A stretch of 64,000 nucleotides of DNA, taken from the IMG/VR virus record IMGVR_UViG_3300005529_000030, positions 8,597-72,596 of that record, one strand, 5' to 3'. The notes below the pieces were generated by a model, which was not told the origin of the DNA, ran no database searches, and saw only the letters and a list, made by a program, of their open reading frames with translations. Both the position numbers and the translations under genes were made by a program. Below, piece after piece: positions 1 through 64,000 of the stretch (positions within the stretch are counted from its first letter, which is position 1; the number at the start of each line of letters is the position of its first letter). Origin of the DNA: a virus.

Positions 1-345
1 ACCGCAATCGCCACGGCGGCAGGAAATACCGCTCTTTGGACTCCAACAGCCGGAAAGAAATTTCGTTTGATGCGATTGGTTTTTCAGCTTACTGGAAATG
101 CGGCGCAAGCCGCAGCAGGCATATTAACAATAGATTTACGAGACAATGTAACTTCAACAAATATCACTTTTAGTGCGTTTGTTCCGAGTACTGGCGGAAT
201 AACATTTACTGATGACCATTATACGTATCTTGACCTTGGTAATGGAATTTTATCGGCAGCGGCTAACAATGTTTTGAACATTAATCTTAGCGCCGCTCTT
301 ACATCAGGGCATGTTCGTATTATTGCAATGGGAACAGAGGAATAA
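1..345 (+). CDS. Virion-associated beta-rich protein, 5'-truncated by the window edge
   Basis: Frame is open from base 1 (TAIATAAGNTALWTPTAGKKFRL...); Ala/Thr/Gly-rich. Confidence 0.55.
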   Translation, partial: TAIATAAGNTALWTPTAGKKFRLMRLVFQLTGNAAQAAAGILTIDLRDNVTSTNITFSAFVPSTGGITFTDDHYTYLDLGNGILSAAANNVLNINLSAALTSGHVRIIAMGTEE

Positions 346-347
346 TA

Positions 348-620
348 ATGGCTACACATACATATGTAGTTAGTTCGGCTTCTTATGTTCCTTTGAACGA
401 CCCTAATGCGGACCCTCTAGTAACTATCGTGGGTACTGTAGACGGTGTGGATGTTACAGTTCAAATTTGGTTGAGTGCCATAAAACAGGCGGCGCAATCG
501 GGCGGTATGGCAGCCGTAAAAAATTTAATTGCGCCAATTATGTTAAATCAGGCACTTATTAATAATCCGCCTCCGCCGCAGCAGCCAGTTCAATTACCAA
601 CCGGAACTTTTGTTCAATAA
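348..620 (+). CDS. Hypothetical protein
   Basis: ORF with GAGG RBS, tightly packed in the operon. Confidence 0.6.
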   Translation: MATHTYVVSSASYVPLNDPNADPLVTIVGTVDGVDVTVQIWLSAIKQAAQSGGMAAVKNLIAPIMLNQALINNPPPPQQPVQLPTGTFVQ

Positions 621-632
621 AGAGGATTTATT

Positions 633-1013
633 ATGGCTATATCACAAGTGAATATGTCAACTCCAACGAATCAGTTTGTATTCACTGATTCCGTGATGGG
701 AAATTCTCCCGATGGAGTTAAAGCATCTAGTGCGGTTTTGTATGGGGTTCGCGCCGATAATTCGGCTAACGGAACTCCCGTTTATGTGAAATTGTATAAT
801 GCGACTTCAGGAAGCGTTGTTGTGGGCACTACTGCGCCCGATGAAATTATTTATGTCCCAGCCAACTCAGTTGTAACTCGTACATATTTTACTGGCGCTT
901 CGGTTGGAGTGACTTTTGCAACGGCCCTTACGGCGGCTTGTGTAACTTCGGGAGGAACGGCTGGAACTACATCGCCAGCCCTTTCCGTGTCCGTTTCTAT
1001 TACATACGCATAA
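633..1013 (+). CDS. Putative virion structural/decoration protein
   Basis: GAGGA RBS; small, Ser/Thr/Gly/Val-rich beta protein (VYVKLYN motif). Confidence 0.55.
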   Translation: MAISQVNMSTPTNQFVFTDSVMGNSPDGVKASSAVLYGVRADNSANGTPVYVKLYNATSGSVVVGTTAPDEIIYVPANSVVTRTYFTGASVGVTFATALTAACVTSGGTAGTTSPALSVSVSITYA

Positions 1014-1181
1014 TTATTCTTTCGGTTTAACCGAAGAAAATCAACTGTCTTTAAACATTGAGCACTTAGACAGTGTGCTTTAGATTATGCCCATTTAGGG
1101 CATTTTCTATTAAAGCGGCAGGGAGCGAACATCGTAACTCGAATATCGTAGCCTTGTTCGTATATAAAGGAGAAAAACAAA

Positions 1182-1817
1182 ATGGGTGTAATTAAATCGT
1201 ATCTTATTAACGGCGGCAACCCCGTAACTGTTGGCGGAGTAGGAACGGCGATTAAGTATTTCGCTAACGTTCCCGGCGCGGCCAATTGGAACAGCGGAGT
1301 CAGCGGAGTTAATGCTGGAGTGAGCGGAGCGCAGACTCAGGGTCAAACTCCAAGTTCTACCAGCAATGCCGGAGGTTTGCAGGTTCCGGGTAATAACGAG
1401 TTGAACGGCCAATTGTTCCGTGTTACGGCATCTGGAAATATTTTATTCGGTGCGGGCGAAGCTTCTACAACTGGTAAGGTTGGGTTGTATTTGAGCAACG
1501 TTGCAGCCGGAGTTGCTCCTAACTATCAGACAATTCTTGAAGAGACTATTACAAACCAGGCTCAGGACGGAGTTTTCTATCCTTGGACAATTGATGTCTA
1601 TATGCAGGGAGACACAAGTTCGGGCTTGTTGCAGTTCTACAAGAATGCGTGGAGCATGATTAACGGCACTGCCACATCGGCGGCTGCTGGTACCCCGATT
1701 AGCGGTATTAGTTTTGCAACCGACCCCGCTTTCGTATTGGTAGTAGGCGTTACATTCGGAGCATCAAACTCTGGAAATAGCGCAAATATGTACCAATTCC
1801 AAGTAAGTTTGCCATAA
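1182..1817 (+). CDS. Putative virion structural protein
   Basis: AAGGAG RBS; Gly/Ser/Asn-rich 211 aa. Confidence 0.6.
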   Translation: MGVIKSYLINGGNPVTVGGVGTAIKYFANVPGAANWNSGVSGVNAGVSGAQTQGQTPSSTSNAGGLQVPGNNELNGQLFRVTASGNILFGAGEASTTGKVGLYLSNVAAGVAPNYQTILEETITNQAQDGVFYPWTIDVYMQGDTSSGLLQFYKNAWSMINGTATSAAAGTPISGISFATDPAFVLVVGVTFGASNSGNSANMYQFQVSLP

Positions 1818-1825
1818 AAAGTTAG

Positions 1826-1872
1826 AGACTGACGGGGCGCACGGATGAAACGCGCCCCTCGTCATCTAGTCT
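1826..1872 (+). promoter_or_regulatory. GC-rich hairpin / possible pseudoknot
   Basis: GACGGGGCGC...GCGCCCCTCGTC stem; loop GGATGA is complementary to the downstream TCATCT. Confidence 0.45.
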
Positions 1873-1929
1873 GTGGAATCCAGAACAGGATGCGCGTGAT
1901 AGTCGCGCCAAATTAAACGGGACTTAATT

Positions 1930-2166
1930 ATGGCAGACGAACAGAAACAGTTACGCATAGACGTAACAAACGAAACGGCGTATAAGGTTGGGGTTGTTCA
2001 AATGTTGCAATTACTAGACGACCGAACAGCCTGTTTAGCCGAAATGAAAAAGAAAGTAGATAGGCACGAAACAATCGTTCAGGTTGGGAAATGGGCGTCT
2101 ATTCCAATTTTGGGGCTTTTTAATTTAGCAATTAAAAGCATACTTCATAAATTGGGTTGGGGATAA
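1930..2166 (+). CDS. Small coiled-coil protein with C-terminal hydrophobic segment (possible lysis accessory)
   Basis: Coiled coil followed by WASIPILGLFNLAI. Confidence 0.45.
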   Translation: MADEQKQLRIDVTNETAYKVGVVQMLQLLDDRTACLAEMKKKVDRHETIVQVGKWASIPILGLFNLAIKSILHKLGWG

Positions 2167-2175
2167 GGAGTGTTT

Positions 2176-2358
2176 ATGCCAGCGGTATCACGCGCACAGC
2201 AAGCGGCAATGGCCATTGCTGAACACGAACCAGAAAAATTATATGAACGAAATAAGGGGCTTTTAGAGATGTCTAAAAAGCAGTTGCACGATTTTGCGGC
2301 TACTTCTAGAAAGCATCTTCCTTCCTATGCTCATGCCAGAAAAAAGAGGAACGAATAA
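2176..2358 (+). CDS. DUF3008-like small protein
   Basis: MPAVSRAQQAAMAIA...MSKKQLHDFAAT..K.LP pattern; AAGGAG RBS. Confidence 0.6.
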   Translation: MPAVSRAQQAAMAIAEHEPEKLYERNKGLLEMSKKQLHDFAATSRKHLPSYAHARKKRNE

Positions 2359-2678
2359 TGGCGGAAAAAAGTTGGCTGAAAAAGATTTCTGCCTTAAAAA
2401 GATTAATTTCTGAAGTAGGTCCTTTGTGGCCTAAAAGCACTCGTCTTTCTGGCTATGCCGAAAGCGGACCCTATCATTGCGAAGATTGCGTTTATTTGAA
2501 AGGAAAGAAAGAAGGCGAAATTTTTGTGGATAAAGAGGGCCAAGGGCGCTGTATGCACCCCGTTGTTATAGCCGACCGAGAAACTAAAAAGGATAAGAAT
2601 TTTCTTCCTATCGTTAATATACAAAAAGGCTGTTGTGAATTTGTGGAGCCGCCCGAAGATGAGGAAGAATCGGAGTAA
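2358..2678 (+). CDS. Cys-rich putative metal-binding protein
   Basis: CEDC...GRC...CCEF. Confidence 0.55.
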   Translation: MAEKSWLKKISALKRLISEVGPLWPKSTRLSGYAESGPYHCEDCVYLKGKKEGEIFVDKEGQGRCMHPVVIADRETKKDKNFLPIVNIQKGCCEFVEPPEDEEESE

Positions 2679-2683
2679 TTTAT

Positions 2684-2923
2684 ATGCATGCTAAACATGG
2701 ATTTACAAGAACTACCATAGAACATCATGCGGACGGCAGTTCGACGATAGTACATGAACGCCACGATGGTGAGAAGAAAACTCATGCGGTAGCAGATTTG
2801 GATGGAGTGCACGACTCTTTGGAAGACCATCTAAGAGTTCCCGGCGATGAGGAAGAAGCAATGGAAGAAAAAATCCATCCGGGAATTCATGAAGAGATAA
2901 AAGAAGGTTTAAAACATGGCTAA
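2684..2923 (+). CDS. His-rich small protein (paralogue 1)
   Basis: HGFTRTTIEHHADGS...HAVADLDGVHDSLEDHL. Confidence 0.65.
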   Translation: MHAKHGFTRTTIEHHADGSSTIVHERHDGEKKTHAVADLDGVHDSLEDHLRVPGDEEEAMEEKIHPGIHEEIKEGLKHG

Positions 2924-3206
2924 GAAAAAACACGCTGGCCACGGCTATCATCGTACTCATATTGAGCATCACCATGATGGCTCTGCTACGGTTCATCATG
3001 TGCATGAAGACGGCCCAGAGCACGACAGAAAGCACGCAGTGGCTAATTTAGACAAAATACACGACAGTATTCAAGACCATTTGGGGCAACCGAATCCAGG
3101 GGAAGCGGAAGCCGACATGGGAAACCACGGCATTCCTGCGGAGCAAGCAACCGCAGCCGGAGTTCCTGTTGTGCCGTCCCAAACGCCTCAAATGCCCGGA
3201 GCATAA
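2916..3206 (+). CDS. His-rich small protein (paralogue 2)
   Basis: HGYHRTHIEHHHDGS...HAVANLDKIHDSIQDHL. Confidence 0.65.
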   Translation: MAKKKHAGHGYHRTHIEHHHDGSATVHHVHEDGPEHDRKHAVANLDKIHDSIQDHLGQPNPGEAEADMGNHGIPAEQATAAGVPVVPSQTPQMPGA

Positions 3207-3208
3207 TC

Positions 3209-3409
3209 ATGGCAGATAAAGTTAAAAATCCTTCGTTGTACAGAGCAATGCATCATCTTCGTAAAGGTGGATTGCACAGAGCGTTGCACGTTCCCGAAGG
3301 CGAACCGATTCCTGAGTCTAAACTAGAGGCGGCAACGCATTCGGAAAACGAGCACGTTCGGCACATGGCCAACTTTGCTAAAACAATGAAGGGGTTTAAA
3401 AAGGGATAA
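3209..3409 (+). CDS. Small basic phage protein
   Basis: KGGLHRALHVPEGEPIP..KL..A...ANFAKTMKGF pattern, typical of small head-module genes. Confidence 0.6.
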   Translation: MADKVKNPSLYRAMHHLRKGGLHRALHVPEGEPIPESKLEAATHSENEHVRHMANFAKTMKGFKKG

Positions 3410-3411
3410 GC

Positions 3412-3672
3412 ATGTTTGAAAAATTAAAGATTGGATTTGTTGCATTAACCAATAGAAGCCTAGTGGCTCCAATTTTTAATTTGTTTTCTGGCCGATGCAC
3501 TTTTTTTGCGATTGTTTTTACTGTGGTAGGAATCAAGCTCGCTTTAATTGGTAAATTAGATGCAAACTATGCTTTATTTGTAGGCGCAATTCAGTCATTG
3601 TTGGTTTTGCATTCATGGAAAGAGGATATTGCGGAACAAAACGAAATTAAACGTATGAAAAATTCATCCTAG
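3412..3672 (+). CDS. Putative holin-like membrane protein
   Basis: Two hydrophobic segments and a charged C-terminus. Confidence 0.45.
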   Translation: MFEKLKIGFVALTNRSLVAPIFNLFSGRCTFFAIVFTVVGIKLALIGKLDANYALFVGAIQSLLVLHSWKEDIAEQNEIKRMKNSS

Positions 3673-3680
3673 AGGCAGAG

Positions 3681-3869
3681 ATGTGTAATGAGGAAGCCCT
3701 TAAAAAAGTTATAGGTATTTTGATGTCTCAACTCGAAGAAGAGCGTCAATTAAGGGAAGACCTCGTAAAGTTCTTGATAACGGGAAAATTTTTCATATCA
3801 TCAAGAAAAATCATTTCTGAAAAAGATATAGAAAATAAAATTTTGGAGTTGTCGGGAGTCGGGTCGTAA
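3681..3869 (+). CDS. Hypothetical protein
   Basis: GAGG RBS; fills the operon gap. Confidence 0.5.
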   Translation: MCNEEALKKVIGILMSQLEEERQLREDLVKFLITGKFFISSRKIISEKDIENKILELSGVGS

Positions 3870-4475
3870 ATGGAAAAGACTGTAGCTTTCATAGTTCGTC
3901 ATGGGTCAACCCGTCTTAACGATGAAAACAAATACAGAGGCCAATTGGATGTTCCATTAGACGAACGTGGAAAAAGAGAAGCTAAGGAAGTTGCAGAGTT
4001 TCTGAAAAATCAACCAATAGGACAAGCTTGGACTAGTGATTTAAGACGGGCAAAAGATACGGCAAAAGAAATTCTAAAGGGCCGAGGTTTAAAAGCTATT
4101 CCTACGGAAAAATTGCGACCTTTGGATTCGGGAAAATTTGCGGGAAAGAGCAAAGACGAATATAAAGAACAGATGGAATATTATCACGAACATCCAGAAG
4201 AGAAAATTCCCGGCGGCGAATCTATTAATGGGGCCAATAATAGGATGAGAAAACCTCTTCTTAAAGCATTTCGCGCGGGATTAAGAGGAAAGCCTAGTCT
4301 TGTTTCGGCACATGCTAGTGTGATACACAGCGCGGGGCACTTGTTGCATAATAACCACAAAGCGGCTTTGGTGAAACCTGGAGGAGCCGTAAAAGTTATT
4401 TATGATGGAGAGAAATTTAAAGCTCGCCCCATATTTAAAGCTAAGATGGAAGATGAGAAACATTATGCATCTTAA
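3870..4475 (+). CDS. Histidine phosphatase superfamily (PGAM-like) protein
   Basis: VRHGST, SDLRRAKDTA, PGGES and VSAH motifs. Confidence 0.85.
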   Translation: MEKTVAFIVRHGSTRLNDENKYRGQLDVPLDERGKREAKEVAEFLKNQPIGQAWTSDLRRAKDTAKEILKGRGLKAIPTEKLRPLDSGKFAGKSKDEYKEQMEYYHEHPEEKIPGGESINGANNRMRKPLLKAFRAGLRGKPSLVSAHASVIHSAGHLLHNNHKAALVKPGGAVKVIYDGEKFKARPIFKAKMEDEKHYAS

Positions 4476-4486
4476 AGAGGTGACAC

Positions 4487-4744
4487 ATGGCAGCTCTCGA
4501 TAATATAGCATCAAAATTGATGGAAGCAAAAGAAACTCTAAGAAAGGCAAAAGAGTGGGCACCGCCATTGAAGATTGGCACACCGATGGCTCCTAGTGTT
4601 CATCCTAGCTATGCCAACGCGGCCTATTCGGCTGTGAAAGACGCGGCAAGAAAAGCCCTGTCTTCACCGCAAACAGAAAAAGAAGCTAAAGACATAGCAT
4701 CAGGAATAAATTGGAGATTGCAACAGCAAAAATCGGTGAAGTAG
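4487..4744 (+). CDS. Hypothetical protein
   Basis: GAGGTG RBS. Confidence 0.55.
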   Translation: MAALDNIASKLMEAKETLRKAKEWAPPLKIGTPMAPSVHPSYANAAYSAVKDAARKALSSPQTEKEAKDIASGINWRLQQQKSVK

Positions 4745-4756
4745 AGAAGGTAAACA

Positions 4757-7525
4757 ATGCCTTTGGCGGGATTAGAAAAAGGTAAAAATAATTTTATTAA
4801 TAAGCGTATAAACGACCAAAAAAGTTTTTGGCCAGGATACGTTAAAAAATGGGATGAAGAAAACGGCGGAAAAAGATTTCGTTCAGAGATAATGTCTTTG
4901 TCGGAACTTTGGAAGCTTTATTTGACGGGAGTTAGTACGGAGCTTTCAGCGGAAGAAGAAGCTCGTGGTAAAAAACCCGACAAGATAGACAGAATAAGTC
5001 AAGTTGTTCCTATAAAAGCATTTGAGTTACCGGGCCGATTTCACGAGCCATACATAACCGAAGACGGGACTAGAATTCACAAGGAAGGTTGGGGATACCT
5101 TCATTTCGACCAATGGTTATATGCGCGAGACCAAGCCAGAAAGGATTTGTTTTGGCTGTGTAAAGAAGTCTTCAGTATGGACTTGTATGAAGATGTACAT
5201 AGGGTTGTATGCAATCAGTTTGTGAGTAAAAATTTCGACGGTGTTTATGAAGAAAATTACTCTCTAAGGGACTTTCATCGCGCTTTGTCTAATCAGAGTC
5301 GCGTTCCTACGATTTGGGCGGAAACGAAGCCATATGTGAATGGATATTTTCCTGAAAAAACTCTTGACGATTATGGAAATTATATAAGAGACCCAATAGA
5401 AGAAACGAAACAAACAAATTTTGCTAAAACGATGATTCTTTTAGACCCTCGTGGGTTTTTTAAATCATCTATAGACGTTGCTGATTGTATTCAGTGGATT
5501 ATTAATTGCCCCGACATAAGAATTTTGATTGTTAGCGGAGTTAATAAACTAGCGGCTCAATTTATGGTGGGCGTTAAGCAAGGGCCGAAAGGAAAGTCAT
5601 TCTATCTTCCGAGAGGGGTTCCGCCGTCTCCGTTTCATTATTTATTTCCTGAATTTGTAGTTCGCGGAGTGGATGGAACTTCAAAAGAAGATTTCCGCGT
5701 TAACGAAAATATAAAAAAACATCTAAGTTTGGACCCAACTCTCGGAATTATTTCAGTGGGTTCGTCTTTATCGGGTTTTCACTGCGACGTTTTGAAGTTT
5801 GACGATATAGTTACAGACGATAACTGTCTAACAGAAGATGCGCGAGAAGCCATTCTTTTGAAAGCAGACGGCGCGGTCAATTTGTTAATGGATTGGGGTT
5901 GGCACGATATTATCGGAACTAGATATTATCCCGATGATTATTACGGCCAAACAGAGGCAACTCACAAGAAAGACCCTGAGATGTTCAATCTTAAATTCTT
6001 TCAAAGGGCCTGTTGGACCGTCAAGGAAGAGTTTAAGGACGTAGAAGCTAGAAGTTTATATGACCTTACGGAAGATATGGTCACGTTGACTTTTCCTCAG
6101 AAGCACCCTAAAGGTCCGCATTATTCTTGGTTGGAGCTAAGAGCCAAACTTAAGAATGAAAAAAGTTTTAGATGTTTTCCTGCTGGGTCAAAAGTTCTCA
6201 TGGGTGATTGGACTGAGAAAGCAATAGAGGATATTAGGCCCGGTGACGAAATAATAGGTTTTGATAGCGGCTTAAAGAAGGCTGTTGTTACTCATGTTCA
6301 CGAGAAGCGAGATTTAGTTTCCAAGTTTCTAACAGAACAGGGGCGTACTATCTTCTCGACAAGAGACCATAAATTTCTTCGACCTAATACAGGAAAAAAG
6401 AAAGTTTATGGACCTTTGAAAATAGGAACTAAAGTTGTTTCTGTTTATAGCCCGTCAGGAGAATTGCTTTCCAAACAATGCAGTCGAGATATGGATTGGC
6501 TTAGAGGCGGCTCATCTATAGATAAAATTATTTCTATAGAAGATTTGAACGAGCAGCCTGTTTACACTCTCACGACAACTACAGGAAATTATGTTTGCCA
6601 AGGTTTTGCTGTGGCTAATTGTCAGCAGCTTAATCAGCCTGTTTGGGGCGAAGAATCCACAATTAGTTTCGACAGGCCGTTATTGGAATCTAGGAAAACT
6701 AAAACTTTATCGGAAGTTTTGTCTGTGCCCGGATATGTTTACGGCGCCATTGATTTGGCAAAAGAGAATAAACAGTTTTCCGATTATACCGCTCTAGCTA
6801 TAGGAAAAGTGTACCAAGAAGGAGTCGGTATAATTCGTCCGGATGAAAACGGTAATCTTCCAGAAAGACCCGACGGAAAATGGGTCATGGTCATATTGGA
6901 CGTGGAATTCGGAAAGTGGTCTCAAACTGAGATAGCTAACCGAATTGCTAAAATGAACGATAAATGGCGACCTAAAAGATGGTACGGAGAAGACCTTGGC
7001 GGATTGCAGACCTTCAAAGAAAAAATAATAGAAGTGTCAAAAACAACTTATGGTCATTGGCCGTATATTCCGTGGGTTACACCCGATAACAACGAAAATT
7101 CAAAGAGAAATAGAATTAAGGGCGTTGAAATTCTTCTTAGAGCGTCAAGACTATATTTTCTAATTGCGCCTTGGAATGTGGATGTTTTTGAACAGCTTGA
7201 AAATTACAAAGGTCAAAAAAGCACTCGTTATTCTAAAGACGATGTGCCCGATGTAATTTCCCTTCTAACGAAGTTTATTCCGTCTTTGGTCCCTCTATCG
7301 AAAAGAGAGATGGAGCAAGTGGCAATTCAAAGAGAGACGGAATACAAAGAATTGCTTAGAAGAGAAATAAAGAAAGTTGTTTTCGGGGACGACGGCGGGG
7401 GTTTCGGAGTGAATAATATTAATAGAATATGGACAGAAGTGGAGTCTCCCAAAGAAGACACTAATCGGGGTCCGATGGCGGACATTAGCCGAAAATTTTT
7501 CGGCGGTAATGGAATGCGAGCATGA
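4757..7525 (+). CDS. terL: Terminase large subunit with mini-intein
   Basis: Walker A-like PRGFFKSS, Walker B LKFDD, IIGTRY coupling motif, RNase H-like AIDLA...SDYTA...KDDVPD; lies upstream of the portal. Confidence 0.9.
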   Translation: MPLAGLEKGKNNFINKRINDQKSFWPGYVKKWDEENGGKRFRSEIMSLSELWKLYLTGVSTELSAEEEARGKKPDKIDRISQVVPIKAFELPGRFHEPYITEDGTRIHKEGWGYLHFDQWLYARDQARKDLFWLCKEVFSMDLYEDVHRVVCNQFVSKNFDGVYEENYSLRDFHRALSNQSRVPTIWAETKPYVNGYFPEKTLDDYGNYIRDPIEETKQTNFAKTMILLDPRGFFKSSIDVADCIQWIINCPDIRILIVSGVNKLAAQFMVGVKQGPKGKSFYLPRGVPPSPFHYLFPEFVVRGVDGTSKEDFRVNENIKKHLSLDPTLGIISVGSSLSGFHCDVLKFDDIVTDDNCLTEDAREAILLKADGAVNLLMDWGWHDIIGTRYYPDDYYGQTEATHKKDPEMFNLKFFQRACWTVKEEFKDVEARSLYDLTEDMVTLTFPQKHPKGPHYSWLELRAKLKNEKSFRCFPAGSKVLMGDWTEKAIEDIRPGDEIIGFDSGLKKAVVTHVHEKRDLVSKFLTEQGRTIFSTRDHKFLRPNTGKKKVYGPLKIGTKVVSVYSPSGELLSKQCSRDMDWLRGGSSIDKIISIEDLNEQPVYTLTTTTGNYVCQGFAVANCQQLNQPVWGEESTISFDRPLLESRKTKTLSEVLSVPGYVYGAIDLAKENKQFSDYTALAIGKVYQEGVGIIRPDENGNLPERPDGKWVMVILDVEFGKWSQTEIANRIAKMNDKWRPKRWYGEDLGGLQTFKEKIIEVSKTTYGHWPYIPWVTPDNNENSKRNRIKGVEILLRASRLYFLIAPWNVDVFEQLENYKGQKSTRYSKDDVPDVISLLTKFIPSLVPLSKREMEQVAIQRETEYKELLRREIKKVVFGDDGGGFGVNNINRIWTEVESPKEDTNRGPMADISRKFFGGNGMRA
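6173..6619 (+). mobile_element. 149-aa mini-intein in TerL (no endonuclease)
   Basis: FR|CFPAGSKVLMGD...TRDHKF...VYTLTT..GNY...AVAN|CQQ. Confidence 0.85.
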
Positions 7526-9630
7526 CAGAACCGTTAAACGAGCACGCGCATAATGTATTAGAACAAAGAGTGATTACACCTGTAGCAGATATTACTTCTG
7601 CGGAAATACACAAAGATAAAGAAACAGGAACGTATCAGTTTTCAGATAGGGCCGCATTAAAATTGGTTCTAGATGATGCTTCTTTGGCTGATAATTATGC
7701 GAATATCAATCAGTGGGCATCGCAATGGGCGCAATCATTAATTCTCCTTCAGAGTCCGCAATCAGCGGCGGCTTTCGATGGAGTATTTATGAGTTCCGTT
7801 CCGAAGTTTACTCTATCGAATCATATAAGCAGTATTGTGCCTAAAATTATGGAGGGTTTGTTTTATGAAGACCCTCCTTTTTTACTTAGACCCAGACCAG
7901 GAACTAAACAGGAACTAGTAAGAGCTAAAACTGCCTTATTTTCCGCCCAATTGTGGGACATGAAGTTTGAGGAAGAGGTTGAGGCGGGTTTAGAGCAAAT
8001 GGCCCTATTCGGAACTTGCATATTTAAATGGGGATATTTAGAGCGAGATGACACTGTTAAAAAATACAGGAGAAAATCGGAAAAAGTTCCCCTTACTAGT
8101 GGTTTATTAAATGATTTAATTGATACTCCAGATAGTGACGATTATGAGATATTGACCGAGGTCGTTAAGATAAGTCGCCCATGGTTTAAATGTACTGACA
8201 TTCGTACAGTTTTGGTTGACCCCGGCTGTCGTGTTGGAGATATACGAAAGGCGAAGTGGGTAATTTATCGTGACTACGCCACATTTGATGATTTAAATGC
8301 TCTTAGAGAAGTTCCCGGCTACGACATCCCCGATGAAGAAGCTTTGAAATCATTCTTTCTATCGAATGAAATGTCGGGGCCGGATAATATTACCATGACA
8401 ATTCCAGAAGGCATGCGTGGATATTTACAGCAAGCCTTGCCTAGGAATTTCAGAACTTCTGCCGACCATTTACAGAACCCAATGGAAATTTTAGAGCGTT
8501 GGGATGCTGATAAAGTTATTGTCGTATTGTCATTCGGCGGAAAAAATATTCTTATCCGAAACGAGCCTAATCCTTACGGAAAAATTCCGTTTTATAGTGC
8601 AAATTGGCGTAATTTAGTTGATTCTTTTTACGGTCAGGGATTGGGACAATTAATAGGAGCCGAGCAAGTTGTAGAACAGGGTGTGACAAATCTTTCTCTT
8701 GATTTACTAGCTTATGGTTTGCAGCCAACGGCGGTTAGAAAGAAAGGGTTCAATGTTCCTACCCAAATGGTTAGATGGAAGCAGGGTGGAATTATTGACG
8801 TTGATGACGACGTAGATAAAGCATTTAAGTTCTTGCAAATGCCGAATGTCCCTGGTGAGGCTTGGGCATTTATTCAGCAAGCTCAGGGTACCGCTCAACA
8901 AACATCGGGCGCAAACGAACAGGTTATGATGGGCGCAGGCAGCGCAGGAATTAAAACAACAGGAATGCGTACTGCGACAGGAGCTTCGGCCATCATTCAG
9001 GCTAATGCGTCTAGATTGGATGGTCCTAGCGGTCGTTTTGTAAGACAAGTATTTGTTCCTTGGTTGTATCAGATGGATGAACTTAATAATGACCTTCTTC
9101 CTACGTCTGTTTTAAGAAGAGTTTTAGGCGAAGAGTTGGGCAATGAATACATGGTTGACCATGTAGAATTTAGAAACGCTAGATTTGAATATGAAGTTTT
9201 GGCTGGCGGTCATTTGGGGGCTAAAAAAGAAATGGCCCAATTTTTGCCGATTGTCGTTCAGCTTTTGAACAATCCTACATTTGTGAAAAACGTAAACGAT
9301 GCGGGTTATCAATTTAATGCGGCGGCAATCTTTAAGGCTTTTGCTGATGCGGCAGGATGGAAGTTTAGTCAGGACTTCTTAGAAAAGATGACGCCGGAGC
9401 AACAGCAGAAATATGAAGCAAATTCTCCTGCTGCTTTGCAAGTAGCACAAGCGCAGATAGCGCAACAATTACAGACTCAGAAATTTGAGCAAGAAAAAGA
9501 ACTAGAAGACCAACGTCAGCTTGGCAAGGCGGGAGCCGAAGTTCTTCGTCAAGCCACCGAACACAGTCTTCAAAGTGAAATAGGCAGAGAACCGCCGCCG
9601 GGGAGCTACGGTTTTGAAACAGCACTTTAA
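7522..9630 (+). CDS. Portal protein
   Basis: 702 aa after TerL; P22/N4-like portal features (NPYGKIPF, FYGQG, RTATGAS); Gln-rich C-terminal barrel. Confidence 0.85.
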   Translation: MTEPLNEHAHNVLEQRVITPVADITSAEIHKDKETGTYQFSDRAALKLVLDDASLADNYANINQWASQWAQSLILLQSPQSAAAFDGVFMSSVPKFTLSNHISSIVPKIMEGLFYEDPPFLLRPRPGTKQELVRAKTALFSAQLWDMKFEEEVEAGLEQMALFGTCIFKWGYLERDDTVKKYRRKSEKVPLTSGLLNDLIDTPDSDDYEILTEVVKISRPWFKCTDIRTVLVDPGCRVGDIRKAKWVIYRDYATFDDLNALREVPGYDIPDEEALKSFFLSNEMSGPDNITMTIPEGMRGYLQQALPRNFRTSADHLQNPMEILERWDADKVIVVLSFGGKNILIRNEPNPYGKIPFYSANWRNLVDSFYGQGLGQLIGAEQVVEQGVTNLSLDLLAYGLQPTAVRKKGFNVPTQMVRWKQGGIIDVDDDVDKAFKFLQMPNVPGEAWAFIQQAQGTAQQTSGANEQVMMGAGSAGIKTTGMRTATGASAIIQANASRLDGPSGRFVRQVFVPWLYQMDELNNDLLPTSVLRRVLGEELGNEYMVDHVEFRNARFEYEVLAGGHLGAKKEMAQFLPIVVQLLNNPTFVKNVNDAGYQFNAAAIFKAFADAAGWKFSQDFLEKMTPEQQQKYEANSPAALQVAQAQIAQQLQTQKFEQEKELEDQRQLGKAGAEVLRQATEHSLQSEIGREPPPGSYGFETAL

Positions 9631-9644
9631 AAAAGGATTAAACA

Positions 9645-9971
9645 ATGAATCAAACCCCGTTATTAGCCGATGAACTTACGGCTGCTCAACGTGCTGCATT
9701 AGCATCGCTGATACAACATCCTGGATGGGCTGTTGTGGAAGAAATGCACATGGCTGCGTGTAGGAGAGCGACGGAAGATGTTTTAAAGCAAGACCCCGGA
9801 TTGGAGGGCGCGGAAAAGAAAATTGTCGCCCTTCAACTACGGGCTAGAGAACGAAATGAATTTTCTCTTTTAATTCTTGGCTCTGTTAATTGGCACGCGA
9901 AAGCGTTAGCCGTATTAGAGCAAGAGAAAGAGATAAAGATGGACAATCCAATAATAAAAGGACTCAAATAA
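9645..9971 (+). CDS. Small head-module protein between portal and scaffold
   Basis: AAGGA RBS; L.SLIQHPGW pattern; synteny. Confidence 0.6.
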   Translation: MNQTPLLADELTAAQRAALASLIQHPGWAVVEEMHMAACRRATEDVLKQDPGLEGAEKKIVALQLRARERNEFSLLILGSVNWHAKALAVLEQEKEIKMDNPIIKGLK

Positions 9972-11162
9972 ATGACAGAACAACTTGCTCTTGTCCCAGA
10001 GAATATAACTTGGGATATGGTGAACGCATGGGACGGAAAAACCATGCGAAAATATATGTCTATTCCTGAGTACAGAGACGCAATTACCAAAGTAGTTGCA
10101 TCTAGGTCGTATCAAGAAATTCAAGATTTGGCCGTTAAACAAGAGGAAACGGCATCAGAAGTGAATATTGAAAATTCGGATATTTCTACTAAAGATGCTT
10201 TGGCGGCTCCCGCAGCATTGGAAGATGCTGCTTCTAGTAAAACTACTACAGACTCAGCCCCAATTGCCGTGCCTGAACCTCCAAAAAAGATTATAGTGGA
10301 GTATCAGGTCAGAGATGAAGATGGAAATCCTATTGGTAGGCCCACGCACTTAGAAGCCTACACCGAAGAAGAAATGCGAAAAAAGATAATCGAGGCGCAT
10401 GTTCAGGCGACTCGCGCATTTCATCGTTTAAAGAAACAGAAAGTACAAAGCATTCAAGAAATATCTAAACAAGACGAACCGTCTTCTACTTCCCCTCGAA
10501 CTATGACTGACGAAGAGTTGATGGCCACGTTAAAAGATTTAAGGTCAGACGACCCTCAAATTCAATTGGCGGCCCATAAAAAGTTGATGCAATCTTATGA
10601 AGAAAAGGCCAAAGCAGAACGGGAAGCCAAGGAAGCCGAGCAGCGCGAATTTGAAAGGCAGAAGCAAGTAAGTATTGAGTTTTTGAAAAGACACAAACAC
10701 GATTTTAATAATTGTCAAGCCAACGTGGATTTAATAGGCGAGTATTTTAAGGAAAATAAACTTCCTTGGACGCTTGATAATTTGGAAGTAGCTTTTATAG
10801 CTCTTGAAGATAGGCTGGCACCTGTAGCGACGCCAGCGGTAGAGGTATTACCAGAGCCTAATCCGCCTGTTCCTCAACCAACAGCTACGACAACAGCGGC
10901 GGCGGTTGTGCAGCCGACACCGACTGTGCCTGTCGCTCCTCCGCAGCCAATTAATTCGGTTGCGGTTCCGAGACCAGGAGTCAATGGGGGTATTGTTCCG
11001 GGACAAACTTCAGCACCGCGCCCGTCGCAAAAACCTCAAGGACTAACGATGGAAGAAATCCTTTCTTGGGATGCTCAAACCATGCGAGCGAAAATGCGTT
11101 CGCCGCTACGTGCAGAAATAGAGCGCGTAACAATGGAAGCGCGACTAAGAAGAGGACGGTAA
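9972..11162 (+). CDS. Putative capsid scaffolding protein
   Basis: Coiled-coil and Pro-rich; directly upstream of the major capsid exon 1. Confidence 0.65.
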   Translation: MTEQLALVPENITWDMVNAWDGKTMRKYMSIPEYRDAITKVVASRSYQEIQDLAVKQEETASEVNIENSDISTKDALAAPAALEDAASSKTTTDSAPIAVPEPPKKIIVEYQVRDEDGNPIGRPTHLEAYTEEEMRKKIIEAHVQATRAFHRLKKQKVQSIQEISKQDEPSSTSPRTMTDEELMATLKDLRSDDPQIQLAAHKKLMQSYEEKAKAEREAKEAEQREFERQKQVSIEFLKRHKHDFNNCQANVDLIGEYFKENKLPWTLDNLEVAFIALEDRLAPVATPAVEVLPEPNPPVPQPTATTTAAAVVQPTPTVPVAPPQPINSVAVPRPGVNGGIVPGQTSAPRPSQKPQGLTMEEILSWDAQTMRAKMRSPLRAEIERVTMEARLRRGR

Positions 11163-11207
11163 TCCTAAGCGGCGCGTAACGCCGACTATAGCACGAGGGA
11201 ACTTCAC

Positions 11208-14200
11208 ATGGCTGGAGGCCCAAACCCGGCAATTGCTAATGTCGGGAATATATTAACGGCTCAAAGCATCCTCAAGTAAGGGGCTGTTTCGAGGGAAACA
11301 GAAATCTTCTCTGATTGACTTGGAACCTGAAATGGCGACAAGGCGGAAGCGCAAGCACCGTGAGAGACTAAGCGAGAAGACACCTAAAAGGTGATACGAT
11401 AGTCCGTTCTAATAGGAAAGAAAACTGTTAGGGAAAAACGCTTTGATAAGGAGCTAATCCCGAACTTATTTTTATAGAGTGAAATGCCGAAATTTGATAA
11501 TCTTACTGGAGTGAAATTCGGACGCCTGACGGTTATAAGCAGAGCACCAGACGCCGTTTCTAAATCTGGTTTCGTATATACAAGATGGAATTGTTTGTGC
11601 GATTGCGGAAAAGAGAAAACGATATATGCTGGTTCTTTAAAAAGAGGAGTAACCGTTTCTTGCGGTTGCCAACTTAAACAAGTTTGGCGACGAATAGGTC
11701 TTTCCAGTATCAAACACGGCGGCAGTTCAAAAGATGCGTCGGTAGATAAAAAAATACAATTTCAAATTTTACAACATATCCGTCAGCGAGCCAGAGCCAA
11801 CGGATATGAAACTGATTTAGAATTATCGGATATACCTGAAGTTCCTGATGTTTGTCCGGTTCTCGGAATTAAACTTAAAAAAGGAAAAGGTCCTCTATCT
11901 GATTTTTCTGTATCTATTGATAAAATCAATCCTAATTTACCGTATCTTAAAAAATACAAAAATAATTTGCGATTGATTTCATATAGAGCTAATCGTATTA
12001 AAAACGACGCTACTATTGATGAATTGGAAAAAATCATTCTATATATAAAAATGAGCCGCTCTGAAGAGAGCGAGAATCTTCTCTGATTGACTTGAAACCT
12101 GAAATGGCAACAAGGCGGAAACCGAAAAGGTGCCGTGAGAGACTAAGCGAGAAGACGCCGAAACGGCGATGCGATAGTCCGCTCTAACAAGAATAAAATT
12201 GTTAGTTAACAACAGGAAAGGGAGAAACGGATGCATTTGTTGTTGCCGCCGAGCGTCGTGTTCAACCGAATAACACTGGTATTAACCGCCAGTTTTTTCA
12301 GTACAATACGCTTGTAGGTGACACAACCCAAGCTGGTGATGGTGTTATCGGAGCACCAGAGTTCATTGGTCAGATTTCATCTCCGGCTCAACTGGGCGAA
12401 TGGAATAACTATACCAACTTTAGCGCGTTTGTTGTTGCGAGCGCACTAGATGATTTGGTTGGAAACAGCGCAGTTGAACTTGGGTAAAACTTGATGCCCA
12501 AGTAAAATCACGTTATATCAGATTAGGTCTTTTTCTAAAAAGATGAGTCTGAGACATTGTATATTGCCTTAAGGCAGAAGAGGAACTAGAAGTGCAAAGA
12601 AAATCTTGGCCGTATGTGGCCGGAATATTGGATGCCGAAGGAACTATTGTTATTGGCGAAACAAACGGTGGTTTTTATTCTAAAATAAAAATTTCCAACA
12701 CCAACAAAAAGTTAATGAAGTGGTTGGTTCAAAATTTTGGAAATGTTTTTTATAAAAACCTAAATTCAAGAAGTAATAGAAGTGTTTTATATGAATGGAA
12801 TTGTTTAGCCAATCAACAAGAGGCTTTTCTTTTAGGCGTTTTGCCGTTTTTATTGGTTAAGAAACCTCAAGCTTTGACTTTGCTTGAGTTCAGAAGAACC
12901 GAATCGTTGGAAGAAAAAAAGAAGTTGTGCGACAGAATAAAACAGCAGAATCAGCGTCTTATTGAGAATAAAACTTCTTTTATTAATTCTCATAACAAAG
13001 ACCGTTTTAAATATGCTGCCGGATATATGGATGGAGACGGTGGTTTTTATTTCGGAGATTCGAGCCATACAAGAATATATCTAACGAGCATAGATTTTAT
13101 AATTATAAAATGGTTTTTAGCTAATTTTGGCGGTAAATTCTATAAATACAATTCTTCTAATGAAAATCATTCTGACTACTTTAGGTGGGTTCTTAGCGGA
13201 CGGAAAAATAAAAAGTTGTTTTTGCTTGGAACTATCCCGTACATGATTTTGAAGAGGGAGCAAGCAAAAAATCTTTTACAAATTATAGATTCTAGTTCTG
13301 TTCAAACGACTAATACACGTGAGATTTCCTCGTCGGAAATCAAGAAAGAGTCTTAACTTATTGGTGACAATAAGAGCTTAATTTCTGTGAAGAAAATTAA
13401 CTAAAAACATTTAATCAGGCTGGCCAAAGCATCTCTCAGTTATACGCTGCCGTTGCAGACAGCGCAGCAACTGTAGATTCTCAGGTAAACCAAAGCAGCT
13501 TGTTAACCTCTCCATTTGTTTTGGATTTGGCTACGTTACGTGAATTGAAACAGCAGTTAGTTTCAAAGAACGTACTACCAAACCGAAATGGAAGGTTCGC
13601 AGGAGTTATTTCGCCTAACGTTTTGGGCGATATTTTCAACTCGACCACAGTGAACAACTCCATCAACTAAGGTGGACATTTAACGAAAGTTAAATTGAAT
13701 AAATCAGTTCTAATTGACTCGAACCCTGGGATGGGAACGAGGGCCAAGCGAGACGACGCAGGCTGAGAGAACAAACGAACTGACTCCCAATAGGGAGATG
13801 CAATGTTCCGTTCTTGTGAGAATCATTCTTTTGATTGGAGAAAAATTCGGTCGTTTACTAGTTATCAAAAAAGCGTTTTCCAAACATGGACGCTCTCGTT
13901 GGATTTGTCAGTGCGATTGTGGTAAAACTTATAACGTTTTAGGTCACAACCTTCGCAAGGGAAAAACTAAAAGTTGTGGATGCTTGCGAAAAGAGTCGGC
14001 ACGTAATTTAATCAGTTTCGCCAAGGAAAAAAACTTTTTAAGTCCTGGCGAAGCGGCCTTTAACGTTATGTATTATACGTACAAACAGCACGCAAATGAA
14101 CGAGGATTGGATTTTAGTTTGGAAAAAGATAGTTTTCGGCATTTAACACAAATGAATTGTTATTATTGCGGAGACGAGCCGAAGGATTTTTTCAAGCCTA

Positions 14201-14816
14201 AAGCTCCTAATGGCGGATACCTAAGTAACGGAATAGACCGAAAAGATAACGCGATGGGATATACAATTGAAAATTGTGTTCCATGTTGTCGAATCTGCAA
14301 TCAAATGAAAAGTAATAAATCATACGAAGATTTTATTACTCGTTGTTGGAAAATCACAAGAGGCCACAAGCCCTCTACTTTGGTAGAGTAACAACAAGCG
14401 TTGACCTGTGGAAATATGCAAATATGGATAAGTTCGATAAAATCGCTGGCGCAGACCAGAAGATGGACATCGAACTTCCCGGCACTTCTATCGTATTACG
14501 ACAGACGCCTTTCGTAACTACGACGCCTAATTATTCTGGAACGACAAGCACCGCATATCGTACCTATATCTTCGGACAGTACGCAATGATTGGTGTTTGG
14601 CAGAATGTACCAGGCGATACCGATTTGGGAGACGGAGATTGGCGCACTATTGACTGCAAGGTAGTTGAGAATGCACCAGCGTCTGCGTTTGACCCGGTTG
14701 GTACAATCGGAAGCTGGTGTTCTTATAGATTCCACCAGACGGTAACTCTACCGCCTGCTCGTGGGGCAAACACTCAGCGCCTTCGCTTCATAGATAGCGT
14801 ACCTGCTATTCAGTAG
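11208..14816 (+). CDS. Major capsid protein (N4 gp56-like), spliced from exons 11208-11272, 11441-11467, 12217-12485, 13414-13663 and 14399-14816; 342 aa
   Basis: Exons sum to 1029 nt in one open frame: MAGGPNPAIANVGNILTAQSIL/FDKELIPNL/KGETDAF...AVELG/YQAGQSIS...VISPNVLGDI...NNSI/VDLWKYA...DPVGTIGSWCSYRF...PAIQ*; GAGGG RBS; follows the scaffold gene. Confidence 0.88.
11273..11440 (+). ncRNA. Group I intron 1 of the capsid gene (168 nt, no ORF)
   Basis: P1 with U.G (CCU^C/GGGG), P2 CTGTTTC/GAAACAG, P3 TCTTCTC/GAGAAGA, P7 GAGACTA/TAGTCC, P9.0 GTT/AAC, terminal G11440. Confidence 0.88.
11468..12216 (+). ncRNA. Group I intron 2 of the capsid gene, with an HNH ORF 5' of the core
   Basis: P1 ACUU^/GAGU; core 12075-12186 nearly identical to intron 1; P7 GAGACTA/TAGTCC; terminal G12216. 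Confidence 0.88.
11484..12086 (+). CDS. Intron-encoded HNH-type homing endonuclease
   Basis: KFGRLTV..WNCLCDCG..SCGC N-terminal domain; CPVLG..SIDKINP..N.RLISYRANRIKN. Confidence 0.8.
   Translation: MPKFDNLTGVKFGRLTVISRAPDAVSKSGFVYTRWNCLCDCGKEKTIYAGSLKRGVTVSCGCQLKQVWRRIGLSSIKHGGSSKDASVDKKIQFQILQHIRQRARANGYETDLELSDIPEVPDVCPVLGIKLKKGKGPLSDFSVSIDKINPNLPYLKKYKNNLRLISYRANRIKNDATIDELEKIILYIKMSRSEESENLL
12486..13413 (+). ncRNA. Group I intron 3 of the capsid gene, with a LAGLIDADG ORF; terminal nucleotide is A
   Basis: IGS CUUGAUGCCC pairs 10/10 with ligated exons GGGU|AUCAGG; P3 TCACGT/ACGTGA; P7 ACGACTA/GAGTCT; P8 GATTTCC/GGAAATC; P9 with GTGA tetraloop. Confidence 0.85.
12592..13356 (+). CDS. 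Intron-encoded double-motif LAGLIDADG homing endonuclease
   Basis: YVAGILDAEG and YAAGYMDGDG motifs; two repeated halves. Confidence 0.9.
   Translation: MQRKSWPYVAGILDAEGTIVIGETNGGFYSKIKISNTNKKLMKWLVQNFGNVFYKNLNSRSNRSVLYEWNCLANQQEAFLLGVLPFLLVKKPQALTLLEFRRTESLEEKKKLCDRIKQQNQRLIENKTSFINSHNKDRFKYAAGYMDGDGGFYFGDSSHTRIYLTSIDFIIIKWFLANFGGKFYKYNSSNENHSDYFRWVLSGRKNKKLFLLGTIPYMILKREQAKNLLQIIDSSSVQTTNTREISSSEIKKES
13664..14398 (+). ncRNA. Group I intron 4 of the capsid gene, with an HNH ORF in P9
   Basis: P1 UCCAU^/GUGGA; P3 TCAGTTC/GAACTGA; P7 GAGAACA/TGTTCC; P8 CTCCC/GGGAG; terminal G14398. Confidence 0.85.
13798..14391 (+). CDS. Intron-encoded HNH homing endonuclease (start uncertain, 13798-13831)
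   Basis: KFGRLLV..WICQCDCG..SCGC; CYYCG..NGIDRKDN..GY..ENCVPCC..CN.MK. Confidence 0.85.
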   Translation: MQCSVLVRIILLIGEKFGRLLVIKKAFSKHGRSRWICQCDCGKTYNVLGHNLRKGKTKSCGCLRKESARNLISFAKEKNFLSPGEAAFNVMYYTYKQHANERGLDFSLEKDSFRHLTQMNCYYCGDEPKDFFKPKAPNGGYLSNGIDRKDNAMGYTIENCVPCCRICNQMKSNKSYEDFITRCWKITRGHKPSTLVE

Positions 14817-14842
14817 TAACTTCTTTTTTTTCAATAACTTAC

Positions 14843-14912
14843 AGACGAGTTAGTTACTCGTCTTAGTCGAGGGGCGCTCTTATGACGCGCTCCTCGGCGT
14901 TTTTCATAGGGA
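14843..14912 (+). promoter_or_regulatory. Twin hairpins after the capsid gene; second loop can pair with the RBS of the downstream endonuclease
   Basis: AGACGAGT/ACTCGTCT; GTCGAGGGGCGC/GCGCTCCTCGGC followed by GTTTTT; loop TCTTATGA is complementary to TCATAGGG (14904-14911). Confidence 0.55.
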
Positions 14913-14918
14913 ATAATA

Positions 14919-15377
14919 ATGCAATTACCCGATTCTCTTAGTTTAGCTGGGTTAAAGCCGGGAACCAAGGAATATGCTCGAATGACGGGTCGTAGATATT
15001 ACTATCGTCACCGTGACAAGGAAAAGGCCCGCACTAAAATTTGGCGATTGTCTAATCCCGATAAATATAAAAAATGGGTTGAGAAAAACAGAATTAAATT
15101 AATACAAGCGGCTCGGCGACATGACCATCAAGTTACCTCTGAATGGTTTGAATTAAAATTGAAACAACAAAACGGTCGGTGTGCCATTTGTAATAAAATT
15201 CCAAAAAGATTTGATATAGACCACAACCATTCCTGTTGTCAAGGAAGGAAAAGTTGTCATAAATGTAATCGTGGTTTGCTATGTCGAAGTTGTAATACTT
15301 TTATAGGGTTGGCAAAAGAATCTACAGATTTTCTTTTGTCCGCTATTAATTATCTACAACAGTATAATAAGGATTGA
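14919..15377 (+). CDS. Free-standing endonuclease VII-family HNH endonuclease
   Basis: QNGRCAIC...IDHNH...RGLLCRSCN..IG. Confidence 0.85.
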   Translation: MQLPDSLSLAGLKPGTKEYARMTGRRYYYRHRDKEKARTKIWRLSNPDKYKKWVEKNRIKLIQAARRHDHQVTSEWFELKLKQQNGRCAICNKIPKRFDIDHNHSCCQGRKSCHKCNRGLLCRSCNTFIGLAKESTDFLLSAINYLQQYNKD

Positions 15378-15378
15378 T

Positions 15379-16014
15379 ATGGCTTATATAAAGCCCCCAC
15401 TGCAAAATTTGCCTAATCCTTGGGAAGGAAGGCACGATTTCAAGGTCACGCGAGAAACAATAAGAAAACTTCTCGCGGGCGGCACCCCCAATTGGGTGAA
15501 GTGGCCGAAAGACTATAGAGCAATGGCTCAGGAGGCGTACTTAGCTGATAAAGAAGTATCAGATAAGATGATGTCTCAGTTCAAGATGGAAGACCAAGAG
15601 CTTCTGTTGAATGAACAGGCGCGTAAGGTCAATCCAATACGTACTAGAGATTTCATTGATAAGTTACGCAGAAACGGAGTCAAGTGCTACACCATTGATA
15701 ACGGCTTCCCACCGTCAACAGTGGCACTATGGGCTTTCAAACCAGGAACTGATTGTGTCGTACCAGTGTGCTATCTCCAAGTGCCCGCCATGTACGAATG
15801 GTCAGTCCTGCGACTCGACAAACGCGGATTGCCTAATGGAGAGGCATTTCGCGGTTGGCGAACAGTCGAATCCGAACTTATCAAGAAAGGAATCATCTCG
15901 GAAGAAAAAGCTAACGAGATTTTTGGTAGGGTGGTTGATGGAGAAGTCAGCCATAGATTCCGAAGAACTATGTACTATTTTCGTAATAGGCGAGAATTAG
16001 CATACAGTTCTTAA
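15379..16014 (+). CDS. Hypothetical protein (head/tail module)
   Basis: AAGGA RBS; 211 aa. Confidence 0.65.
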   Translation: MAYIKPPLQNLPNPWEGRHDFKVTRETIRKLLAGGTPNWVKWPKDYRAMAQEAYLADKEVSDKMMSQFKMEDQELLLNEQARKVNPIRTRDFIDKLRRNGVKCYTIDNGFPPSTVALWAFKPGTDCVVPVCYLQVPAMYEWSVLRLDKRGLPNGEAFRGWRTVESELIKKGIISEEKANEIFGRVVDGEVSHRFRRTMYYFRNRRELAYSS

Positions 16015-16060
16015 AGGTCCGTGACCTATATTTTTGGGCCGTGCCCAAGAGGAAAAATCA

Positions 16061-16591
16061 ATGAGTGATAATCAAAATAAAGCCCCTCAATCACCCGACA
16101 AGGCAGTATCGTCGGATTTGCTTCAAAGTCTTGTTCAGCTTCTTCTAGAGGAACGACGCGAAGCATTAGAAAGAAGAGAGGAGGCCAAAAAAGCGTTTGA
16201 GGCTAGGCGAAAGCAAAGGGAAATAAACGCCGCGCAGAACTTAGCCGATTTAAATCGCATACAATCAATTTGTAGTCATAGAAAAGGCGGAAAAGGGCTA
16301 AAAGGACCTAAAGTAGATTATGCCGTCTCATTCCATACTTTTATCAATGGCGAGAGTTACATTCGTTGTCTGATTTGTGGTATGAAGTGGAAGAACCGAG
16401 ACACCCAAGAGTTTTTGTATCGTCGCGGTAAGAAGATTCCTAATCATACGGGAATGGGTTGGCGCGAGGCATATAACATGGTTCTAGATAGTTCTAACAC
16501 CGCAACATCATCTGAAGTACAATTGACAGCAACAACGGAACCTTATGAAATTCCAGATTTTGAAAAGAGTCCGCATGCGGTTGAAATCTAA
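16061..16591 (+). CDS. Hypothetical coiled-coil protein with a putative Zn site
   Basis: GAGGA RBS; CSH...CLIC. Confidence 0.6.
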   Translation: MSDNQNKAPQSPDKAVSSDLLQSLVQLLLEERREALERREEAKKAFEARRKQREINAAQNLADLNRIQSICSHRKGGKGLKGPKVDYAVSFHTFINGESYIRCLICGMKWKNRDTQEFLYRRGKKIPNHTGMGWREAYNMVLDSSNTATSSEVQLTATTEPYEIPDFEKSPHAVEI

Positions 16592-16594
16592 AAC

Positions 16595-16626
16595 ATGGGG
16601 GCTGATTTACGTCAGCCCCATATTTC
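16595..16626 (+). terminator. Putative intrinsic terminator
   Basis: ATGGGGGCTGA-TTTACG-TCAGCCCCAT followed by ATTT. Confidence 0.45.
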
Positions 16627-16657
16627 ACAGATAAATTTTAAGTCGAGTTGGCTAAAA

Positions 16658-17176
16658 ATGGAAATTACGGATTTGGAAAAAAGAGTGGCTCTTTTAGAGC
16701 AGAAAGTAAAGAGCTATGAAAAAGATTCTCGTCGCGGTTTGGCAGGTCCTATTGGACCTCGCGGACCTCAGGGACCTCAGGGACCTCAAGGCGAGCGAGG
16801 AATCCAAGGAGATAAAGGCGACACAGGTCCGCAAGGTCCGCAAGGTCCGAAAGGTGACACAGGTCCGCAAGGTCCGAAAGGCGACACAGGTCCGCAAGGT
16901 CCGCAAGGTCCGAAAGGCGATAAAGGCGATAGAGGCGACATAGGTCCGCAAGGTCCGAAAGGCGACATAGGTCCACAAGGTCCGAAAGGCGATAAAGGCG
17001 ATAGAGGCGACATAGGTCCACAAGGTCCGAAAGGCGATAAGGGAGAACCAGGAAGGGACGGCAAAGACGGACTTTCGGGGCCGAGAGGGCCAGCGGGAAA
17101 CATTGAAGCCGCAGTTCAGGCGGCGATTGATGCCGTTATGAAACTTTTGAAAGAAAAAGGGTTGATAAATGGCTAA
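16658..17176 (+). CDS. Collagen-like fibre protein
   Basis: About 40 consecutive Gly-X-Y triplets ([12 protein letters not shown]). Confidence 0.85.
16755..17040 (+). repeat. Tandem 9-nt-unit repeats encoding collagen triplets
   Basis: GGACCTCAG, GGTCCGCAA and GGTCCGAAAGGCGAC repeats. Confidence 0.9.
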
Positions 17177-18248
17177 TTCTCAGAGCACGTTGACGCTACA
17201 ACAGATGTTGGATAAAATTTTGCCGCTAGGTGATATAAAACCAGTTTTGGCGGATGTTGCTGCGTATCAACTAGAACCATTTGTTACAATTTGTTCTGAC
17301 GTATACGCAGAAATAGTAGGATTGCCGTTTCCTCATAAATGGAATGAAATAAAACTTCCTCAGTTTTATACAAACAGTTTTCAGCAAGATTATGCTCTTG
17401 TTAATTTAGACGGTTCTAGCGTATATAATATTGAATGGCTCGCTCAAGGAATAGCCGTAGAAATTAGTTCTTCCGCTCAACCGAAACCGTGGGGATATGT
17501 GGAATGTGGAAGAAGCCAAAGCCAAGCAACTGGAAGTTTATTACAGCCGATGAATTGGTCTTGGCCAACGTTTACTGCTAATTTACTTTATAACTATATG
17601 CAGTATTATGGAACTTGGGGTGCGGCGAACACCGGAAATAAAACTTTTGGAAACAACCCAGGTCCAAACTCTGTTTATACGTCGCCGCTTGCTGGAACAA
17701 CGCAACAAGCCAATCCAATAACTCAAATCCAAGATACAAATGGAAATTTTCAGGTAGTTACTGTATATGGAACATGTGGAAGTACTCAACCTATTTGGCC
17801 AGCACCTAACGCTGCGCCAGGAACGCAAACTGTTGATGGAACTACTGTTTGGACAGTTGTTGACCCGAACGGCCTCGGTGTAAGGATTTTGCCAGTTCCA
17901 TCTCAGACGGGCGTAGTGTTTCAGTTTAATTTAATCGGCCAGAAGCCAGCAATTCAGTTTACAAGTCTCGACCAAACATTCGACCCATTTCCCGACAAAT
18001 ACCAAAGTTATTTGAGGCAGGGAATTATTGCTCAGTGTTATAGATACAGCAGCGACCCTAAGGTTCAGGCTAAGTTTGAAAAAAATTATCAACTTTGGCA
18101 AAAGAGTTTATTAGACCTTAGAGAACTTGAAGACCGAGAACTCGAAGAGTATAGATTTGTTCCCGAAAGAACTATATTTGGCGCTGGAACAACTGGTCGA
18201 GTAAGTTATGTAGGTCCGGCGTATCCGTTCAATTATCCGTGGAGATAA
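17169..18248 (+). CDS. Putative head-tail adaptor protein with an inserted beta-module
   Basis: Synteny; P.W...GT.TVDGT.VWT insert. Confidence 0.55.
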
Positions 18249-18251
18249 ACA

Positions 18252-18965
18252 GTGGCAAATCTTCTTAGCGATACTATTAATTATATTCGCCCGTTTTGTC
18301 GCTATCAAGAGGCGAATATCGGTACAAATAACATGCCTATTATAGGCATTGCGAATATAGTTCGGAACGTCATATTAGCTGCGCCGATGAGATGGAATTT
18401 TAATCGTTCGGAAAATTCATCTTATACTTTATCTACAGGTGTTCAAGATTATACTTTAGCTATATCAGATTTTGGATATTTGGAAAGAGCGTCGGTAAAA
18501 GACCCAGATGATGGGAAGTTTTATGAAATACCCGACGTTTTAAATAACGCTTCTTTGGCGCGGTCTAGTTTGCCCACTGGCCGTCCTCAGACAGTTTCTA
18601 TACATAACATATCCGGCCCAATTTTAAGGTTTTCTGCGGTTCCAAATAAAAATTATTCGTTGTATTTAGTTTATCAGAAAGTTGCATCACAATTTGTAGC
18701 AATATCAGACCAATGGTCTCCGATTCCCGATACGCTTTCGGATGTTTATAACAATTTGTGTTTAGGTTATTACATGGACAGTTGTCAAGACCCAAGAGCG
18801 CCACAATATATAAGCAAAGGTATTGCCAGTTTATTGGCGCGTCAGAGCGGTTTATCAGAAATGGATAAGGCCATATTTGCCCAAAGTTATATGAATTTGA
18901 ATTCAGCTTTTATAACTCAGGGCTTGGAAACACAACAAGGTCGTCAAGCACAGGCGGTTAGATAA
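18252..18965 (+). CDS. Putative head-tail adaptor / tail tubular protein
   Basis: W.FN..E...TL.TG.QDY...GRP pattern; synteny. Confidence 0.6.
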   Translation: MANLLSDTINYIRPFCRYQEANIGTNNMPIIGIANIVRNVILAAPMRWNFNRSENSSYTLSTGVQDYTLAISDFGYLERASVKDPDDGKFYEIPDVLNNASLARSSLPTGRPQTVSIHNISGPILRFSAVPNKNYSLYLVYQKVASQFVAISDQWSPIPDTLSDVYNNLCLGYYMDSCQDPRAPQYISKGIASLLARQSGLSEMDKAIFAQSYMNLNSAFITQGLETQQGRQAQAVR

Positions 18966-21900
18966 TGGTTGGATTATTTGAAAGCGCGGGAGCACAGCCA
19001 CGTAATCCATCTCGTGGAAAGCCAATTCATGTTGCGAGAATGGAAACGGGTTTATTCACAAACAGAAATGCCCTTCATGACCCTGCCCAATATGTTATTT
19101 CAAAATTTTATGGCGGTTACATTGACGCTTTAATTGACGGAAGTAACATGGAAGTTTCAAATCAATTAAGTTTGATTCGACGCCCAGGCTTATCAAGATG
19201 GTCTAGTGTGGCAATACCAGACCAAGTGAATTGGTTCTATAATTGGAGAACCTTAACTCAAGGTTTGAAGGTTATAGTAGACACTGCAACCGCTACCTAT
19301 CTTCAAACTCCTACAACACAGCTACAATTGTTTACTAAATCTGCGGGCGCGGGGCAGGGATATTATCAAGGCGTCGCAGATACTCTTTATTATGGCGACG
19401 GCATAGACCTTCAGAAAGTTCAAGTTAACGGAAATAACAAGATAGGTCCGTATAATTGGGGAATTGCAGCCCCTACGTCTGCGCCCACAGTAACTGAAAA
19501 AACCGTAACGGCTGGAACGACGTGGGTAGCCAACACTGTTTGGTCAACGATGGGTATTATTTTTGACGCTACATCTGGAACTTTACAGCAGCTAATTTCC
19601 GTTAATGCGTCAGGAACAAATACTACTCAATTCGGAACGTCTGGAACAGGCGAACCCGCGTGGAATTTGACTCCCGGAAATACTACGTCTGATGGAACAG
19701 TAACTTGGACTAATTTTGGTCCCGTTAGATTGTGGAAAGCTAATCAACTTTATAATAACTTTAATGTGGGCGGAACTCTTACAAATCCTTGTATGATTTA
19801 CGACCCTACCACAAACACTTTACAAGGAAATACAAACGCCGGAAACGCTCAAGGAACTTCTGGAACATCCAAACCTGCTTTTAATGCAACTGCTGGTGGA
19901 AACACATACGACCCAATTGGGGATGCTCCACCAGGTGTAAAATGGGTTGCCATACCGCCCAATGTGCCTCGAACTATTGATGGTGTCGGAAAATGGGCTA
20001 AGAATACTGCATATACTAAATGGGGCGTTTCGGGTTCGACAGCATTTTCTGCGGTTCTCGTTCCTTATACGCTCCCGCCGCCGAACGGGGACGGCTCTCT
20101 AGGAAAATCCGACATATTTTTAATGGTTTGTACGACCGCTGGAACGTCTTCTAACACTCCCGTTCAACCACATTTTTCATCGGTTGCCGGAACGCCGACT
20201 CCAGACGGTGATTTGATTTGGATGAGCTTGGGTTCGGCTACTTATCAAAGTTCTCATGCTTATACCGCATGGACAGTTCAAGGAGCCGTATTTTCTGCGA
20301 TAAAAGATTCTAATAATAATATCCAAGTATGTACAACGTCGGGAACGACGGACGTTGCGGCCAATGCGCCAGGAACAACAATAAGCGGAACTATAACAGT
20401 GGCCAATGCTGTTGGAGGCAACACGGTTTATACGCTTCCTTCTTCTCAAAGTTTTACAACAGGCCGTCCTGTAGTTATTTCTGGTTTTACAAATGCTGCG
20501 AACAACGGTACGTTCAATGTTGTAAGTTCTTCGGGAACCTCTCTTACGGTTAATAATTCGGCTGGAGTGGCCGAAACAAGCGCGGCAACCGTTGTTTATA
20601 ATCCATTTGGAACAGCATACGGACAATCAACACAAGATGGCTCTGTTGTTTGGGTTTGTGTGGGGAATTCCATGACTTGGGCTGCGAGCACAAAATGGTA
20701 TTTGCCTAGCGCGGGTTTTGTTCCTCCCGTGGGTTCCGTAACTTATGGCGGAGCATCCGTAATAGATTCAAACAATAATATTCAGTCTGTTATAGCCAGC
20801 GGTTTAGGCGGAGCGTCTGCGCCATCTTGGAGCACGGGAATAGGAAATACTACCACTGATAACGCCGCAACATGGATTAATGTGGGAGCAGCTTCGGCAA
20901 ATTTCTTTACTTGGACTAAAGGTTATCAATACGCATATTCATTTTCGGCTAGAACATCGAATGACCAATTCAATACTACCACTCCGCCTGGTTGGGGATT
21001 GCTTCCGAACACGGGCGGCCCGCTAGGACCGCCAACGGGTTCTAAGTCTGGAGGCGTTTCAACTGCATCGCCTTTGGCGACTATTACAGGGCCTAACGGA
21101 GGAACTGGAGCGGCCAACTTCTTGCAAGGAGTAGGCTCTACCGACCCACAAGTGGATACAATTATTATTTGGCGAACCTTGGATGGCGGCAGTACATTGT
21201 TTTTCTTAACGGAAATTCCGAATCCCGCGCCAAACGGAAACAATCCAGGAAATTGGTCTTTTACTGATTTTCTTTCGGATTCTGTGGTTAATGAATTGAT
21301 TCCTGCGCCAATTAATCATCAGAATGACCCGCCGCCCGCTGGATTTTTACCGATGGCGTATCATTTTGAAAGGATTTGGGGAGCGGTTGGAAATTTTGTT
21401 TTCTGTTCGGGCGGACCTGATGTTCAAACAGGAAATCCTAACGAGTCATTTGACCCCGCAAATTTTTTCGAGTTTCCTAGCCCTGTTACGCGCATAGTTC
21501 CCACGGCAACAGGAATTTTGATTTTCTTGACTTCGGATATATACGCCATTCAGGGCGGGCCTGTGTTTGACACATTTTTTCCGACTCCGATGATTCCGGG
21601 AGTGGGTTTATTGCATTTCAATGCTTTGGATGTTTATGGCGGGGTTATTTTTATGTACACCGCCGACAACCAACTTATGAGCATTGACCCAAGTAGCGGA
21701 GTGAATCGAATTGGCGGACCGATTGCGGATAAATTGCAGTTGTTCGACGCTTCTAAAGTATATGTGACGGTACATCAAAGCGGAAATGATAATGCCGTTT
21801 TTGTTTCGGACGGGCAAACGGGATGGTACAGATTAAATCCGAATCAATTTCCGAACGGAAATGCAGTTTGGAGTCCGTTTGCCATGATTACAAATGGAGC

Positions 21901-22384
21901 GGGAGCGGTTCAATCCATAGAAGTATCTCCAGGAATACATAGATTGTTGGTTGGAGGTATTGGAAATAATACTCACATTTTACAAAGAGACTTTAGCACT
22001 TATCAGGATGACGGAACAAATTATACTTGTTTCTTCACTATGGGAAGCATTAATTTAGTTCATCCAGGTCAAATTGCAGGTCTTACTTTTATAAATGTTA
22101 GAGCTACTAGAGTCGGAAGTTCTCCGACCGTCTCTTTTTTGCTGAACGAGATAAACGGAACGTTTACAACTTTTCCTGAGTCTCAGCCATATCCTTGGCA
22201 GATTTATGGAAGTACCTTACAGCCGACAAGTCTTTATTCAAACGCTTATTATTTCAGGCCGACAGGAGTTCCCGCTTTGGCGGAACATTTGCAGGTTAAA
22301 GTAAGTTTTCCAGCCGAAAATTTTGCTAATGAAGTTTTGACGTTAACTATTTTCGGAGTTATCGAACAGCCTCCAGAGGAATAA
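18965..22384 (+). CDS. Tail tube/nozzle (stabilization) protein with repeated inserts
   Basis: N-terminal L.RRPGL; C-terminal beta-propeller-like region; central P.W...G.T.DG...W repeats. Confidence 0.7.
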   Translation: MVGLFESAGAQPRNPSRGKPIHVARMETGLFTNRNALHDPAQYVISKFYGGYIDALIDGSNMEVSNQLSLIRRPGLSRWSSVAIPDQVNWFYNWRTLTQGLKVIVDTATATYLQTPTTQLQLFTKSAGAGQGYYQGVADTLYYGDGIDLQKVQVNGNNKIGPYNWGIAAPTSAPTVTEKTVTAGTTWVANTVWSTMGIIFDATSGTLQQLISVNASGTNTTQFGTSGTGEPAWNLTPGNTTSDGTVTWTNFGPVRLWKANQLYNNFNVGGTLTNPCMIYDPTTNTLQGNTNAGNAQGTSGTSKPAFNATAGGNTYDPIGDAPPGVKWVAIPPNVPRTIDGVGKWAKNTAYTKWGVSGSTAFSAVLVPYTLPPPNGDGSLGKSDIFLMVCTTAGTSSNTPVQPHFSSVAGTPTPDGDLIWMSLGSATYQSSHAYTAWTVQGAVFSAIKDSNNNIQVCTTSGTTDVAANAPGTTISGTITVANAVGGNTVYTLPSSQSFTTGRPVVISGFTNAANNGTFNVVSSSGTSLTVNNSAGVAETSAATVVYNPFGTAYGQSTQDGSVVWVCVGNSMTWAASTKWYLPSAGFVPPVGSVTYGGASVIDSNNNIQSVIASGLGGASAPSWSTGIGNTTTDNAATWINVGAASANFFTWTKGYQYAYSFSARTSNDQFNTTTPPGWGLLPNTGGPLGPPTGSKSGGVSTASPLATITGPNGGTGAANFLQGVGSTDPQVDTIIIWRTLDGGSTLFFLTEIPNPAPNGNNPGNWSFTDFLSDSVVNELIPAPINHQNDPPPAGFLPMAYHFERIWGAVGNFVFCSGGPDVQTGNPNESFDPANFFEFPSPVTRIVPTATGILIFLTSDIYAIQGGPVFDTFFPTPMIPGVGLLHFNALDVYGGVIFMYTADNQLMSIDPSSGVNRIGGPIADKLQLFDASKVYVTVHQSGNDNAVFVSDGQTGWYRLNPNQFPNGNAVWSPFAMITNGAGAVQSIEVSPGIHRLLVGGIGNNTHILQRDFSTYQDDGTNYTCFFTMGSINLVHPGQIAGLTFINVRATRVGSSPTVSFLLNEINGTFTTFPESQPYPWQIYGSTLQPTSLYSNAYYFRPTGVPALAEHLQVKVSFPAENFANEVLTLTIFGVIEQPPEE

Positions 22385-24219
22385 TGAAACTATCTGATTT
22401 TTATCCTAATTTCGATAATTGGGTTTCGGCCTCTTCTGATTCTGCGGGACCAAAGCCTCAAATTCCTGACTCAACAACTCAAGTAAATCCGTTTTTAGCC
22501 GCGACGGTGCCGCTGCCTTTGCAATATTCTCCCGACTCCTTACGTCAGTATAATAGGCCGGGATTATCAAGTTTTAGGGTTTCGCCTTTATCGCCTAGTT
22601 CTTTTCCGTCTATTAACAGTGCGTCTGCAAGCGTAACCAAGACCATTGTTCAAAATAGCGGCAGCGGTCTGCTTTTAAAAACAAACGGAATAGTTAATCC
22701 AAATCAAAGTGTGGCAAATTTTCAAGGCACGGGATTATCTATCACATCAGATAGCAGCGGTAATATATCGTTCGTAAGTACTGCGACTGGCGACGGTATA
22801 ACTCATGGGACTCTTCCGTGGGAATATGACTCGGCCTATGTCATTTTAAGGGATGATTTCTCCAATCTATATAATGGTAGCTTAGACCCCGCAAACGTTA
22901 GTGCCCAAATTGGCGAATTGGGGTGGATAAGTACATTTGCATCGGGCATCACTACGCCTCAAACTACCAGCTATGTCTTTCCTTATTTTGGAACTTTTAG
23001 TTGGGAAAACAGTACGTCCGCCAATAGTGTTGGCGGATATATTATAAATAGCGTTACTATAAATTCAGCAGGTGTGCCTCAAGTAGCGTGGCCTTTATTG
23101 GACTATCCAGGTTGGAAATTGACTTTTGTTTGGAAAGTAGATAGCAGCACGCAGTTTGCGTTTTCAAAAGCAAAAAAGAGTTTGTATGTAGGTCTTTGTG
23201 GTAATTTTATTAATAATCTAGCAAATGGGGTTGGTCGGCCTGATGTATTTATGGGCGTCCGTTATGATACGAGCGCCACACCGGGAACACTTACTCTTTC
23301 ATCTGTTGCGACATCATCGGGCGGAAATGCGACTTATACAGGAACCATTACTGGAGGAGCTAACGGAGCCTATAACGGTATTACTTTTACAGTATCGGGC
23401 TTCACTAACGGTGTTAATAACGGAACATTTGTGTGTGTGGGCAGTTCTACCACAACATTAACCTTAGCTAATGCATCTGCCGTTGCTGAAAGCCATGCCG
23501 CTACTGCATCGGGAACGGGGTTGAATGACACCAATTATACATTTGAAGTCGTTTCAAATAGGAGCTATACGACAGGCAGCCCTAGACATAATCTTCAAGG
23601 TCAAACTTTTATAACTCCGTTTACTCCTACTCAAGGAACTTGGTACAGATTAGAAATTACTAGCACTGCCGTGGGCCAAGTAACTATTTCTATGACCGAT
23701 GGTAACCAAATAATTTCACAAAATTTTACTGTGCCTTTATTTACTATACTTACAAATGGGGCTATTACGGCTGGCGCATCTATAACTTCGGTAGGTACTT
23801 CAACTAATATCGGCTTGGTTAGTAACAGTCCATTATCCGCAACTAGTAATGTACTGACTAATGCAAGTGCGGCTCCTTTCGGACCCGGAAGTAAAGTTAC
23901 TTTTGCGAATCTTCCGGGGGCGGCTTCTGTTCTTAATGGGCAAACTGTAACTTTAATTCCAAACGCAGAGTCTTCTAATAGGAATTTAACTTTTAATACA
24001 ACTATTGCTTCATTTGCAAGCACTAACTTAGCGAGTAACTCTTCTGTAATTGGATACCCGGCTTATCAGCCATATTTTGCTTTTGGTAACGATGATACGA
24101 CAAGTCCGGCAGGAAGTTCTATGCGATTTTTTATGGATTACTTTTCTTTTGTTTGGAATCCAAATTTCGGACCTAACGCGCCGGGCGTTCCAAATTCAGT
24201 TAAACCGAGGTATTGGTAA
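22384..24219 (+). CDS. Tail fibre/spike-like protein
   Basis: 611 aa, Ser/Thr/Gly-rich; lectin-like segments. Confidence 0.6.
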   Translation: MKLSDFYPNFDNWVSASSDSAGPKPQIPDSTTQVNPFLAATVPLPLQYSPDSLRQYNRPGLSSFRVSPLSPSSFPSINSASASVTKTIVQNSGSGLLLKTNGIVNPNQSVANFQGTGLSITSDSSGNISFVSTATGDGITHGTLPWEYDSAYVILRDDFSNLYNGSLDPANVSAQIGELGWISTFASGITTPQTTSYVFPYFGTFSWENSTSANSVGGYIINSVTINSAGVPQVAWPLLDYPGWKLTFVWKVDSSTQFAFSKAKKSLYVGLCGNFINNLANGVGRPDVFMGVRYDTSATPGTLTLSSVATSSGGNATYTGTITGGANGAYNGITFTVSGFTNGVNNGTFVCVGSSTTTLTLANASAVAESHAATASGTGLNDTNYTFEVVSNRSYTTGSPRHNLQGQTFITPFTPTQGTWYRLEITSTAVGQVTISMTDGNQIISQNFTVPLFTILTNGAITAGASITSVGTSTNIGLVSNSPLSATSNVLTNASAAPFGPGSKVTFANLPGAASVLNGQTVTLIPNAESSNRNLTFNTTIASFASTNLASNSSVIGYPAYQPYFAFGNDDTTSPAGSSMRFFMDYFSFVWNPNFGPNAPGVPNSVKPRYW

Positions 24220-24633
24220 ATGAGATTGGAGGCGTCCACAGTTAAGGACATCACTAAGTTAGTAGAATGGATTTCTAACGACTCTTATCATAAGGATTGT
24301 TTAAACCCTGAATGGTGGCTGACAGGCAACGGATTATTGAGTTTTTGTATTTACGACGACAACGGACCAACAATGTTTGCGAGAGTTGAAAAAGAGGGAG
24401 ATTTATTGCGTTTACACTGTCAATTTGGGCCTGAAACGGAAGTTAGTAAATCTCGGACTATCAAATCCCTGTTGTGGGCAATTCCTATAATGGAAAGTCT
24501 GGCAAGACAAAACAATTTGGATGGATTGATATATAAATCAACCCACTCATCACTAATCAAATTTATGCATAAGAAATTCGGTTTTACCGAAATTGATTCA
24601 AACGACCACGTACTATTTTTCGAGGAAAGTTAA
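24220..24633 (+). CDS. GNAT-fold-like protein of the podoviral tail module
   Basis: 137 aa between tail and ejection genes; ..KFGF.. C-terminal motif. Confidence 0.5.
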   Translation: MRLEASTVKDITKLVEWISNDSYHKDCLNPEWWLTGNGLLSFCIYDDNGPTMFARVEKEGDLLRLHCQFGPETEVSKSRTIKSLLWAIPIMESLARQNNLDGLIYKSTHSSLIKFMHKKFGFTEIDSNDHVLFFEES

Positions 24634-25331
24634 TGTGCGGACCTAGTAGCGAAGAAACAATGGCTCAAGCGCAGCAAGCATCGCTCGCTTCTAGCTTGGC
24701 GGCAAATTTTAATGAGAATTTTAAAAATCAGAGCGATATTTTGGGAAAGCTCAATGCAATGTGGACGCCCATTGCTGCGGCAGGACCCGTCCAAACAGGA
24801 ATGGGCGCGGCAGAATTGGCTGCACTAACAACAGGGGCCACCGAAGGCGTTGCTCAAGAATATGCCAAAGCTGGACAGGCTTTACGAACCACCTTGGCGG
24901 CTCGCGGCGGCGGTCAAGAGTTTTTGCCTAGCGGAGCTAGAGAATCTCTAGAATCAAGTTTGGCTAGTGCTGCCGCTTCTGAAGCGGCCCGTCAAAAACA
25001 GGCCATAACTTTACAGAACTATAATTTGGGTAGACAGAATTGGTTGGCTGCAACGGCTGGATTGCATCAGTTAGCGTCTCAATATAACCCTCTAGGATTT
25101 GCTGGCGCGGCGCAGCAAGGGTTTTCAAGTTCGTTCGATATGGCTAATAAAATAGCTCAACAAAGAAGCCAAAAGCAAGCCATGCTTGGAGGCTTGATTG
25201 GTTCGGGCCTGATGGATTTGGCCACTTTTGGCGCTGGCGGCCTTGCCAATTTAGGCGCAGGTGAAACTTTCGGAGAAGGAGTGGGAGATTTCTTTAAAGG
25301 CGGGTTAAATGCCTTAACGGGACAGGGATAA
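24633..25331 (+). CDS. Internal virion/ejection protein
   Basis: MCGP start; Ala/Gly/Gln-rich; hydrophobic Gly-rich C-terminus. Confidence 0.65.
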   Translation: MCGPSSEETMAQAQQASLASSLAANFNENFKNQSDILGKLNAMWTPIAAAGPVQTGMGAAELAALTTGATEGVAQEYAKAGQALRTTLAARGGGQEFLPSGARESLESSLASAAASEAARQKQAITLQNYNLGRQNWLAATAGLHQLASQYNPLGFAGAAQQGFSSSFDMANKIAQQRSQKQAMLGGLIGSGLMDLATFGAGGLANLGAGETFGEGVGDFFKGGLNALTGQG

Positions 25332-25335
25332 AAAT

Positions 25336-27675
25336 ATGCTAGACCCAAAAGTTAATCCGGCAGGAACGTTATCACAATTGCCCGGAGATAATCCATTAAT
25401 ACAAAATATATTGAGACCGCAAGATGCTGTTTCAACGTTGGCGTCTCCTACATTAGTTGATACAGGCTCAGAACCTTTCACTCCTTTAGCTCCTGCGGTA
25501 AAATCTTCTATTCCTTTGGCTCCTCAAGAAACTCAAATTCCACAACGTTTGCCCGTTTCAGGCGGAGCATCACTCGGACAAATTATTGCAACCAAAGGCC
25601 AAATTCTGCCTCACGTTCAAGCGATAGGCGACAGCATAAACAGAACAATCAGGTCCAACCCAGAAGTTGCGGCCAAGCCGGGCGGAATTATGAGAGCCGT
25701 AGTTGGCGGAGCTTTGGACGCGCTTAAAGGTGTCGGACAATCCATAGGCGATGTTGCGGCAGTCGGTACTGTTCCGGCAGGAGCAGGTGCGCTTACGGGA
25801 TTTGCTCGAACGATGGCTGCTAGAAATCAGAGACTGTCCCAAGAGAAGCTTTTAAAGACCGAAGAAGATAAAAACAGAGCTTTGATGGCTGAATCTGCGG
25901 TCAGGAGAATGCACGAACAGCGATTGGTAAGTAAATTAGATATGGAAGCAAAGCAGGCTTCGGTGGATTCCGGTCTTCGACAAATTCAACTTTACAGGAG
26001 TTTGCCGAATCCTGTGCCCGTTCTAGGCGACCATCTCGACAGCGATGAAATTAATCAATATTTAAAAGAAGGAAAACTCGACCCTACAAAAGAGACGGCA
26101 ATTCCTGATGGATTAAAAACGGTGGGGGAGGATGAGAACGGAAACCCCATTGTTCGCACGACCTATACTTTAATGGGCATTCCGAAGGAAGTTACACTCA
26201 ATGAAAGTTTACCAGGATATAAAGATGTGTTGGATGAATTAAATAAATATAATCCTCCCGCCCCCGGACAAAAATGGAAGGAAGGACAAACATTTTCAGG
26301 GGAGCAATTTAATTTGATGATGCAACACGCTGCGGATGTTCGCGCCGCAACGAAAGCCCGTAACCAAGAATTGATTGACTCTAAGATGGCGGATGAAAAA
26401 ATGGTTCTAGATTTGGAAGCCGTCAATTTTCGAGGAGTCGAAGATTGGGTTAACGCCTTATCCCACAATAATGGAGACGTTATGGCAGCTAGAAATGCCA
26501 TGCTTGCAAACCCTCAAATGAGGGCGAAATATCCTAATTTAGATAACGATTTACGCAAGTATTATGGTCAAGATGATAAAGGAAACTATTTTTTTGATAA
26601 ACTTCTTGAAAAATATCAAGAAAAATTAGGCAAAAATGATACCGATTTAACCGATTTACAGAAAAAGTTAGATGGCGCTCACGGGGCCGAGGCTGCTGCG
26701 ATAGCTTCGGGAATCCAATCTAGAATAGACGACCCCAACACTCCTAAAGAAATCGTTCCTAAATTACAACAAATGCTTAAACAGGCAACGGCACAATCAG
26801 CGGCATCTCTCGCTTTTCAAGAGAAATCGGCAGAAGTTACTAGACAAGCCGAAAGAACAGAAATGCAAAAAGATATAGAGCCTGCCGCGCAATCTATCGC
26901 CAATGGAGATTTGACTGATTTGAAGGATATTACTACGGCATTTAAAGGTAATCAGAGACTACTTCTTTATAACAGAGTTAAAGAACTGAATCCTAAATTT
27001 AATATATCCGCGTTAAAGCGTCAAATAAAAATAATGGATGATTATACGACGGGTTCGGAAGGCAAACAATTACAATCATTTGGAACTTTTTTGAGGCACG
27101 CCGGTGAAGCTGCCGATGTAATTGGGAACCTTCAGTTAACGGATGTTAAATTAGCTAATAAACCGTTGGTGTGGTGGAAAAAGAATATTTCTAGCGACCC
27201 TAGGTTTACTTCATATATGACGGCTCTAGAACCTGTGCGAAAAGAGTTTGAAGGATTTTTATTGGGGGGAAGGGCGCTTTATGCGGAAGACCGAAAAGCG
27301 GCGGAAACGATACTTTCAGATGATAGTACTCCGTCCCAAGTTGGGGCCGCATTGAAACAGATGGGAAGAACTGTTCAAGCAAGATACGGAGAAATGAACC
27401 AAAGGTTTAAAAATCAAATGGGTAAAAACATTTCACAACTTGTTGGACCTTTATCCGAGGACGCACTTGAAGGCGCTAAAAAAATTGGTTTGCCTGTCCA
27501 GGATAATGACTTATTGTCAATGAGTTCTGCTTCTCCTGATGCTCAAGCAAAATCTAGTTTGCCCGCTCCTCCTCCGGGGAGAATTTATATTAAAACTCCA
27601 AGCGGAACCATTATGACCATTCCTCAGAATCAAAAAGATGCGGCGGTTGCCAATGGAGCTACGGTAATTCAATAA
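25336..27675 (+). CDS. Internal virion/ejection protein
   Basis: 779 aa helical protein; synteny. Confidence 0.6.
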   Translation: MLDPKVNPAGTLSQLPGDNPLIQNILRPQDAVSTLASPTLVDTGSEPFTPLAPAVKSSIPLAPQETQIPQRLPVSGGASLGQIIATKGQILPHVQAIGDSINRTIRSNPEVAAKPGGIMRAVVGGALDALKGVGQSIGDVAAVGTVPAGAGALTGFARTMAARNQRLSQEKLLKTEEDKNRALMAESAVRRMHEQRLVSKLDMEAKQASVDSGLRQIQLYRSLPNPVPVLGDHLDSDEINQYLKEGKLDPTKETAIPDGLKTVGEDENGNPIVRTTYTLMGIPKEVTLNESLPGYKDVLDELNKYNPPAPGQKWKEGQTFSGEQFNLMMQHAADVRAATKARNQELIDSKMADEKMVLDLEAVNFRGVEDWVNALSHNNGDVMAARNAMLANPQMRAKYPNLDNDLRKYYGQDDKGNYFFDKLLEKYQEKLGKNDTDLTDLQKKLDGAHGAEAAAIASGIQSRIDDPNTPKEIVPKLQQMLKQATAQSAASLAFQEKSAEVTRQAERTEMQKDIEPAAQSIANGDLTDLKDITTAFKGNQRLLLYNRVKELNPKFNISALKRQIKIMDDYTTGSEGKQLQSFGTFLRHAGEAADVIGNLQLTDVKLANKPLVWWKKNISSDPRFTSYMTALEPVRKEFEGFLLGGRALYAEDRKAAETILSDDSTPSQVGAALKQMGRTVQARYGEMNQRFKNQMGKNISQLVGPLSEDALEGAKKIGLPVQDNDLLSMSSASPDAQAKSSLPAPPPGRIYIKTPSGTIMTIPQNQKDAAVANGATVIQ

Positions 27676-30600
27676 TGGAAGACCAAATACAGAATCAAAA
27701 TTTGGTGATGCAAGACCAAACGCAGAATCAAAATGAGCCTGAGCAGTTGGATATTTCAAAACAATATCCAAGCGCCACGAGAGTAGAGAATGGTGTTGCG
27801 TACGACGCGACAGGTAAAGCATTAGGTCCTGTCGCAGTTTCTGCTGTTTCAGCGCCTTCTACTGCGGCATCGGTGCATAAAGACGATAATTTTTTCCTCA
27901 AATTAGGGGCGGAACCAACACAAATACTGCAATCACAGCCTTCAAAACCCGATGATTTTTTTATGAAACTCGGCGGCAGTGTTGTTCAGACTGAGCAGCC
28001 ACGGTCTATTAGTCTTTGGGAAGCCCTTAATAAGCCTGTTGGCGGCGATTTTGATGCGAATAAAAGAGTATATCAAAAATTTAACCAAATGATAACAGAT
28101 TGGTTAGCTCTTCACGAACCCGAAAAATTGCCGGAATGGGCGAGACAAGCTTCTATTATCGCTGCGAGAGCACCGGCGGATATTATAGGGGCGGGCGTTG
28201 AGTCGGCAAGAAGAACTTTATCTCCTCTTGGAATTATGACTTTGGGTTTGGGACCCTTAGCGAAGGGACTCATTTCCGAGGCTCCCGTTTTAATTAAAGG
28301 AGGCGTGGGAGCATTAGAAGCGGCAACTGCGGGAGGATTTACTGTGGCGGGAGTGCAACAGGCTTTATCTAAAGGCCCTGAAGGAGAAACCCCGCTAGAG
28401 TCTTTTGAGCGTCGAGTATCAGGAGCGGGTCAAGCTTTATTGGGAGTGTTGGGAACTGCTGTTGGCTTACATGAGACAGTAAAACCTTCTACAGATTCCG
28501 TTTTAAATAAAGTAGAAAAACACTTCAGTAATAATGATTATAAAGAGGGTTTGAATTTATTAGGAAAAACCGAAATTCCTAATACCATGAAATCTCACGC
28601 AGCAACTATTATTTCAAAAGGAACCGTAGCAGACGCTGCGAATTCGTCGTGGAAAACACGAGTAAATGATGCTATGGCCGCGTCTAAACAAGCCGATGAA
28701 GCCCGTGAGGCGGCGCATGCGGCAGAACAGGCGGAGCTAAACGGAACGGGAACACGAGAACAAACCATAGAAGCGTATAATAAAGCATCCGAAGCAGCCA
28801 AAAATGCAGACAAAGCCATTGATGCGATGAACAAAGCTTCGGAAAATCGCGCCAAAGCGGCGGTAGATGCTTTGAACGCAGTTAAAGCAGCTAAAAGAGC
28901 ATTTATGGCTCCTAAGATAGTCAAAAACATAGCAACAGTTAAAGAAAACTTTAAAAAGGCTTTTCCTCCGACTTCGCGGGCACCTTACACCGACCAAGAT
29001 TTAGATGTGGCTCTTTCTCACATCTCCGATTATCATGCTCAGGAAAATATAAGTGATGCCGAGCAACTTCACGACGCATTAAATCGTGCGGAAAATAGAA
29101 TTGATAATGAGATTGCCAAAGCATCTGCGCCGCATTTGAATCAGCCTATTGCCACAAATCCTACTTTAGATGTTGCTGCGGCTTTGAAGCCTGCCGATTT
29201 ATTGGAATCGGGGTGGTTAGAACGCGGATTAAATTCCATCGAAGATTTTAATTTGAAGGATATGACAATTGGCGAAGCTCAAGAATTAATTACTAGACTT
29301 AACGACCAATTGCGCGGAATTCGTAGAAAAAATCTTTGGGATTGGAGAACAGCTATTTCTAACAGTCCTGAATATGCAGCTAAGGCGGCTTTGGTTGATA
29401 GTTTGAGAAAGGGTGTAGCTGAATCGTTGGAAAATTTAGGGGTTTCTGACGTGGCTAAGGCTAGGCTTGAACAAAAGGCTGTAATTAACGTTCGTGACGC
29501 GATAGAATCAAAACTTTCTAGAGCAAAGCAGCAAGTTCGAGGAACAGCCAAAACAACTCCGTTTAGGGAATTTTTGTCGAATCAGGCTCGACGCGCGGGC
29601 GCAGGCGTAGGAGCGATATTAGGTCGAGGAGCGGGCCACGCGATTCTTGGATGGGAATTCGGAGGAGCGGCAGGAGAAAAATTGGGAAATCTTATTTCTC
29701 CGTCCGATTTAACAAGAGATAGAATTGCTGCGGAGGCGGCAAATATTTCGGGAGATATAAATACAAGATTGGCTCAAATTACGACGTCTCCTGCGAGACC
29801 GTTACCTTGGGAAAGTCTTCCTCCTCCTGTTTTGAGCGTGTTATCCGCCGACGATATAAGACAATTATTGCGGGAATCCTCTCAATTACACGCGGATTTA
29901 GCATCTCATTATGGCGAATATGTCGGAGATACTAGTTACGCAGATTTAGAACAGAGATTTTTAGAGGATGTAGCCAACAAAAAATTACACGGCGTCGAGT
30001 TAGATTCTGCCGAGAAAAAATTGCTGTCAAATTTCAATAATCAAAATTTGGCGGATGACGAACTGATTAGAAAGGCCACACAAAAAGCACAAGAAAATGC
30101 CGCTGAACAGACCGTTCCTACTGCTACGCTGCCTAAGAACGCCGAACCGTTATTGCATCCTGATATTGAATTTCATAACAATCTTGATACTCAATCTGCG
30201 TTAGCGCATGATATAGTGCATAATATCATTGCGAAAATGCGCGGTATTCCTATGCTCGATGAAGTTTGGTCGCACGAGCATCCCGAAATTGGGGACAATG
30301 TAATGCTTGCGCCCGTTGATTGGGACGCGGAATTCGGGGACAGGCAAGGCGGCTTCGACTTAGAAAAAGCCGCTAAGAGAATAGACGACATCGCAGATGT
30401 GTATGTGGCGGGCGCTGTAGCCAATGATTTGTGGCATGACGTTCCGTTTACAGAGAACGAACATGCTGGCGCAGATATAGCGGCTTTGAGAAAATTTCTT
30501 CAAGACGCGGGATTGTCAGATGCGGAAGCTTCTAGAGTTATAGCGGCTGCTGCGGAAAGGGTTCGTGCTGACTTGTCTAGACCGGGAATGAAAGAATTCG

Positions 30601-32108
30601 TTGAAAGCCACGCATCAGTAAGAGAACCCGGCCTTGACAGAAGTTTACATATCAGCAAAGATAGAATGAATCAAATTTACAAAGATTTGGGATTAGGAGA
30701 GAAAAATGAACCAAGTAACAAGCAGCTTGCAGGGCAGCCTGAGCGACATGCTGAAAAAGTTGAGCCAACAACTAAAACAGGCGGAGCCGAAGCAGAAACA
30801 GGTGTTCAAGGACGCCCTACTGAAGAGTCAGACCAATCTCCCGAAACCTCTAGGACAGGAGAAGGGACTGCTGAAACAACAGGAGGCCCCAGCGCCAGCA
30901 TTGCCAAGCCCGAACAACCCGCCTTTTCTAGAGTAGCGGAACTTCCGTTGAAGCACGAGTATCGAGCGCAGATAAAAAGGCAGGGAGAAGAAAAACCCAT
31001 AATTGAAATTATTCCTGCCCATTCTAGCCATGAAGTATTTGATATTGCTAGAGAAAAATATCCCGATGCCGTAGCTATTGATGTGGGAGAGCCGAAGCCA
31101 CCAGCATTTGAAGATAAATACGCGGTACCTAAGAAAAAAATTCTTTCGTTGCCTATGCATCGTATTCCCTCAAGAATCCCAATAGAAATTATAAAACACG
31201 AACTAGGTCATGCTCTTGTGGGAACTAAAGAAGGCGTGGGTTTAAATGGCATGCTAAGGCATACGTATCCAAAAATGGGCAAGAATTTTATCGCCGCCGT
31301 TGATTGGAAAACCGAAGGTCTTTTTGAACCCGGCCCGCACGGCCCTATATTAAAACCTGACAAGGTTATGCCTGTAATAAGGGCCGTTATGGGCGGCATA
31401 GCTGCGGATGAAGTTTTTAACAACATTCCACGAAATGAAAATCATAATTTTAATTCAATGCTTACGAGACAGGATTCTGATGGAGGCATGGCTCTAAGAT
31501 TTCTAAAAGAGGTAGGATACGATAATACCTCAGCCCTAGATGTAATAAATAAAGCCATAGATGAAAATAAACAGTTCTTGACAAACAAGCACGTATCGGA
31601 CATAATTAATGAGAATGCAGGAGTAAGAGAAGAGGGCTTATCCGAGCAATATCATTACAGCCCGCAACGCATACAACAGATGTATAATGAAATTGTGAGG
31701 AGGCAGAATGCAGAACAAGCAGCAGGACCAGCAGAACAAAACGCTGACTACGGAAGAACTAATGGAGAAGGCGATAGAGAGCGCAAAACGGATGTCGCCC
31801 GAACAGAAGCGGCAAGTGAGGCAGCAAATAGACAAAGAACTGAATCGGTAAGACCTGAGTCTCCTGCTTTTTCAATTCCAAAAGAAAGAACCACGGGAAA
31901 CCCCGAACACGACGCTGCAATTAAGGAAGGCGGAGGCGTGCCTGCTGGAGTTATGCGCGGCGACCCTCAGATAGGACTTCCTGAATTAACCTTATTCCAC
32001 GACCCGCAAACAGGAACTACCTTAGCCCTGAAAACGGCGGATGGAATAGACTCTGAAAAAGTACGTCGAAAACTAGAAGACAGCCGTGCCCAATATGCGA
32101 AAAAATAG
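27675..32108 (+). CDS. Large ejection/polyvalent protein with M41-like zincin domains
   Basis: 1477 aa; KHELGH...MGGIAADE...DSD at 31197; degenerate AHDIVH...VAGAVAND..GAD at 30207. Confidence 0.65.
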   Translation: MEDQIQNQNLVMQDQTQNQNEPEQLDISKQYPSATRVENGVAYDATGKALGPVAVSAVSAPSTAASVHKDDNFFLKLGAEPTQILQSQPSKPDDFFMKLGGSVVQTEQPRSISLWEALNKPVGGDFDANKRVYQKFNQMITDWLALHEPEKLPEWARQASIIAARAPADIIGAGVESARRTLSPLGIMTLGLGPLAKGLISEAPVLIKGGVGALEAATAGGFTVAGVQQALSKGPEGETPLESFERRVSGAGQALLGVLGTAVGLHETVKPSTDSVLNKVEKHFSNNDYKEGLNLLGKTEIPNTMKSHAATIISKGTVADAANSSWKTRVNDAMAASKQADEAREAAHAAEQAELNGTGTREQTIEAYNKASEAAKNADKAIDAMNKASENRAKAAVDALNAVKAAKRAFMAPKIVKNIATVKENFKKAFPPTSRAPYTDQDLDVALSHISDYHAQENISDAEQLHDALNRAENRIDNEIAKASAPHLNQPIATNPTLDVAAALKPADLLESGWLERGLNSIEDFNLKDMTIGEAQELITRLNDQLRGIRRKNLWDWRTAISNSPEYAAKAALVDSLRKGVAESLENLGVSDVAKARLEQKAVINVRDAIESKLSRAKQQVRGTAKTTPFREFLSNQARRAGAGVGAILGRGAGHAILGWEFGGAAGEKLGNLISPSDLTRDRIAAEAANISGDINTRLAQITTSPARPLPWESLPPPVLSVLSADDIRQLLRESSQLHADLASHYGEYVGDTSYADLEQRFLEDVANKKLHGVELDSAEKKLLSNFNNQNLADDELIRKATQKAQENAAEQTVPTATLPKNAEPLLHPDIEFHNNLDTQSALAHDIVHNIIAKMRGIPMLDEVWSHEHPEIGDNVMLAPVDWDAEFGDRQGGFDLEKAAKRIDDIADVYVAGAVANDLWHDVPFTENEHAGADIAALRKFLQDAGLSDAEASRVIAAAAERVRADLSRPGMKEFVESHASVREPGLDRSLHISKDRMNQIYKDLGLGEKNEPSNKQLAGQPERHAEKVEPTTKTGGAEAETGVQGRPTEESDQSPETSRTGEGTAETTGGPSASIAKPEQPAFSRVAELPLKHEYRAQIKRQGEEKPIIEIIPAHSSHEVFDIAREKYPDAVAIDVGEPKPPAFEDKYAVPKKKILSLPMHRIPSRIPIEIIKHELGHALVGTKEGVGLNGMLRHTYPKMGKNFIAAVDWKTEGLFEPGPHGPILKPDKVMPVIRAVMGGIAADEVFNNIPRNENHNFNSMLTRQDSDGGMALRFLKEVGYDNTSALDVINKAIDENKQFLTNKHVSDIINENAGVREEGLSEQYHYSPQRIQQMYNEIVRRQNAEQAAGPAEQNADYGRTNGEGDRERKTDVARTEAASEAANRQRTESVRPESPAFSIPKERTTGNPEHDAAIKEGGGVPAGVMRGDPQIGLPELTLFHDPQTGTTLALKTADGIDSEKVRRKLEDSRAQYAKK

Positions 32109-32109
32109 A

Positions 32110-32640
32110 AGAAAAGAAAATTAGTGAATTGAGCAAATATGACCAAGCCGCCGCAATATAGGAAATGGTCACAAAGTAAGAAGTTTTTATAACAATATTA
32201 TAGACCCGTCTAAAATCCTGATGACGTGACCGTGGATACTCATGCGGTTGCTGCGGCCACGCTGATGCCTTTAGGTGCTGATTCCCCGGAAGTTAAAGAT
32301 AACTTCGGCGCTGCGGGAGAATCTAATTACACTGGTGTTGTCGGAAATTATCCGTTATACGTTGAAGCATATCGCCGAGCCGCTAAAGAACTTGGCCTTC
32401 TGAATTGCAATCCGTAGTATGGGAAAAAATAAGGAAATTATTTCCGACTGAGTGGAAGACAAAACAAAACTTAAAAAAGCGGTTAAAAAGGAATGGGAAA
32501 AGTACGAAGACGGCAAACAGTCTGCGGAAACCACCCGACAAAAAATTATGGATATGGCCCGAAAAGCAAATATTGACAAACAGCCTGAAACCAAATATAC
32601 TAAAACAGGACTAGAAACTCTGTCGAAAGGATTAAAATAA
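32110..32640 (+). pseudogene. Frameshifted remnant of an HhH/glycosylase-like polyvalent-protein domain
   Basis: GHKVRSFYNNI / VTVDTHAVAAA..Y.EAYRRAAKELG / ELQSVVWE spread over three frames. Confidence 0.6.
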
Positions 32641-32816
32641 TGGAAAAAGACATTGTTCTTGAAAAAAAAATGAAGCAAGACAAAATTCCTCTTACTCGTA
32701 AAAACTATTTGGAATTAGCTTATTTTGGTAATCCGCCAGATGAATTAAGTGCCGAAGAAGAGGCCGAATTGCCCGAACAATTTAGAAAAATGTCGGAGGA
32801 GAATTCAGATGAGTGA
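32640..32816 (+). CDS. 58-aa hypothetical protein (below the ORF-track cutoff)
   Basis: MEKDIVLEKKMKQDKIPLTRKNYLELAYFGNPPDELSAEEEAELPEQF; AAGGA RBS. Confidence 0.6.
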   Translation: MEKDIVLEKKMKQDKIPLTRKNYLELAYFGNPPDELSAEEEAELPEQFRKMSEENSDE

Positions 32817-32881
32817 CTTTGCTTATGTGGATGCGAAAATTATTCCTGGAAAAATAGCCGTTCCCATAGAGGATTTAACCA

Positions 32882-33673
32882 ATGAACAGCGACAGCAGTT
32901 GGCTACAGAAGAATTCGAGCGTCTCTTGCGTCGTTATGCCGACTCACAAACGACCCGAAATGTTGGCCTTGGCCTTGGAGAAAATCTCTAATTCGGAAAA
33001 TCAAGTTGATGACGTAAGAATATTTGCAGATACTGACTGTAATATTGAGGAAGTAGAATTTGTCAGAGATGAGTATTGTCCAAGAGCGTTAATTTTTCAT
33101 GCCCGTCCGCATGTTTCCGTTCCTTCGGGAATGTGGAACATACTTCAAGCCCTAAAAGCTGGATACGAGACTAAAGCCGAATACGTGTTTCTTATTGAAG
33201 AAGACGTATTGGTGGGCCGAAATTTTTTCAATTGGCATTTTACGGCGCAGGCCGCCAATGATTATTTTGCTACGTGCGGTCGAAGAATGCGGCATCTGCC
33301 AAGCTATAATCAGTACACTAATCCTGGAAGTTGTTTTAAGCGCGGTTCTTTGTCTTTGGTAGTGGAACACATAAATGACAGTCTATTTGAAAACAGGCAA
33401 GCCTATATGGACCGCACCTTTGGGCCGATGCCTGAAGTATCCGATTTAGATGACGGATTGATTAGACGCATAGCTAAATTTTATGGCCTATCCGTTCTTT
33501 ACCCCGACACGCCACAATGCGCGCATATCGGGTTCAGAGCATATAATCATTACATGGATTGGGTTAATACAGGGAACATAGAGCAAAGAATTTCAAAACT
33601 CAGGACCATGCTATCTGAAATAGACCCCAATAACAGGTTTACCGGAGACTTTGAGCCGATTTTACTCTCTTGA
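32882..33673 (+). CDS. GT-A fold glycosyltransferase
   Basis: VVMPTHKRPEML; VFLIEEDV (DxD-like); C-terminal AHIG. Confidence 0.75.
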   Translation: MNSDSSWLQKNSSVSCVVMPTHKRPEMLALALEKISNSENQVDDVRIFADTDCNIEEVEFVRDEYCPRALIFHARPHVSVPSGMWNILQALKAGYETKAEYVFLIEEDVLVGRNFFNWHFTAQAANDYFATCGRRMRHLPSYNQYTNPGSCFKRGSLSLVVEHINDSLFENRQAYMDRTFGPMPEVSDLDDGLIRRIAKFYGLSVLYPDTPQCAHIGFRAYNHYMDWVNTGNIEQRISKLRTMLSEIDPNNRFTGDFEPILLS

Positions 33674-33749
33674 GTGCTCTAAAAGCGGCTCGGTTTCGAT
33701 TTCGTCCCAAGCCTTATTTGGCGTTGGGTTTAAAAGCGTAGTCTGCTCT

Positions 33750-34020
33750 TCAACCGTTGCGTTTGATTCTTCTTGTTTTTTCATTTTTCTTTCTTTTACG
33801 ATTCTCAAAATTTTTTACGAAGCTGCCGTGTTTGCATAAGTACGATTCCGGGCACAGTGGACGAGTCAGTTAATTTACGAACCATAAAATCTTTGCAATC
33901 GCAGAAATATCTAGCAAAAAGATGGCCTACGCGAGTCACAATGTGAACTTCCGTAGGGTCGGATTCGGACGACACGTAAAAAATTTTACAAAAACCGTCT
34001 CCATTTTGTTTTTTAGGCAC
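33750..34020 (-). pseudogene. SWIM zinc-finger protein, apparently frameshifted
   Basis: YFCDCKDF in one frame and YLCKH in the +1 frame; 5' end abuts the IS right end. Confidence 0.45.
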
Positions 34021-34064
34021 AGTTAGTTTGATACTCCCAGGGCAAACCCTGGGATTCTGTTTGC

Positions 34065-35129
34065 CTAGTTGCATTGCTGCACCTCGGTTCCCAGAAACGG
34101 GACTACCAATAGGCCCGAATCGGAGCGCACTGAGTCTCCGACTACTCCACCGATAGGCATCGCGCGTCCTGCGACGTTAAATGCCGCGTTAGCGTCTCGG
34201 TGGTCATTGTGTCCGCAATGTCCACAACGATATGACTTACCGTTGGGCTTGGTTAACTGATGGCATCGGGAGCACTCCTGCGATGTATACGCAGAATCTA
34301 CTTCCAGCACCATTACCCCGCGCAAAGCGGCTTTGTAGAGAATGAATTGAAGCAACTGATAGAAAGACCACTGAGACGACTCGCTATAACGGCGAATCTT
34401 CCCCTTCCTGACGTTCTCCAATTTCTCTACGTTAATGCACCGACGATGTTTCGCGGCGTAGTCCACAATCTGCTTGGACACGACATGATTTTCGTACTTC
34501 GTGCGTCTTGATTGCTTATTACGAATCTCGTGAAGAAGACGCTTCTTCCCAAGACCCTGCAAATTTGCTTTCCGCCCCCTCCAGACTTCTTTTGTCTTTG
34601 CTGGGTTGAAACCAAGATGCAAAACTTTCCCGCTTTGTGGGTCTGCCAACGTTGCGACAGCACCAACCGAGTTACGGTCAACGCCCACTGTTCCCGTGCA
34701 CACGAACTGCTTATCCGCTTTTGCGTTGTAGCAAACTGCTGCGTACCACCCGCCTTTGCGCATAAAAAATTCTGCACTACGGATGAATCCTACAGGCAGT
34801 CGCAACCATATAACGGGCAGAATTTCTTTTTTGAATAGTGCAGGGATTCTCAACCCGCCTGCTTCCAACTTAATCTGCCTGCCTTTGTCTCCGGAGATAG
34901 GCAACACGAGGTTGGTTACCGATTTGCATTTCTTATTTCTTTGGTACTTCGCAATCAGACTCTTGCTGATTGCGCTCGGTATCTCGTGATAATATTTACT
35001 AGAGGACTGGTCGCGATGAGCGAGCATTCTATCAACGCAGGCACGAGCCTTGGGTACCAAGGAATCAAGTACGGGACGAAGAAAATCGGGGCACTTGATT
35101 TTGATACAGCAAGTCACTGTGTCTACCAT
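34065..35129 (-). CDS. tnpB: TnpB RNA-guided endonuclease (about 354 aa)
   Basis: RuvC motifs VGVDRN, NVEKL, RDANAAFN; Zn finger CSRC..CGHC; YTSQEC. Confidence 0.9.
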   Translation of the reverse strand: MVDTVTCCIKIKCPDFLRPVLDSLVPKARACVDRMLAHRDQSSSKYYHEIPSAISKSLIAKYQRNKKCKSVTNLVLPISGDKGRQIKLEAGGLRIPALFKKEILPVIWLRLPVGFIRSAEFFMRKGGWYAAVCYNAKADKQFVCTGTVGVDRNSVGAVATLADPQSGKVLHLGFNPAKTKEVWRGRKANLQGLGKKRLLHEIRNKQSRRTKYENHVVSKQIVDYAAKHRRCINVEKLENVRKGKIRRYSESSQWSFYQLLQFILYKAALRGVMVLEVDSAYTSQECSRCHQLTKPNGKSYRCGHCGHNDHRDANAAFNVAGRAMPIGGVVGDSVRSDSGLLVVPFLGTEVQQCN

Positions 35130-35486
35130 CTTTGTGTGCGCGTCGTCTTTTGCACGAAGTTCCGCAGGAAGCTTCTTGCCGACCTTCCGTTTATTCGTGA
35201 GATGCTTACTGGCGTTGTTGATAGCATCGGCTGTGCGGTTGTTGAGTTTGGTGGCGATGCCGACCACATCCACTTTCTTCTCCGCTACCCTCCCACGGCT
35301 AACTTGAGCGCAGTTGTTGGCACTCTCAAAAGTAAGAGTGCTTCCGCCTATCTCAGCCGATTTGGTTCCTTCTATTGGGGTCGTCATGCTCGTACTCTTT
35401 GGTCTAGCGGTTTCTTCCTTTGCTCCGTAGGTGGAGCGACGTTAGAAATTCTCAAAACGTATGTCAGTCAACAAGGACGCGGCTAA
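35016..35486 (+). CDS. tnpA: Y1 (HUH) transposase
   Basis: HCVYHL..VFCTKFRR, DHIHFL (HUH), LWSSGFF.CSVG, catalytic Y in KTYVSQQ; AGAGGA RBS. Confidence 0.9.
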   Translation: MSEHSINAGTSLGYQGIKYGTKKIGALDFDTASHCVYHLCVRVVFCTKFRRKLLADLPFIREMLTGVVDSIGCAVVEFGGDADHIHFLLRYPPTANLSAVVGTLKSKSASAYLSRFGSFYWGRHARTLWSSGFFLCSVGGATLEILKTYVSQQGRG

Positions 35487-35492
35487 CCCAGA

Positions 35493-36470
35493 CTAAAGTC
35501 CGGGATTGCGCCCGCGTATCGGTTCATCCAAATTAAAACCTAAACCTGCTTTATTGGCCGCTTCTCTTCTTGCTTCGATTTCTGTTCCGACTTCGGTGTA
35601 CCTGCCTGTTACGGTAGAATCTTCATGTCCAATCCAAAAATGAACTAGACTGTCGGGAACCCCCTGCATACGCAAATGTGTAACCCTGAATCGCCGTAGA
35701 CTGTGGAATCCGCCTAAAATGCCGCATTTTGCAAATTCACGTCGGTAAAAGCTTTCGGATTCAGGAAACATTAATCCGTTTTCAATCCTAAAATGCCGCT
35801 TTAGATAGTCATTAAGCTCGCTAGGCAAGTCTACTTCTCTAATTCCTGCCTTCGTTTTCGGCGGCATCATTCTTTGGCCATCTCGTTGTCCGAATACGAC
35901 TATTTTTGATTCGGACGGCACCCAATAATTAAAATTAGGCAGTCTTTCCTCATTCGTGGCCATAGTCAATGCCAAAGCCTCTTGAATTCGCAGCCCAGAA
36001 CCCGCTAGAACGACCAAAAGGGCTTGGGTATGGCTTGGGGCCTTGGAAGTGCATTTAAATGCGTCTTGAACCGTCTGTGCGCTAGCCACGGGCCTTTTCT
36101 GTTGATTCTTATCTACAATGGGCAAGTCCATAAATTCCGTGTTCCATTTATACGGATAGACTTGCTCACCCTCTGAATTAACGATAGAACTTCGTATCTG
36201 CTTGATAATATTGACGTTAAGCTGAATCGTGCTGGCCGATAGTCCTTTGGCGGCCAAGATTGCCACAAGTTCTTTAACTTCTTTATTTCCAACGGAATCT
36301 ACGGCAAGTACGCCTATATTCGGATTCAAATTGGTTTCAATTTGCGATTTATAGGTCTTGACTGTTTCGGGACGAAGCGGATTTCTTTTACGCTTTTGTC
36401 CATTTCGTAGCCACACTTCGGCCTGTTCCCTGAATGAAGGAGTTGTCTTGTTCTTTACTTTTGTTATCAT
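35493..36470 (-). CDS. int: Tyrosine recombinase / integrase
   Basis: GLRIQEALAL, PKT, HSLRR, IGH..VT.RY catalytic residues. Confidence 0.9.
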   Translation of the reverse strand: MITKVKNKTTPSFREQAEVWLRNGQKRKRNPLRPETVKTYKSQIETNLNPNIGVLAVDSVGNKEVKELVAILAAKGLSASTIQLNVNIIKQIRSSIVNSEGEQVYPYKWNTEFMDLPIVDKNQQKRPVASAQTVQDAFKCTSKAPSHTQALLVVLAGSGLRIQEALALTMATNEERLPNFNYWVPSESKIVVFGQRDGQRMMPPKTKAGIREVDLPSELNDYLKRHFRIENGLMFPESESFYRREFAKCGILGGFHSLRRFRVTHLRMQGVPDSLVHFWIGHEDSTVTGRYTEVGTEIEARREAANKAGLGFNLDEPIRGRNPGL

Positions 36471-36495
36471 CGGACAAACCCTTTCAGTCTGTTTT

Positions 36496-36541
36496 TGATT
36501 TTACGATACAGCAGCATACCGTAAAAAATCATGGCTGTCAA
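36496..36541 (-). promoter_or_regulatory. Sigma70-like promoter of int overlapped by an inverted repeat (possible operator)
   Basis: TTGACA-17 nt-TATGCT; TGATTTTACG...CGTAAAAAATCA. Confidence 0.6.
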
Positions 36542-36669
36542 GACCAAAAAAAGTTTTAGTACTACTCGATGAGTTTTATACATTTTGAAAGTAATGCTAT
36601 ATTACATTATCATTTTTAAGGACGGATTCGATGTTCTTTTTTACATTGTTTCTCAGGCTCGATACAATT

Positions 36670-37293
36670 TTATGCATCGGTCAGATATTCGCGGTTCTTT
36701 TCGGCAATCGAAATTAAATCCAAAGGAGGTCTGGCCGTATTACAATAATATACGGCTTTAGCGGACATATATCTAATTATTAAAGACTTGTCGAATGTAG
36801 AAGAAGAATTGCGTAGTGCAGATGCCGCTTGATATAATAATGACGCTGGCATACGTAGTCGAGAATTAGAGGAAATCGTCGTGAAATAATTTAAAAGAAG
36901 ATTTAAAAGTTCGCCGTTGTTAAACCGTACTATTTCATCACTATTAAACACAGTACTGCTAGCTTGGACGAGGGCTAAAGCTCCGAAAATAATAAAATGT
37001 TTGTCTTGTACCTTAGGCAGCGGGATTTCTTTTATGGTCTTTAAAGTTTTACATCCTACTTTTAATTGTCCGTCGCGTATGTCAATTTTGCCTTCCGCTT
37101 CCCACATTCTAGGATTTTTAAAGTATGCGTGTATCGGGTTAAGAAATACGGCAATAAATGGGTGTTCGTAAGCGTGAATCCATCCCTCGCTACAAATCGG
37201 TCCCTTTCCCGTTCCTGAATGTGATACGCCTTCGCCCCACAGGGTTTTATTGTAAGTATAGCCGTTTTCGTTTGTTAATTTATATAGTTTCAT
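36670..37293 (-). CDS. Conserved phage hypothetical protein
   Basis: LYKLT..T.WGEG..H...ICS.GWIHAY..P..A.FLNPIHA pattern. Confidence 0.6.
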   Translation of the reverse strand: MKLYKLTNENGYTYNKTLWGEGVSHSGTGKGPICSEGWIHAYEHPFIAVFLNPIHAYFKNPRMWEAEGKIDIRDGQLKVGCKTLKTIKEIPLPKVQDKHFIIFGALALVQASSTVFNSDEIVRFNNGELLNLLLNYFTTISSNSRLRMPASLLYQAASALRNSSSTFDKSLIIRYMSAKAVYYCNTARPPLDLISIAEKNREYLTDA

Positions 37294-37355
37294 TTTTGTA
37301 TTAGTCAGCGGCTCAGCCCCCAACACCTTAGTCAAAAAGGAGTTGCGGGCTGAGC

Positions 37356-37450
37356 AGTGTACTTGAGCGGCAATTGTCCGCCAACCCTAGCGCGTTCCTA
37401 AGCAAACTGGCAATTCTGAAAGTGTACTTGAGCGGCAATTGTTTGTCAAC
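37356..37450 (-). repeat. Two 30-bp direct repeats (22 bp identical) separated by 35 bp; tandem promoter or mini-array
   Basis: GTTGACAAACAATTGCCGCTCAAGTACACT vs GTTGGCGGACAATTGCCGCTCAAGTACACT; copy 1 is TTGACA-17-TACACT. Confidence 0.8.
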
Positions 37451-37452
37451 TC

Positions 37453-38421
37453 TTAAATTCGGTGTTCCCACAAACTGCTGTTGGCTATCCTATTTACCCT
37501 AACAAATGTCGCGCATTTAGGCAAGTCTTTTATGTTTTTAGCCCCGACATAGGCACAGGCCGACCGAATGCCGCCTGTAATTTCTTGAAGAGTGTTTTCT
37601 AGCGGACCGCGCCGAGGTAAATTAAATTCCCATCCTTCCGAAGCCCTGTAGTTTTTAAGGCCACCAGCTATCTCGGTAGCGCCTTTTTCTGATGCCATAC
37701 CGTAAAATTCGGTGCCGTTTTCATCGTGACTGGCCAGCATTGCGCCAAGCATAACAAAATCCGCTCCAGCGGCAAAAGCTTTCACGACATCTCCTGGTGT
37801 ACCACATCCGCCGTCCGAGATGATGTGGCCGCCGAGACCGTGGGCCGCATCGGCACATTCAATTACTGCGCTTAATTGTGGGTACCCGACGCCAGTTTTA
37901 ATACGGGTCGAACAAGCTGCTCCGCTTCCTATTCCTACTTTCACGATGTCGGCTCCCGCTAGAATTAAGGCTTCGGTCATTTCTGGAGTGACGACATTTC
38001 CAGCCATGATTACAACATCTCTAAATTCAGACCTGATTTCACGAACTTTATCCACAACCGATTCTATGTAGCCGTTCGGTACATCCAAACATAAAAAACA
38101 ACAATCGTAATTAATATTAGAAACAAAGGAATTGAGACCTATACTTTTGATTAGAAAATCCGAATTAATCGAAGATGAGCCGTTAAAATTCTTCGGCATA
38201 CAGGCTAACATGCCGCGCTCCGACATAACCCGCGCAACTTCAATAGTCGTGACCGAAGTCATATTGGACGAAATGATTGGCACTCCTGTCCACGTCCAAT
38301 CAACGTAGCGAAATTTAAAGGTTCGCAACAGATTTATTTCTTTCCGACTCTGAATTGTAGAGCGTTTCGGAACTAGAAGCACATCTTGAAAATCCAATTT
38401 TGTGTCTTGTATTAATCTCAC
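37453..38421 (-). CDS. guaC: GMP reductase
   Basis: KLDFQDVLLVPKRS, KVGIGSGAACSTR, SDGG, FYGMAS, YRASEG, GGIRSACAYVGA; no CBS domains. Confidence 0.85.
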   Translation of the reverse strand: MRLIQDTKLDFQDVLLVPKRSTIQSRKEINLLRTFKFRYVDWTWTGVPIISSNMTSVTTIEVARVMSERGMLACMPKNFNGSSSINSDFLIKSIGLNSFVSNINYDCCFLCLDVPNGYIESVVDKVREIRSEFRDVVIMAGNVVTPEMTEALILAGADIVKVGIGSGAACSTRIKTGVGYPQLSAVIECADAAHGLGGHIISDGGCGTPGDVVKAFAAGADFVMLGAMLASHDENGTEFYGMASEKGATEIAGGLKNYRASEGWEFNLPRRGPLENTLQEITGGIRSACAYVGAKNIKDLPKCATFVRVNRIANSSLWEHRI

Positions 38422-38423
38422 CT

Positions 38424-38783
38424 TTAACTCCAAAGCGGCAAATAATCGATGACACCCTGAACCTGTTTTGGCAATCCGCATATGGCCACGGCAGTTAAAA
38501 ACTGTCCGTCGCCGTAGGCGGATAAATTTTCGTCATAAAATGCGACGTGACGCAGCTTTTTTGTTTTGGCTAAACGCATAATATGCTGCAATTCTGCCGA
38601 ATCTCTTGCTTGTAAAATTATTATTGTTGTAGTATAAGCATTTAATAATTTACCATATTCAAAACAAAAAGCCGCAGCGGCATGCGCGGCCTGAGCCGTT
38701 TGCCGTCCTTTGGGTTGCTTTATCTTCCCGAAATCCGTTTCTATTGAATTAGCCACCACTACGTAAAGCTGTCTTTTTTCCAT
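38424..38783 (-). CDS. Peptidyl-tRNA hydrolase 2 (Pth2) family
   Basis: LYVVV..GRQTAQAAHAA...FYD...LTAVAI...LPL. Confidence 0.7.
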   Translation of the reverse strand: MEKRQLYVVVANSIETDFGKIKQPKGRQTAQAAHAAAAFCFEYGKLLNAYTTTIIILQARDSAELQHIMRLAKTKKLRHVAFYDENLSAYGDGQFLTAVAICGLPKQVQGVIDYLPLWS

Positions 38784-39243
38784 GCCTATCCCTTGTTTTA
38801 AGCTTCCAAATAGAAATTCTCCTGCCCCGATTTTCGGGTCTGACGCTCTTGACCGTCACTCCCGTATTTATAAATTCGGGCGTATTAAAAACCGCTCCAG
38901 CCGCTCCCTTCGTTATAGGCCCGAATTTAGTCTCTTTCATGGCCGATTGGACTTCATCAATTGTAACAAAGCCGTTTCGTTTAGATATTTTTTTAGCAAT
39001 GTCTCTGGCTTCCTGAATTGGAGAAATTTTCTTTAAAACAAAAGAGGGGAACAAATATTCAGGCATGCCATCTCCGAAATCTAGCTCGATTCCTATATCT
39101 TCATAAATTGCTTTAACGCGCCCAATCTTACCTACGTAACAATTCATCGCGCTCGGAACCCAAACATTGTTCCAACCATTTTCATAGCTTTTGGCCTTTC
39201 GTGTCACGTAAACTTCGTCACCCACTTTTAATGTGTTTTTCAT
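38749..39243 (-). CDS. Hypothetical protein (SH3-like plus winged-helix-like parts)
   Basis: LKVGDEV..; GAAGAVF...GRRISIW. Confidence 0.5.
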   Translation of the reverse strand: MKNTLKVGDEVYVTRKAKSYENGWNNVWVPSAMNCYVGKIGRVKAIYEDIGIELDFGDGMPEYLFPSFVLKKISPIQEARDIAKKISKRNGFVTIDEVQSAMKETKFGPITKGAAGAVFNTPEFINTGVTVKSVRPENRGRRISIWKLKTRDRHGKKTALRSGG

Positions 39244-39497
39244 GCAAGTTTTCCTTTCTGTTCGTTCAAATTCAAACATCTATACCCTAATTTTTCAAAT
39301 ATCGTGCCTTTGACCAAATGAGCAAACCACATCGGAACATTTCTTTGTATTAGAATTTTTCCCTTGAAATTTCGGAATTTGGCCATCATAAGTGCCCTTT
39401 CTATGGCGGCATCTTTTGTGTCGTACAAAGCTTCGCCGTTTTTATCAAACCCAATAAATCCCACGCTATCCTCCTTTCTGTTTTTTAACAATCGCAT
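39240..39497 (-). CDS. Hypothetical protein
   Basis: Operon packing. Confidence 0.45.
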   Translation of the reverse strand: MRLLKNRKEDSVGFIGFDKNGEALYDTKDAAIERALMMAKFRNFKGKILIQRNVPMWFAHLVKGTIFEKLGYRCLNLNEQKGKLA

Positions 39498-39876
39498 CTC
39501 GGAGTTTTCTTCTCATTTCATACGTTGCAAACCAATCTATTTGACCTTCAACTTGCACTAGGACGCCTAAGAGCATATCGGTATATTCGTGATTCACGGC
39601 CCCGGCATGCTTTCCCTTTGTTATAGGAATAATCATTTCCTCGGCTTTACCACGATACTCTTTTTGGAGCATTGTGTCAAGTATTTTTTCTTCTGTCGTC
39701 CAATTATATCTGTGTTTGGCGTAAATGGCGGGAATATCGTAGCAATCCTTCATCTTATGGCATAGCTCACACGTGGCCTTAAATATGTCAACATAGGGAT
39801 AGGACGGCGGTAATTTCAAATTGTTGTATATTCGACAATCTTCACAGTACAGCATATACTCACCGTTCCCTGACAA
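39466..39876 (-). CDS. Hypothetical zinc-finger protein
   Basis: CEDC...CELC. Confidence 0.55.
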   Translation of the reverse strand: MSGNGEYMLYCEDCRIYNNLKLPPSYPYVDIFKATCELCHKMKDCYDIPAIYAKHRYNWTTEEKILDTMLQKEYRGKAEEMIIPITKGKHAGAVNHEYTDMLLGVLVQVEGQIDWFATYEMRRKLRDAIVKKQKGG

Positions 39877-40615
39877 ATCTATTGATTAAAATACTGAATG
39901 CGCTCGCAGCCACTGTTGGAATCTGTCCGTTTCCAATGGCCGAGATTCTGTCCACGTAATCGGCCACCCCATTGCTTCCTCTGCAAAGTTGGGGTGAGTA
40001 TATATCGGTTCGTTTTCGCAAATCCTCAATCCCTCGGACATCTTGGCACCACGGTACTCTGTGCTTCCACGGTATCTTTTTCGAGACGAACCTTTGAACT
40101 CGTTCTTGCCTATTGTCGGCAGCGAGAATCCAGATGCGTTTTCTTTGATGCCAAGCTCCAACATCGGAGCCTCCGAGCACACACCATTCCGCATCGTACC
40201 CCATTTCGGCCAAGTCCCCAAGAACAACGTCGAGTCCTCGACTGGTAAGCGCGGGACTGTTTTCCAAGAACGCGAATCCAGGTCGTACTTCACCAACAAT
40301 TCTGGCTGCTTCTTTCCACAAGCCGCTTTGTTTTCCTGAGATTCCCGCTCCTTTTCCTGCGACACTAATATCCTGACACGGGAAGCCCGCAGAAACCACG
40401 TCAACAATTTCTTTCCAAGGTCGTCCGTCAAAACTTCTAACGTCGTCCCAAATAGGGAAGGATTTGAGAAATCCTTCATTCTGTCTTTTGATAAGAATAC
40501 TTGCAGGGTAGGGTTCGATTTCAACAGCGCAGACAGTTTTCCATCCCAGGAGTTTTCCGCCAAGTATTCCTCCACCAGCGCCCGCGAAAAGTGCCAACTC
40601 ATTAAGGGTCTCCAT
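39860..40615 (-). CDS. DNA (cytosine-5)-methyltransferase, catalytic polypeptide
   Basis: Motif I LFAGAGG, IV GFPCQD, VI LENS, VIII QRKRIWI, X IGNGQ. Confidence 0.9.
   Translation of the reverse strand: METLNELALFAGAGGGILGGKLLGWKTVCAVEIEPYPASILIKRQNEGFLKSFPIWDDVRSFDGRPWKEIVDVVSAGFPCQDISVAGKGAGISGKQSGLWKEAARIVGEVRPGFAFLENSPALTSRGLDVVLGDLAEMGYDAEWCVLGGSDVGAWHQRKRIWILAADNRQERVQRFVSKKIPWKHRVPWCQDVRGIEDLRKRTDIYSPQLCRGSNGVADYVDRISAIGNGQIPTVAASAFSILINRFVRER
39886..40602 (-). CDS. Nested alternative-frame partner polypeptide of the C5 methyltransferase
   Basis: 238-aa ORF wholly inside the MTase gene; ends with motif IX-like HPNFAEEAMGWPITWT. Confidence 0.7.
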   Translation of the reverse strand: MSWHFSRALVEEYLAENSWDGKLSALLKSNPTLQVFLSKDRMKDFSNPSLFGTTLEVLTDDLGKKLLTWFLRASRVRILVSQEKERESQENKAACGKKQPELLVKYDLDSRSWKTVPRLPVEDSTLFLGTWPKWGTMRNGVCSEAPMLELGIKENASGFSLPTIGKNEFKGSSRKRYRGSTEYRGAKMSEGLRICENEPIYTHPNFAEEAMGWPITWTESRPLETDRFQQWLRAHSVF

Positions 40616-40637
40616 TTTTTATCTCATTTCAATTAAT

Positions 40638-41066
40638 TCACCACAAATCATGGAAAGCGTGTCGCTCTGCCAAATCAATCATGCATTGTTCGTGGGCAGG
40701 CCCATGAGGGTCTAGGCTAGATTCGATTGCCGTATAACCCGCAGGAACGTTTATGCGTAATTCCAATTTCTCGTGGCACATTTCGTGCAATAGACTCATG
40801 TCGGCTTCTCTTAAGTCAGGATTGAGCCGAGGGTCTATGGATATAAGAACTGAGCCGTCGGGTCTTTTATCCATTCTAGCCATATCATTATAGCGCGACA
40901 AATCCGACCATATAACTTTTGTGTTGTTTGGCAACGCTCCGTAAAAGTATTGTTCGTTATAATAATCGAAATCGTTTTGAAGATTGTACTTCGGAGACGC
41001 CCCCAATAAATACGATGTTATTAAGGCCAATCCGAATATGATTATGATTTTCTTGATTAAGTTCAT
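40638..41066 (-). CDS. SprT-like zinc metalloprotease with N-terminal signal/TM segment
   Basis: FDYYNEQYF.G.LP; LLHEMCH; HGP. Confidence 0.7.
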   Translation of the reverse strand: MNLIKKIIIIFGLALITSYLLGASPKYNLQNDFDYYNEQYFYGALPNNTKVIWSDLSRYNDMARMDKRPDGSVLISIDPRLNPDLREADMSLLHEMCHEKLELRINVPAGYTAIESSLDPHGPAHEQCMIDLAERHAFHDLW

Positions 41067-41178
41067 AAAATCCCATATAATGACAATAAATATAAAGTTA
41101 TAAACAATAATACGTCTAACAAAAACCATATTAAGAAGAAGGCTTTTCTTGCTTTCGACATCATGCGATAAACTCCTA

Positions 41179-41418
41179 TTATCGTATTCCAGGATTTACA
41201 GTTCCAAAATTTTTCGATGCCTCGGTTTTCATAAATTTATTATTGTCATCAAATTTTTGAGGCGCGGTATTTTCGTAAATGACATTTAGAATAACGGCCC
41301 AAGCTTGGTCAATTAAAGCTCCCGTTTTCTGTCGGGCCTTCCTTCGCAAGCGACCGCGAAGCTGTTTGGCGGGCATCGTTTGAATATTCTTTTCTGTAAT
41401 TTCAGATTTATTTTTCAT
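41179..41418 (-). CDS. Hypothetical protein
   Basis: GAGGA RBS. Confidence 0.55.
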   Translation of the reverse strand: MKNKSEITEKNIQTMPAKQLRGRLRRKARQKTGALIDQAWAVILNVIYENTAPQKFDDNNKFMKTEASKNFGTVNPGIR

Positions 41419-41448
41419 ATTATCCTCATTTCCTCAGGCCGCGCCAGA

Positions 41449-41700
41449 TTAAGTCGCCATCTTCGCCCCTGCCGCGACGAACGGGGCAGGCACGGCCTGA
41501 AGCTCGTATAATCTGCCGTCATTTATGATGCGCTCGTATTTATTTGTCAATCCTGAAATCCACCACCATTTCTTTCCAATGAATACCGCTCGGTGATTAC
41601 ATGCATAACATCCTCCACAACGAGAGCAGAGAAATAAATATTCTCCGCCTTTTCCTTGCGAAAAGCAATTATGCTCGGAAGATGTTGTAATGTCCGACAT
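41449..41700 (-). CDS. Hypothetical Cys-rich protein
   Basis: CSRCGGCYACNH. Confidence 0.4.
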   Translation of the reverse strand: MSDITTSSEHNCFSQGKGGEYLFLCSRCGGCYACNHRAVFIGKKWWWISGLTNKYERIINDGRLYELQAVPAPFVAAGAKMAT

Positions 41701-41917
41701 GGCCGAATCCATATTGACCATAAATTTTTTCAGCGATTGCTTTCGCTTCTTGATTGCAACTAGCCTCAAAAGTCTCCACAATTGGAGGGAATGGAACCGG
41801 TTCATCCGTTTTTGGATGAAAATCCGAAATTCCGGGAGCATAAATACTAATTTCAAAAATCACGCCGAAAGCCTCCTTTTGCTTCAAAATAATCTCATAT
41901 TTACTGTGGCTTGTCAA
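41669..41917 (-). CDS. Hypothetical protein
   Basis: Operon packing. Confidence 0.45.
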   Translation of the reverse strand: MTSHSKYEIILKQKEAFGVIFEISIYAPGISDFHPKTDEPVPFPPIVETFEASCNQEAKAIAEKIYGQYGFGHVGHYNIFRA

Positions 41918-42236
41918 GCCCTTCCTTGTGTACCCGATAAAAAGGCCGCTGTTCTTCTATTAATTGCTCCGTTTCAGAAATTCTTTCGGCCTGCGAGCGA
42001 GCAAAATCCAAAAGTTTCGCGGCACTTGCCACGGTTTCGTTATATTGTTTCTTTAATTGGTTGTTTTCTTGTATTAGTTCGTCAAATTTATCTTTAACAG
42101 CTTGATACCGATTTCTATAAAAAGATATGGCATCGGCCACGGTCTTCAAATGTTCCGACACTTGTTTCGGATGTCCTTTTAACCATTCTTCCAAAAAACC
42201 CAAACTATAGGCAAAATCTTTCTCTTCGACTTCCAT
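41901..42236 (-). CDS. Hypothetical coiled-coil protein
   Basis: GGAG RBS before MEVEEK. Confidence 0.55.
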   Translation of the reverse strand: MEVEEKDFAYSLGFLEEWLKGHPKQVSEHLKTVADAISFYRNRYQAVKDKFDELIQENNQLKKQYNETVASAAKLLDFARSQAERISETEQLIEEQRPFYRVHKEGLDKPQ

Positions 42237-42241
42237 ATTTA

Positions 42242-42553
42242 TTATTTCTCCAATCGTCCTCTTAGGGCATAACAAAAGAACTGAAGGCTCCGCTTCCAAT
42301 TTAAATAGCCCGCAATGATGTCGGCATGACACGGTTCCGGCGAACAGTAGCACCCTATTTTGGCATTTTCCGGTATTTCCTTTAATGCCTTTTCTCGCAA
42401 TTTACGTCCGTCTTCCGAATAAAAGTATAAAGCAAAGGCTTCCACCGCGTTTTTTCTAGGGTTTCCAAAACCCATAAAATTACCAAAAATTGTGGGTCGG
42501 CACACGGGAATATCGCAAGACTCTTTTTTAATGTTCACTACCTTTACCGACAT
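42242..42553 (-). CDS. DUF4326-like protein
   Basis: RPT.FGN...IGCYCSPEPCHADII. Confidence 0.75.
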   Translation of the reverse strand: MSVKVVNIKKESCDIPVCRPTIFGNFMGFGNPRKNAVEAFALYFYSEDGRKLREKALKEIPENAKIGCYCSPEPCHADIIAGYLNWKRSLQFFCYALRGRLEK

Positions 42554-42851
42554 AAATAATATCCTCGTCTATGGAAATTCCCCTCGTCTTCAGAAAAAGT
42601 ATGTCCTGCCAATTACAGTATAATTTATTATAATCCTTGTTTTTAAATTTGTTCTGTTCATCATATCTTTTCATGCTTTCTTGAATTTCAAGAAAATGGT
42701 CCGCCTCATGCAGGCGAATCAAAATGTCCAAACCTTTTTCGCTATAACTCCAAAAGTAAGGATTGGGGCAACCTTTATGGCGACACATGTAACAAAATTT
42801 AATCATAAATTTGGGGCACGGGCGACGGATACGGAAAATAAACTCTGGCAA
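42528..42851 (-). CDS. Hypothetical protein
   Basis: Operon packing; CYMCRH.GC. Confidence 0.4.
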   Translation of the reverse strand: MPEFIFRIRRPCPKFMIKFCYMCRHKGCPNPYFWSYSEKGLDILIRLHEADHFLEIQESMKRYDEQNKFKNKDYNKLYCNWQDILFLKTRGISIDEDIIYVGKGSEH

Positions 42852-43338
42852 GCCAACCCGATAAAAATTTATTTTGATTATTATATGCGGCTATCTGTCT
42901 ATAAAAATCCTCCCACTCCGCTCGAAACATTGAAGCCACTATTTCAGGCTGTTTGGAGTTACAAGTGTTAATGGTAATCGGTCCGCAAATTCCATCCTGT
43001 TTTATGTCCAAAACTTTTTGTAAAACACGAACGGCACCGGATGGAGAATTATTTACAGCCAAACTAAACACGGGAGCGGCCACAATATCGGATTGAATTT
43101 CATCTCCTCGTATGGGCACCCAATAAAATTTCTTGTACACCGATTTGGCGTAAGCTACGGCTTGGGCAAACGGCATTGTAGTAAAGTATTCGGAAGGAAC
43201 ATCATTAGCATGATAACGCTGAGTAATTCCAAGCCGAGTTAATCCTGCCCCGTCCCCTAAATCCACGATTTTACCTGGTTCTTTTTTATCGTCTTCTTGG
43301 AAAAGAACCCACCTAACAATAGGTTCAAAGTCGGCCAT
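42799..43338 (-). CDS. Endolysin, glycoside hydrolase family 108 with peptidoglycan-binding C-terminus
   Basis: E...D.GDGAGLTRLGITQ, YKKFYW, AVN, LQ..L..KQDGICGP.T, KFL.GWLAR. Confidence 0.85.
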   Translation of the reverse strand: MADFEPIVRWVLFQEDDKKEPGKIVDLGDGAGLTRLGITQRYHANDVPSEYFTTMPFAQAVAYAKSVYKKFYWVPIRGDEIQSDIVAAPVFSLAVNNSPSGAVRVLQKVLDIKQDGICGPITINTCNSKQPEIVASMFRAEWEDFYRQIAAYNNQNKFLSGWLARVYFPYPSPVPQIYD

Positions 43339-43893
43339 TCATCTTCTCCACGCCCATCCTTTCGCCACGAATTTATCAAATTCTACGGGCATATAATTGG
43401 TGTACTCCACGGCAAGCAATCTTTGCCAAGGATATAAAAGTTTTCCTTTTTTGGCCGAAATAAAAAACTCATCTTTTTGTTTTTCGGGGTCGTCGGCAAG
43501 AAATCCATCCCAAACATTGTGTAAATGTCCGTGAATATTGATATGAGTACCGCGAGGCAAAGGCGCTCGCCACGGTTTATGCGTAAGCCAAGCGCCGCGA
43601 TAAATCAGTCCGTCGCAAGCCATATCGAATCCATTTTGTACATACCATTGGCACGATTTTGTGTCGTGGTTCCCGCGAATGAGCCACTTCTTGCCCGGCC
43701 ATTTTTGCACAGTCGGCATAAATACGTCAGTTTTGCCTATTCCTATATCGCCCAAATGAATCAAAATATCATTCGGACTCACCATTCGACGAATGTTGGC
43801 ATCAATACGTTCCGTATGGTCATCCGGTCGCTGACAATAGGTCTTAATATTGTTGTGGTTCAAGTGAGTATCAGTAATTAGCCAAGTTTTCAT
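43339..43893 (-). CDS. Calcineurin-like metallophosphoesterase
   Basis: TDTH, HLGD, RGNHD, THKP, HGHLH. Confidence 0.85.
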   Translation of the reverse strand: MKTWLITDTHLNHNNIKTYCQRPDDHTERIDANIRRMVSPNDILIHLGDIGIGKTDVFMPTVQKWPGKKWLIRGNHDTKSCQWYVQNGFDMACDGLIYRGAWLTHKPWRAPLPRGTHINIHGHLHNVWDGFLADDPEKQKDEFFISAKKGKLLYPWQRLLAVEYTNYMPVEFDKFVAKGWAWRR

Positions 43894-43900
43894 TTTTTTT

Positions 43901-44644
43901 CTATGTCTCGATACCAAAAAAATCTATGTATTTCTTTATCTCCAAAATTTGCTTCATTTTATTGTGGCCGTCCCAACATCTACGACGAAGCATATCATAT
44001 CTTGAATCTTTTTTGCTAGGATTATTTTCCTGTGTTTGTATGTTCACTCCGGGAACCCAAACAACTATTCTGCCCGCCTGCTTCATTCTTAAAAACCACA
44101 GACCATGCTCTCCGCCTATTTTAATTGATTCGGGCCAATGAATCAACCGATGCGTTCGCGCCAAAAAATAGTTAGCTGCAATATCTACCTTATAGCAGTT
44201 GGGGTCGGTATTGTAAAGCGGATTTTTATCGCCATCAAACAAAATCTCTTTTAGGTAAGTTCCTCTAGAATACTCAAGAAACCCCTCATACGGTCTATCA
44301 TTTACTCTGCCTGCCGCTACGCTCACTTCGGGATTTCGGTCTAAAGTCATTTTGAGTAACTCAACGCCCATTCTAGATTCTTCATCGAAAACAAAATCGT
44401 CGCTCGCTAGAAGTAAATATTCAGTCTTGGTATTTTCAATTAGAGCGTTTCTTTTTGCGCCTAAGCCCGAATCGAAGCTTAAACGTACCATTTCTTCACT
44501 AGACAAAGGCGGCGGAACGTCTGAATCGTCCGCCACAAGCCACCTGCAATCAGAGAAATTTATTCTGATACCATGCAAAGATTGTCGCAAATATCCGTGA
44601 CGAAGAAATGATGTTATGCCTATAGTTATATTAGAAAGATTCAT
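43901..44644 (-). CDS. Glycosyltransferase (GT2/B4GALNT-like)
   Basis: ITIGITSFLR, VADDS, L.FDSGL..KRN, KTEYLLL.SDDFVF, GGEH. Confidence 0.8.
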   Translation of the reverse strand: MNLSNITIGITSFLRHGYLRQSLHGIRINFSDCRWLVADDSDVPPPLSSEEMVRLSFDSGLGAKRNALIENTKTEYLLLASDDFVFDEESRMGVELLKMTLDRNPEVSVAAGRVNDRPYEGFLEYSRGTYLKEILFDGDKNPLYNTDPNCYKVDIAANYFLARTHRLIHWPESIKIGGEHGLWFLRMKQAGRIVVWVPGVNIQTQENNPSKKDSRYDMLRRRCWDGHNKMKQILEIKKYIDFFGIET

Positions 44645-46272
44645 TTTAATTTCCACGACTCCCACACCCAAGGATAATTGAAACTCTCGACATGGGTTTT
44701 TCTAAGCTCTGTTCTAATTGCTTCTCTAAGAATCTCGGCATTAGGGTAAAATTTGTGAAATTGAATTTGAACATTTCGGCACTTTTGAATGTATCCCGTT
44801 TCTATGAGACGAGGCAATATCTCAAACTCCGCGCCTTCTGCGTTAAGACTTATCAAATCGGCTTCAATTATGTTTCGTTCAAAAAATTCGGCTGCATCTA
44901 CAACATTAGCAATTATCGGAACGGGTTTTCCGTAAACAGGGTCCGGCGGAAGCTCCGGTTGATTTTGTCCGCCGCGAAACAAGCTGCTGTTTTGACCTTG
45001 GCTAGCAATGGTTCTATTTCCATTTTTATGCGACAATCCTATATTATGCAGCGTCACTTTAGGATTGTTTTTGAATCTAAAAACGCATGCATGATAAAAA
45101 TCCTCTATTGGTTCTATTACGTGAACAAAACAATTATATCTTTTTACAATATCGTCCGTAAACGCTCCTCTATATCCACCAACATCTATCACGACACTGT
45201 TTTCATTAAGAGGATAGTTTTTCGTATCTTCGTGGTCGGAATACTGCCCCCAATAAATCTGCCTTAATATGTCATCGAATATATAATCTAAATTCTTTGT
45301 TATGCCCCAATTCGGATAATGTTTTTTTAATTTGGAAAAATCCGTAATGTAGCATTTGTGGTCTCCCGAACGAGGAACATTTACATATTCTCGTTTTACG
45401 GGTTTTCCTATGATGCCTTCCACCTTGGCAATGGCCTCAAGTATTGATATGCTGTTTCCTCTGCCTCCGCCAATATTATAAATTTCTCCTGCTATAGGAT
45501 TTTTGATTATCTCTTCCACGGCTCGCATAACGTCATAGGAATGGATATTATCTCGAACTTGCTTTCCTTCATAACCAAAAATTTTATACACGCCGTCTGT
45601 AGCGGCTGTTTTAATTAAGTGCGAAAGAAAGCCGTGCATTTCAACACCCGAATGCCCCGGACCCGTCAAACAACCGCCTCTAAGAACTACGGTTTTTAAG
45701 CCTTTCGCCGCATAAATTTGAACCGTTAAATCTGCTTCGAGTTTATGCCGTCCAAATGTATTATTGGCTCCGATTGAAGTCGTCTCATCGAATCCTCGCC
45801 ACGCTCTTTTATCAAAACGAGTTTGAAATTCTTCAAATTCCATACTGTTAACGGCATTATCGTAAACTTTATTGGTGCTCATAAATATAAAGACAGCGTT
45901 CGGACTATGCTTTAACGTACATTCCAATAAATTCTTGGTGCCCTGAACGTTGACGCCGTAATCTATTTCAGGATTCTTTTCGGCATAATCATGCGAAGGC
46001 TGAGCGGCGCAATGAATAACCGCGTCGTATGGTGCGCCTTGAAAAACATAATTTTGCAGCGCATTCATATCCTGAATATCGGCTTCGTGATGTGCATATC
46101 TGATAACTTTATGAACCACGCGATGCAAATTCCATAAAATATCCGCCGAATCTCCGAAAAACTTCTTTCGCATGTTATTGTCCACACCTACGATTTCGTG
46201 GCCGCGAGAACCAAAATATTCTACTGCTTCGCCTCCAATTAATCCGCCGCTTCCCGTCACTAAAATTTTCAT
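44641..46272 (-). CDS. NAD-dependent nucleotide-sugar epimerase fused to an FkbM-type methyltransferase
   Basis: TGSGGLIG, HCAAQPSHD, STNKVY, GKQVRDNIH; C-terminal IDVGGY.G..EP...NAEGAEF. Confidence 0.85.
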   Translation of the reverse strand: MKILVTGSGGLIGGEAVEYFGSRGHEIVGVDNNMRKKFFGDSADILWNLHRVVHKVIRYAHHEADIQDMNALQNYVFQGAPYDAVIHCAAQPSHDYAEKNPEIDYGVNVQGTKNLLECTLKHSPNAVFIFMSTNKVYDNAVNSMEFEEFQTRFDKRAWRGFDETTSIGANNTFGRHKLEADLTVQIYAAKGLKTVVLRGGCLTGPGHSGVEMHGFLSHLIKTAATDGVYKIFGYEGKQVRDNIHSYDVMRAVEEIIKNPIAGEIYNIGGGRGNSISILEAIAKVEGIIGKPVKREYVNVPRSGDHKCYITDFSKLKKHYPNWGITKNLDYIFDDILRQIYWGQYSDHEDTKNYPLNENSVVIDVGGYRGAFTDDIVKRYNCFVHVIEPIEDFYHACVFRFKNNPKVTLHNIGLSHKNGNRTIASQGQNSSLFRGGQNQPELPPDPVYGKPVPIIANVVDAAEFFERNIIEADLISLNAEGAEFEILPRLIETGYIQKCRNVQIQFHKFYPNAEILREAIRTELRKTHVESFNYPWVWESWKLK

Positions 46273-46289
46273 TTAGAATTTCTCCGGTA

Positions 46290-46841
46290 TTAGATATTAT
46301 ATCTACCATCGTGCACAATTAATACGCCGTGTAAAAATACAGCTTTATAACCTTCAGGTATTGTAATAGCCGCATCGGGTCCTTCGTATCCATTGCATCG
46401 GTCAGGTTTCACGTCGTCTATCACAATTAAAGAATCGGGCCGTTCCTCAGTAATGATTTTCAATTCCTCGTTTATTTGGTCTCCGTCGTTTTCGGTTGTT
46501 CCGCCTGTTATATGAGCATCTAGCCAAAATAGCAGAGGTCCTGAGGGAACATTTGATAATACGCCTCTTAAAATACGCCGACTAGAACCATGATACAATT
46601 TAACATGTCTGTCTTCCGCAAACCGTCTCACAACACTATCATATATGGATTTTTGAATCTCAATACTGTGTATCTCAGAAAAGCAATGTTTAACCGCATT
46701 AATTGTGCCGCCATAACACGTTCCAGTTTCCACTAGAATCTGAAGATTGAATCTTTCCCCCAATTCTATAAGTAGAGCGTGCTTCCACTCAGCTTGCGGG
46801 GATAAAAACGACACAAATTTAGGATTATTCAAATCAATCAT
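46290..46841 (-). CDS. Class I SAM-dependent methyltransferase-like protein
   Basis: VETGT.YGGT, SIEI, GSS, FWLDAH, IVIDD. Confidence 0.75.
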   Translation of the reverse strand: MIDLNNPKFVSFLSPQAEWKHALLIELGERFNLQILVETGTCYGGTINAVKHCFSEIHSIEIQKSIYDSVVRRFAEDRHVKLYHGSSRRILRGVLSNVPSGPLLFWLDAHITGGTTENDGDQINEELKIITEERPDSLIVIDDVKPDRCNGYEGPDAAITIPEGYKAVFLHGVLIVHDGRYNI

Positions 46842-47686
46842 AGTTTAATCCACCTTTCAGGAATTATATCTTTTGGATTTTCTGGCGCATTTAAGAACCA
46901 TTGGGACGGGGCACAAATAATTCCTTTTTGTCTGATTTCTCCGAGCCATGCGCCCCACCAAGCAAATGTAGAATTAGCTATAATGTGATGCCTACACCAA
47001 GACATTAAATTAATGTCTAAATGTTCAGTGCCTAAATGTTCCGGCGTTGTTTGGTCAAAGCTACCCATGATTTCAAACGGAACATCGGGAATAATATTCG
47101 TAAAATTTTGTTCGCACCATTTCGGTTCGTCAGAGAACACGAAAAACGTAGGATTTTCGGCATTTATAAATTTGGCTGCTGTCCTGTAGTATTCGGCGGG
47201 TAAGACGCCGTGAAAATCAGATTTCAAATAATCCGTGCGGCGTATGCAAACTGCGATGCTGTTTTCAACGCTTTTTATTCGGTTTAGCCTGTGATAATAA
47301 TCTCCTTGTATAGAAACATCAGTAAAAATTGAAAACAAATCTTGCTTTATGTCCCCAAAAGGAACGGACGAACCGAGCGCATCCCAAGAAAAATACTTTT
47401 CGGTTTGCCAATATCCGCTTAAAATTTCGTCGCACTTTATGGAATCAACTATGGCTTTATTATACGGCATGCCCGATTCGGAAATTGTGGCCTTCACGTA
47501 TCCTATTACCGTTTTTTCATTCACTCGTGGAAACAAATTAAGATTGAAACGCCTTAAAGAATCTCCCACAAATGATGAAATATCCAACAATAAATCAGTC
47601 TGCCACCTTTTTGCTTGGGCCAATCCCATAGCATATTGGAACATTTGATTTCCAATGCCGCCCCGCAGTCTAGTTACTATTGTCAT
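46838..47686 (-). CDS. Alpha-1,2-fucosyltransferase family (GT11)
   Basis: GGIGNQMFQYA, GYWQ.EKYF, IRRTDY, FSDE, IIANSTFAWWGAWL. Confidence 0.9.
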   Translation of the reverse strand: MTIVTRLRGGIGNQMFQYAMGLAQAKRWQTDLLLDISSFVGDSLRRFNLNLFPRVNEKTVIGYVKATISESGMPYNKAIVDSIKCDEILSGYWQTEKYFSWDALGSSVPFGDIKQDLFSIFTDVSIQGDYYHRLNRIKSVENSIAVCIRRTDYLKSDFHGVLPAEYYRTAAKFINAENPTFFVFSDEPKWCEQNFTNIIPDVPFEIMGSFDQTTPEHLGTEHLDINLMSWCRHHIIANSTFAWWGAWLGEIRQKGIICAPSQWFLNAPENPKDIIPERWIKL

Positions 47687-48356
47687 TATCTTCCTTATAC
47701 ATTAAATCTGGATTCCCCAAGCGAAAACTTCGGTACATCATTTCAGGACAATAAAATCTGTATTTCCGCGTTCTCTTAAAATGCCAAGCGGAATAATTTT
47801 CTAATTTGGGAAGATGAGCCGCCGTCATTCTTCCCGATTGTATCTCAGGACCTAGAACTTGGCCTACCCATAAATCTTCCGCCCAAACATCGGGAGTTTT
47901 CTTCGCTATAAATTGCGCTGCTTTTTTAGACAAAAAATATCCGACTCCACCACTAGCCCAAGGATGGCAATTTGGATAATATCCTATATGGTCTCTATAA
48001 TCTTTTGTCTGCCCTATGGGGCAGTGTCTATCCATTGAACCCGAATAGTCATACCTATCATAATCCAAGGACATTAATCGTGTTGGTATTATAAAAGTGT
48101 CGTTATCACAGAGATAAATATATTCAAATCTATCTCCCGCCCATTCTAAAATTTTCTTTGTCTTGAGCGGCAAACTAAGATAATCGTCAGGACAATCAAG
48201 CAGAACCTCATCGGAAGAGGGAACCACCCCCGTTAAACCACCCATAAAAAATACCATTCGGGATACTTGTTTGCCCCAAGTATCCCTGATAGCTTGATGG
48301 TACGATTGATGCTGTTGACAGCTTTTAACGGCTATCAACATGTGTTCAACGGCCAT
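47670..48356 (-). CDS. GT31 (beta-1,3-galactosyltransferase/fringe-like) glycosyltransferase
   Basis: AIRDTWG, DDY..LP.KT, LCDNDTF, ASGGVGY.LS, AEDLWVG. Confidence 0.85.
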   Translation of the reverse strand: MAVEHMLIAVKSCQQHQSYHQAIRDTWGKQVSRMVFFMGGLTGVVPSSDEVLLDCPDDYLSLPLKTKKILEWAGDRFEYIYLCDNDTFIIPTRLMSLDYDRYDYSGSMDRHCPIGQTKDYRDHIGYYPNCHPWASGGVGYFLSKKAAQFIAKKTPDVWAEDLWVGQVLGPEIQSGRMTAAHLPKLENYSAWHFKRTRKYRFYCPEMMYRSFRLGNPDLMYKEDNDNSN

Positions 48357-49181
48357 AACTAATTCCATCAATTACAGCGCGGCCTTCCGAAATCGGTAGT
48401 ACGAATCCAGCGGCATTTTTATGCCCGCCGCCACCAAACTGTCTTGCAATTTCGCTAACGTCTAAATCTCCCCTGCTTCTCAATGAAAATTGAATTTTAT
48501 TGTCGGCCCGTTCAAACCAAGTCAAACTTAATCCCGTCTCTTCAGTTAATTTTTCTCCTACTTCACTGCAATTTATATAAGGGACATTCAGAATCATCAA
48601 ATCTAGTTCGTTTTCTCCGACCTTAATTTTTCCTCGCTTAGATTGTTTTGCTACATCATTAACATAATGTTCTATTTGTAAAGTTATGTATCTTCCTATA
48701 AAAATTGCTTGTTCCTCGTCGTATTTTACAAGACGGTCCCAAGCTTCCAACGAGCGCGGAAATGTCATAATAAAAGCATTTACATATCGTGAATACGGAA
48801 GTTTCCATCTCCACAAATCTCTGTCTTCGACATAATTCACCCACCAAGGGCGCGGCCCATTAAAAAATAATCCCAAGTAATTCCGACTCCGCTCTTATTC
48901 ATGTCAAAAACAGCATACGGTTCATTTTCGAGTTCCGCCTGTGCGGTTTTATGGTGGTCAAGAATAAGAAAGCTTTTCGACAATTCGGCTAATTTTCTAT
49001 TTTGTTCTCTTTTTCTCCAAGAAAAATCCACAACTAAAACATCTCTTCCAGAGACTCGATTATACGGAGGCTCCGTACCGTAGTCTAATGGTAATAATTC
49101 CGCTTCGGGATATTTCATTTTCGCCACGTAAGCGGCAGAAAAACCGTCTGGACAGTTATTATGATATATAATTATATCCAT
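48346..49181 (-). CDS. DHH/DHHA1 phosphoesterase split by a -1 frameshift at about 48861-48867
   Basis: YH..CPDG, VVDFS and LDHHK in ORF1; EDRDLW, SLRS and GGGGH.NAAGF in ORF2. Confidence 0.8.
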
Positions 49182-49351
49182 TATTTTGCGTACCTAAATT
49201 TACAAATTTTACTGCTTCTGTGGCGCGTTCCGCAAATTTGACACTTTATCATTTTTCCCAATTCTGGGTGTCTGCCCGAAAAAGAACGAGACCTGATTTC
49301 TTTTAATGCTATATCCGCCACAATCTTCACTTTTGTCTTATCTTCATTCAT
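49181..49351 (-). CDS. 56-aa putative zinc-ribbon protein
   Basis: MNEDKTK...CQICGTRH...C; couples to both neighbouring genes. Confidence 0.5.
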   Translation of the reverse strand: MNEDKTKVKIVADIALKEIRSRSFSGRHPELGKMIKCQICGTRHRSSKICKFRYAK

Positions 49352-49986
49352 ACGGACCTGCCATAATCGTACTTCCGTCCAACCATTGTTGTCAAATCAT
49401 TTTTTGGCTCTAATCTCAATGAAAGAGGAAACGGAGTTTCATCGGGAGATTTTATCCACTCGGCCCATATTCGGTCGAATTCCTTAACATTAATATAATC
49501 AGTCAAAAGTTGGACAAAACACTTTTTGGTGAGAAGATTATACTCTTCCCATCTCTCTCTTGCCGCGTTTTGGCCGCCACCGTAAAGTCCCAACGCTCTG
49601 AGAATGTGCTTAGCTTCTATAGTTGGAGACTTCTTGACTTTAACCGTAGTTATGTTTCTTTTTCCATCTCGTGAAATTGTGCGTATTATATCGGGGCCAA
49701 AAATCTTAGTAAATTTTTTAACAATGACTCGCCCAGTACCCAAACAATTTTTACAAGATTTTTTGAAACTTTTTCCGTCCAAACAACAATTTAAGCAGAC
49801 AACAATTTTTTCTATTGTCTTTTTAACTTCTGTGTATTTGGCCAAGCCGAGTTTCACTTCTTCAGCGGCTTTTTCCGATGATATACGCTTGCGGCATCGG
49901 CATTTCTCAGGACTTGCAGGCGTATCTTTTTCAAAACCTTTCTTGTGCTGAAAACATGTATGCACAAGTACAGTATCTTTTTCCAT
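49348..49986 (-). CDS. Hypothetical protein with DnaJ-type Zn motif
   Basis: CLNC...CKNCLGTG. Confidence 0.55.
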   Translation of the reverse strand: MEKDTVLVHTCFQHKKGFEKDTPASPEKCRCRKRISSEKAAEEVKLGLAKYTEVKKTIEKIVVCLNCCLDGKSFKKSCKNCLGTGRVIVKKFTKIFGPDIIRTISRDGKRNITTVKVKKSPTIEAKHILRALGLYGGGQNAARERWEEYNLLTKKCFVQLLTDYINVKEFDRIWAEWIKSPDETPFPLSLRLEPKNDLTTMVGRKYDYGRSV

Positions 49987-50040
49987 TTATCCCCAAATAG
50001 CTCCTTTGGACGTAAATTTCGCGCCCCAAAAATTAAATCT

Positions 50041-50424
50041 TCAATAGGCGGACCGTGTAGTTTTGTTACTTTTTATCCACCCATTTAGTCTTTCTAATAT
50101 CCTCTTTACTGCTTTTCTTGACATCCCCATTACTTCGGCTGTGGCGGCAGCGGTCAGTCCTACTCGATAATATAAGTAAATGACGCAAACAGTTTTACGG
50201 GCCGCTTTATGCTCACGACGATTAGTATTTAATCTAGGAAATCGTTTCTGTATTAACTCTTTCACTTTTGTATCGCTTAATACCCAAGTCGGCACCTTCA
50301 TCATTCTTTCTGCATGTTTCGTGGCCCCTCCTACATTAATAATGCTGTGGCCGCCATTTACGAATGAGTCTGCGCCATCTAAAGACGTTCTAAGTTTAGA
50401 AAGAGCCTCTCTTTCTTTAGACAT
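50041..50424 (-). CDS. Putative HTH (sigma region 4-like) regulator
   Basis: IYLYYRVGLT..TAEVMGMS..AVK..L.R. Confidence 0.6.
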   Translation of the reverse strand: MSKEREALSKLRTSLDGADSFVNGGHSIINVGGATKHAERMMKVPTWVLSDTKVKELIQKRFPRLNTNRREHKAARKTVCVIYLYYRVGLTAAATAEVMGMSRKAVKRILERLNGWIKSNKTTRSAY

Positions 50425-50719
50425 CTCTAAAAAACTCCGTTTTTAATTTATTTTGTTCTGTCTTAGAAAGAAATTGAAAAGATTCCCAATCATACCCACA
50501 ATTAACCAAAAACTCAAGAAATTTTTTGATTATAATTTCTTCGTCAATGGATTCTATAAGCTCATCTTCGGCGCACCGCGGCCCAAAAACGGTCTCCCCC
50601 AATACAGAACTATGTGGAGCGTTCCCTGATAATTTTTCGCCTGTAGGGAATACTACAAAAGTGTTCATTTTCATTTTATTGCTAATCCTCTTGAAACAGT
50701 TCGTCAAATGATTGTTCAT
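50417..50719 (-). CDS. Hypothetical protein
   Basis: Operon packing; start uncertain. Confidence 0.4.
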   Translation of the reverse strand: MNNHLTNCFKRISNKMKMNTFVVFPTGEKLSGNAPHSSVLGETVFGPRCAEDELIESIDEEIIIKKFLEFLVNCGYDWESFQFLSKTEQNKLKTEFFRDV

Positions 50720-51818
50720 CTAATTTGACGAAATTATGCTGTTTGAAAACTTCGTCCCCAAGCACGAACGCTCTAAAATATGCGTCATCTCTATCGTTTC
50801 GTGGGTATCTAATTCCAAAAGTTTGTGGCCAATTTCCAGTTTTCCAACAGTTTACAATTTGAACAATCTGTCGAGCCGCGTTTCGGCCCGCATCTTCAGC
50901 GGATTGCTCTGTAACAATTCCCGAATTAAATTGCAGCCGTTGTTTGGTCACGGAAGATTTGGGAACACGAACGGCATTTTTTTCTAGCCAAGCCTGCTGT
51001 TCGTCGGCTTTAACTTTATCCGTTTCCCTGATTAGGAAATCCGCCATAACTAGCCAAACGAAATCGTCATCAATTTTAGCTGTGATGTATTCTTTTCCGA
51101 CTTCCAAATTTCCGAAAGATTCTAAAAGTGTAACATTACTTCCTCGTTTTATCCCCAATGGCGATTTCTTGAACCAAAGGAACGCCACATCCCGAATGCC
51201 TGTTAGCCAAGAATACCTTCTAAGTTGAGAGTCGAAGGCGGCGATTCCTTGCTGCTCGGGAAAATCTACTGCGCTTGTTTTAATGTCAACAATAAGCGGC
51301 CTGACGGCGGCTTGGCACCCATTATCAATAAGAGCGGGATGTTTCGGGTCGGTATAGCATACTATATCAACTTTGCCCGCATCTTCAATTTCTCCGTAAT
51401 TCGGGTCTCCTGGAAAGACTTCTTTTGCATATTCACGTTGGAAAATAGAATTTGCCCCTATCGGTATCGGAAGTTTTGGTTGAACGGCTGAGTACAACCT
51501 AATCATATCCGTTCCAATTTTCAGGCAAGTCTCCCAATTTTTTTCAACATCAGTGTAGGCTATATTTTGGGCATCTTTATATTCAGCCCAACGTCGAGAA
51601 AAATCTTGAACCGCGCCTTCTCCATTATGGCTATGATAAAATTCAATACTTTCTTCTAACGCTCGGCCAAATAAAAATCTAGCCTTATTATCTTTTTCCT
51701 TCCATCCTAAAACTCGGCGTAAATAATATTTGTAGGGGCATTGGTCGAAATCGTTCCCCGCCGAATAACTGTGTTTTTTCCAAGGTACACCTTTTGAATT
51801 AATGTATAAATAAGGCAT
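50682..51818 (-). CDS. PD-(D/E)XK (Cas4/RecB-like) exonuclease
   Basis: HSYS..CP..Y, GKVD, IVDIKTS, QL..Y. Confidence 0.8.
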   Translation of the reverse strand: MPYLYINSKGVPWKKHSYSAGNDFDQCPYKYYLRRVLGWKEKDNKARFLFGRALEESIEFYHSHNGEGAVQDFSRRWAEYKDAQNIAYTDVEKNWETCLKIGTDMIRLYSAVQPKLPIPIGANSIFQREYAKEVFPGDPNYGEIEDAGKVDIVCYTDPKHPALIDNGCQAAVRPLIVDIKTSAVDFPEQQGIAAFDSQLRRYSWLTGIRDVAFLWFKKSPLGIKRGSNVTLLESFGNLEVGKEYITAKIDDDFVWLVMADFLIRETDKVKADEQQAWLEKNAVRVPKSSVTKQRLQFNSGIVTEQSAEDAGRNAARQIVQIVNCWKTGNWPQTFGIRYPRNDRDDAYFRAFVLGDEVFKQHNFVKLDEQSFDELFQED

Positions 51819-53409
51819 TACTCCTCTCTACCGAATCTTCTTCGGGCTCATAAAATTTGAACGGCACATCTTCCAAAAACATGCTTTTACTTCCGCTCCA
51901 ACTTATATGCAAATGCTTGGCGGCGCGACTACAAGCAACGAAGAAAATTCGTTTTTCTTCGGGCAATTCTCCGTTTTTATGGGGCATTATACCCTGTTCC
52001 GCTCCGATAATGAAAACATTATCCCATTCCCGTCCCTTAGCTTGATGGACGGTGGCCAAAGTTAAATCTTTTTCTTTTCGGCTCTTTCTTCCATACGTTA
52101 ACTTTCGTATGTAATTAAGAAATTCGGTCACATTCATGTTTTTCTGAGCCGCTAATTTTACCACGTTATTAAGATTTTCTATGGGGTCGCTATTCATTAA
52201 ATCGCCCGTATCTCTATATCGGTAATACAAATTGTTATCGGCAATAATTTGTCTCAAAGCAGAACTTGCGTCTTGTTGTTGGTTCACCGTCTTAGCCAAA
52301 TTCAATAAAACTTTAACTTCGTTCTGCTCCCAAAAATCTTTTTTGCCTAGATTCTTATATTTTATGTTTCTAGCGGCAGCTATTCTTTGAACGTCAAAAA
52401 GCTGTCTGTTAGTTCGAGCTATGATTACCGAATTTTCAGGGTCCTCTACTGCCTTATCCAATACTCTTCTTATTTCTATGTCGGTATCAGGATATTGTAT
52501 AAGAATTGGGTCTTTGCCTTCATCGTTTTCGGTTATCATATGAGACGCGATACCGTTATCAACCGGAAGAATGAACTTAAAAAACTCTACAAGTCTCTTT
52601 GTGCTTCTATAATTTTTTCCTAGGTACAACGTTTTGGCTCCAGGAAAAAGCCTTGCAAAGTTGCTTAAATTTCCTGATTGGGCCGAACGCCATTCGTAGA
52701 TGCATTGATTTTCGTCTCCTACTACAAGAATGTTGCCATTAAATAATAGTTGCAAGAGCCGAAACTGAAGCACATCCGTATCTTGACATTCATCCACGGA
52801 AATATACTTCTTTTTATTTCGATTTCGCACCTCTTCATTCGTTTCCAAAAGGCGAACCGCTTCTCTAATCAAAGAATCGAAATCCAACCAACCGCGTTCT
52901 CGACACTTTTTTTCATACTCTTCGTAAGCCAACGCCAAATAATACTCACGTCCTACGGCTTCTCGCAGAGCTTGTTCAGGCTCTATTCCGTCTCTTTTCC
53001 ATGAAGATATGGCTGTTTGCAGAGTTCTAAAATTAGTTACTCCTCTTGATTTATAAATATCCACTAACTCGAAAAGCAGTTGATAATCTTCTCCTCTGAC
53101 GGGAATTATTTCATCTGTCATTTGGAATGGAACGAATCTTCTTTCACGCTTCATTAAATCCAACGCATAACTATGAAATGTGCGAAAAATCTGTTCCGCG
53201 TTCACAAGTCCTACACGGTTTACCATTTCCGTGGCTGCCGCATTAGTGAAAGAAAGATTAAGAATATCTTTATGAGATATTCCCTTTGACAACATATTTA
53301 GGTGCCGCTCAACTAAGCAATGAGTTTTTCCTGAGCCAGGGCCTGCTATGACAACCCAAACTCCGTCTATCGCTTCTACAACGGCTTGTTGTTGGACGTT
53401 TAATTTCAT
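51799..53409 (-). CDS. UvrD/PcrA-like SF1 helicase
   Basis: AGPGSGKT, VDECQD, VGDENQ, NYRS, TVHQAKGREW, FVACSRA. Confidence 0.92.
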   Translation of the reverse strand: MKLNVQQQAVVEAIDGVWVVIAGPGSGKTHCLVERHLNMLSKGISHKDILNLSFTNAAATEMVNRVGLVNAEQIFRTFHSYALDLMKRERRFVPFQMTDEIIPVRGEDYQLLFELVDIYKSRGVTNFRTLQTAISSWKRDGIEPEQALREAVGREYYLALAYEEYEKKCRERGWLDFDSLIREAVRLLETNEEVRNRNKKKYISVDECQDTDVLQFRLLQLLFNGNILVVGDENQCIYEWRSAQSGNLSNFARLFPGAKTLYLGKNYRSTKRLVEFFKFILPVDNGIASHMITENDEGKDPILIQYPDTDIEIRRVLDKAVEDPENSVIIARTNRQLFDVQRIAAARNIKYKNLGKKDFWEQNEVKVLLNLAKTVNQQQDASSALRQIIADNNLYYRYRDTGDLMNSDPIENLNNVVKLAAQKNMNVTEFLNYIRKLTYGRKSRKEKDLTLATVHQAKGREWDNVFIIGAEQGIMPHKNGELPEEKRIFFVACSRAAKHLHISWSGSKSMFLEDVPFKFYEPEEDSVERSNALFIH

Positions 53410-54377
53410 AGCCCGACCACACTCTCTATGTATTTGATTGTAGATTCAGTTCCCTCACTTTTAATTTTATTTTCTAGCGCCGACAAAAAACTTTCCCATT
53501 GTTCGGCTGTTAATTCCGATAAATTTTCTACTTCAGGAAACATAGAAGATGCAAATAATCTCATTTTATCCGAATTGCCCATCCCAAGCTTAGGCAAAAA
53601 TCCGTTTGGCTCCAAATAATCATTTATAATCCTAAATAAACGTTGCCGGAAAGGCTTAACTTGTTCTACAGATAATTTAAGATTAGATTTCGGAACGGAC
53701 GGAGGCGGAACGGACGGAGGCGGAATTGGCGGAACAGGAGACGAAACAGAAGACGACTCCATATCCACTATCCGAGGCTTACGTCCGCGTTTTTTGCTTT
53801 CCGTTTTTCTTTCAAATTCCGAATCATCGTGTCGCGTTGCTTTTGCTGGTTCGGAATTAGGGGCTAAAGTGGGTTGAGAAAAATTTGACATTTCACCGAA
53901 TTTAGTCTCGATTGATGATACTGATATACTAGGATTAATTTCGGACTCATCCAAAATTCCAGCGCCAACAAACTGCAAAGTTACTCTGCGGCATGCCCTT
54001 GTTTGTGCCGTCATAATCGCATCGTCTAGGGCTTTTCCGCTGAGGTCTTTAATCCATTTCGCCCCAGTGGATATTTCTTGGCGTCCGTTGCTGTCTTTTG
54101 CCGTGGCGGTAAACACGATAGAGCCGCCCACCACATCATGCGTAAGATTTATGATGTTAATACCTCTGCTGTTCCGTATAATTTCGGTTGCGCCTCTTTT
54201 AGCATAAGCGACTAGACGCTTGGGGCCGTCGCCCTCATCAATATACGCCAACATAACTAAATTAAGTTCTGGCGGCACGCCGATGTAATTACAAACTGCT
54301 TTTATATAATCTTGTCTTTGCTGTTCACTCAAAGCATCAAGGTTATATATGGGAATAAACTCAGGACTGTCTAGCAT
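53406..54377 (-). CDS. Putative single-strand annealing/recombination protein
   Basis: GAGGAG RBS; AIM.AQTRA.RR.TL...G.LDESE pattern; adjacent to exonuclease and helicase. Confidence 0.55.
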   Translation of the reverse strand: MLDSPEFIPIYNLDALSEQQRQDYIKAVCNYIGVPPELNLVMLAYIDEGDGPKRLVAYAKRGATEIIRNSRGINIINLTHDVVGGSIVFTATAKDSNGRQEISTGAKWIKDLSGKALDDAIMTAQTRACRRVTLQFVGAGILDESEINPSISVSSIETKFGEMSNFSQPTLAPNSEPAKATRHDDSEFERKTESKKRGRKPRIVDMESSSVSSPVPPIPPPSVPPPSVPKSNLKLSVEQVKPFRQRLFRIINDYLEPNGFLPKLGMGNSDKMRLFASSMFPEVENLSELTAEQWESFLSALENKIKSEGTESTIKYIESVVGL

Positions 54378-54395
54378 AACGCTCCTCAAAACATA

Positions 54396-54425
54396 ATAAT
54401 ATCATAATGTTAATATTATTGTCAA
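54396..54425 (-). promoter_or_regulatory. Sigma70-like promoter
   Basis: TTGACA, 18-nt spacer ending in TGA, then TATTAT. Confidence 0.5.
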
Positions 54426-54429
54426 GATT

Positions 54430-56670
54430 TTATTTGTGATAAAATGTATCTTCAAAACCTTCAGCGCCTAACGGCAGACTTAGTGCCCAAGATACAGGAC
54501 GACTCATTATTTTTTCCATTTCGGCGGCCCCCGGAGAAAATGGGTCGGCAGAAGTTAAGCTAATGCCTTCGTCATGTACATGACCGATTATATTTAACCC
54601 CTTAGCGTCGAGTTCTAGCAGCTTCTCGGCCAAAACGTCCCTTGCGATAGCTTGTACAATATTTTCAAAAATCTTCCCTCCGTGACTGATTATTAAACCC
54701 CATTGTCCTGTTTGCTGATTTTTTCCGTAATAGGTAAACCCTAATTTATATACATCCACATCTTTAATTTCAAATTTTGTTCCTTCGCCACTTTCATCAA
54801 ACTCAACCGCGATTTCTTTTTTCTTTTTCCACGGCATTTTAACTTCTTGCAAAGACGAGTCAAAATAATGTAAGTATCTACCCGAAGGAAGTTTAATTCT
54901 AAGAATAGGATTTCGGTTTTTTATGGTTAGTTTATCAATTACAATACAGTCATCGGGTCCAAGTTTACGAACTGTCCTACTTCCTTTTAGAACGTCCCGA
55001 ACCGCGTTTTCTAGCAAGTACCATATGCCGCCAGAAAAGCCAATGTTAAGGTCGGGTTGGCCGCCTATTTCCTTATAGGCTTCCCTAAACACTTTCACGA
55101 CTTGTTGGGCCTGCTCTTTGGTCATATCAACGCCCATATTTTCGGCGTATCCCCAAAGTCCCATCTTAATCACGTCGCCATTTTTATCTTCTCCCCAATC
55201 CCCTCCGCTCAAACGATATACGGCACCCAATACGCCTGGCTTGGCAATTTGCCGCATTTGTTTTGCCTTAGCGGTTCTAGCCTTTCCGTCGGATGTTTGT
55301 CCTTCAGGTGTTTTTGGAAGAATCTTCAAATCATGCCAAATACTATCATATGTCACGTTAAAAATTTTACTTGCGAAATCTATATACGGGTCTCTTTTAT
55401 CTTCAAAAACTTTCAAAAGAGGCGAACATTGAGACACCCATGCAGCCACTCTAGTTTCAATAGCATTAAGGTCGCATACATTAAATCTGTATCCGTCGGG
55501 AGCAGAAAATACCGTTCTAATAAGATTTTTTATCACTAGAAGGGGCGTATGCGACGGAAACTCCTTTAGAAGAGACTCATAGTCGTTGTCGTAAATATAT
55601 TTTCTGGCTTTATTTACGTTGTCTATGTTCTCAAATACCGAATCAGGTCTAGCTAAATTTTGAAGCTGAACAGAATTTCCCGACCATCTTCCGCATCTAG
55701 AACTGCCCATATAGACAAATTGATTTCTTAAAACACCATCCGATGAAACATTTCTAATCATGGATTGCAGTTTTTTATAGGTTGTGCTCCCCGCTTCCAT
55801 TCTTGCCTGCAACACTTTTTCCGCTAACGGCTGTAAATTTGGAGCGCGTTCCTGTTTATTTTTAAGAATAATTTCTATGTTAGATTTTCTGAGATTATTC
55901 AAAGGATAGCCAAGATTTTGCACCCATTTAAGAAGTTGTATAGGCGAATTGGCGTTCTCTAGTCCAGTTAATCTATTTTGTTCTTCGATTTTTTTCTGTT
56001 TATCTTTTTCGGCTATGGAAAAAGCATTGGACACAAAATTCAAATCTAAGGGAATACCTCGGTCGTTTATTTTTTGGTCCAATATCCACACTTCTCTTTC
56101 TTTTTTAGGTAGCGGATAGGCTCCCAACAAAGACTCTCGACGTGCTATCTCTCGTTCCGCTCGTATATCCTGTTTGGCATAATTCTTAAATTCTTCCCAT
56201 TCGTTAGGATGAGTTGTTTTGTCATAAAAAAACACCGCGTCGCTTTTCTTTTTCTTTTTGGGATATGAGAATAGTTCAATCAAGGCTTCTCCGCGCTTAT
56301 TTTTTTGAAGTTCTGCTGGTAGATTTAAAACGATTCCCACGTCTTCCAAGGACGCGGGTAATGATAAATATCTAGCACTGGCTTGGGGGTCTTGGAACCG
56401 AGAAATCGGAATCTCGATTCCAAGAACATACTTCAGAATATACCGTTCAAACGAAGAATTATATGCCACAATATCAACTTTCGGGTCTAACAACATGGAA
56501 CGGAGCCGTTCGGGCATATCTGATGGAGGCTCCCAAATATTCGGTTCTTCATCACCGACAGCCCATGCCAACATTAACACACTAGTACTTTTGTGTGTGG
56601 CATAGTTGTGCAAGCCGACTTCTTCTAAGTCTGCTTCCGATTTAGTCTCGAAGTCAATATATAGGCACAT
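54430..56670 (-). CDS. polA: Family A DNA polymerase
   Basis: Exo IDFET; GRWSG..QLQNL; motif A DLNAIE.R; motif B RQIAK..LG..Y; motif C HVHDE. Confidence 0.92.
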   Translation of the reverse strand: MCLYIDFETKSEADLEEVGLHNYATHKSTSVLMLAWAVGDEEPNIWEPPSDMPERLRSMLLDPKVDIVAYNSSFERYILKYVLGIEIPISRFQDPQASARYLSLPASLEDVGIVLNLPAELQKNKRGEALIELFSYPKKKKKSDAVFFYDKTTHPNEWEEFKNYAKQDIRAEREIARRESLLGAYPLPKKEREVWILDQKINDRGIPLDLNFVSNAFSIAEKDKQKKIEEQNRLTGLENANSPIQLLKWVQNLGYPLNNLRKSNIEIILKNKQERAPNLQPLAEKVLQARMEAGSTTYKKLQSMIRNVSSDGVLRNQFVYMGSSRCGRWSGNSVQLQNLARPDSVFENIDNVNKARKYIYDNDYESLLKEFPSHTPLLVIKNLIRTVFSAPDGYRFNVCDLNAIETRVAAWVSQCSPLLKVFEDKRDPYIDFASKIFNVTYDSIWHDLKILPKTPEGQTSDGKARTAKAKQMRQIAKPGVLGAVYRLSGGDWGEDKNGDVIKMGLWGYAENMGVDMTKEQAQQVVKVFREAYKEIGGQPDLNIGFSGGIWYLLENAVRDVLKGSRTVRKLGPDDCIVIDKLTIKNRNPILRIKLPSGRYLHYFDSSLQEVKMPWKKKKEIAVEFDESGEGTKFEIKDVDVYKLGFTYYGKNQQTGQWGLIISHGGKIFENIVQAIARDVLAEKLLELDAKGLNIIGHVHDEGISLTSADPFSPGAAEMEKIMSRPVSWALSLPLGAEGFEDTFYHK

Positions 56671-56673
56671 TTT

Positions 56674-57078
56674 CTATCTTACGCAGATTCCTCGATTGCC
56701 ACCTTCTAGAATTTTTCTTTCACTATCTAAATTTCTGTTCGCGGCATAAAATTCAGAGAATTTCTCTCCATATCTAGCCTTTAGCTTCGCTATATTTCTT
56801 TCTAGTGTTTCTTCCAATGATAGCATACCGGGCACATTGGACACAAGAGCCAAATACCACACAAGGTCCCCCGCTTCTTCCGACAGATTGATTTTATCTA
56901 GTGGCCTGCCGTAGAAAATATGTTTCTTCAATTGGTCCGCTAGCTCCCCCAATTCGCTAGCCAAACCCAAAATTGCGTGAAGAAAACGTATGTTATCCAC
57001 TGTCAGCCGTTCGGAAATCTTATCGAAATCCTTAGATTCGGTTGTTTCCGCTAATTTTTGATACTCATTAATGTTCAT
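56674..57078 (-). CDS. MazG-like nucleotide pyrophosphohydrolase
   Basis: LGLASELGE..D..KK, EEAGD..WY, NI.KL..RY. Confidence 0.85.
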   Translation of the reverse strand: MNINEYQKLAETTESKDFDKISERLTVDNIRFLHAILGLASELGELADQLKKHIFYGRPLDKINLSEEAGDLVWYLALVSNVPGMLSLEETLERNIAKLKARYGEKFSEFYAANRNLDSERKILEGGNRGICVR

Positions 57079-60000
57079 CCGCATTCTCCTCCTTTTGTTA
57101 TGTCGCAAACTGTACTGCCAGATTCCTCGAATACATGTCCTTCTTGAGACAAAGCAACAGCCAAAGGAACAGGATTTAACGGTTGTCCCGGTCTTGAGCC
57201 GTCGGGATACACTGTTATTCCTCTTAATTTCGGAAGATATTTTATTAGCATGTCACCAAAATTCCTGACTTTATTTTCATTGTTTAGTTCAGAACCCCAT
57301 TTTGGAAGATTAATTGTACTACTGATACTATGGTCCACATACTCTTGAACCCATGCTTGAAATGCCACTCTTCTTTCGACATCTTTAGCCAAGTCGTAAG
57401 CATCTTCAATCAATTCCAACGGCACTCCTGAATCTAAGAGCCTCTTGGCTGTCGGGTCAACGACATATTGAAAGTGCCAAACATCCCCTTTCAAATATCG
57501 TCGCTTATAGGCGGCACAAAATATAGGTTCGATGCCTGTAGTAGTTTCAGCTATGATTCCTATCGTCCCGTTCGGCGCTATTGCTCTAGTTTTTACAGGC
57601 TGACTTAGCTCCCATTTTTTGACATAAGGTGCTACCATCTTTCCTGATTTCGCATAAATTTCCAAATATTTTGCTAATTCTTCATCCGGCCCGTACTTCT
57701 TTCCTTTCTTTAGGAGCCATTCGTGCAGCCCCATAAGTCCTAGGCCAAGACGACGATTCTTGCTGCGCACTTTATCTATAGCAGCAAATGGAACGTCGGA
57801 ATACACAGTTCCCGCCAAGAGAAATGCCGAACCAAGTTCAACTACACGCTCCATTTCCTCTAGCGATTCAATTCTAGCCATGTTAATTGAACCTAAATTA
57901 CAAACGTCGGAATCGTCAGAGCTAGTAATCTCCGTACAATTGGAAATTATAACACCCTCGGCTTGAAAACTGTGTTCATCCACACGAACATCGGCGCAAT
58001 ATACATCCTCCACTCCATCCGATTCGACACTCACTACTTTAATAACAGAGTGGCGGTTGCTCTGTTTCTGTTTTCTCGGCCTTACTCTAATTGTGGGAAT
58101 CAATTTAGAAAACATATCATTGTACTCAGACATTACCACAAGCTGATAGCCTTGAGACTTGCCAAAAGTAGAAATGCCCGCTTTTGTAACTCCAGCAAAA
58201 ATTCCAAATTGTTCCAATAATCTAGCTACGCCCCTCAAAAAACTTTCGTGCTTAGATGCTAATCGAATACGATTCTGTTTAGATTCATAATTTCCATCAG
58301 AATCAAACAAACCAGCCACGAAACTTAATGCCTTATGTTGGTCATAAGCGTACACATCCTTTGGAAATGTTGATTTGTTTCTGCCCGACCAAAAATCACT
58401 TTTCTTAAAATAAGCTCTTAAATATCCTTTGGAGTTGCGGTTCATGCTCGAAAAAATACTAGACCGCGACATGGGTTTAGCACATTTTATGGACTTTTCA
58501 GTGCAAAAAGTTATCTCTGCCGTTCCATTTTTATTAAATGTTCCGTCTCCATACATATAACCCAAAATATAAGAATCTAAATGAAACTTAGTTTTTTGTT
58601 CGGGATAGTTCAAGGCTGTGTACAAAACATCTCCGGGTTTGAGGTCCTTGGCAGGAACCCTAAAAAATCCTTCGCTGCCCGTTAGAAATTCATGGCTTTC
58701 ATCGCAACGAATATATCGCCCGCCAGTCATTTTTACTTTAACAATGGGAGCATCGGACTTTGTTTTTTGAAACACGACATTCAACGCCCACCGCTTTCCT
58801 GTCCATATTGTCACTGGCTTATTTATTATGGCTTTTACTTCTTTATATCCTTCGGAAGTCAGAACCCAAACATCCCCGCATATTGGCGCGTTACGAAGCG
58901 TTTCGCGGGAATTTTTTCCGACGTCAATTGAAAATCCAGGCTCGCCCGTTTCAAGCATGTGCCTGATTGCTGACCAATATACCGACGTTGCCAAAACATG
59001 TTGTTCGTGTTTTTCATTATGGTAAGCCTCAAAAAACTCATCATCCAAAAGAACTGATATATTGGTCATATCCAAGACAGCCGGAAAATTGAAATTTTTA
59101 GTTTTTTCCAACTTTACAACTTCTGACCAATCTTTCATTCTTATAAACTTCTGTATGTCGGGATGTTTCCAATTAAGTCCAGCCCAAATAGCCGAACGTC
59201 GGCTTCCGCCTTGCATAATAAATCGCCCAGCTTCATTGACCATTTGCATAAGAGCCAACGGGCCTGTTGACTTACCGCCTGTTTTTCTGATTATACGTCC
59301 TTCTTCCCGCACATCGGAATAGTCAACTCCGATTCCTCCGCCTGTCATTAGAGCTAAGGTAATTTTGTGCATTAAATCCGCCCAACCTTCGCGCGAATCT
59401 TCAGCCCTGAACAAGAAACAATTACCCGTAAGGATGTTATCTTCTAGCACAAACTCGTGAGTTTCAGGAACAATTGCACAGAACACTTCTTCAAATCTGT
59501 TGGTTTTATTTACTGAAACAACAGACCAAATTGGGGTCTTTTTAATTTTGAAATTTTCCCTGTGCTTAGAAATTAAAAAGAATTTTTTTGAAAGTGTACT
59601 AGGTATAAATGGTAAATAATAAATAACAGATGTCTTTTTAGTTAGATTAGAAATTCTTACCTGCTTCCTAATATTTTTAGTGCCGATGCCGATAACGTAA
59701 CAAATTTCTCTAACACGCTCCAAATTTTTTAGATTTGTAGAAGCTAATTCAATTTTCCCGTCTTTAGACACGCATCCGTCTGCGGCAAAGTATCCACACA
59801 GCCAGCCTAAAAGATATGACCTATCATTTTGAAGAGACGGTAAATCCTTATAAGTTTTTGGGAGTCCCGAAACTTTCACTCCCGATTCGTGTTTTTTTAA
59901 TTTATAACCCTTGAAAAACTTCAAAATCTCAAGGTTCTTCTTTCCACATAACACGACTTCAGAACCGCTACTCCCGAAAACAATGCCGTGCCTAATTCCA

Positions 60001-60584
60001 TCAATACTAATCGGCGTTCTTTTCGCTCCGTATCCGAAAACCTGCCACAACATATCTCCTGGTTTCAGGTCTTTTGTCAATACTTCTACCTTGTGGGCAC
60101 ACCTACCATTGCTATAATACTTGGCTATTCTCCAAGAATGTTCGGGGGTCATGTACAAATCTTTTTCATACTTGTCTCTGCGAATACGCACTCTAAGTAA
60201 AGGCTGCTTTCCAAAACTTTTCACGTCTGCCTCTACCCATGTCCCATTTGTGGTCATAAGAGTAGGTTTAGTTCCTGACAATTCTTTAAGGGTCTTGACT
60301 CCTTCTTTGGTAACTACCCTAGTTTCTCCTGCGCCGCAATTATTCACTTGGTGAAAGAGTCTGCCAGTACTAGCCAAATACCTGCCGCCGGGAATAAACT
60401 TTCGGTTTTCAATTATCTTCCTAGTAGCCTCTATTTGGCTATGAGGCGCACGAACAGCTTGTAAAACTTTTTTGCTCACTCGATAAGCAATGTTTTGCCA
60501 ATTTTCCACCTCGCCTTCTTTATTAAGATGGCTGTATTTTTGCTTCATTATATCGCTTGCGAATTTACTCATTTCAACAGTCAT
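57075..60584 (-). CDS. nrdJ: Class II (B12-dependent) ribonucleotide reductase with two inteins (about 547 aa spliced)
   Basis: PGGRYL, NN|C, GGGIG, RRSA, RNA|CTE, CNLGS, APNGT, ITVYPDGSR; C-terminal C....EC; no beta subunit gene nearby. Confidence 0.85.
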   Translation of the reverse strand: MTVEMSKFASDIMKQKYSHLNKEGEVENWQNIAYRVSKKVLQAVRAPHSQIEATRKIIENRKFIPGGRYLASTGRLFHQVNNCGAGETRVVTKEGVKTLKELSGTKPTLMTTNGTWVEADVKSFGKQPLLRVRIRRDKYEKDLYMTPEHSWRIAKYYSNGRCAHKVEVLTKDLKPGDMLWQVFGYGAKRTPISIDGIRHGIVFGSSGSEVVLCGKKNLEILKFFKGYKLKKHESGVKVSGLPKTYKDLPSLQNDRSYLLGWLCGYFAADGCVSKDGKIELASTNLKNLERVREICYVIGIGTKNIRKQVRISNLTKKTSVIYYLPFIPSTLSKKFFLISKHRENFKIKKTPIWSVVSVNKTNRFEEVFCAIVPETHEFVLEDNILTGNCFLFRAEDSREGWADLMHKITLALMTGGGIGVDYSDVREEGRIIRKTGGKSTGPLALMQMVNEAGRFIMQGGSRRSAIWAGLNWKHPDIQKFIRMKDWSEVVKLEKTKNFNFPAVLDMTNISVLLDDEFFEAYHNEKHEQHVLATSVYWSAIRHMLETGEPGFSIDVGKNSRETLRNAPICGDVWVLTSEGYKEVKAIINKPVTIWTGKRWALNVVFQKTKSDAPIVKVKMTGGRYIRCDESHEFLTGSEGFFRVPAKDLKPGDVLYTALNYPEQKTKFHLDSYILGYMYGDGTFNKNGTAEITFCTEKSIKCAKPMSRSSIFSSMNRNSKGYLRAYFKKSDFWSGRNKSTFPKDVYAYDQHKALSFVAGLFDSDGNYESKQNRIRLASKHESFLRGVARLLEQFGIFAGVTKAGISTFGKSQGYQLVVMSEYNDMFSKLIPTIRVRPRKQKQSNRHSVIKVVSVESDGVEDVYCADVRVDEHSFQAEGVIISNCTEITSSDDSDVCNLGSINMARIESLEEMERVVELGSAFLLAGTVYSDVPFAAIDKVRSKNRRLGLGLMGLHEWLLKKGKKYGPDEELAKYLEIYAKSGKMVAPYVKKWELSQPVKTRAIAPNGTIGIIAETTTGIEPIFCAAYKRRYLKGDVWHFQYVVDPTAKRLLDSGVPLELIEDAYDLAKDVERRVAFQAWVQEYVDHSISSTINLPKWGSELNNENKVRNFGDMLIKYLPKLRGITVYPDGSRPGQPLNPVPLAVALSQEGHVFEESGSTVCDITKGGECG
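57939..58886 (-). mobile_element. RNR intein 2 (316 aa, LAGLIDADG), begins with Pro
   Basis: RNA|PICGDVWVLTSEG...LGYMYGDG..VAGLFDSDG..DVYC...IISN|CTE. Confidence 0.8.
59421..60338 (-). mobile_element. RNR intein 1 (306 aa, LAGLIDADG)
   Basis: VNN|CGAGETRVVTKEG...TPEHSW...LCGYFAADG...VFC...ILTGN|CF. Confidence 0.85.
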
Positions 60585-60590
60585 GCAGTC

Positions 60591-60872
60591 TCACCCCGCA
60601 TATATTTTTCGTACTTGCTTAATTCTTCTGATACCCTTTCTTGAGAAAGGAACGTATTTTCCATCGCACCACGTAACTCGTTCTCGCGCCCACGGCGCGA
60701 GATTTTCTAAATTTCCTTCGGCCACGAAAATAAAATCATGCTCGAATACCCAAACAGGGGCCGCGTTCTGCTTTAGACATTCCGAGCACCATTCAATAGA
60801 ACAAGGAACGCCCGGAATACTTGCAACTCCTACGTCTATTCCGCCTGATTCGTTATTGCAAATTTCACACAT
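60591..60872 (-). CDS. Hypothetical zinc-finger protein
   Basis: CEIC...CSEC. Confidence 0.55.
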   Translation of the reverse strand: MCEICNNESGGIDVGVASIPGVPCSIEWCSECLKQNAAPVWVFEHDFIFVAEGNLENLAPWARERVTWCDGKYVPFSRKGIRRIKQVRKIYAG

Positions 60873-60875
60873 TTT

Positions 60876-61538
60876 TTATTTCCCTTTCCTTAAATTGTCT
60901 ATCTGTCTTTGTTCTGGCACAATATCGTCATACAATATCGGAATGATTCGCTTGAATTCCTCTAACATTGATATGGATATTCTTCTAAAATCAGGATGCG
61001 TTTCTTTGGAAGTCCTCATCAAGAAAAAATTTCTCCAATTCCTCAAATTTCCTGTTACGGCAATTGTTGCGGCCATCGAATTAGGCAATACGGCACGAGC
61101 CGTTTGCGGTTTCGCCCCCCATTCAAGCATATCAAAATAATTTTCTTCCGCTTGTTGTACAGAACGAAGCCAAGCTACTTCTGTGGTTTGATTCAATTCA
61201 ACGGGACGAATAAATTCAATTTCGCCATAACGAACGAATCTAGTACTTTCTTGTGTAAAAGAAAATAGCCTATGGCGAACTAACTCGTGTGTAACTCCCC
61301 TATCTGTCCTAATAACCGCCGTCACAGATGCGTGTTCTGTAACAGACCAATCCCCGTGACTTATTACAACAGCCTCAATGAACCTGCGCCAAGACTCCGG
61401 TGTTTGCTTACTTTCGCTTCTATGACTTATTCTAGCCATTGATTCTATGTGCCAAAGCAATTTTATGCCGTCTTCTGGAGTTAATTTTTCCCCGCTATAT
61501 GGATTAAGTAGATAAAAATTAGGCTCTATAATCTTCAT
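60876..61538 (-). CDS. thyX: Flavin-dependent thymidylate synthase
   Basis: SVTEH, THELVRHRLFSFTQESTRF, ARAVLP, NLRNWR. Confidence 0.92.
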   Translation of the reverse strand: MKIIEPNFYLLNPYSGEKLTPEDGIKLLWHIESMARISHRSESKQTPESWRRFIEAVVISHGDWSVTEHASVTAVIRTDRGVTHELVRHRLFSFTQESTRFVRYGEIEFIRPVELNQTTEVAWLRSVQQAEENYFDMLEWGAKPQTARAVLPNSMAATIAVTGNLRNWRNFFLMRTSKETHPDFRRISISMLEEFKRIIPILYDDIVPEQRQIDNLRKGK

Positions 61539-63547
61539 TCGTCTTCCTCTGGAGGTATTCTCATCAATATAACCTGTTTCGGGTCGCCTTTTACGCCTGA
61601 ACCAGATTCACAAATCCATCCTGCATTGAGCAGCCCTTTATAAACTCGGTCCCATAAATATGTGCCGTGCTTCAAAGGTCGTAAAGCCCTCTCCAAATCA
61701 CGCAAATTAAGCTTTCCGCCGTTGCGCTGCAAAATCTGAATGATTTCACCCTGCAACGCGCCTTCTTTGGTGGTACTTTCAAAAGCAGCCAAATATTTCT
61801 TAACTGCCAACTCATAGTTAGCTATAGCCAATGCCCGCTCCATGCAGCTTTCGTCTATTTCGTCTTTTCCTAAGTCCACAGCAAAAAATAGGGACATTTT
61901 CTCTGCTCGATTCTCAACGCGATTTCCCAAACGATTGATATTCATTTCAAACAAAGTATCGTCAACAATCTTATACAATCCTTTCTGCACAGCCCTTTCA
62001 ATTAGCTGCCGCGTCTTTTGCGCGGCCTGTACGGTATTAACAAACTTATATGGAGTTAAATCAACCAAAATTTCAGGTTGATATAGAAAGAAAAACCGCT
62101 CATCTAATCCGCTGCTTCCCGCCGACATTTTTGACCACAAAGAATGAAAATTTTTATCGGTGGTACAGGCAATCAACGATGCACAGTATGTTCTAGGCTC
62201 GAAGCTGTAACTCTCTCTACGACTTTTAATGGTATTGGAAAATTTACCCGATTCATACATAGTAAGAAGACTAGAAACTAGAGTGCTGCTTTCAATACTG
62301 GCTTTATTCGTTAGATTACTCAATTCATCGTAGAACATTACAGCATTTCTATTATTTGTTCTAGACATCTCCAACCCCAAACCTTCAGGAGAGCCAGGAG
62401 TCCAAATTAAAGATTTACCGGAAGCGTTCCTAGTCGCTGCGCCGCCGTGCTCCACAATTCCAGCCGACTGTAAATAGTCTATCGCGTCCAATACGCTGCT
62501 AGACTTTATGACTCGGCCTTTTCTTCCTATGTTAATTGTATAGAAACTGGGTATTATTTGTTTGTCTTCAACTCTGACCTTGAGAGCCAAATAATTTAAT
62601 ACTATAACCATAGCAGGAATAAACATAAATTCTGGATACCTGCTGTTAGCATCACAAATTGGCTTGACAAAACCCTCGTAAATACTAGTGCCTTCCATAG
62701 CCCATCTCGGAAACATTGGGTATGGAATTCTAGGTATCTCTAAAGGCTCCGTCTCCGACACAGAAACAGGAGGAAAAACAAGACTTCCCGATTCTTTTAT
62801 AACATATTTACTTATGGAATTCGCTATTGTCCTAACTTCTTGTTCTGATAGAGGAGGCCGACACTTACGCTGATTTACGGCCATTCCGTAAGCAAACAAC
62901 TCATCGTAGCCCATTTTCAGGGTTTGTCTGGCTTTTCCCAGAATACTAGTTAATGCCACATTTCGGTTTCCCTCAAAAAAAATCTCGTCGCTGTCGGCGG
63001 CAACTTTAATTTTTTCTTCTTTGCTAGATTTCGCGCACCATTCTACTAGCCAATTTGGGGCTTCTAATATCTCTGAGTCTCGCAATATCTCATAACGTCC
63101 GCCCGACGTGGGATGATAGCTTCCCGGCGCTACAACATAACGATTATCAACTCTGGCTGACCAACATTCTTTTCCTGAAGCGTCCTTTCCTTGGACGTTT
63201 CCTAGTCGTATGCTGGCAGGAGTCTGCCGAAAATAAAAATGGCCTCTTCCGGGAGAGCTACGAACAGCAAAAGTAGGAGGTATCTTTTGTCCTGTTTGTT
63301 CTTCGATTTTTTTGGCAAATCCTGCTTGGTCTATTTCGAGGAACCACACTCCTCCTATCTTAGCAAATGCAACACACGCTGCATTGTAATTTTCGTCTTG
63401 ACGGTCCCATTCCTCTATTATTTTTTCGTCGGTCGTAGCCAAGTCTTGCCAATTAGACAGAAAAGCTACTTTTGTTTTGGGCCGCAGAGGGATTACAGGG
63501 ACACCACGCGAAATGAGAGGAGCCGCAATTTCTTTTAATAGTCCCAT
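61535..63547 (-). CDS. Bifunctional primase-polymerase with PriCT and C-terminal helicase-like domain
   Basis: VIPL.P..K, EID, GHFYF, YVVAPGS.HP, EGNRN, C.PPL...E. Confidence 0.8.
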   Translation of the reverse strand: MGLLKEIAAPLISRGVPVIPLRPKTKVAFLSNWQDLATTDEKIIEEWDRQDENYNAACVAFAKIGGVWFLEIDQAGFAKKIEEQTGQKIPPTFAVRSSPGRGHFYFRQTPASIRLGNVQGKDASGKECWSARVDNRYVVAPGSYHPTSGGRYEILRDSEILEAPNWLVEWCAKSSKEEKIKVAADSDEIFFEGNRNVALTSILGKARQTLKMGYDELFAYGMAVNQRKCRPPLSEQEVRTIANSISKYVIKESGSLVFPPVSVSETEPLEIPRIPYPMFPRWAMEGTSIYEGFVKPICDANSRYPEFMFIPAMVIVLNYLALKVRVEDKQIIPSFYTINIGRKGRVIKSSSVLDAIDYLQSAGIVEHGGAATRNASGKSLIWTPGSPEGLGLEMSRTNNRNAVMFYDELSNLTNKASIESSTLVSSLLTMYESGKFSNTIKSRRESYSFEPRTYCASLIACTTDKNFHSLWSKMSAGSSGLDERFFFLYQPEILVDLTPYKFVNTVQAAQKTRQLIERAVQKGLYKIVDDTLFEMNINRLGNRVENRAEKMSLFFAVDLGKDEIDESCMERALAIANYELAVKKYLAAFESTTKEGALQGEIIQILQRNGGKLNLRDLERALRPLKHGTYLWDRVYKGLLNAGWICESGSGVKGDPKQVILMRIPPEEDE

Positions 63548-63551
63548 CTTT

Positions 63552-63935
63552 TTATTTTGGGTTTCTCCGTGATGCAAAGTACCAATCTTTGTATAAAGCT
63601 TTGAATTCTTCTAGACTTATATTCTTATACATTAAATCTCTGCCGACTTTCATATACTTTTTAGGGAGGAAAAAATAACAACCTTTTTTTGATGTTTTTA
63701 CTTCTTCTATAACTACAATTAAAACTGTCGTATTGGGTAATTTAGATAATCGCTCCAACCATAATCTCTGTCCAATCGGCAAAGGACCATCGTGAAATTT
63801 AGTTTCTATGAGAAGAAAATTTCCACTAACTTCCAAAATTCCGTCAATGTCGCAAGGAAATAAATTAGGGCCTGGCAGCACACCCTCTAAACTTCCATAA
63901 TCAATCACAACAGGATTTCTGACGAGTTCTCGCAT
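63552..63935 (-). CDS. Putative PD-(D/E)XK nuclease
   Basis: PCDIDG...LIETK...GQR..L. Confidence 0.55.
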   Translation of the reverse strand: MRELVRNPVVIDYGSLEGVLPGPNLFPCDIDGILEVSGNFLLIETKFHDGPLPIGQRLWLERLSKLPNTTVLIVVIEEVKTSKKGCYFFLPKKYMKVGRDLMYKNISLEEFKALYKDWYFASRRNPK

Positions 63936-64000
63936 CGTCGTGTTCCTTTTTGAACTGCGAGATTTGTGTACATCATTTACTTTTTTATCAACAAAAAAAA

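What the first reader, a model, noticed from the sequence alone, without database searches (positions are those of the whole stretch)
11208..14816. Hidden major capsid gene broken by four group I introns
The ORF track shows no capsid between scaffold and tail, only three endonucleases and a fragment. Seen in sequence: four group I cores, each with a U.G 5' splice site. Removing 11273-11440, 11468-12216, 12486-13413 and 13664-14398 joins five exons (65, 27, 269, 250 and 418 nt) into a stop-free 342-aa ORF with N4-gp56-like motifs (FDKELIPNL, LGYQAG, VISP, DPVG). Established: the classic phage group I introns (T4 td/nrdB/nrdD, SPO1 pol) sit mostly in DNA-metabolism genes. Inference: the most abundant virion protein needs four splicing events per mRNA, and 71% of the locus is intron. 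This could be a homing hotspot or a splicing-gated control of capsid output.
Basis: partly seen in the sequence, partly recalled or inferred. Interest (0 to 1): 0.92.

Follow-up and report, generated by a model that had tools for sequence, protein, structure and literature searches.

The report
Capsid gene split by four introns
The main shell-protein gene of this soil phage is cut into five pieces by four self-splicing RNA introns, a layout already described in other phages, though one of the four ends in an unexpected letter.

Summary
Joining 11208-11272, 11441-11467, 12217-12485, 13414-13663 and 14399-14816 gives a stop-free 342-aa ORF. It aligns without a gap at any junction to uninterrupted 340-345 aa homologues and is 88% identical to the nearest. 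That homologue folds as an HK97-type capsid protein. The 72.6-kb record holds no other copy.

Introns 1, 2 and 4 belong to one group I family. A covariance model built only from introns in related phages hits them at 134, 135 and 91 bits. The P3-P9 core, with the P3/P7 pseudoknot, shows strong covariation. Intron 3 belongs to a second, LAGLIDADG-bearing group I family. It ends in A where its relatives end in G, which remains unexplained.

In related soil phages, 31 of 80 capsid loci carry 1-3 such introns at about 15 sites. This supports the homing-hotspot reading.

Rfam does not detect these introns. No RNA data exist, so splicing is inferred.

A five-fragment capsid gene is already published for a crAss-like phage (PMC7886860). 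I class this as a new member of a known kind. Other first-stage notes on this same stretch also flagged the terminal A and the 168-nt intron.

The parts
11208..11272 (+). MCP exon 1 (65 nt, ATG at 11208, ends inside codon 22)
11273..11440 (+). Intron 1, 168 nt, no ORF, family-1 group I core at 11302-11433; in-frame stop 2 codons after the 5' junction
   Evidence: 133.6 bits, E 1.4e-27
11441..11467 (+). MCP exon 2, 27-nt micro-exon (encodes the conserved FDKELIPNL stretch)
11468..12216 (+). Intron 2, 749 nt, family-1 core at its 3' end (12074-12207)
   Evidence: 135.3 bits, E 5.9e-28
11484..12086 (+). Intron 2 ORF, 200 aa, HNH/EndoVII-like homing endonuclease; 49-54% identical to ORFs of same-site introns in L031 and L061
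12217..12485 (+). MCP exon 3 (269 nt)
12486..13413 (+). Intron 3, 928 nt, second group I family. P1 12479-12485/12496-12502, P10 12490-12495/13414-13419, P3 12508-12513/13317-13322, P7 13308-13311/13349-13352, P8 13323-13329/13335-13341, P9 13357-13363/13368-13374, P9.1 13378-13386/13391-13400. Last base 13413 is A.
   Evidence: (16.3 bits, E 0.076); helix positions read
12592..13356 (+). Intron 3 ORF, 254 aa, double-motif LAGLIDADG endonuclease; its 3' end overlaps P7-P3'-P8-P7'
13414..13663 (+). MCP exon 4 (250 nt)
13664..14398 (+). Intron 4, 735 nt, family-1 core at its 5' end (13701-13835)
   Evidence: 90.7 bits, E 3.6e-18
13714..14391 (+). Intron 4 ORF (open frame from 13714; first ATG at 13798, giving 197 aa), HNH-type endonuclease, distantly related to the intron 2 ORF (37% over 106 aa)
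14399..14816 (+). MCP exon 5 (418 nt including the stop)

Best explanation
The stretch 11208-14816 is the phage's only detectable major capsid gene. It encodes an HK97-fold protein of 342 aa and is interrupted by four group I self-splicing introns. Three belong to one compact family: intron 1 has lost its endonuclease gene, while introns 2 and 4 carry HNH-type homing endonucleases. The fourth belongs to a related family that carries a LAGLIDADG endonuclease. The pre-mRNA must lose all four introns by the usual two-step, guanosine-initiated transesterification to yield a translatable capsid mRNA. Each intron has a stop codon in the capsid reading frame within four codons of its 5' junction, so unspliced RNA gives only short peptides. 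The introns arrived by endonuclease-driven homing between co-infecting relatives, for which this capsid gene is a recurrent target. Shown here: the exact gene architecture, the capsid fold of the intron-less homologue, the RNA core structure by covariation, and presence/absence polymorphism in relatives. Inferred: actual splicing, endonuclease activity and homing. How intron 3 completes exon ligation with a terminal A is open.
For: The joined ORF is stop-free at 342 aa. It aligns with no gap at any junction to 16 uninterrupted homologues and is 88% identical over its full length to P0001 and P0004. DNA junction contexts match the intron-less alleles L006-L010. P0001 matches the own record only at the exon pieces. 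The AlphaFold model of P0001 with alignment A4 has pLDDT 86 and pTM 0.80. Foldseek gives 329 PDB matches at E<=0.001, with phage capsids listed first (8h89, 9vye, 9e99). PHROG 1357 'major head protein' scores E 8e-6. All 28 automatically mapped insertions in related loci allow a T|...G| boundary. The hand-drawn P2-P9 structure, with the P3/P7 pseudoknot, on 22 introns is 91.1% paired against 74.1% in shuffles. 48 of its 54 pairs change on both sides, 0 of 500 shuffles reach the observed values, and slid controls give 35-42%. Model R1, built from 19 non-window introns, hits window 12074-12207, 11302-11433 and 13701-13835. It finds nothing else in the 72.6-kb record. R1 gives 41 strong hits in 31 of 80 related capsid loci, all on the gene strand. 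The same core splits a ribonucleotide reductase gene in Roseobacter phage CRP-118 and a P22-like coat gene in MW202674. For intron 3, P1 has 7 pairs with U.G, P10 has 6 pairs, and P3, P8, P9 and P9.1 are complementary in the window and change compensatorily in L086, L087 and L090. In those three loci the homologous introns also sit in capsid homologues.
Against: No RNA evidence exists: no RNA run holds the stretch and the DNA contigs show no joined form. Rfam's curated group I model does not match at any threshold tried, and I ran no positive control for its sensitivity. Intron 3 lacks the terminal G. Its relatives have G at the aligned position, while its G-binding pair looks unchanged (my reading against the Tetrahymena site described in PMC10020454). 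Standard chemistry therefore predicts poor exon ligation. The structure was drawn from two of the aligned sequences, which inflates the slid-control contrast. The fold was predicted for a homologue 88% identical to the window's product, not for the joined product itself. CheckV rates the record 70% complete, so a second capsid gene in a missing part cannot be excluded.
Confidence: 0.86

Rival explanations
1. The gene is functionally broken at intron 3. The terminal G has mutated to A, exon ligation fails, and this genome is a defective or helper-dependent variant.
For: The last base of intron 3 is A, while the homologous introns in L086, L087/L088 and L090 end in G. Seven of 9 distinct family-2 ends from the pattern scan also end in G. 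All 28 mapped family-1 introns end in G. The P7 G-C pair next to the bulge is unchanged (one search read).
Against: All five exons are intact and 88% identical to intron-less homologues. P1 and P10 of intron 3 are perfect and the LAGLIDADG ORF is open. Contigs of 4 of the 11 listed runs were laid. They come from three studies, match the stretch with no differing letter in 3751 bases, and one has word depth 71. That is hard to reconcile with a dead phage. No second capsid gene is in the record.
Confidence: 0.08
2. Intron 3 uses the next in-frame G (13419) as its 3' end. This would give a 340-aa capsid protein in which three conserved residues are replaced by one.
For: G13419 lies 6 nt downstream and keeps the frame (read). 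From recall, Tetrahymena terminal-G mutants can use nearby cryptic sites; I checked no paper on this.
Against: The six bases 13414-13419 pair with 12490-12495 as P10 (6 of 6). They encode residues that are invariant or nearly invariant in 43 homologues. The aligned intron ends of relatives fall exactly at 13413.
Confidence: 0.05
3. The insertions are free-standing endonuclease cassettes, and the capsid protein is made as separate polypeptides, or the gene is a decaying pseudogene.
For: Three of the four insertions carry endonuclease ORFs. Split phage genes made as separate polypeptides exist (recalled).
Against: Pieces of 21 and 9 aa, with no start codons, cannot be subunits. A structured RNA core with covariation occupies each insertion. 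Intron 1 has no ORF at all. The exons show no frameshift or stop.
Confidence: 0.01

Closest known systems
MCP gene of crAss-like Zeta-group cMAG OLRF01000054 (Yutin et al. 2021, PMC7886860; passages read)
   Same: [quoted passage not shown] It was found in a metagenome and breaks ORF-based annotation.
   Different: That phage is a gut Bacteroidetes-associated crAss-like phage; this one is a soil phage with an SU10-type portal. According to the passages I read, that paper identified introns by searching for signature protein domains. Here the RNA cores were modelled, tested by covariation and mapped to the nucleotide. I could not see its Fig. 7 or its supplements.
Mycobacteriophage LittleE capsid intron (Pope et al. 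2013, PMC3706429; passages read)
   Same: An intron carrying an HNH endonuclease sits in the major capsid gene, with a U at the exon end and a G at the intron end. Intron-less alleles exist in relatives.
   Different: LittleE has one intron, and its splicing was proven by RT-PCR and N-terminal protein sequencing. Here there are four introns and no RNA or protein evidence.
Small ORF-less group I introns of Jug jumbo phages (PMC12880540; passages read)
   Same: These are short ORF-less group I introns (about 206 nt on average) that fragment essential phage genes. Several can sit in one gene, and they are mixed with HNH and LAGLIDADG endonucleases.
   Different: The Jug introns were found with subtype covariance models that are not available here, and 37 of 76 were confirmed by metatranscriptome reads. 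The family here escapes Rfam's model and is concentrated in a single gene of this genome.
Classic phage group I introns (T4 td/nrdB/nrdD, SPO1 DNA polymerase, Twort orf142): recalled, partly listed in PMC3706429
   Same: The splicing mechanism and homing-endonucleases are shared. Stop codons in the host gene's frame lie just inside the intron. Twort orf142 also has several introns in one gene.
   Different: Those introns sit mostly in DNA-metabolism genes. From recall, the T4 introns carry the extra P7.1/P7.2 helices of subgroup IA; in family 1 here only one base separates P3' from P8. I did not determine the subgroup.

Membership tests
Group I self-splicing intron | 5' exon ends in U that forms a U.G wobble with the internal guide sequence (P1) | tested here: met
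   All four upstream exons end in T. The guide pairings are UCCU/GGGG, ACUU/GAGU, CUUGGGU/GCCCAAG and UCCAU/GUGGA, read; intron 3 was checked by script (7 of 7).
Group I self-splicing intron | Intron ends in G (omega-G) | tested here: not met
   Met for introns 1, 2 and 4. Not met for intron 3, which ends in A at 13413. Sliding the boundary by one base also gives A. Relatives have G at that position. I therefore file intron 3 as working like a group I intron, with one defining feature failing.
Group I self-splicing intron | Conserved core P3-P4-P5-P6-P7-P8-P9 with a P3/P7 pseudoknot, supported by covariation | tested here: met
   Family 1: 54 pairs are 91.1% paired, 48 change on both sides, and 0 of 500 shuffles reach the observed values. 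The independent model R1 hits introns 1, 2 and 4. Intron 3: only P9 and P9.1 were tested on an alignment (13 of 17 pairs with double changes, 4 sequences). P1, P3, P8 and P10 were checked for complementarity in 4 introns. P4-P6 remain tentative.
Group I self-splicing intron | P7 guanosine-binding site: a G-C pair next to a bulged nucleotide | tested here: met
   Alignment columns 144-190 are G-C in 22 of 22 sequences. Column 143 is unpaired. The flanking pair 142-191 is A-U in 11 and G-C in 11. This layout matches the Tetrahymena site described in PMC10020454. Intron 3 has A13306-U13353, bulged C13307 and G13308-C13352 (read).
Group I self-splicing intron | Match to the curated Rfam model Intron_gpI (model name and accession RF00028 recalled) | tested here: not met
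   No match at gathering score on 64 kb. No match at E<=10 on 4.1 kb, on the 189 nt around intron 1, or on a 231-nt relative. I ran no positive control. Subtype models used in recent papers were not available.
Group I self-splicing intron | Guanosine-dependent self-splicing, or spliced mRNA observed | not testable with these tools
   No RNA run holds the stretch.
HK97-fold major capsid protein | HK97 fold | tested here: met
   The model of P0001 (88% identical to the joined product) has pLDDT 86. The top PDB matches are the GP4, Pan3 and N4 capsids, E 6e-13 to 2e-12, TM 0.57-0.69. The joined window protein itself was not folded.
HK97-fold major capsid protein | Profile match to a capsid family and position in the head module | tested here: met
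   PHROG 1357 scores E 8e-6 for P0001 and 1e-6 for P0116. Pfam gives no match. The gene follows an SU10-type portal (7522-9630) and a 396-aa ORF (9972-11162), in the same order as Tunturi_3.
LAGLIDADG homing endonuclease (intron 3 ORF) | Two LAGLIDADG motifs or a family profile match | tested here: inconclusive
   Pfam LAGLIDADG_3 scores 21.6 bits, just under its 22.5 cut-off. Homologues at 56-62% identity carry PF00961 and PF14528. Two D-x-E-G / D-G-D-G type motifs are visible.
Intein (considered and rejected) | Insertion is open in the reading frame of the host gene | tested here: not met
   Each insertion has a stop codon in the capsid reading frame within 1-4 codons of its 5' junction (read). 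Two of the lengths, 749 and 928 nt, are not multiples of three.

The most novel reading that the evidence does not exclude
Intron 3 is a natural group I intron that completes accurate exon ligation with a 3'-terminal adenosine even though its guanosine-binding G-C pair is unchanged. If so, the 3' splice site in this family would be set by P10 (6 bp) rather than by omega-G. That would be a natural exception to a rule treated as universal, in a gene that must be expressed at very high level.
Probability: 0.3. Interest if true: 0.8.

Novelty: new member of a known kind. Interest (0 to 1): 0.45.

Why it matters
Practically, gene callers see no capsid gene in this phage, only endonucleases and fragments, so MCP-based classification and completeness estimates would miss it. 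The covariance model built here finds the intron family that Rfam misses. It also exposes unannotated introns in deposited genomes: the CRP-118 ribonucleotide reductase gene and the MW202674 coat gene.

Biologically, one 1-kb gene in a soil phage clade carries introns at about 15 sites, with up to four in one allele and exons as short as 22-27 nt. This makes it a compact natural system for studying homing-site choice, endonuclease loss and intron turnover.

Two details could matter to RNA biochemists. The first is a 168-nt core-only intron. The second is an intron whose terminal G is replaced by A in what appears to be a thriving phage.

Tried and rejected
Rfam gave no group I match. I searched the whole window at gathering score, 11000-15100 at E<=10, 189 nt around intron 1 and a 231-nt relative. 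The few weak hits to other families are chance-level.

The first structure prediction used a shallow alignment (A1, all rows at least 58% identical). It gave pLDDT 42 and was discarded.

A PDB sequence-profile search gave only spurious kinesin hits, E 0.002 or worse.

No RNA holder was listed for the stretch. Contigs of four DNA runs were laid and showed no joints and no differing letters. This says nothing about expression.

I looked for close relatives of intron 3. A single-protein scan of viral contigs found none. An alignment scan found 4 distant loci. The metagenome scan found 1. The five closest LAGLIDADG homologues, P0272-P0276, could not be placed on DNA, so I do not know whether their introns end in G or A.

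The promoter and terminator scan of 10900-15500 gave counts no higher than shuffles for promoters. The only terminator-like site of interest is at 14887-14900.

An intein reading, a group II reading (no GUGYG start and no AY end, read) and a split-polypeptide reading were all rejected on the sequence.

The automated boundary search failed in two places: L075 and the window's intron 1-2 pair. In both, a micro-exon lies between two introns. Both were left out of the 28-of-28 count. L075 was resolved by eye, where both of its introns also run T|...G|.

The three most 3' sites (about codons 334, 337 and 340) come from short local alignments. Their exact boundaries were not determined.

Papers: I read passages only of PMC3706429, PMC12880540, PMC7886860, PMC2532722, PMC3984707 and PMC10020454. 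A term search in PMC11878797 returned nothing. Supplements were not opened. Supplementary tables and figures of PMC7886860 and PMC12880540 may list further multi-intron capsid genes. I found no paper on natural group I introns lacking the terminal G in searches, but neither search was designed to be exhaustive.
Full report
THE OBSERVATION. ORF listing of 9000-17000 shows no capsid-sized gene between a 702-aa SU10-type portal (7522-9630) with a 396-aa ORF after it (9972-11162) and the downstream genes. The interval holds only three endonuclease-like ORFs and a 157-aa fragment. The exon lengths are 65, 27, 269, 250 and 418 nt. The introns are 168, 749, 928 and 735 nt, which is 71% of the locus. 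The coordinates are exact.

IS THE JOINED PRODUCT REAL? A search with the exon 5 translation, restricted to longer proteins, found 226 relatives at E<=0.001. Most are 340-345 aa long. Sixteen of them aligned with the joined product show no gap at any of the four junctions, and the conserved residues run straight across each junction. The product is 88% identical over its full length to P0001 and P0004. The only gaps are a 2-aa indel away from the junctions. At DNA level the junction contexts match five intron-less alleles, L006-L010. P0001 matches the window's own 72.6-kb virus record only at the exon pieces, with no second copy. CheckV rates that record 70% complete, so a copy in an unseen part cannot be formally excluded.

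IS IT A CAPSID PROTEIN? Exons 3 and 5 both hit gp6 'major head protein' of Tunturiibacter phage Tunturi_3, which lies in the same portal-to-head order. Full-length homologues match PHROG 1357 'major head protein' at E 8e-6 and 1e-6. Pfam has no match. A first fold with a shallow alignment failed at pLDDT 42. I then collected diverse relatives and realigned them (A4, 70 sequences). The model of P0001 then reached pLDDT 86 and pTM 0.80. Foldseek against the PDB gave 329 matches at E<=0.001. The listed top matches are all phage capsids: Ralstonia GP4, cyanopodophage Pan3, coliphage N4 and Moo19. The model is of the homologue. The joined window protein could not be submitted.

INTRONS 1, 2 AND 4. 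Scanning IMG/VR with the capsid alignment gave 149 confirmed relatives, of which the best 80 were kept. In tblastn, many of these have the gene in two or three pieces. Of the insertions that could be mapped automatically, 28 of 28 allow a boundary with T as the last exon base and G as the last intron base. L075 and the window's intron 1-2 pair failed that step because of micro-exons, and were resolved by eye.

The inserted sequences share a conserved core. I wrote down a P2-P9 structure with the P3/P7 pseudoknot, starting from two of the sequences, and counted it on 22 introns. It is 91.1% paired against 74.1% in shuffles. 48 of 54 pairs change on both sides. No shuffle in 500 reaches the observed values, and slid controls give 35-42% pairing. 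P3, P6, P7 and P8 are 100% paired. The P7 layout is a G-C pair invariant in 22 of 22 sequences, next to an unpaired base, flanked by a pair that is A-U in 11 and G-C in 11. This is the layout of the Tetrahymena guanosine site as described in PMC10020454.

A covariance model built from 19 of these introns, with none from the window, hits the window at 12074-12207 (135 bits), 11302-11433 (134 bits) and 13701-13835 (91 bits). It hits nowhere else strongly and finds nothing further in the whole record. The same model finds the core inside a split ribonucleotide reductase gene of Roseobacter phage CRP-118 and inside a split P22-like coat gene of MW202674. So this is a general phage group I family. 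Rfam's curated model nevertheless misses it at every threshold tried. I did not run a positive control for that model.

INTRON 3. The model gives only a weak hit, 16 bits at E 0.076, on 13219-13376. That hit lines up a P7 5' strand, P3', P8, J8/7, the P7 3' strand and P9. Relatives of the LAGLIDADG ORF keep a stretch of invariant residues exactly where the ORF overlaps P7-P3'. Three more distant homologues were obtained with their DNA: L086, L087 (identical to L088) and L090. All three sit in capsid homologues, at other codons. Each has the same build: an AAA start, a P10 strand directly 5' of a 7-8 bp P1 with U.G, then P3, P8, and two 3' hairpins, the first closed by a four-base GNGA loop. 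RNAalifold on the four 3' ends predicts P9 and P9.1, with double changes in 13 of 17 pairs. I accept intron 3 as a group I intron of a second family. Its P4-P6 assignment is tentative.

THE ANOMALY. The three relatives end ...ATTTG, directly before an exon that pairs with the guide as P10. The window ends ...ATTTA. I ran a pattern scan that allowed A or G in that place. It returned 20 stretches, of which 11 have a fully complementary P9; these are 9 distinct sequences. Seven end in G. Two have A followed by GG, and their true end was not determined. In the window, P10 (6 of 6 pairs, 12490-12495 with 13414-13419) and the protein alignment both fix the junction at 13413|13414. The G-binding pair is unchanged. 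I cannot explain how exon ligation proceeds. An in-frame G at 13419 would delete conserved residues and lose P10. Contigs from runs of three studies carry the stretch with no differing letter, one at word depth 71, which argues against a dead phage. Other first-stage notes on this same stretch flagged the same A. I had reached it independently.

HOTSPOT. The model finds 41 cores in 31 of the 80 related capsid loci, all on the gene strand and all within the capsid gene. Twenty-two loci have one, eight have two, and L017 has three. The other 49 loci have none. In P0001 numbering, the sites fall in codons 22, 29, 31, 206, 290, 309, 312, 314, 315, 317, 318 and 329, and at about 334, 337 and 340. 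The last three are approximate.

Sites 22 and 31, the ones used in the window, occur elsewhere both with endonuclease ORFs (L017, L060, L031, L061) and without them (L034, L076-L078, L018, L020, L074). The window's intron 2 ORF is 49-54% identical to the same-site ORFs, and the ORF in L060 is truncated. That is the pattern expected from homing followed by endonuclease decay.

Micro-exons between neighbouring introns recur: 27 nt in the window, 22 nt in L079 and 24 nt in L075. The cores of window introns 1 and 2 are each other's nearest relatives at 85% identity. Intron 4 is at most 71% identical to any other core.

COMPARISON WITH WHAT IS KNOWN. Introns in phage capsid genes are published. LittleE has one, proven by RT-PCR and protein sequencing, and Tuc2009 is cited in the same paper (PMC3706429). 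Jug phages average 18.5 small group I introns per genome (PMC12880540). A crAss-like cMAG has its MCP ORF split into five fragments, with three of the four spacers encoding intron-type domains (PMC7886860). That is the same layout as here. The finding is therefore real and well supported, but it is a new member of a known kind.

What is new is the host lineage, an intron family that Rfam does not see, the site map across a clade, the very small core-only form (168 nt; 169 nt in L034), and the terminal A of intron 3.

VERDICT. Splicing itself is inferred, not shown. Interest 0.45. The boldest reading still open is a natural group I intron that works with a terminal A (probability about 0.3).

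Noticed in passing
window 13413: Intron 3 ends in A where the homologous introns in L086, L087/L088 and L090 end in G. P10 and the protein alignment fix the junction here, and the P7 G-C pair is unchanged.
   Followed up: partly
window 11273-11440; L034 6093-6261: Core-only group I introns of 168 and 169 nt. They keep P1-P9 and lack the two extra 3' hairpins that most relatives have. From recall, these are shorter than the roughly 205-nt Azoarcus intron usually quoted as a minimal natural example.
   Followed up: partly
window 11441-11467; L079 about 5166-5187; L075 about 2421-2444: Micro-exons of 27, 22 and 24 nt lie between two adjacent group I introns. Each must serve as the 3' exon of one ribozyme and the 5' exon of the next.
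   Followed up: partly
L091 (OR420741, Roseobacter phage CRP-118) 2482-2881; L092 (MW202674) 2495-2711: Deposited genomes annotate two 'ribonucleotide reductase' CDS and two 'P22 coat protein' CDS. The gap between each pair holds a strong match to the same group I core (80 and 95 bits), so these look like unannotated introns.
   Followed up: partly
window 14919-15377: A free-standing endonuclease VII / HNH-type gene (Pfam PF02945, E 8e-14) lies directly downstream of the capsid gene. It is a candidate further homing endonuclease. A terminator-like hairpin lies at 14887-14900, between the two genes.
   Followed up: no
window 13790-13800: The first ATG of the intron 4 endonuclease (13798) lies in J8/7, and a GGGAG just upstream is the 3' strand of P8. 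The ribosome site may therefore be hidden when the ribozyme is folded.
   Followed up: no
window 16595-17176: A 193-aa ORF made largely of collagen-like G-P-Q/G-P-K-G-D triplet repeats.
   Followed up: no
window 11150-14900: Contigs from soil runs of 2017 and 2020 and from a mine run of 2024 (three studies) carry this stretch with no differing letter in 3751 bases. That is very low diversity for an environmental phage. Several of the runs may be the source sample.
   Followed up: no
window 13300-13356: The last 19 codons of the LAGLIDADG ORF overlap P7, P3', P8 and the P7 3' strand. In relatives the ORF reads on through P9, so protein and ribozyme constrain the same bases.
   Followed up: partly

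Follow-up and report, generated by a model that had tools for sequence, protein, structure and literature searches.

Group I introns are regarded as ending almost universally in a guanosine (omega-G), and in model introns exon ligation is strongly impaired when this G is changed to A. Tetrahymena variants with an altered omega-G or an altered G264-C311 pair are said to have been made by Michel in 1989 and by Been and Perrotta in 1991, and A is reportedly used there when P7 carries an A-U pair. The introns of the phage T4 td type have an endonuclease ORF looped out of P6a and end in G. The Coxiella burnetii 23S rRNA group I intron L1917 reportedly has A as its terminal base. Splicing of this intron was shown experimentally, according to the title of Raghavan et al. 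(2007, J Bacteriol 189:6572), and the text available as PMC11019260 terms it the IB2-L1917 LAGLIDADG sequence. The mycobacteriophage LittleE has an intron of about 0.8 kb in its major capsid gene, and a LAGLIDADG-type endonuclease gene is associated with it; according to PMC3706429, RT-PCR and N-terminal sequencing confirmed that this intron is spliced. A departure at the other end of the intron is seen in bacterial tRNA group I introns described by Williams (2020, bioRxiv 10.1101/2020.01.27.920355), which have C for U before the 5' splice site. Annotation tools place 3' splice sites by the terminal G, as in the scoring scheme given in that preprint.

The DNA analyzed here (the window) is a 64,000-nucleotide stretch of a 72.6-kb record of an uncultured soil phage (IMG/VR record IMGVR_UViG_3300005529_000030, positions 8,597 to 72,596). 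The record contains one major capsid gene, which is in pieces. An intron between exons 3 and 4 of this gene, in our exon numbering, ends in A. The features of this region, numbered within the window, are as follows.

12217-12485, + strand: capsid exon 3; the 5' strand of P1 is made by its final 8 nt (12478-12485)
12486-13413, + strand: group I intron, 928 nt
12490-12503, + strand: internal guide sequence; 12490-12495 forms P10 with the 3' exon, 12496-12503 forms P1 with the 5' exon
12508-12513, + strand: 5' strand of P3, UCACGU, paired with ACGUGA at 13317-13322
12518-12552, + strand: P4 (12518-12524/12546-12552) enclosing P5 (12527-12533/12538-12544), from the minimum-free-energy fold
12565-12576, + strand: P6 hairpin, UGCC UUAA GGCA, from the fold
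12592-13356, + strand: ORF of 254 amino acids with a GTG start, predicted double-motif LAGLIDADG-type homing endonuclease
13306-13312, + strand: 5' strand of P7, A, a bulged C and GACUA; G13308 supplies the G to the guanosine-binding pair
13317-13322, + strand: 3' strand of P3, read by eye
13323-13341, + strand: P8 hairpin, GAUUUCC/GGAAAUC, from the fold
13348-13353, + strand: 3' strand of P7, GAGUCU; C13352 pairs with G13308; aligned to AUAGUCu of RF00028
13355-13356, + strand: J7/9 bases in P9.0; partners at 13411-13412
13357-13374, + strand: P9 hairpin with a GUGA tetraloop, from covariation and the fold
13378-13400, + strand: P9.1 hairpin, from covariation and the fold
13411-13413, + strand: UU of P9.0, then A13413, the last intron base (omega), in the same alignment column as omega-G of the relatives
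13414-13663, + strand: capsid exon 4, opening with the P10 target AUCAGG (6 nt)

The intron resembles the T4 td-type introns in its compact core, in a peripheral ORF placed after P6, in its location in a protein-coding phage gene and in homing by a DNA endonuclease. It differs from them in that neither P2 nor P7.1/P7.2 is seen in the present family and in that the ORF runs into the core. The LittleE intron is similar in its host gene and in the type of its endonuclease; as described in PMC3706429, however, that intron has U before the 5' splice site and G at its 3' end, and its endonuclease is encoded on the opposite strand. No sequence relation between the two introns was found. Among GenBank phages, neither megablast with the gene region, tblastn with exon 4 nor blastn with the 3' core of a related intron gave a match, and tblastn with exon 3 gave one distant match, the major head protein of Tunturiibacter phage Tunturi_3 (32.5%).

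The upstream exon ends with ...GAA CTT GGG T at position 12485, and the downstream exon opens with ATCAGGCT at position 13414. Joining of T12485 to A13414 leads to the protein ELG-Y-QAGQ; the predicted ligated exons are ...CUUGGGU followed directly by AUCAGGCU.... In each of the 73 intron-less homologues that cover the site, the protein runs EL(G/A/S)-Y-Q-(A/S)(G/S)Q without a gap, the Y and Q being invariant. Therefore, the exons join as GGGT/ATCAGG, and the terminal base of the intron is A13413. At each of the 73 related loci exactly one codon lies between the two exon matches and the exon ends are contiguous; an intron at this site was found in none of them. The conserved protein is restored only by this junction or by the equivalent A12486/T13415, and the latter also gives an intron ending in A. 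There is no G residue in 13393-13417. An in-frame TAA is located at 13398-13400, and without splicing the frame of exon 3 reads directly into a TAA (GGG TAA).

The same junction is indicated by the pairings. P1 consists of 8 bp between GCCCAAGU (12496-12503) and ACUUGGGU (12478-12485), with the U12485.G12496 wobble at the 5' splice site, and P10 consists of 6 bp between CUUGAU (12490-12495) and AUCAGG (13414-13419). P1 and P10 together make 14 contiguous pairs. When the first 90 bases of the intron were shuffled, at least 14 pairs with U.G at the site were obtained in one of 5000 shuffles. P9.0 is formed by 2 bp, A13355-A13356 of J7/9 with U13411-U13412, directly 5' of A13413. The initial annotation had placed the 3' splice site after A13413 on the basis of the guide pairing with the ligated exons, P9.0 AA/UU just before that A, and the restored LGYQAG. 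All three are borne out, the coordinates proved to be exact, and the intron 12486-13413 ending in A is confirmed.

P7 is formed by A13306 and G13308-A13312 with G13348-U13353, with C13307 bulged and with a mismatch, A13312.G13348, at the distal end. The guanosine-binding pair G13308-C13352 is present, as the initial annotation had also stated together with the distal mismatch, and this pair is G-C in 30 of the 30 aligned relatives. The engineered Tetrahymena variants raise the same question of a terminal A; there, however, the pair in P7 is reportedly A-U. Over the 30 aligned relatives, P9 is paired in 99.5% of cells, with compensatory changes in four of its seven pairs, and P9.1 in 98%, with compensatory changes in all five. 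P9.0 alone is paired in 71% of cells in the MAFFT alignment. When P7, P9, P9.1 and P9.0 are taken together, 92.3% of cells are paired, compared with 26-43% with the partners slid, and the observed covariation score was reached by none of 500 shuffles. In the 5' half, which folds into P1, P4-P5 and P6 in the minimum-free-energy fold (z -2.96), compensatory changes in the family are seen in 8 of the 11 predicted pairs of P4 and P5. The P3 hexamers of the relatives, compared by eye, differ fully yet stay complementary (CUUGAC/GUCAAG, UUAAGC/GCUUAA and others).

Rfam did not call the intron when the whole window was searched at the gathering threshold, and no intron model appeared in a search of the 4 kb from 11000 to 15000 at E <= 10. 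A 151-nt search with the 3' half of the intron gave a 5'-truncated match to RF00028 (21.8 bits, E 6.7e-4), and the 5' half alone gave no match to this model. The ORF-less relative L157 scores 55 bits, the gathering score being 50. The insertion of the 765-nt ORF probably defeats the model. The terminal base is A13413 where group I introns have guanosine; the other features tested are all present, namely P1 with a U.G wobble, P3 to P9 in canonical order and the G-C pair of P7 beside a bulge. Therefore, the intron is classed among the group I introns, its omega being a variant, and the initial reading of a group I intron is supported.

The ORF lies in a loop closed by GAAC (12583-12586) and GUUC (13300-13303), downstream of P6. 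Its 3' end overlaps both strands of P7, the 3' strand of P3 and P8, and J7/9 is formed by its TAA stop codon. The translation shows two stretches that resemble the motif, ..GILDAEG.. and ..GYMDGDG... The score to Pfam LAGLIDADG_3 is 21.6 bits, below the cut-off of 22.5, and phrog_5046, a profile labelled 'HNH endonuclease' by its authors, matches in two stretches (E 8e-31). The identity to the ORFs of related introns is 38-43%; in these relatives, the two halves of the endonuclease align with each other.

A survey of the homologous capsid genes found omega to be A in 12 of 43 mapped introns, at six insertion sites; for 8 of the 12 the intron-less references are only 27-61% identical, and the set was made without L110 (ambiguous between omega-A and omega-G), L131_1 and L174 (both unmapped), although references are available for them. 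Since about a quarter of the mapped relatives end in A, the terminal-G rule seems relaxed in this intron family. The initial annotation had described omega-A as a rarity. This agrees with the literature, in which the single Coxiella intron was the only natural exception to omega-G that could be traced, but it does not hold within the intron's own family. Like the capsid intron, Coxiella L1917 is a natural group I intron of the bacterial world with a LAGLIDADG ORF, reportedly without a terminal G. It is, however, one isolated intron, in an rRNA gene of a single bacterium, whereas here a phage protein-coding gene and several insertion sites are concerned; on the other hand, splicing of L1917 was shown by experiment according to the title of that report, whereas that of the capsid intron is predicted from sequence. 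The tRNA introns of Williams (2020) are comparable as a natural lineage that has left one 'universal' splice-site nucleotide and was mapped by its exons; the departure there is at the 5' splice site, and the scoring scheme in that preprint still assumes omega-G. A search of freely accessible main texts found no prior description.

The junctions of the relatives were called by the presence of U.G in a P1 of at least 5 bp and then by the best protein fit. Among the omega-A relatives, the chosen junctions fall at most 5 BLOSUM units short of the top candidate by protein alone (L113, -5.0; L101, -4.3; L125_2, -4.0). Junction calling by protein only was tried and dropped, being too noisy with distant references (margins of 1-4 units). 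For L182, the P1 of which is shorter than 5 bp, the call by the U.G rule is wrong; the protein-best candidate has A before the 5' site and omega-G.

All 12 omega-A introns have U.G at the 5' site and a full 2-bp P9.0, which covaries and occurs in five different dinucleotide combinations. P10 is 3-8 bp in each of the 12, and at least 3 bp is seen at 6.8% of displaced sites. A full P9.0 is present in 12 of 12 omega-A introns and in 15 of 21 omega-G introns with U.G (Fisher p = 0.065; many of the omega-G rows are one orthologous lineage). In nine of the omega-A introns the last 14 bases contain no G. In three of them, L101, L116 and L120, the first 9 exon bases are also free of G, so that there is none from -14 to +9 of the junction and a non-G end is unavoidable in this intron family. 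In the alignment, omega-A and omega-G mostly occupy a common column, and its distance to the conserved CCUAAACACA tail is constant. P7 is identical between the two classes, and no core position separating them was found in J6/7, J8/7 and P7 when the alignment was inspected by eye. In a weakly resolved tree, with 22 of its 38 inner branches open and a long branch leading to the window, eight changes of the omega state are needed, and at least two are forced by well-supported branches. At the H/P site, omega-A is kept in five diverged orthologous introns, the helices of which show compensatory changes. Judged from the tree and the alignments, switching of omega between G and A with P7 unchanged is a recurrent state of the family. 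The initial annotation had suggested that exon ligation could be slow here and might limit capsid mRNA; against this, we argue that omega-A is well tolerated, because it is recurrent and retained in diverged, covarying ribozymes.

It is likely that this is a mobile group I intron in the sole capsid gene with A as its omega, the 3' splice site of which would be held mainly by P9.0 and P10. The canonical U12485.G12496 and the intact G-C pair of P7 suggest that a self-splicing intron would use free guanosine in the first step as usual. In the second step, the scissile phosphate would be kept in the active site mainly by the flanking helices. P9.0 (2 bp) lies immediately 5' of it and P10 (6 bp) immediately 3', the latter continuing P1 along a single guide. 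These helices might compensate for the missing G, and the identity of the terminal base itself would then matter less for recognition. By comparison with LittleE, the capsid host gene is highly expressed, and therefore splicing must be efficient. A stronger proposal is possible, yet on balance doubtful: the guanosine pocket may be blind to omega, or A may even be favoured. With a blind pocket, the 3' site would be set only by P9.0 and P10, and omega would drift between G and A with P7 unchanged. If A is favoured, it might shut off side reactions of omega-G, namely hydrolysis at the 3' site, intron circularisation and reversal, in a very highly expressed capsid mRNA.

Other explanations place the end of the intron elsewhere or question the base itself. 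G13418 and G13419 are the nearest G residues, and the latter is in frame with the same 5' site; splicing there would give ELG-AGQ or ELG-S-GQ, respectively, and a capsid protein two residues shorter. This is highly improbable, since the deleted Y-Q is invariant and the 73 homologues show no length variation. In addition, P10 would be 1 bp after G13418 and 0 bp after G13419, against 6 bp after A13413; P9.0 and the spacing of the conserved tail put omega at 13413, and L101, L116 and L120 have no G that could be used in this way. The G13419 junction (ELGSGQ) had been named in the initial annotation as the alternative, and the original claim stands against it. An error of assembly or sequencing that turned a G into A13413 can practically be dismissed, and nothing was found in its favour. 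The contigs of X1, X2 and X3, from three studies, cover the whole stretch with no difference and have A at this position, and record 7 of X8, a fourth run from a fourth study, covers 13162-13458, again with no difference and with A. G at 13413, the other refuting outcome named in the initial annotation, is thus not seen in the assemblies. One of these four runs may be the window's own source. Assemblies of different studies and years are among those compared. The word depths in the four runs are 419, 71, 32 and 2-7. Furthermore, omega-A occurs in 11 other, different introns.

The site is empty in all 73 related loci and a search of viral contigs turned up nothing closely related to the endonuclease, as might be expected of a recent defective insertion or of a disabling G-to-A mutation, with the capsid misexpressed and the contig derived from a dead phage. 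This seems very improbable, however: the identical sequence is present in contigs of the four runs and in 11 runs of five studies, the capsid gene is the only one in the record, the endonuclease ORF is intact, and the five diverged introns at the H/P site have kept omega-A along with their helices. The contigs of the four runs showed no intron-less allele and no joints, and a sequence search of the runs found no RNA run containing this sequence. Rather unlikely, but less so, is a protein helper (the LAGLIDADG protein in the role of a maturase, or else a factor from the phage or its host) that stabilises the 3' site of an RNA poor at ligation by itself. LAGLIDADG maturases are known in organelles, and the ORF extends over the catalytic core, from the 5' to the 3' strand of P7. 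The omega-A introns are 612-1030 nt long and therefore ORF-carrying, all 12 of them, whereas the mapped ORF-less relatives all end in G (L085, 262 nt; L157, 254 nt; L182, 230 nt). However, ORFs of the same kind are found in most omega-G relatives too, so the association of the ORF with omega-A rests on these three ORF-less cases. Such a helper is compatible with positioning of the 3' site mainly by P9.0 and P10.

If the mapping is right, about a quarter of the mapped members of a phage capsid-intron family end in A, at several sites and after several independent switches, always alongside an intact G-binding pair, and an essential, highly expressed phage gene tolerates omega-A. Pipelines that demand omega-G would misplace the exon junctions of such introns. 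Matched omega-A and omega-G ribozymes, for example L116 and L166, or L068 and L066/L070, could test substrate selection in the second step. If the pocket is blind to omega or A is favoured, a natural lineage would have loosened the constraint on the nucleotide that is most conserved in group I introns, and ready G/A pairs would be at hand for studies of second-step splicing.

A search of bacterial genomes with the core pattern gave 120 stretches. By eye, the P9 helix is missing from most of them, which the loose pattern matched by chance. The readable true introns among them, which are outside the count of 43, end in G by eye: those in 23S rRNA of candidate phyla, one in Bacillus, Sporosarcina and Neobacillus, and one capsid-gene copy.

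The sole major capsid gene of the 72.6-kb source record, from an uncultured virus, lies on the + strand of the window at 11208-14816. An intron-less homologue of this gene matches phrog_1357 "major head protein". Read against the protein of L002, one of the relative loci, the gene comprises about 344 codons in five exons, with four introns:

11208-11272, + strand: exon 1, from the reading against the L002 protein
11273-11440, + strand: intron 1, 168 nt, without an ORF
11441-11467, + strand: mini-exon of 27 nt (11442-11468 translates to FDKELIPNL)
11468-12216, + strand: intron 2, with an HNH-type ORF at 11484-12086
12217-12485, + strand: exon 3, with the 3′ end ...GAA CTT GGG T
12486-13413, + strand: intron 3, 928 nt, with a putative LAGLIDADG-type ORF and a predicted terminal A (omega-A, omega being the last intron base)
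13414-13663, + strand: exon 4, starting ATCAGGCT at 13414
13664-14398, + strand: intron 4, with an HNH-type ORF ending at 14391
14399-14816, + strand: exon 5, from the reading against the L002 protein

Introns 1, 2, and 4 are preceded by U at the 5′ site and have G as the last base. The ORFs of introns 2 and 4 (11484-12086 and 13714-14391) are paralogous, with a common N-terminal ...KFGRL.VI...C.CDCG... motif, and both match the endonuclease families phrog_374, phrog_1035, and phrog_3322. At the 5′ splice site itself (GGG|TAA, 12482-12488), the frame of exon 3 runs into a stop codon, so that unspliced RNA would yield a truncated capsid fragment. Downstream of the capsid gene, a 193-aa ORF (16595-17176) consists mostly of collagen-like G-X-Y repeats.

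The initial annotation placed the 3′ splice site of intron 3 after A13413, with the junction restoring LGYQAG. Loci encoding relatives of exon 3 were fetched (75 in total: 73 viral contigs and two genome contigs), and the window exon peptides were aligned on them. The exon 3/exon 4 boundary is spanned by 73 loci; L064 and L075 stop short of it. In all 73, the two exon matches adjoin with a single codon separating them, the junction reads EL[G/A/S]-Y-Q-[A/S]-[G/S]-Q with invariant Y and Q, and no intron occupies the site of intron 3. The ELG-Y-QAGQ of the window fits every one of these homologues and can be restored in two ways only, by joining T12485 to A13414 or A12486 to T13415, with an identical product. 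Both joins end the intron in A; in other words, the last base of the window intron is A. There is no G anywhere in 13393-13417, and a 3′ site further upstream is forbidden by the in-frame TAA at 13398-13400. Splicing at the nearest G (13418 or 13419) would cost the protein its invariant Y and Q, and P10, the pairing of the guide with the 3′ exon, would be just 1 bp and 0 bp, respectively. The annotated alternative at G13419 is therefore very unlikely, and A13413 stands.

The base itself is upheld by the assemblies. The stretch is present in eleven DNA runs from five studies (runs with at least half of the sampled words) and in no listed RNA run, and four runs from four studies, one of which may be the window's own source, were compared. 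X1, X2, and X3 each gave one contig identical to the window over 11100-14900, and X8 gave small contigs, all identical to the window, one of which covers 13162-13458; all four runs show A at 13413. The runs that gave the identical 3.8-kb contigs carry the labels soil (2017), mine (2024), and soil (2020).

The pairings described in the initial annotation were also recovered. The guide (12490-12503) forms 14 contiguous base pairs with the ligated exons, 8 bp of P1 and 6 bp of P10, with U12485.G12496 at the site; when the first 90 intron bases were shuffled 5000 times with this U.G required, 14 bp was reached once. P9.0 is formed by A13355-A13356, which immediately follow P7, and U13411-U13412, which immediately precede A13413. 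The 5′ half of the intron folds into P1, P4-P5, and P6 (z −2.96), and the 3′ half contains P8, P9 with a GUGA loop, and P9.1, in addition to the following elements:

A13306, G13308-A13312 / G13348-U13353, + strand: P7, with C13307 bulged
13317-13322, + strand: P3′, complementary to 12508-12513

Rfam missed the intron when given the whole window, and also when given only the 5′ half of the intron. The 3′ half alone gave a 5′-truncated match to RF00028 (21.8 bits, E 6.7e-4 in a 151-nt search), and the ORF-less relative at L157 (2406-2614) reached 55 bits, above the gathering score of 50. Structure was aligned for 30 of 42 usable mapped relatives; L085, L098, L114, L120, L125, L131, L136, L152, L157, L158, L161, and L181 were left out for long P9.x insertions, near-identity, or strong divergence. 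In these 30, P7, P9.0, P9, and P9.1 are paired in 92.3% of cells, compared with 26-43% when the partners are slid by 1-3 columns. Two-sided changes occur in 114 cells (30.7 in shuffles), and the covariation score was matched by 0 of 500 shuffles. The guanosine-binding pair of P7 is G-C in all 30, as annotated for the window, and the distal pair, noted there as a mismatch, is mismatched in 25 and G-C in five. P4 and P5 covary among 29 aligned 5′ halves. P3 is complementary in all members inspected by eye, with hexamers that differ widely. Taken together, the comparison confirms that intron 3 ends in A13413 and supports its reading as an omega-A group I intron, the splicing of which is predicted from DNA and protein comparison.

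The ORF of intron 3 (12592-13356, 254 codons) has two LAGLIDADG-like motifs; it matches phrog_5046 in two stretches (E 8e-31) and Pfam LAGLIDADG_3 slightly under the cut-off (21.6 bits). In L066 and L068-L072, the capsid gene has introns at a different site whose ORFs are 38-43% identical to it, and the 3′ cores of these introns are like that of the window. The ORF extends across P7, P3′, P8, and P7′ (13306-13356), and its TAA stop (13354-13356) is J7/9, including both A residues of P9.0. Because of this overlap on the same RNA, translating the ORF would compete with core folding.

To survey omega in the family, a degenerate P7-P8-P7′-P9 pattern was run on viral contigs, which gave at least 119 stretches and, with the earlier loci and the window, at least 97 distinct 3′ cores. 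For at least 46 of these cores, all in capsid homologues, another locus provides an uninterrupted reference across the insertion site. Junction calling required a P1 of at least 5 bp with U.G at the 5′ site, and among such candidates the in-frame junction best fitting up to three references was chosen; without a U.G candidate, the best protein fit was taken. Among the matches listed there were 43 calls (L110, L131_1, and L174 yielded none, and that for L182 was wrong). Of the 33 U.G introns among the matches listed, 21 have G at omega and 12 have A; of the ten without U.G, nine have G. The omega-A introns among them are those of the window, L068, L072, L098, L101, L113, L116, L120, L124, L125_2, L133, and L158, at six insertion sites: codon Y121 (window), W93, N94|N95, G|I, V, and H|P.

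Four of these introns (the window, L068, L072, and L133) have references of 72-86% identity, and protein fit ranks the omega-A junction first. The remaining eight have references of 27-61% identity, with a chosen junction 0 to 5 units under the protein-only optimum; nevertheless, the H|P and V sites are fixed by stretches that locally match an uninterrupted relative (...SFAGVIHPFALGDV... in L181). The omega-A calls gain independent support from the P9.0 and P10 pairings given below, from the local lack of G, and from the alignment. Among the 12, nine lack any G over the final 14 intron bases, and L101, L116, and L120 also lack one in the first nine exon bases. Omega-A and omega-G mostly fall in one alignment column at a fixed distance from the conserved CCUAAACACA tail, with the omega-G rows of L084, L107, and L148 offset from it. 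P7 is the same in both classes, and no core position tracking the omega state was seen in the alignment, checked by eye.

A quick tree of the ribozyme cores, built without the guide and the last three intron bases, needs eight changes of omega state, at least two of them forced by well-supported branches; it is weakly resolved (22 of 38 inner branches open), with the window on a long branch. At the H|P site, five distinct introns all keep A, and their P8, P9, and P9.1 helices carry compensatory changes, which argues for long retention over recent damage.

The annotation had called omega-A a rarity. This holds for the literature, in which the only natural precedent traced is the Coxiella burnetii 23S rRNA group I intron, which reportedly lacks a terminal G, but not within this family, where 12 of the 43 mapped introns among the matches listed are predicted to end in A. 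Recurrence of predicted omega-A across this phage intron family is the new element, beyond a second isolated case. No description of this omega-A capsid intron family was found in the openly accessible literature. The capsid intron of mycobacteriophage LittleE, the closest phage case described (PMC3706429), ends in G. A tRNA intron survey (bioRxiv 10.1101/2020.01.27.920355) describes C replacing U at the 5′ site, with scoring that keeps G at omega.

An ordinary first step with free guanosine is predicted from the retained G-C pair of P7 and the canonical U.G at the 5′ site. The second step would lack the base-specific docking of omega-G that usually brings the phosphate into the active site, and positioning of the phosphate after A13413 might be supplied by the two flanking helices, P9.0 and P10. 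Both are present in every omega-A member: P9.0 is 2 bp in 12/12, with five dinucleotide pairs (AA/UU, GA/UC, AC/GU, GU/AC, and AU/AU), and P10 is 3-8 bp in 12/12, 3 bp being reached by 6.8% of 336 displaced sites. This suggests that P9.0 and P10 position the 3′ splice site in omega-A introns. The contrast with omega-G introns is suggestive (full P9.0 in 12/12 vs 15/21; Fisher p = 0.065, many omega-G rows being one lineage). Help from a protein would be an alternative compatible with this model: an ORF is present in every omega-A intron, and the three mapped ORF-less members, among the matches listed, end in G, although three are too few to weigh. The initial annotation proposed that exon ligation could be slow here and rate-limiting for capsid mRNA.

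Some related introns seem to depart from the U.G wobble at the 5′ site. Those at TGGAA|C (L066, L070, L111, and L112) and TGGA|A (L071, L080, L122, and L182) seem to lack it: the last exon base A pairs with a guide U, omega is G, and the junctions are set by a conserved W-N-N-Y. In L157 and L181, U is paired with A. Three orthologous introns (L139, L110, and L084) lie after ...NQY. The U.G rule gives omega as G, A, and G, respectively; the alternative with A before the 5′ site gives G, G, and C, with a perfect P1+P10 of 19 bp in all three. By tail spacing, L084 would end in C.

In genomes, the core pattern also matches real-looking 23S rRNA introns of candidate-phyla bacteria (3′ exon CCTAAAAGGTATCGGAGG...) and an intron that interrupts a conserved gene in isolates of Bacillus, Sporosarcina, and Neobacillus; at these bacterial loci (L217, L264, L293, and L296 and L214, L236, L263, and L300), all the introns end in G by eye. 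Most other genome matches of the pattern look like chance matches.

A second, compact intron family of about 165-175 nt is represented in the window at 11273-11440 and 12050-12216. It was detected by no Rfam model; blastn found 55 copies in 38 of the 75 loci, at many capsid-gene sites. Its consensus fold has P2, a long-range P3 around small P4-P5-P6 helices, P8, and P9, with compensatory changes in 21 of 38 pairs. The P7 motif (G/C)GACUAA...AUAGUC is common to the compact and LAGLIDADG families.

What the first reader, a model, noticed from the sequence alone, without database searches (positions are those of the whole stretch)
11273..11440. 168-nt ORF-less group I intron, a candidate minimal natural ribozyme
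P1, P2, P3, a short P4-P6, P7, P8, P9 and P9.0 all fit in 168 nt. That is shorter than the roughly 200-nt Azoarcus tRNA intron commonly used as the compact model. It must be spliced because exon 1 otherwise reads into TAA at 11277.
Basis: partly seen in the sequence, partly recalled or inferred. Interest (0 to 1): 0.7.

Follow-up and report, generated by a model that had tools for sequence, protein, structure and literature searches.

The report
Tiny self-splicing intron in capsid gene
A 168-base group I (self-splicing type) intron with no gene of its own really does interrupt the only capsid gene of an uncultured soil phage; it is one of the shortest complete introns of this class, but sister introns of 164-172 bases exist, so it is a compact member of a known class.

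Summary
Window 11273-11440 is a 168-nt ORF-less group I intron, the first of four introns in the phage's single major capsid gene. Intron-less homologues fix both junctions (U11272|, G11440|). Joining five exons gives a stop-free 342-aa capsid protein that is 303/344 identical to an intron-less relative.

P3-P9, including the P3/P7 pseudoknot and a bulged P7, are supported by covariation in 34 distinct related introns: 96.4% of cells paired, 28/36 pairs compensatory. A covariance model built without the window scores it 135 bits.

Rfam's group I model misses the intron. The intron is a reduced form of a prolific phage intron family (at least 120 core matches in IMG/VR) and lacks the usual P9.1/P9.2 hairpins.

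It is shorter than the 205-nt Azoarcus intron, but it is not unique. I found relatives of 164, 165, 169 and 172 nt. The literature also reports degenerate 56-81-nt fungal group I introns, including a 67-nt one with reported activity.

Self-splicing is untested. No RNA run holds the stretch. The intron carries one unique J8/7 substitution and lacks the family's UAACA tail.

This scan has already noted similar capsid-gene introns on other DNA. Verdict: real, well preserved, a modestly interesting compact member of a known kind.

The parts
11208..11272 (+). Capsid gene exon 1 (ends with 2 nt of a Leu codon; last base U11272 pairs with G11280)
11273..11440 (+). Intron 1: the 168-nt ORF-less group I intron (the finding)
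11280..11283 (+). Internal guide sequence GGGG; forms the 4-bp P1 with exon bases 11269-11272
11284..11301 (+). P2 hairpin (7 bp, loop GAGG)
   Evidence: relatives keep a hairpin here with different stem sequences
11305..11311 (+). P3 5' strand; pairs with 11374-11380 (pseudoknot with P7)
   Evidence: 7/7 pairs with compensatory change
11319..11361 (+). Short P4-P5-P6-P6a domain with an A-rich J4/5-J5/4 internal loop
11364..11370 (+). P7 5' strand with bulged A11365; pairs with 11400-11405; G11366-C11404, next to the bulge, is the inferred guanosine-binding pair
   Evidence: the pair 11364/11405 covaries: AU in 19 and GC in 15 of 34; role of the pair inferred from group I knowledge
11381..11393 (+). 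P8 hairpin
   Evidence: 4/4 pairs compensatory
11394..11399 (+). J8/7; A11396 is unique to this intron (G in all 33 other family members aligned)
11409..11431 (+). P9 hairpin; followed directly by a 9-nt tail, with no P9.1/P9.2 and no UAACA motif
11440..11440 (+). Terminal guanosine (omega-G)
11441..11467 (+). 27-nt micro-exon 2, encoding (L)FDKELIPN(L)
11468..12216 (+). Intron 2 (749 nt): same family; HNH-endonuclease-like ORF 11484-12086 lies between P1 and P2; compact core 12073-12207
12217..12485 (+). Exon 3
12486..13413 (+). Intron 3 (928 nt): a different group I family with a LAGLIDADG-like ORF 12592-13356; by homology its last base is A, not G
13414..13663 (+). Exon 4
13664..14398 (+). 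Intron 4 (735 nt): third copy of the family core (13700-13835), with an HNH-like ORF downstream of P9
14399..14816 (+). Exon 5 (to the stop codon)

Best explanation
Window 11273-11440 is a genuine, functional group I intron in the pre-mRNA of the phage's only major capsid gene.

Inferred mechanism, the canonical one for the class:
1. The guide GGGG (11280-83) pairs with the exon end UCCU to form P1, with a U.G wobble at U11272.
2. A free guanosine bound in P7, at the G-C pair beside the bulged A11365, attacks after U11272.
3. The terminal G11440 then takes the same site.
4. The freed 3'-OH of exon 1 attacks after G11440 and joins exon 1 to the 27-nt micro-exon.

The neighbouring intron 2 is a paralogue 27 nt downstream that carries an HNH endonuclease gene. 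It is removed separately.

The 168-nt size arises because this lineage keeps only P1-P9 and lacks the P9.1/P9.2 hairpins that most of the family carries.

Having no endonuclease of its own, the intron probably spreads by being co-converted when intron 2's endonuclease cuts intron-less alleles. It probably reached this site from the nearby 'KGET' site, which offers the same ..CCU|C target.

Shown: structure, junctions, conservation. Inferred: the chemistry, splicing in vivo, and the mode of spread.
For: Junctions and product.
- Both junctions are fixed by 52 uninterrupted homologous copies.
- The spliced product is a stop-free 342-aa protein, 88% identical to an intron-less relative.
- The micro-exon codes the conserved peptide. 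Against the first printed intron-less sequence (L003) I read about five differences, all synonymous; this is a comparison by eye.

Structure.
- Covariation supports P3, P4, P5, P6/6a, bulged P7, P8 and P9: 96.4% paired, 28/36 pairs compensatory, 0/500 shuffles reach this.
- P1 with U.G at the mapped junction averages 5.56 bp over 34 introns, against 3.34 +/- 0.24 when exons are permuted (maximum 4.0 in 200 permutations).
- Relatives keep a P2 hairpin with different stem sequences.

The core is not degraded.
- A model built without window sequences scores it 135.1 bits, rank 38 of 66 hits.
- It departs from the >=90% family consensus at only 2 core positions; other members show 0-6, with one outlier at 16.
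- Against intron 2, 36 pairs compare as 32 identical, 3 doubly compensated, 1 wobble change and 0 broken, while 19 of 64 unpaired columns differ.

Link to group I. A family member aligns to Rfam RF00028 across P3/P7/P8/P9, below threshold.

The gene is needed and the phage persists.
- Only one capsid gene is present in the 72.6-kb record.
- The identical 1301-nt stretch lies in contigs of 4 runs from 4 studies, 2017-2024. One of them may be the window's own source.

Base rate. In Bastillevirinae phages 8 of 9 tested introns spliced: 4 self-spliced in vitro and 4 spliced only in infected cells (abstract of PMC11878797).
Against: - No RNA evidence: no RNA run holds the stretch, so splicing is inferred and not observed.
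- Rfam RF00028 gives no hit on this intron even at E <= 10.
- A11396 in J8/7, an active-site strand, replaces a G found in all 33 other aligned members.
- The UAACA motif before omega-G is present in 33/34 aligned members and absent here.
- P1 is only 4 bp.
- L2 and L8 are not GNRA loops here, although they are GAAA in many relatives.
- The record is a metagenome assembly estimated 70% complete, so a second capsid gene elsewhere cannot be formally excluded.
Confidence: 0.85

Rival explanations
1. It is a true group I intron that no longer splices on its own. Having lost P9.1/P9.2 and the UAACA tail and changed a conserved J8/7 base, it needs help: a host or phage RNA chaperone, the HNH protein of intron 2 acting as a maturase, or co-folding with the near-identical core of intron 2.
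For: - Unique A11396 and missing UAACA.
- 4-bp P1.
- Peripheral hairpins are present in most relatives and absent here.
- In Bastillevirinae, 4 of the 8 introns that spliced did so only in infected cells (abstract of PMC11878797).
- Cooperative action of two similar tandem introns has been proposed for Twort Orf142 (passages of PMC10136302).
Against: - Compact forms without P9.1/P9.2 occur in both major clades of the family and in many endonuclease-carrying, presumably mobile, copies. The compact ribozyme is therefore a maintained design and not a one-off decay product.
- The core score is mid-range for the family.
- Another member, L072, also lacks UAACA (output).
Confidence: 0.25
2. Intron 1 is a dead relic. 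The phage either removes 11273-12216 as one unit, using intron 1's 5' splice site and intron 2's core and omega-G (exon skipping, an in-frame loss of 9 residues), or the assembled genome is defective.
For: - Skipping the 27-nt exon keeps the frame, since CU+A makes a Leu codon (from the coordinates).
- Exon skipping between two highly similar tandem group I introns flanking a 23-nt exon is documented for Twort Orf142, and with a 34-nt exon in Coxiella (passages of PMC10136302).
- The cores of introns 1 and 2 are 81% identical.
Against: - The micro-exon encodes the peptide conserved in all 52 uninterrupted homologues, and as far as I read them its differences are synonymous.
- Every substitution in paired positions since introns 1 and 2 diverged keeps the pairing, which indicates continued selection on intron 1's fold.
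- The same sequence persists in contigs from four studies.
Confidence: 0.05
3. It is not an intron. The region would be a spacer between split gene fragments, or a site of translational bypass.
For: Gene callers and public records annotate such cases as two genes. Examples are the split 'P22 coat protein' and split 'ribonucleotide reductase' CDS pairs that flank family members in two GenBank phages.
Against: - Full group I architecture with covariation.
- A canonical U.G pair and a terminal G exactly at the homology-defined junctions.
- A 27-nt exon cannot be an independent gene.
Confidence: 0.02

Closest known systems
[quoted passage not shown]
   Same: An ORF-less bacterial-type group I intron reduced to P1-P9 with few peripheral elements; called a 'compact 205 nt intron' that 'lacks several peripheral domains' (passages of PMC13168695).
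   Different: - This one is 37 nt shorter, and its relatives reach 164 nt.
- It sits in a phage protein-coding gene and not in a tRNA anticodon loop.
- It is a different sequence family.
- Its activity is untested, whereas Azoarcus is biochemically and structurally characterised.
- That Azoarcus was long called the smallest self-splicing group I intron is my recollection; my phrase searches found no such sentence.
Staphylococcus phage Twort Orf142 introns 2 and 3
   Same: Several group I introns in one phage gene, including two highly similar introns flanking a very short exon (23 nt there, 27 nt here), with possible exon skipping (passages of PMC10136302).
   Different: - The Twort introns are subgroup IA2 according to that paper, and about 250 nt by my recollection.
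- The present family has no P7.1/P7.2 between P3 and P8 and is much shorter.
- Here one of the pair carries an HNH endonuclease gene.
Degenerate small fungal rDNA group I introns (PaSSU and relatives, 56-81 nt)
   Same: [quoted passage not shown]
   Different: - They retain only P1, P7, P10 and one middle pairing.
- They needed about 300 nt of exon context for in vitro splicing, per the same passages.
- The 168-nt intron keeps the complete conserved core.
Rfam RF00028 (Intron_gpI)
   Same: One family member aligns to the whole model across P3, P7, P8 and P9 and to the conserved GACUAA / AUAGUC strands. Intron 3 of the same gene also gives a sub-threshold hit.
   Different: - The finding itself gives no match at the gathering score or at E <= 10.
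- In 8 related loci only 1 match appeared: 23.2 bits against a gathering score of 50.

Membership tests
Group I intron | The 5' exon ends in U, paired with a G of an internal guide sequence (P1) | tested here: met
   U11272.G11280 within the 4-bp UCCU/GGGG helix. Across the family, P1 at the mapped junctions averages 5.56 bp against 3.34 +/- 0.24 in permuted controls.
Group I intron | The intron ends in G (omega-G), and exon ligation restores the gene | tested here: met
   G11440. The spliced CDS is 342 aa without a stop, 303/344 identical to an intron-less homologue.
Group I intron | Conserved core: P3-P8 and P4-P6 domains with a P3/P7 pseudoknot, supported by covariation | tested here: met
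   36 pairs, 96.4% of cells paired, 28 pairs with compensatory change, 0/500 shuffles reach this, slid controls 33-43%.
Group I intron | P7 with a bulged nucleotide next to a G-C pair (guanosine-binding site); A-rich J4/5; J8/7 strand | tested here: met
   The pair 11364/11405 covaries AU/GC across a bulge, and the G-C pair beside it is invariant in 34/34. The J4/5 and J8/7 columns are conserved. That these elements bind guanosine is inferred from the class, not tested.
Group I intron | Match to the curated Rfam model RF00028 at its gathering score | tested here: not met
   No hit at the gathering score or at E <= 10; the best relative scores 23.2 bits against 50. Passages of PMC6125680 say a single alignment such as RF00028 seemed unlikely to capture group I structural diversity, so this failure weighs little.
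Group I intron | GTP- and Mg-dependent self-splicing | not testable with these tools
   No RNA run holds the stretch; a bench test is needed.
Group I intron | P9.0 / P10 pairings at the 3' splice site | tested here: inconclusive
   A 3-bp GUU/AAC P9.0 can be drawn here, but only 11/34 relatives have at least 2 bp, against 8.0 +/- 1.9 in shuffles. A 3-bp P10 can be drawn by eye and was not tested.
Record-short ('minimal') natural group I intron | Shorter than every other natural intron with group I activity or architecture | tested here: not met
   Relatives of 164 nt and 165 nt. The literature reports 56-81-nt degenerate introns, including a 67-nt one with reported activity (PMC3160393 passages). 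It is shorter than the 205-nt Azoarcus intron.
Group I subgroup (IA/IB/IC/ID/IE) | Subgroup-specific peripheral helices | not tested
   No subgroup models were available. The only observation is that P8 directly follows the 3' strand of P3, so there is no P7.1/P7.2 as in IA.

The most novel reading that the evidence does not exclude
The 164-172-nt members of this phage family, including this 168-nt intron, are fully autonomous self-splicing ribozymes. They would then be the smallest natural group I introns that keep a complete P1-P9 catalytic core, about 20% smaller than Azoarcus. Natural sister introns with and without P2 and P9.1/P9.2 would form a ready-made deletion series for studying the minimum a group I fold requires.
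Probability: 0.4. Interest if true: 0.55.

Novelty: new member of a known kind. Interest (0 to 1): 0.4.

Why it matters
- If the 164-172-nt forms self-splice, they give ribozyme structural and folding studies a smaller natural complete-core group I scaffold than the Azoarcus intron. Natural relatives that differ only by the presence of P2 or P9.1/P9.2 would come with it.
- For annotation: this abundant phage intron family is invisible to Rfam's group I model. As a result, capsid, ribonucleotide reductase and other phage genes are recorded as split genes or fragments. A dedicated model such as R1 would correct many viral gene calls.
- The biology itself is already known in phages: group I introns in essential late genes, tandem introns with micro-exons, and ORF-less introns riding on a neighbour's endonuclease.

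Tried and rejected
- Rfam scans gave nothing for the finding. ARAGORN found no tRNA, so this is not a tRNA intron.
- RNA evidence: no RNA holder is listed for the stretch, so splicing could not be observed. The laid runs are DNA contigs only.
- Cultured-phage homologues of the capsid exon: one distant hit only, Tunturiibacter phage Tunturi_3 at 32.5%. It was of no use for mapping junctions.
- Literature. Phrase searches for 'smallest/shortest ... group I intron' and 'smallest self-splicing' found nothing. One search was swamped by unrelated 'smallest group in' matches. 'Find' look-ups for 'smallest' in PMC2813881, PMC7202290, 10.1101/037895 and PMC12042897 were irrelevant. The reviews PMC3984707 and PMC6125680 gave no size range. 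I could not consult GISSD or Rfam length tables or any supplement, so a catalogued complete-core intron under 170 nt may exist.
- A first heuristic for spotting compact 3' ends, the distance to the first TAACA, was unreliable because the motif also occurs inside P9 and L9. It was replaced by a P9-aware version, which still gave 2 false positives among 7.
- In the tree the 'mini' label was assigned automatically, and a few rows are mislabelled (L032, window intron 4, L006/L036). I use that tree only for the statement that compact forms lie on both sides of the 96/96 split.
- P9.0 is not supported at family level.
- The idea that intron 1 is orthologous to the site-22 introns of L006/L036 was rejected. 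Those cores score about 95 bits and cluster apart. Intron 1's nearest cores are intron 2 (80.9%) and 'KGET'-site introns of other phages.
- Slips: a frame error (corrected), a script error (redone), and search terms that were too short (re-sent).
Full report
**What is there.** The window is part of a 72.6-kb IMG/VR virus record. The finding lies just downstream of a portal gene (PF23899). An ORF starting at ATG 11208 runs into an in-frame TAA at 11277. A tblastn of the downstream exon against cultured phages gave one distant hit, to a 'major head protein' (annotation). A scan of IMG/VR gave 73 related loci. In most of them the capsid gene is uninterrupted at its 5' end and reads ...SILFDKELIPNLKGETDAF.... 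A pattern count found 52 such uninterrupted copies among the 75 sources scanned.

**Junctions.** Laid on the window, this reading fixes the junctions:
- Exon 1 ends at U11272.
- The 168 nt 11273-11440 are removed.
- A 27-nt micro-exon (11441-11467) supplies (L)FDKELIPN(L).
- A second intron (11468-12216) follows, and exon 3 starts at 12217.

Two further introns follow (12486-13413 and 13664-14398). Joining the five exons gives 1029 nt = 342 aa with no internal stop, 303/344 identical to the intron-less protein of L004 with one 2-residue gap. The record holds only this one capsid gene.

**Is it a group I intron?** By eye the sequence gives:
- P1 (UCCU/GGGG, with U.G at the splice site) and P2.
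- P3, a short P4-P5-P6-P6a arm with an A-rich J4/5-J5/4 loop, P7 with a bulged A, P8 and P9.
- A terminal G.

MFE folding recovers P1, P2, P3, P8 and P9 (z = -3.30, 0 of 200 shuffles fold as well).

*The family.* The decisive evidence is comparative, because the core belongs to a prolific family.
- The window has three copies.
- nhmmer found 65 copies in 40 of the 75 sources.
- I mapped junctions against intron-less proteins. Of 56 gaps examined, 55 could be mapped. Of those, 44 had the canonical U|...G| ends. The 11 others were merged tandem introns or members of a second family.
- This gave 34 distinct ORF-less introns of 165-247 nt.

*Covariation.* On a plain MAFFT alignment of these 34, the 36 pairs of P3, P4, P5, P6, P6a, P7, P8 and P9 behave as follows:
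- 96.4% of cells are paired, against 79.1 +/- 0.7% in shuffles (0/500 reach it).
- With partners slid by 1-3 columns, pairing falls to 33-43%.
- 28 pairs carry compensatory changes.
- The outermost P7 pair covaries AU/GC across the bulge.

P1 with U.G at the mapped junctions averages 5.56 bp, against 3.34 +/- 0.24 when exons are permuted. Relatives keep a P2 hairpin in the same place with different stem sequences.

*Model score.* A covariance model built from 33 cores without any window sequence scores the finding at 135.1 bits (E 4e-25) over its whole length. That is rank 38 of 66 hits.

*Rfam.* Rfam's RF00028 misses the intron. In 8 related loci it found a single sub-threshold match (23.2 bits, gathering score 50). 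That alignment runs through P3, P7, P8 and P9 and the conserved GACUAA and AUAGUC strands. This ties the family to group I, and it also shows the family goes undetected by automatic annotation.

**Is this copy healthy?**

*For:*
- It departs from the >=90% family consensus at only two core positions; other members show 0-6, with one outlier at 16.
- Compared with its paralogue intron 2, 32 of 36 pairs are identical, 3 are doubly compensated, 1 is a wobble change and none is broken, while 19 of 64 unpaired columns differ. This is the signature of continued selection on the fold.
- The micro-exon keeps the conserved peptide.
- The identical 1301-nt stretch is present, without a single difference, in contigs of four runs from four studies dated 2017-2024 (soil and mine metagenomes). 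One of them may be the window's own source.

*Against:*
- One of the two deviations is A11396 in J8/7, where all 33 other aligned members have G.
- The UAACA motif that precedes the terminal G in 33/34 members is missing.
- P1 has only 4 bp.
- No RNA run holds the stretch, so splicing is inferred.

I put splicing in vivo at about 0.9 and protein-independent self-splicing in vitro at about 0.5. The second figure is in line with the Bastillevirinae survey, in which 4 of 9 tested introns self-spliced in vitro and 4 more spliced only in infected cells (abstract of PMC11878797).

**Why it is so short.** Most ORF-less members (198-247 nt) have two extra hairpins after P9: P9.1, with a conserved CAGAAAUGA-like loop, and P9.2. 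The finding and a handful of others go from P9 almost straight to the terminal G.

The compact ORF-less forms I found are:
- 164 nt: L065:3819-3982, read by hand. It follows a 21-nt micro-exon and an endonuclease-bearing intron, which mirrors the window's arrangement.
- 165 nt: L067, with neither P2 nor P9.1/P9.2.
- 168 nt: this intron.
- 169 nt: L013.
- 172 nt: L059/L060.

The same compact 3' end is found in endonuclease-carrying introns at the same capsid sites, including window intron 2, whose HNH-like ORF (PHROGs 374, 3322 and 1035) sits between P1 and P2.

Among 160 distinct core matches in all DNA held, only about 5 had the compact end with UAACA. All of them lie in this capsid lineage. 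The finding itself was not counted there because it lacks the motif.

In a tree of 57 cores, compact forms lie on both sides of the best-supported split (96/96), so the peripheral hairpins were lost or gained more than once (a few automatic labels in that tree are wrong, see Tried and rejected).

**Origin.** Intron 1's nearest cores are intron 2 of the same gene (80.9%) and 'KGET'-site introns of other phages (77-79%). They are not the endonuclease-bearing introns that occupy the 'FDKEL' site in L006/L036. Its first 11 bases nearly match those of L013's 169-nt intron. Both sites offer the target ..CCU|C. Among the 52 intron-less copies, ATC-CTN occurs in 6 at the first site and AAC-CTN in 31 at the second. 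Transposition to a look-alike site 27 nt upstream, followed by co-conversion with intron 2's endonuclease, is a reasonable inference, but it is not shown.

**How wide the family is.** Model R1 also finds members in two GenBank phages:
- Roseobacter phage CRP-118: between two CDSs both annotated 'ribonucleotide reductase' (76 bits).
- An uncultured podovirus: between two CDSs annotated 'P22 coat protein' (95.7 bits).

**Comparison with what is known.**
- The Azoarcus intron is 205 nt and is described as compact (passages of PMC13168695). The finding is 37 nt shorter.
- It is not the smallest natural group I-type intron. [quoted passage not shown] Those keep only P1, P7 and P10 and needed long exon context.
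- Two similar tandem group I introns around a very short exon, with exon skipping, are documented for Twort Orf142 (23-nt exon) and for Coxiella (34-nt exon) (passages of PMC10136302). Here, skipping the 27-nt exon would stay in frame.
- Earlier notes of this scan describe similar capsid-gene introns on other DNA.

**Verdict.** The intron is real, exact and well supported, and it is among the shortest complete-core group I introns. Its sister introns are as short or shorter, and its activity is untested. It is a new member of a known kind and of moderate interest.

Noticed in passing
window 12486-13413: Intron 3 belongs to a different group I family. It has a sub-threshold RF00028 hit (26.6 bits, E 3.5e-4, at 13158-13374) overlapping the end of a LAGLIDADG-like ORF. 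It has a good 7-bp P1 with U.G at U12485. By protein homology, however, its last base is A and not the near-universal G, and both frame-compatible junction placements end in A. Related introns at another capsid site in L070, L071 and L074 also map to ...A|, while L068, L072 and L073 map to A|...G|.
   Followed up: partly
L065:3029-3982: Another phage repeats the window's layout: a 769-nt endonuclease-bearing intron, a 21-nt micro-exon, then a 164-nt ORF-less intron with neither P2 nor P9.1/P9.2. This is the shortest complete member seen.
   Followed up: yes
window 11272 / 12217: Skipping the 27-nt micro-exon (intron 1's 5' splice site joined to intron 2's 3' splice site) would stay in frame and delete nine conserved residues. 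The two cores are 81% identical, as with the Twort Orf142 pair in which exon skipping is documented.
   Followed up: no
L077:2500-2636 (Roseobacter phage CRP-118) and L078:2500-2648 (Podoviridae sp. ctn9Y15): Members of the same intron family split a ribonucleotide reductase gene in a cultured marine phage and a P22-like coat gene in a spring-water phage. Both records annotate the halves as separate CDSs with no intron. CRP-118 is a cultured system in which the family could be tested.
   Followed up: partly
window 14919-15377: A free-standing ORF with a recombination endonuclease VII domain (PF02945, E 7.9e-14) lies directly downstream of the intron-rich capsid gene.
   Followed up: no
window 16745-17077: A run of at least 14 in-register copies with 9-nt periodicity lies inside a downstream gene (repeat finder family D1). 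It was not examined.
   Followed up: no
window 11100-12400: The exact sequence, with 0 differences, occurs in assembled contigs of four runs from four studies (soil 2017, soil 2020, mine 2024) at word depths of about 3-71. This phage and its intron set therefore recur across samples.
   Followed up: partly
34 aligned family introns (alignment A1): An invariant UAACA just before the variable tail and terminal G (33/34), and a conserved CAGAAAUGA-like L9.1 loop, have no identified pairing partner. The finding lacks both.
   Followed up: partly
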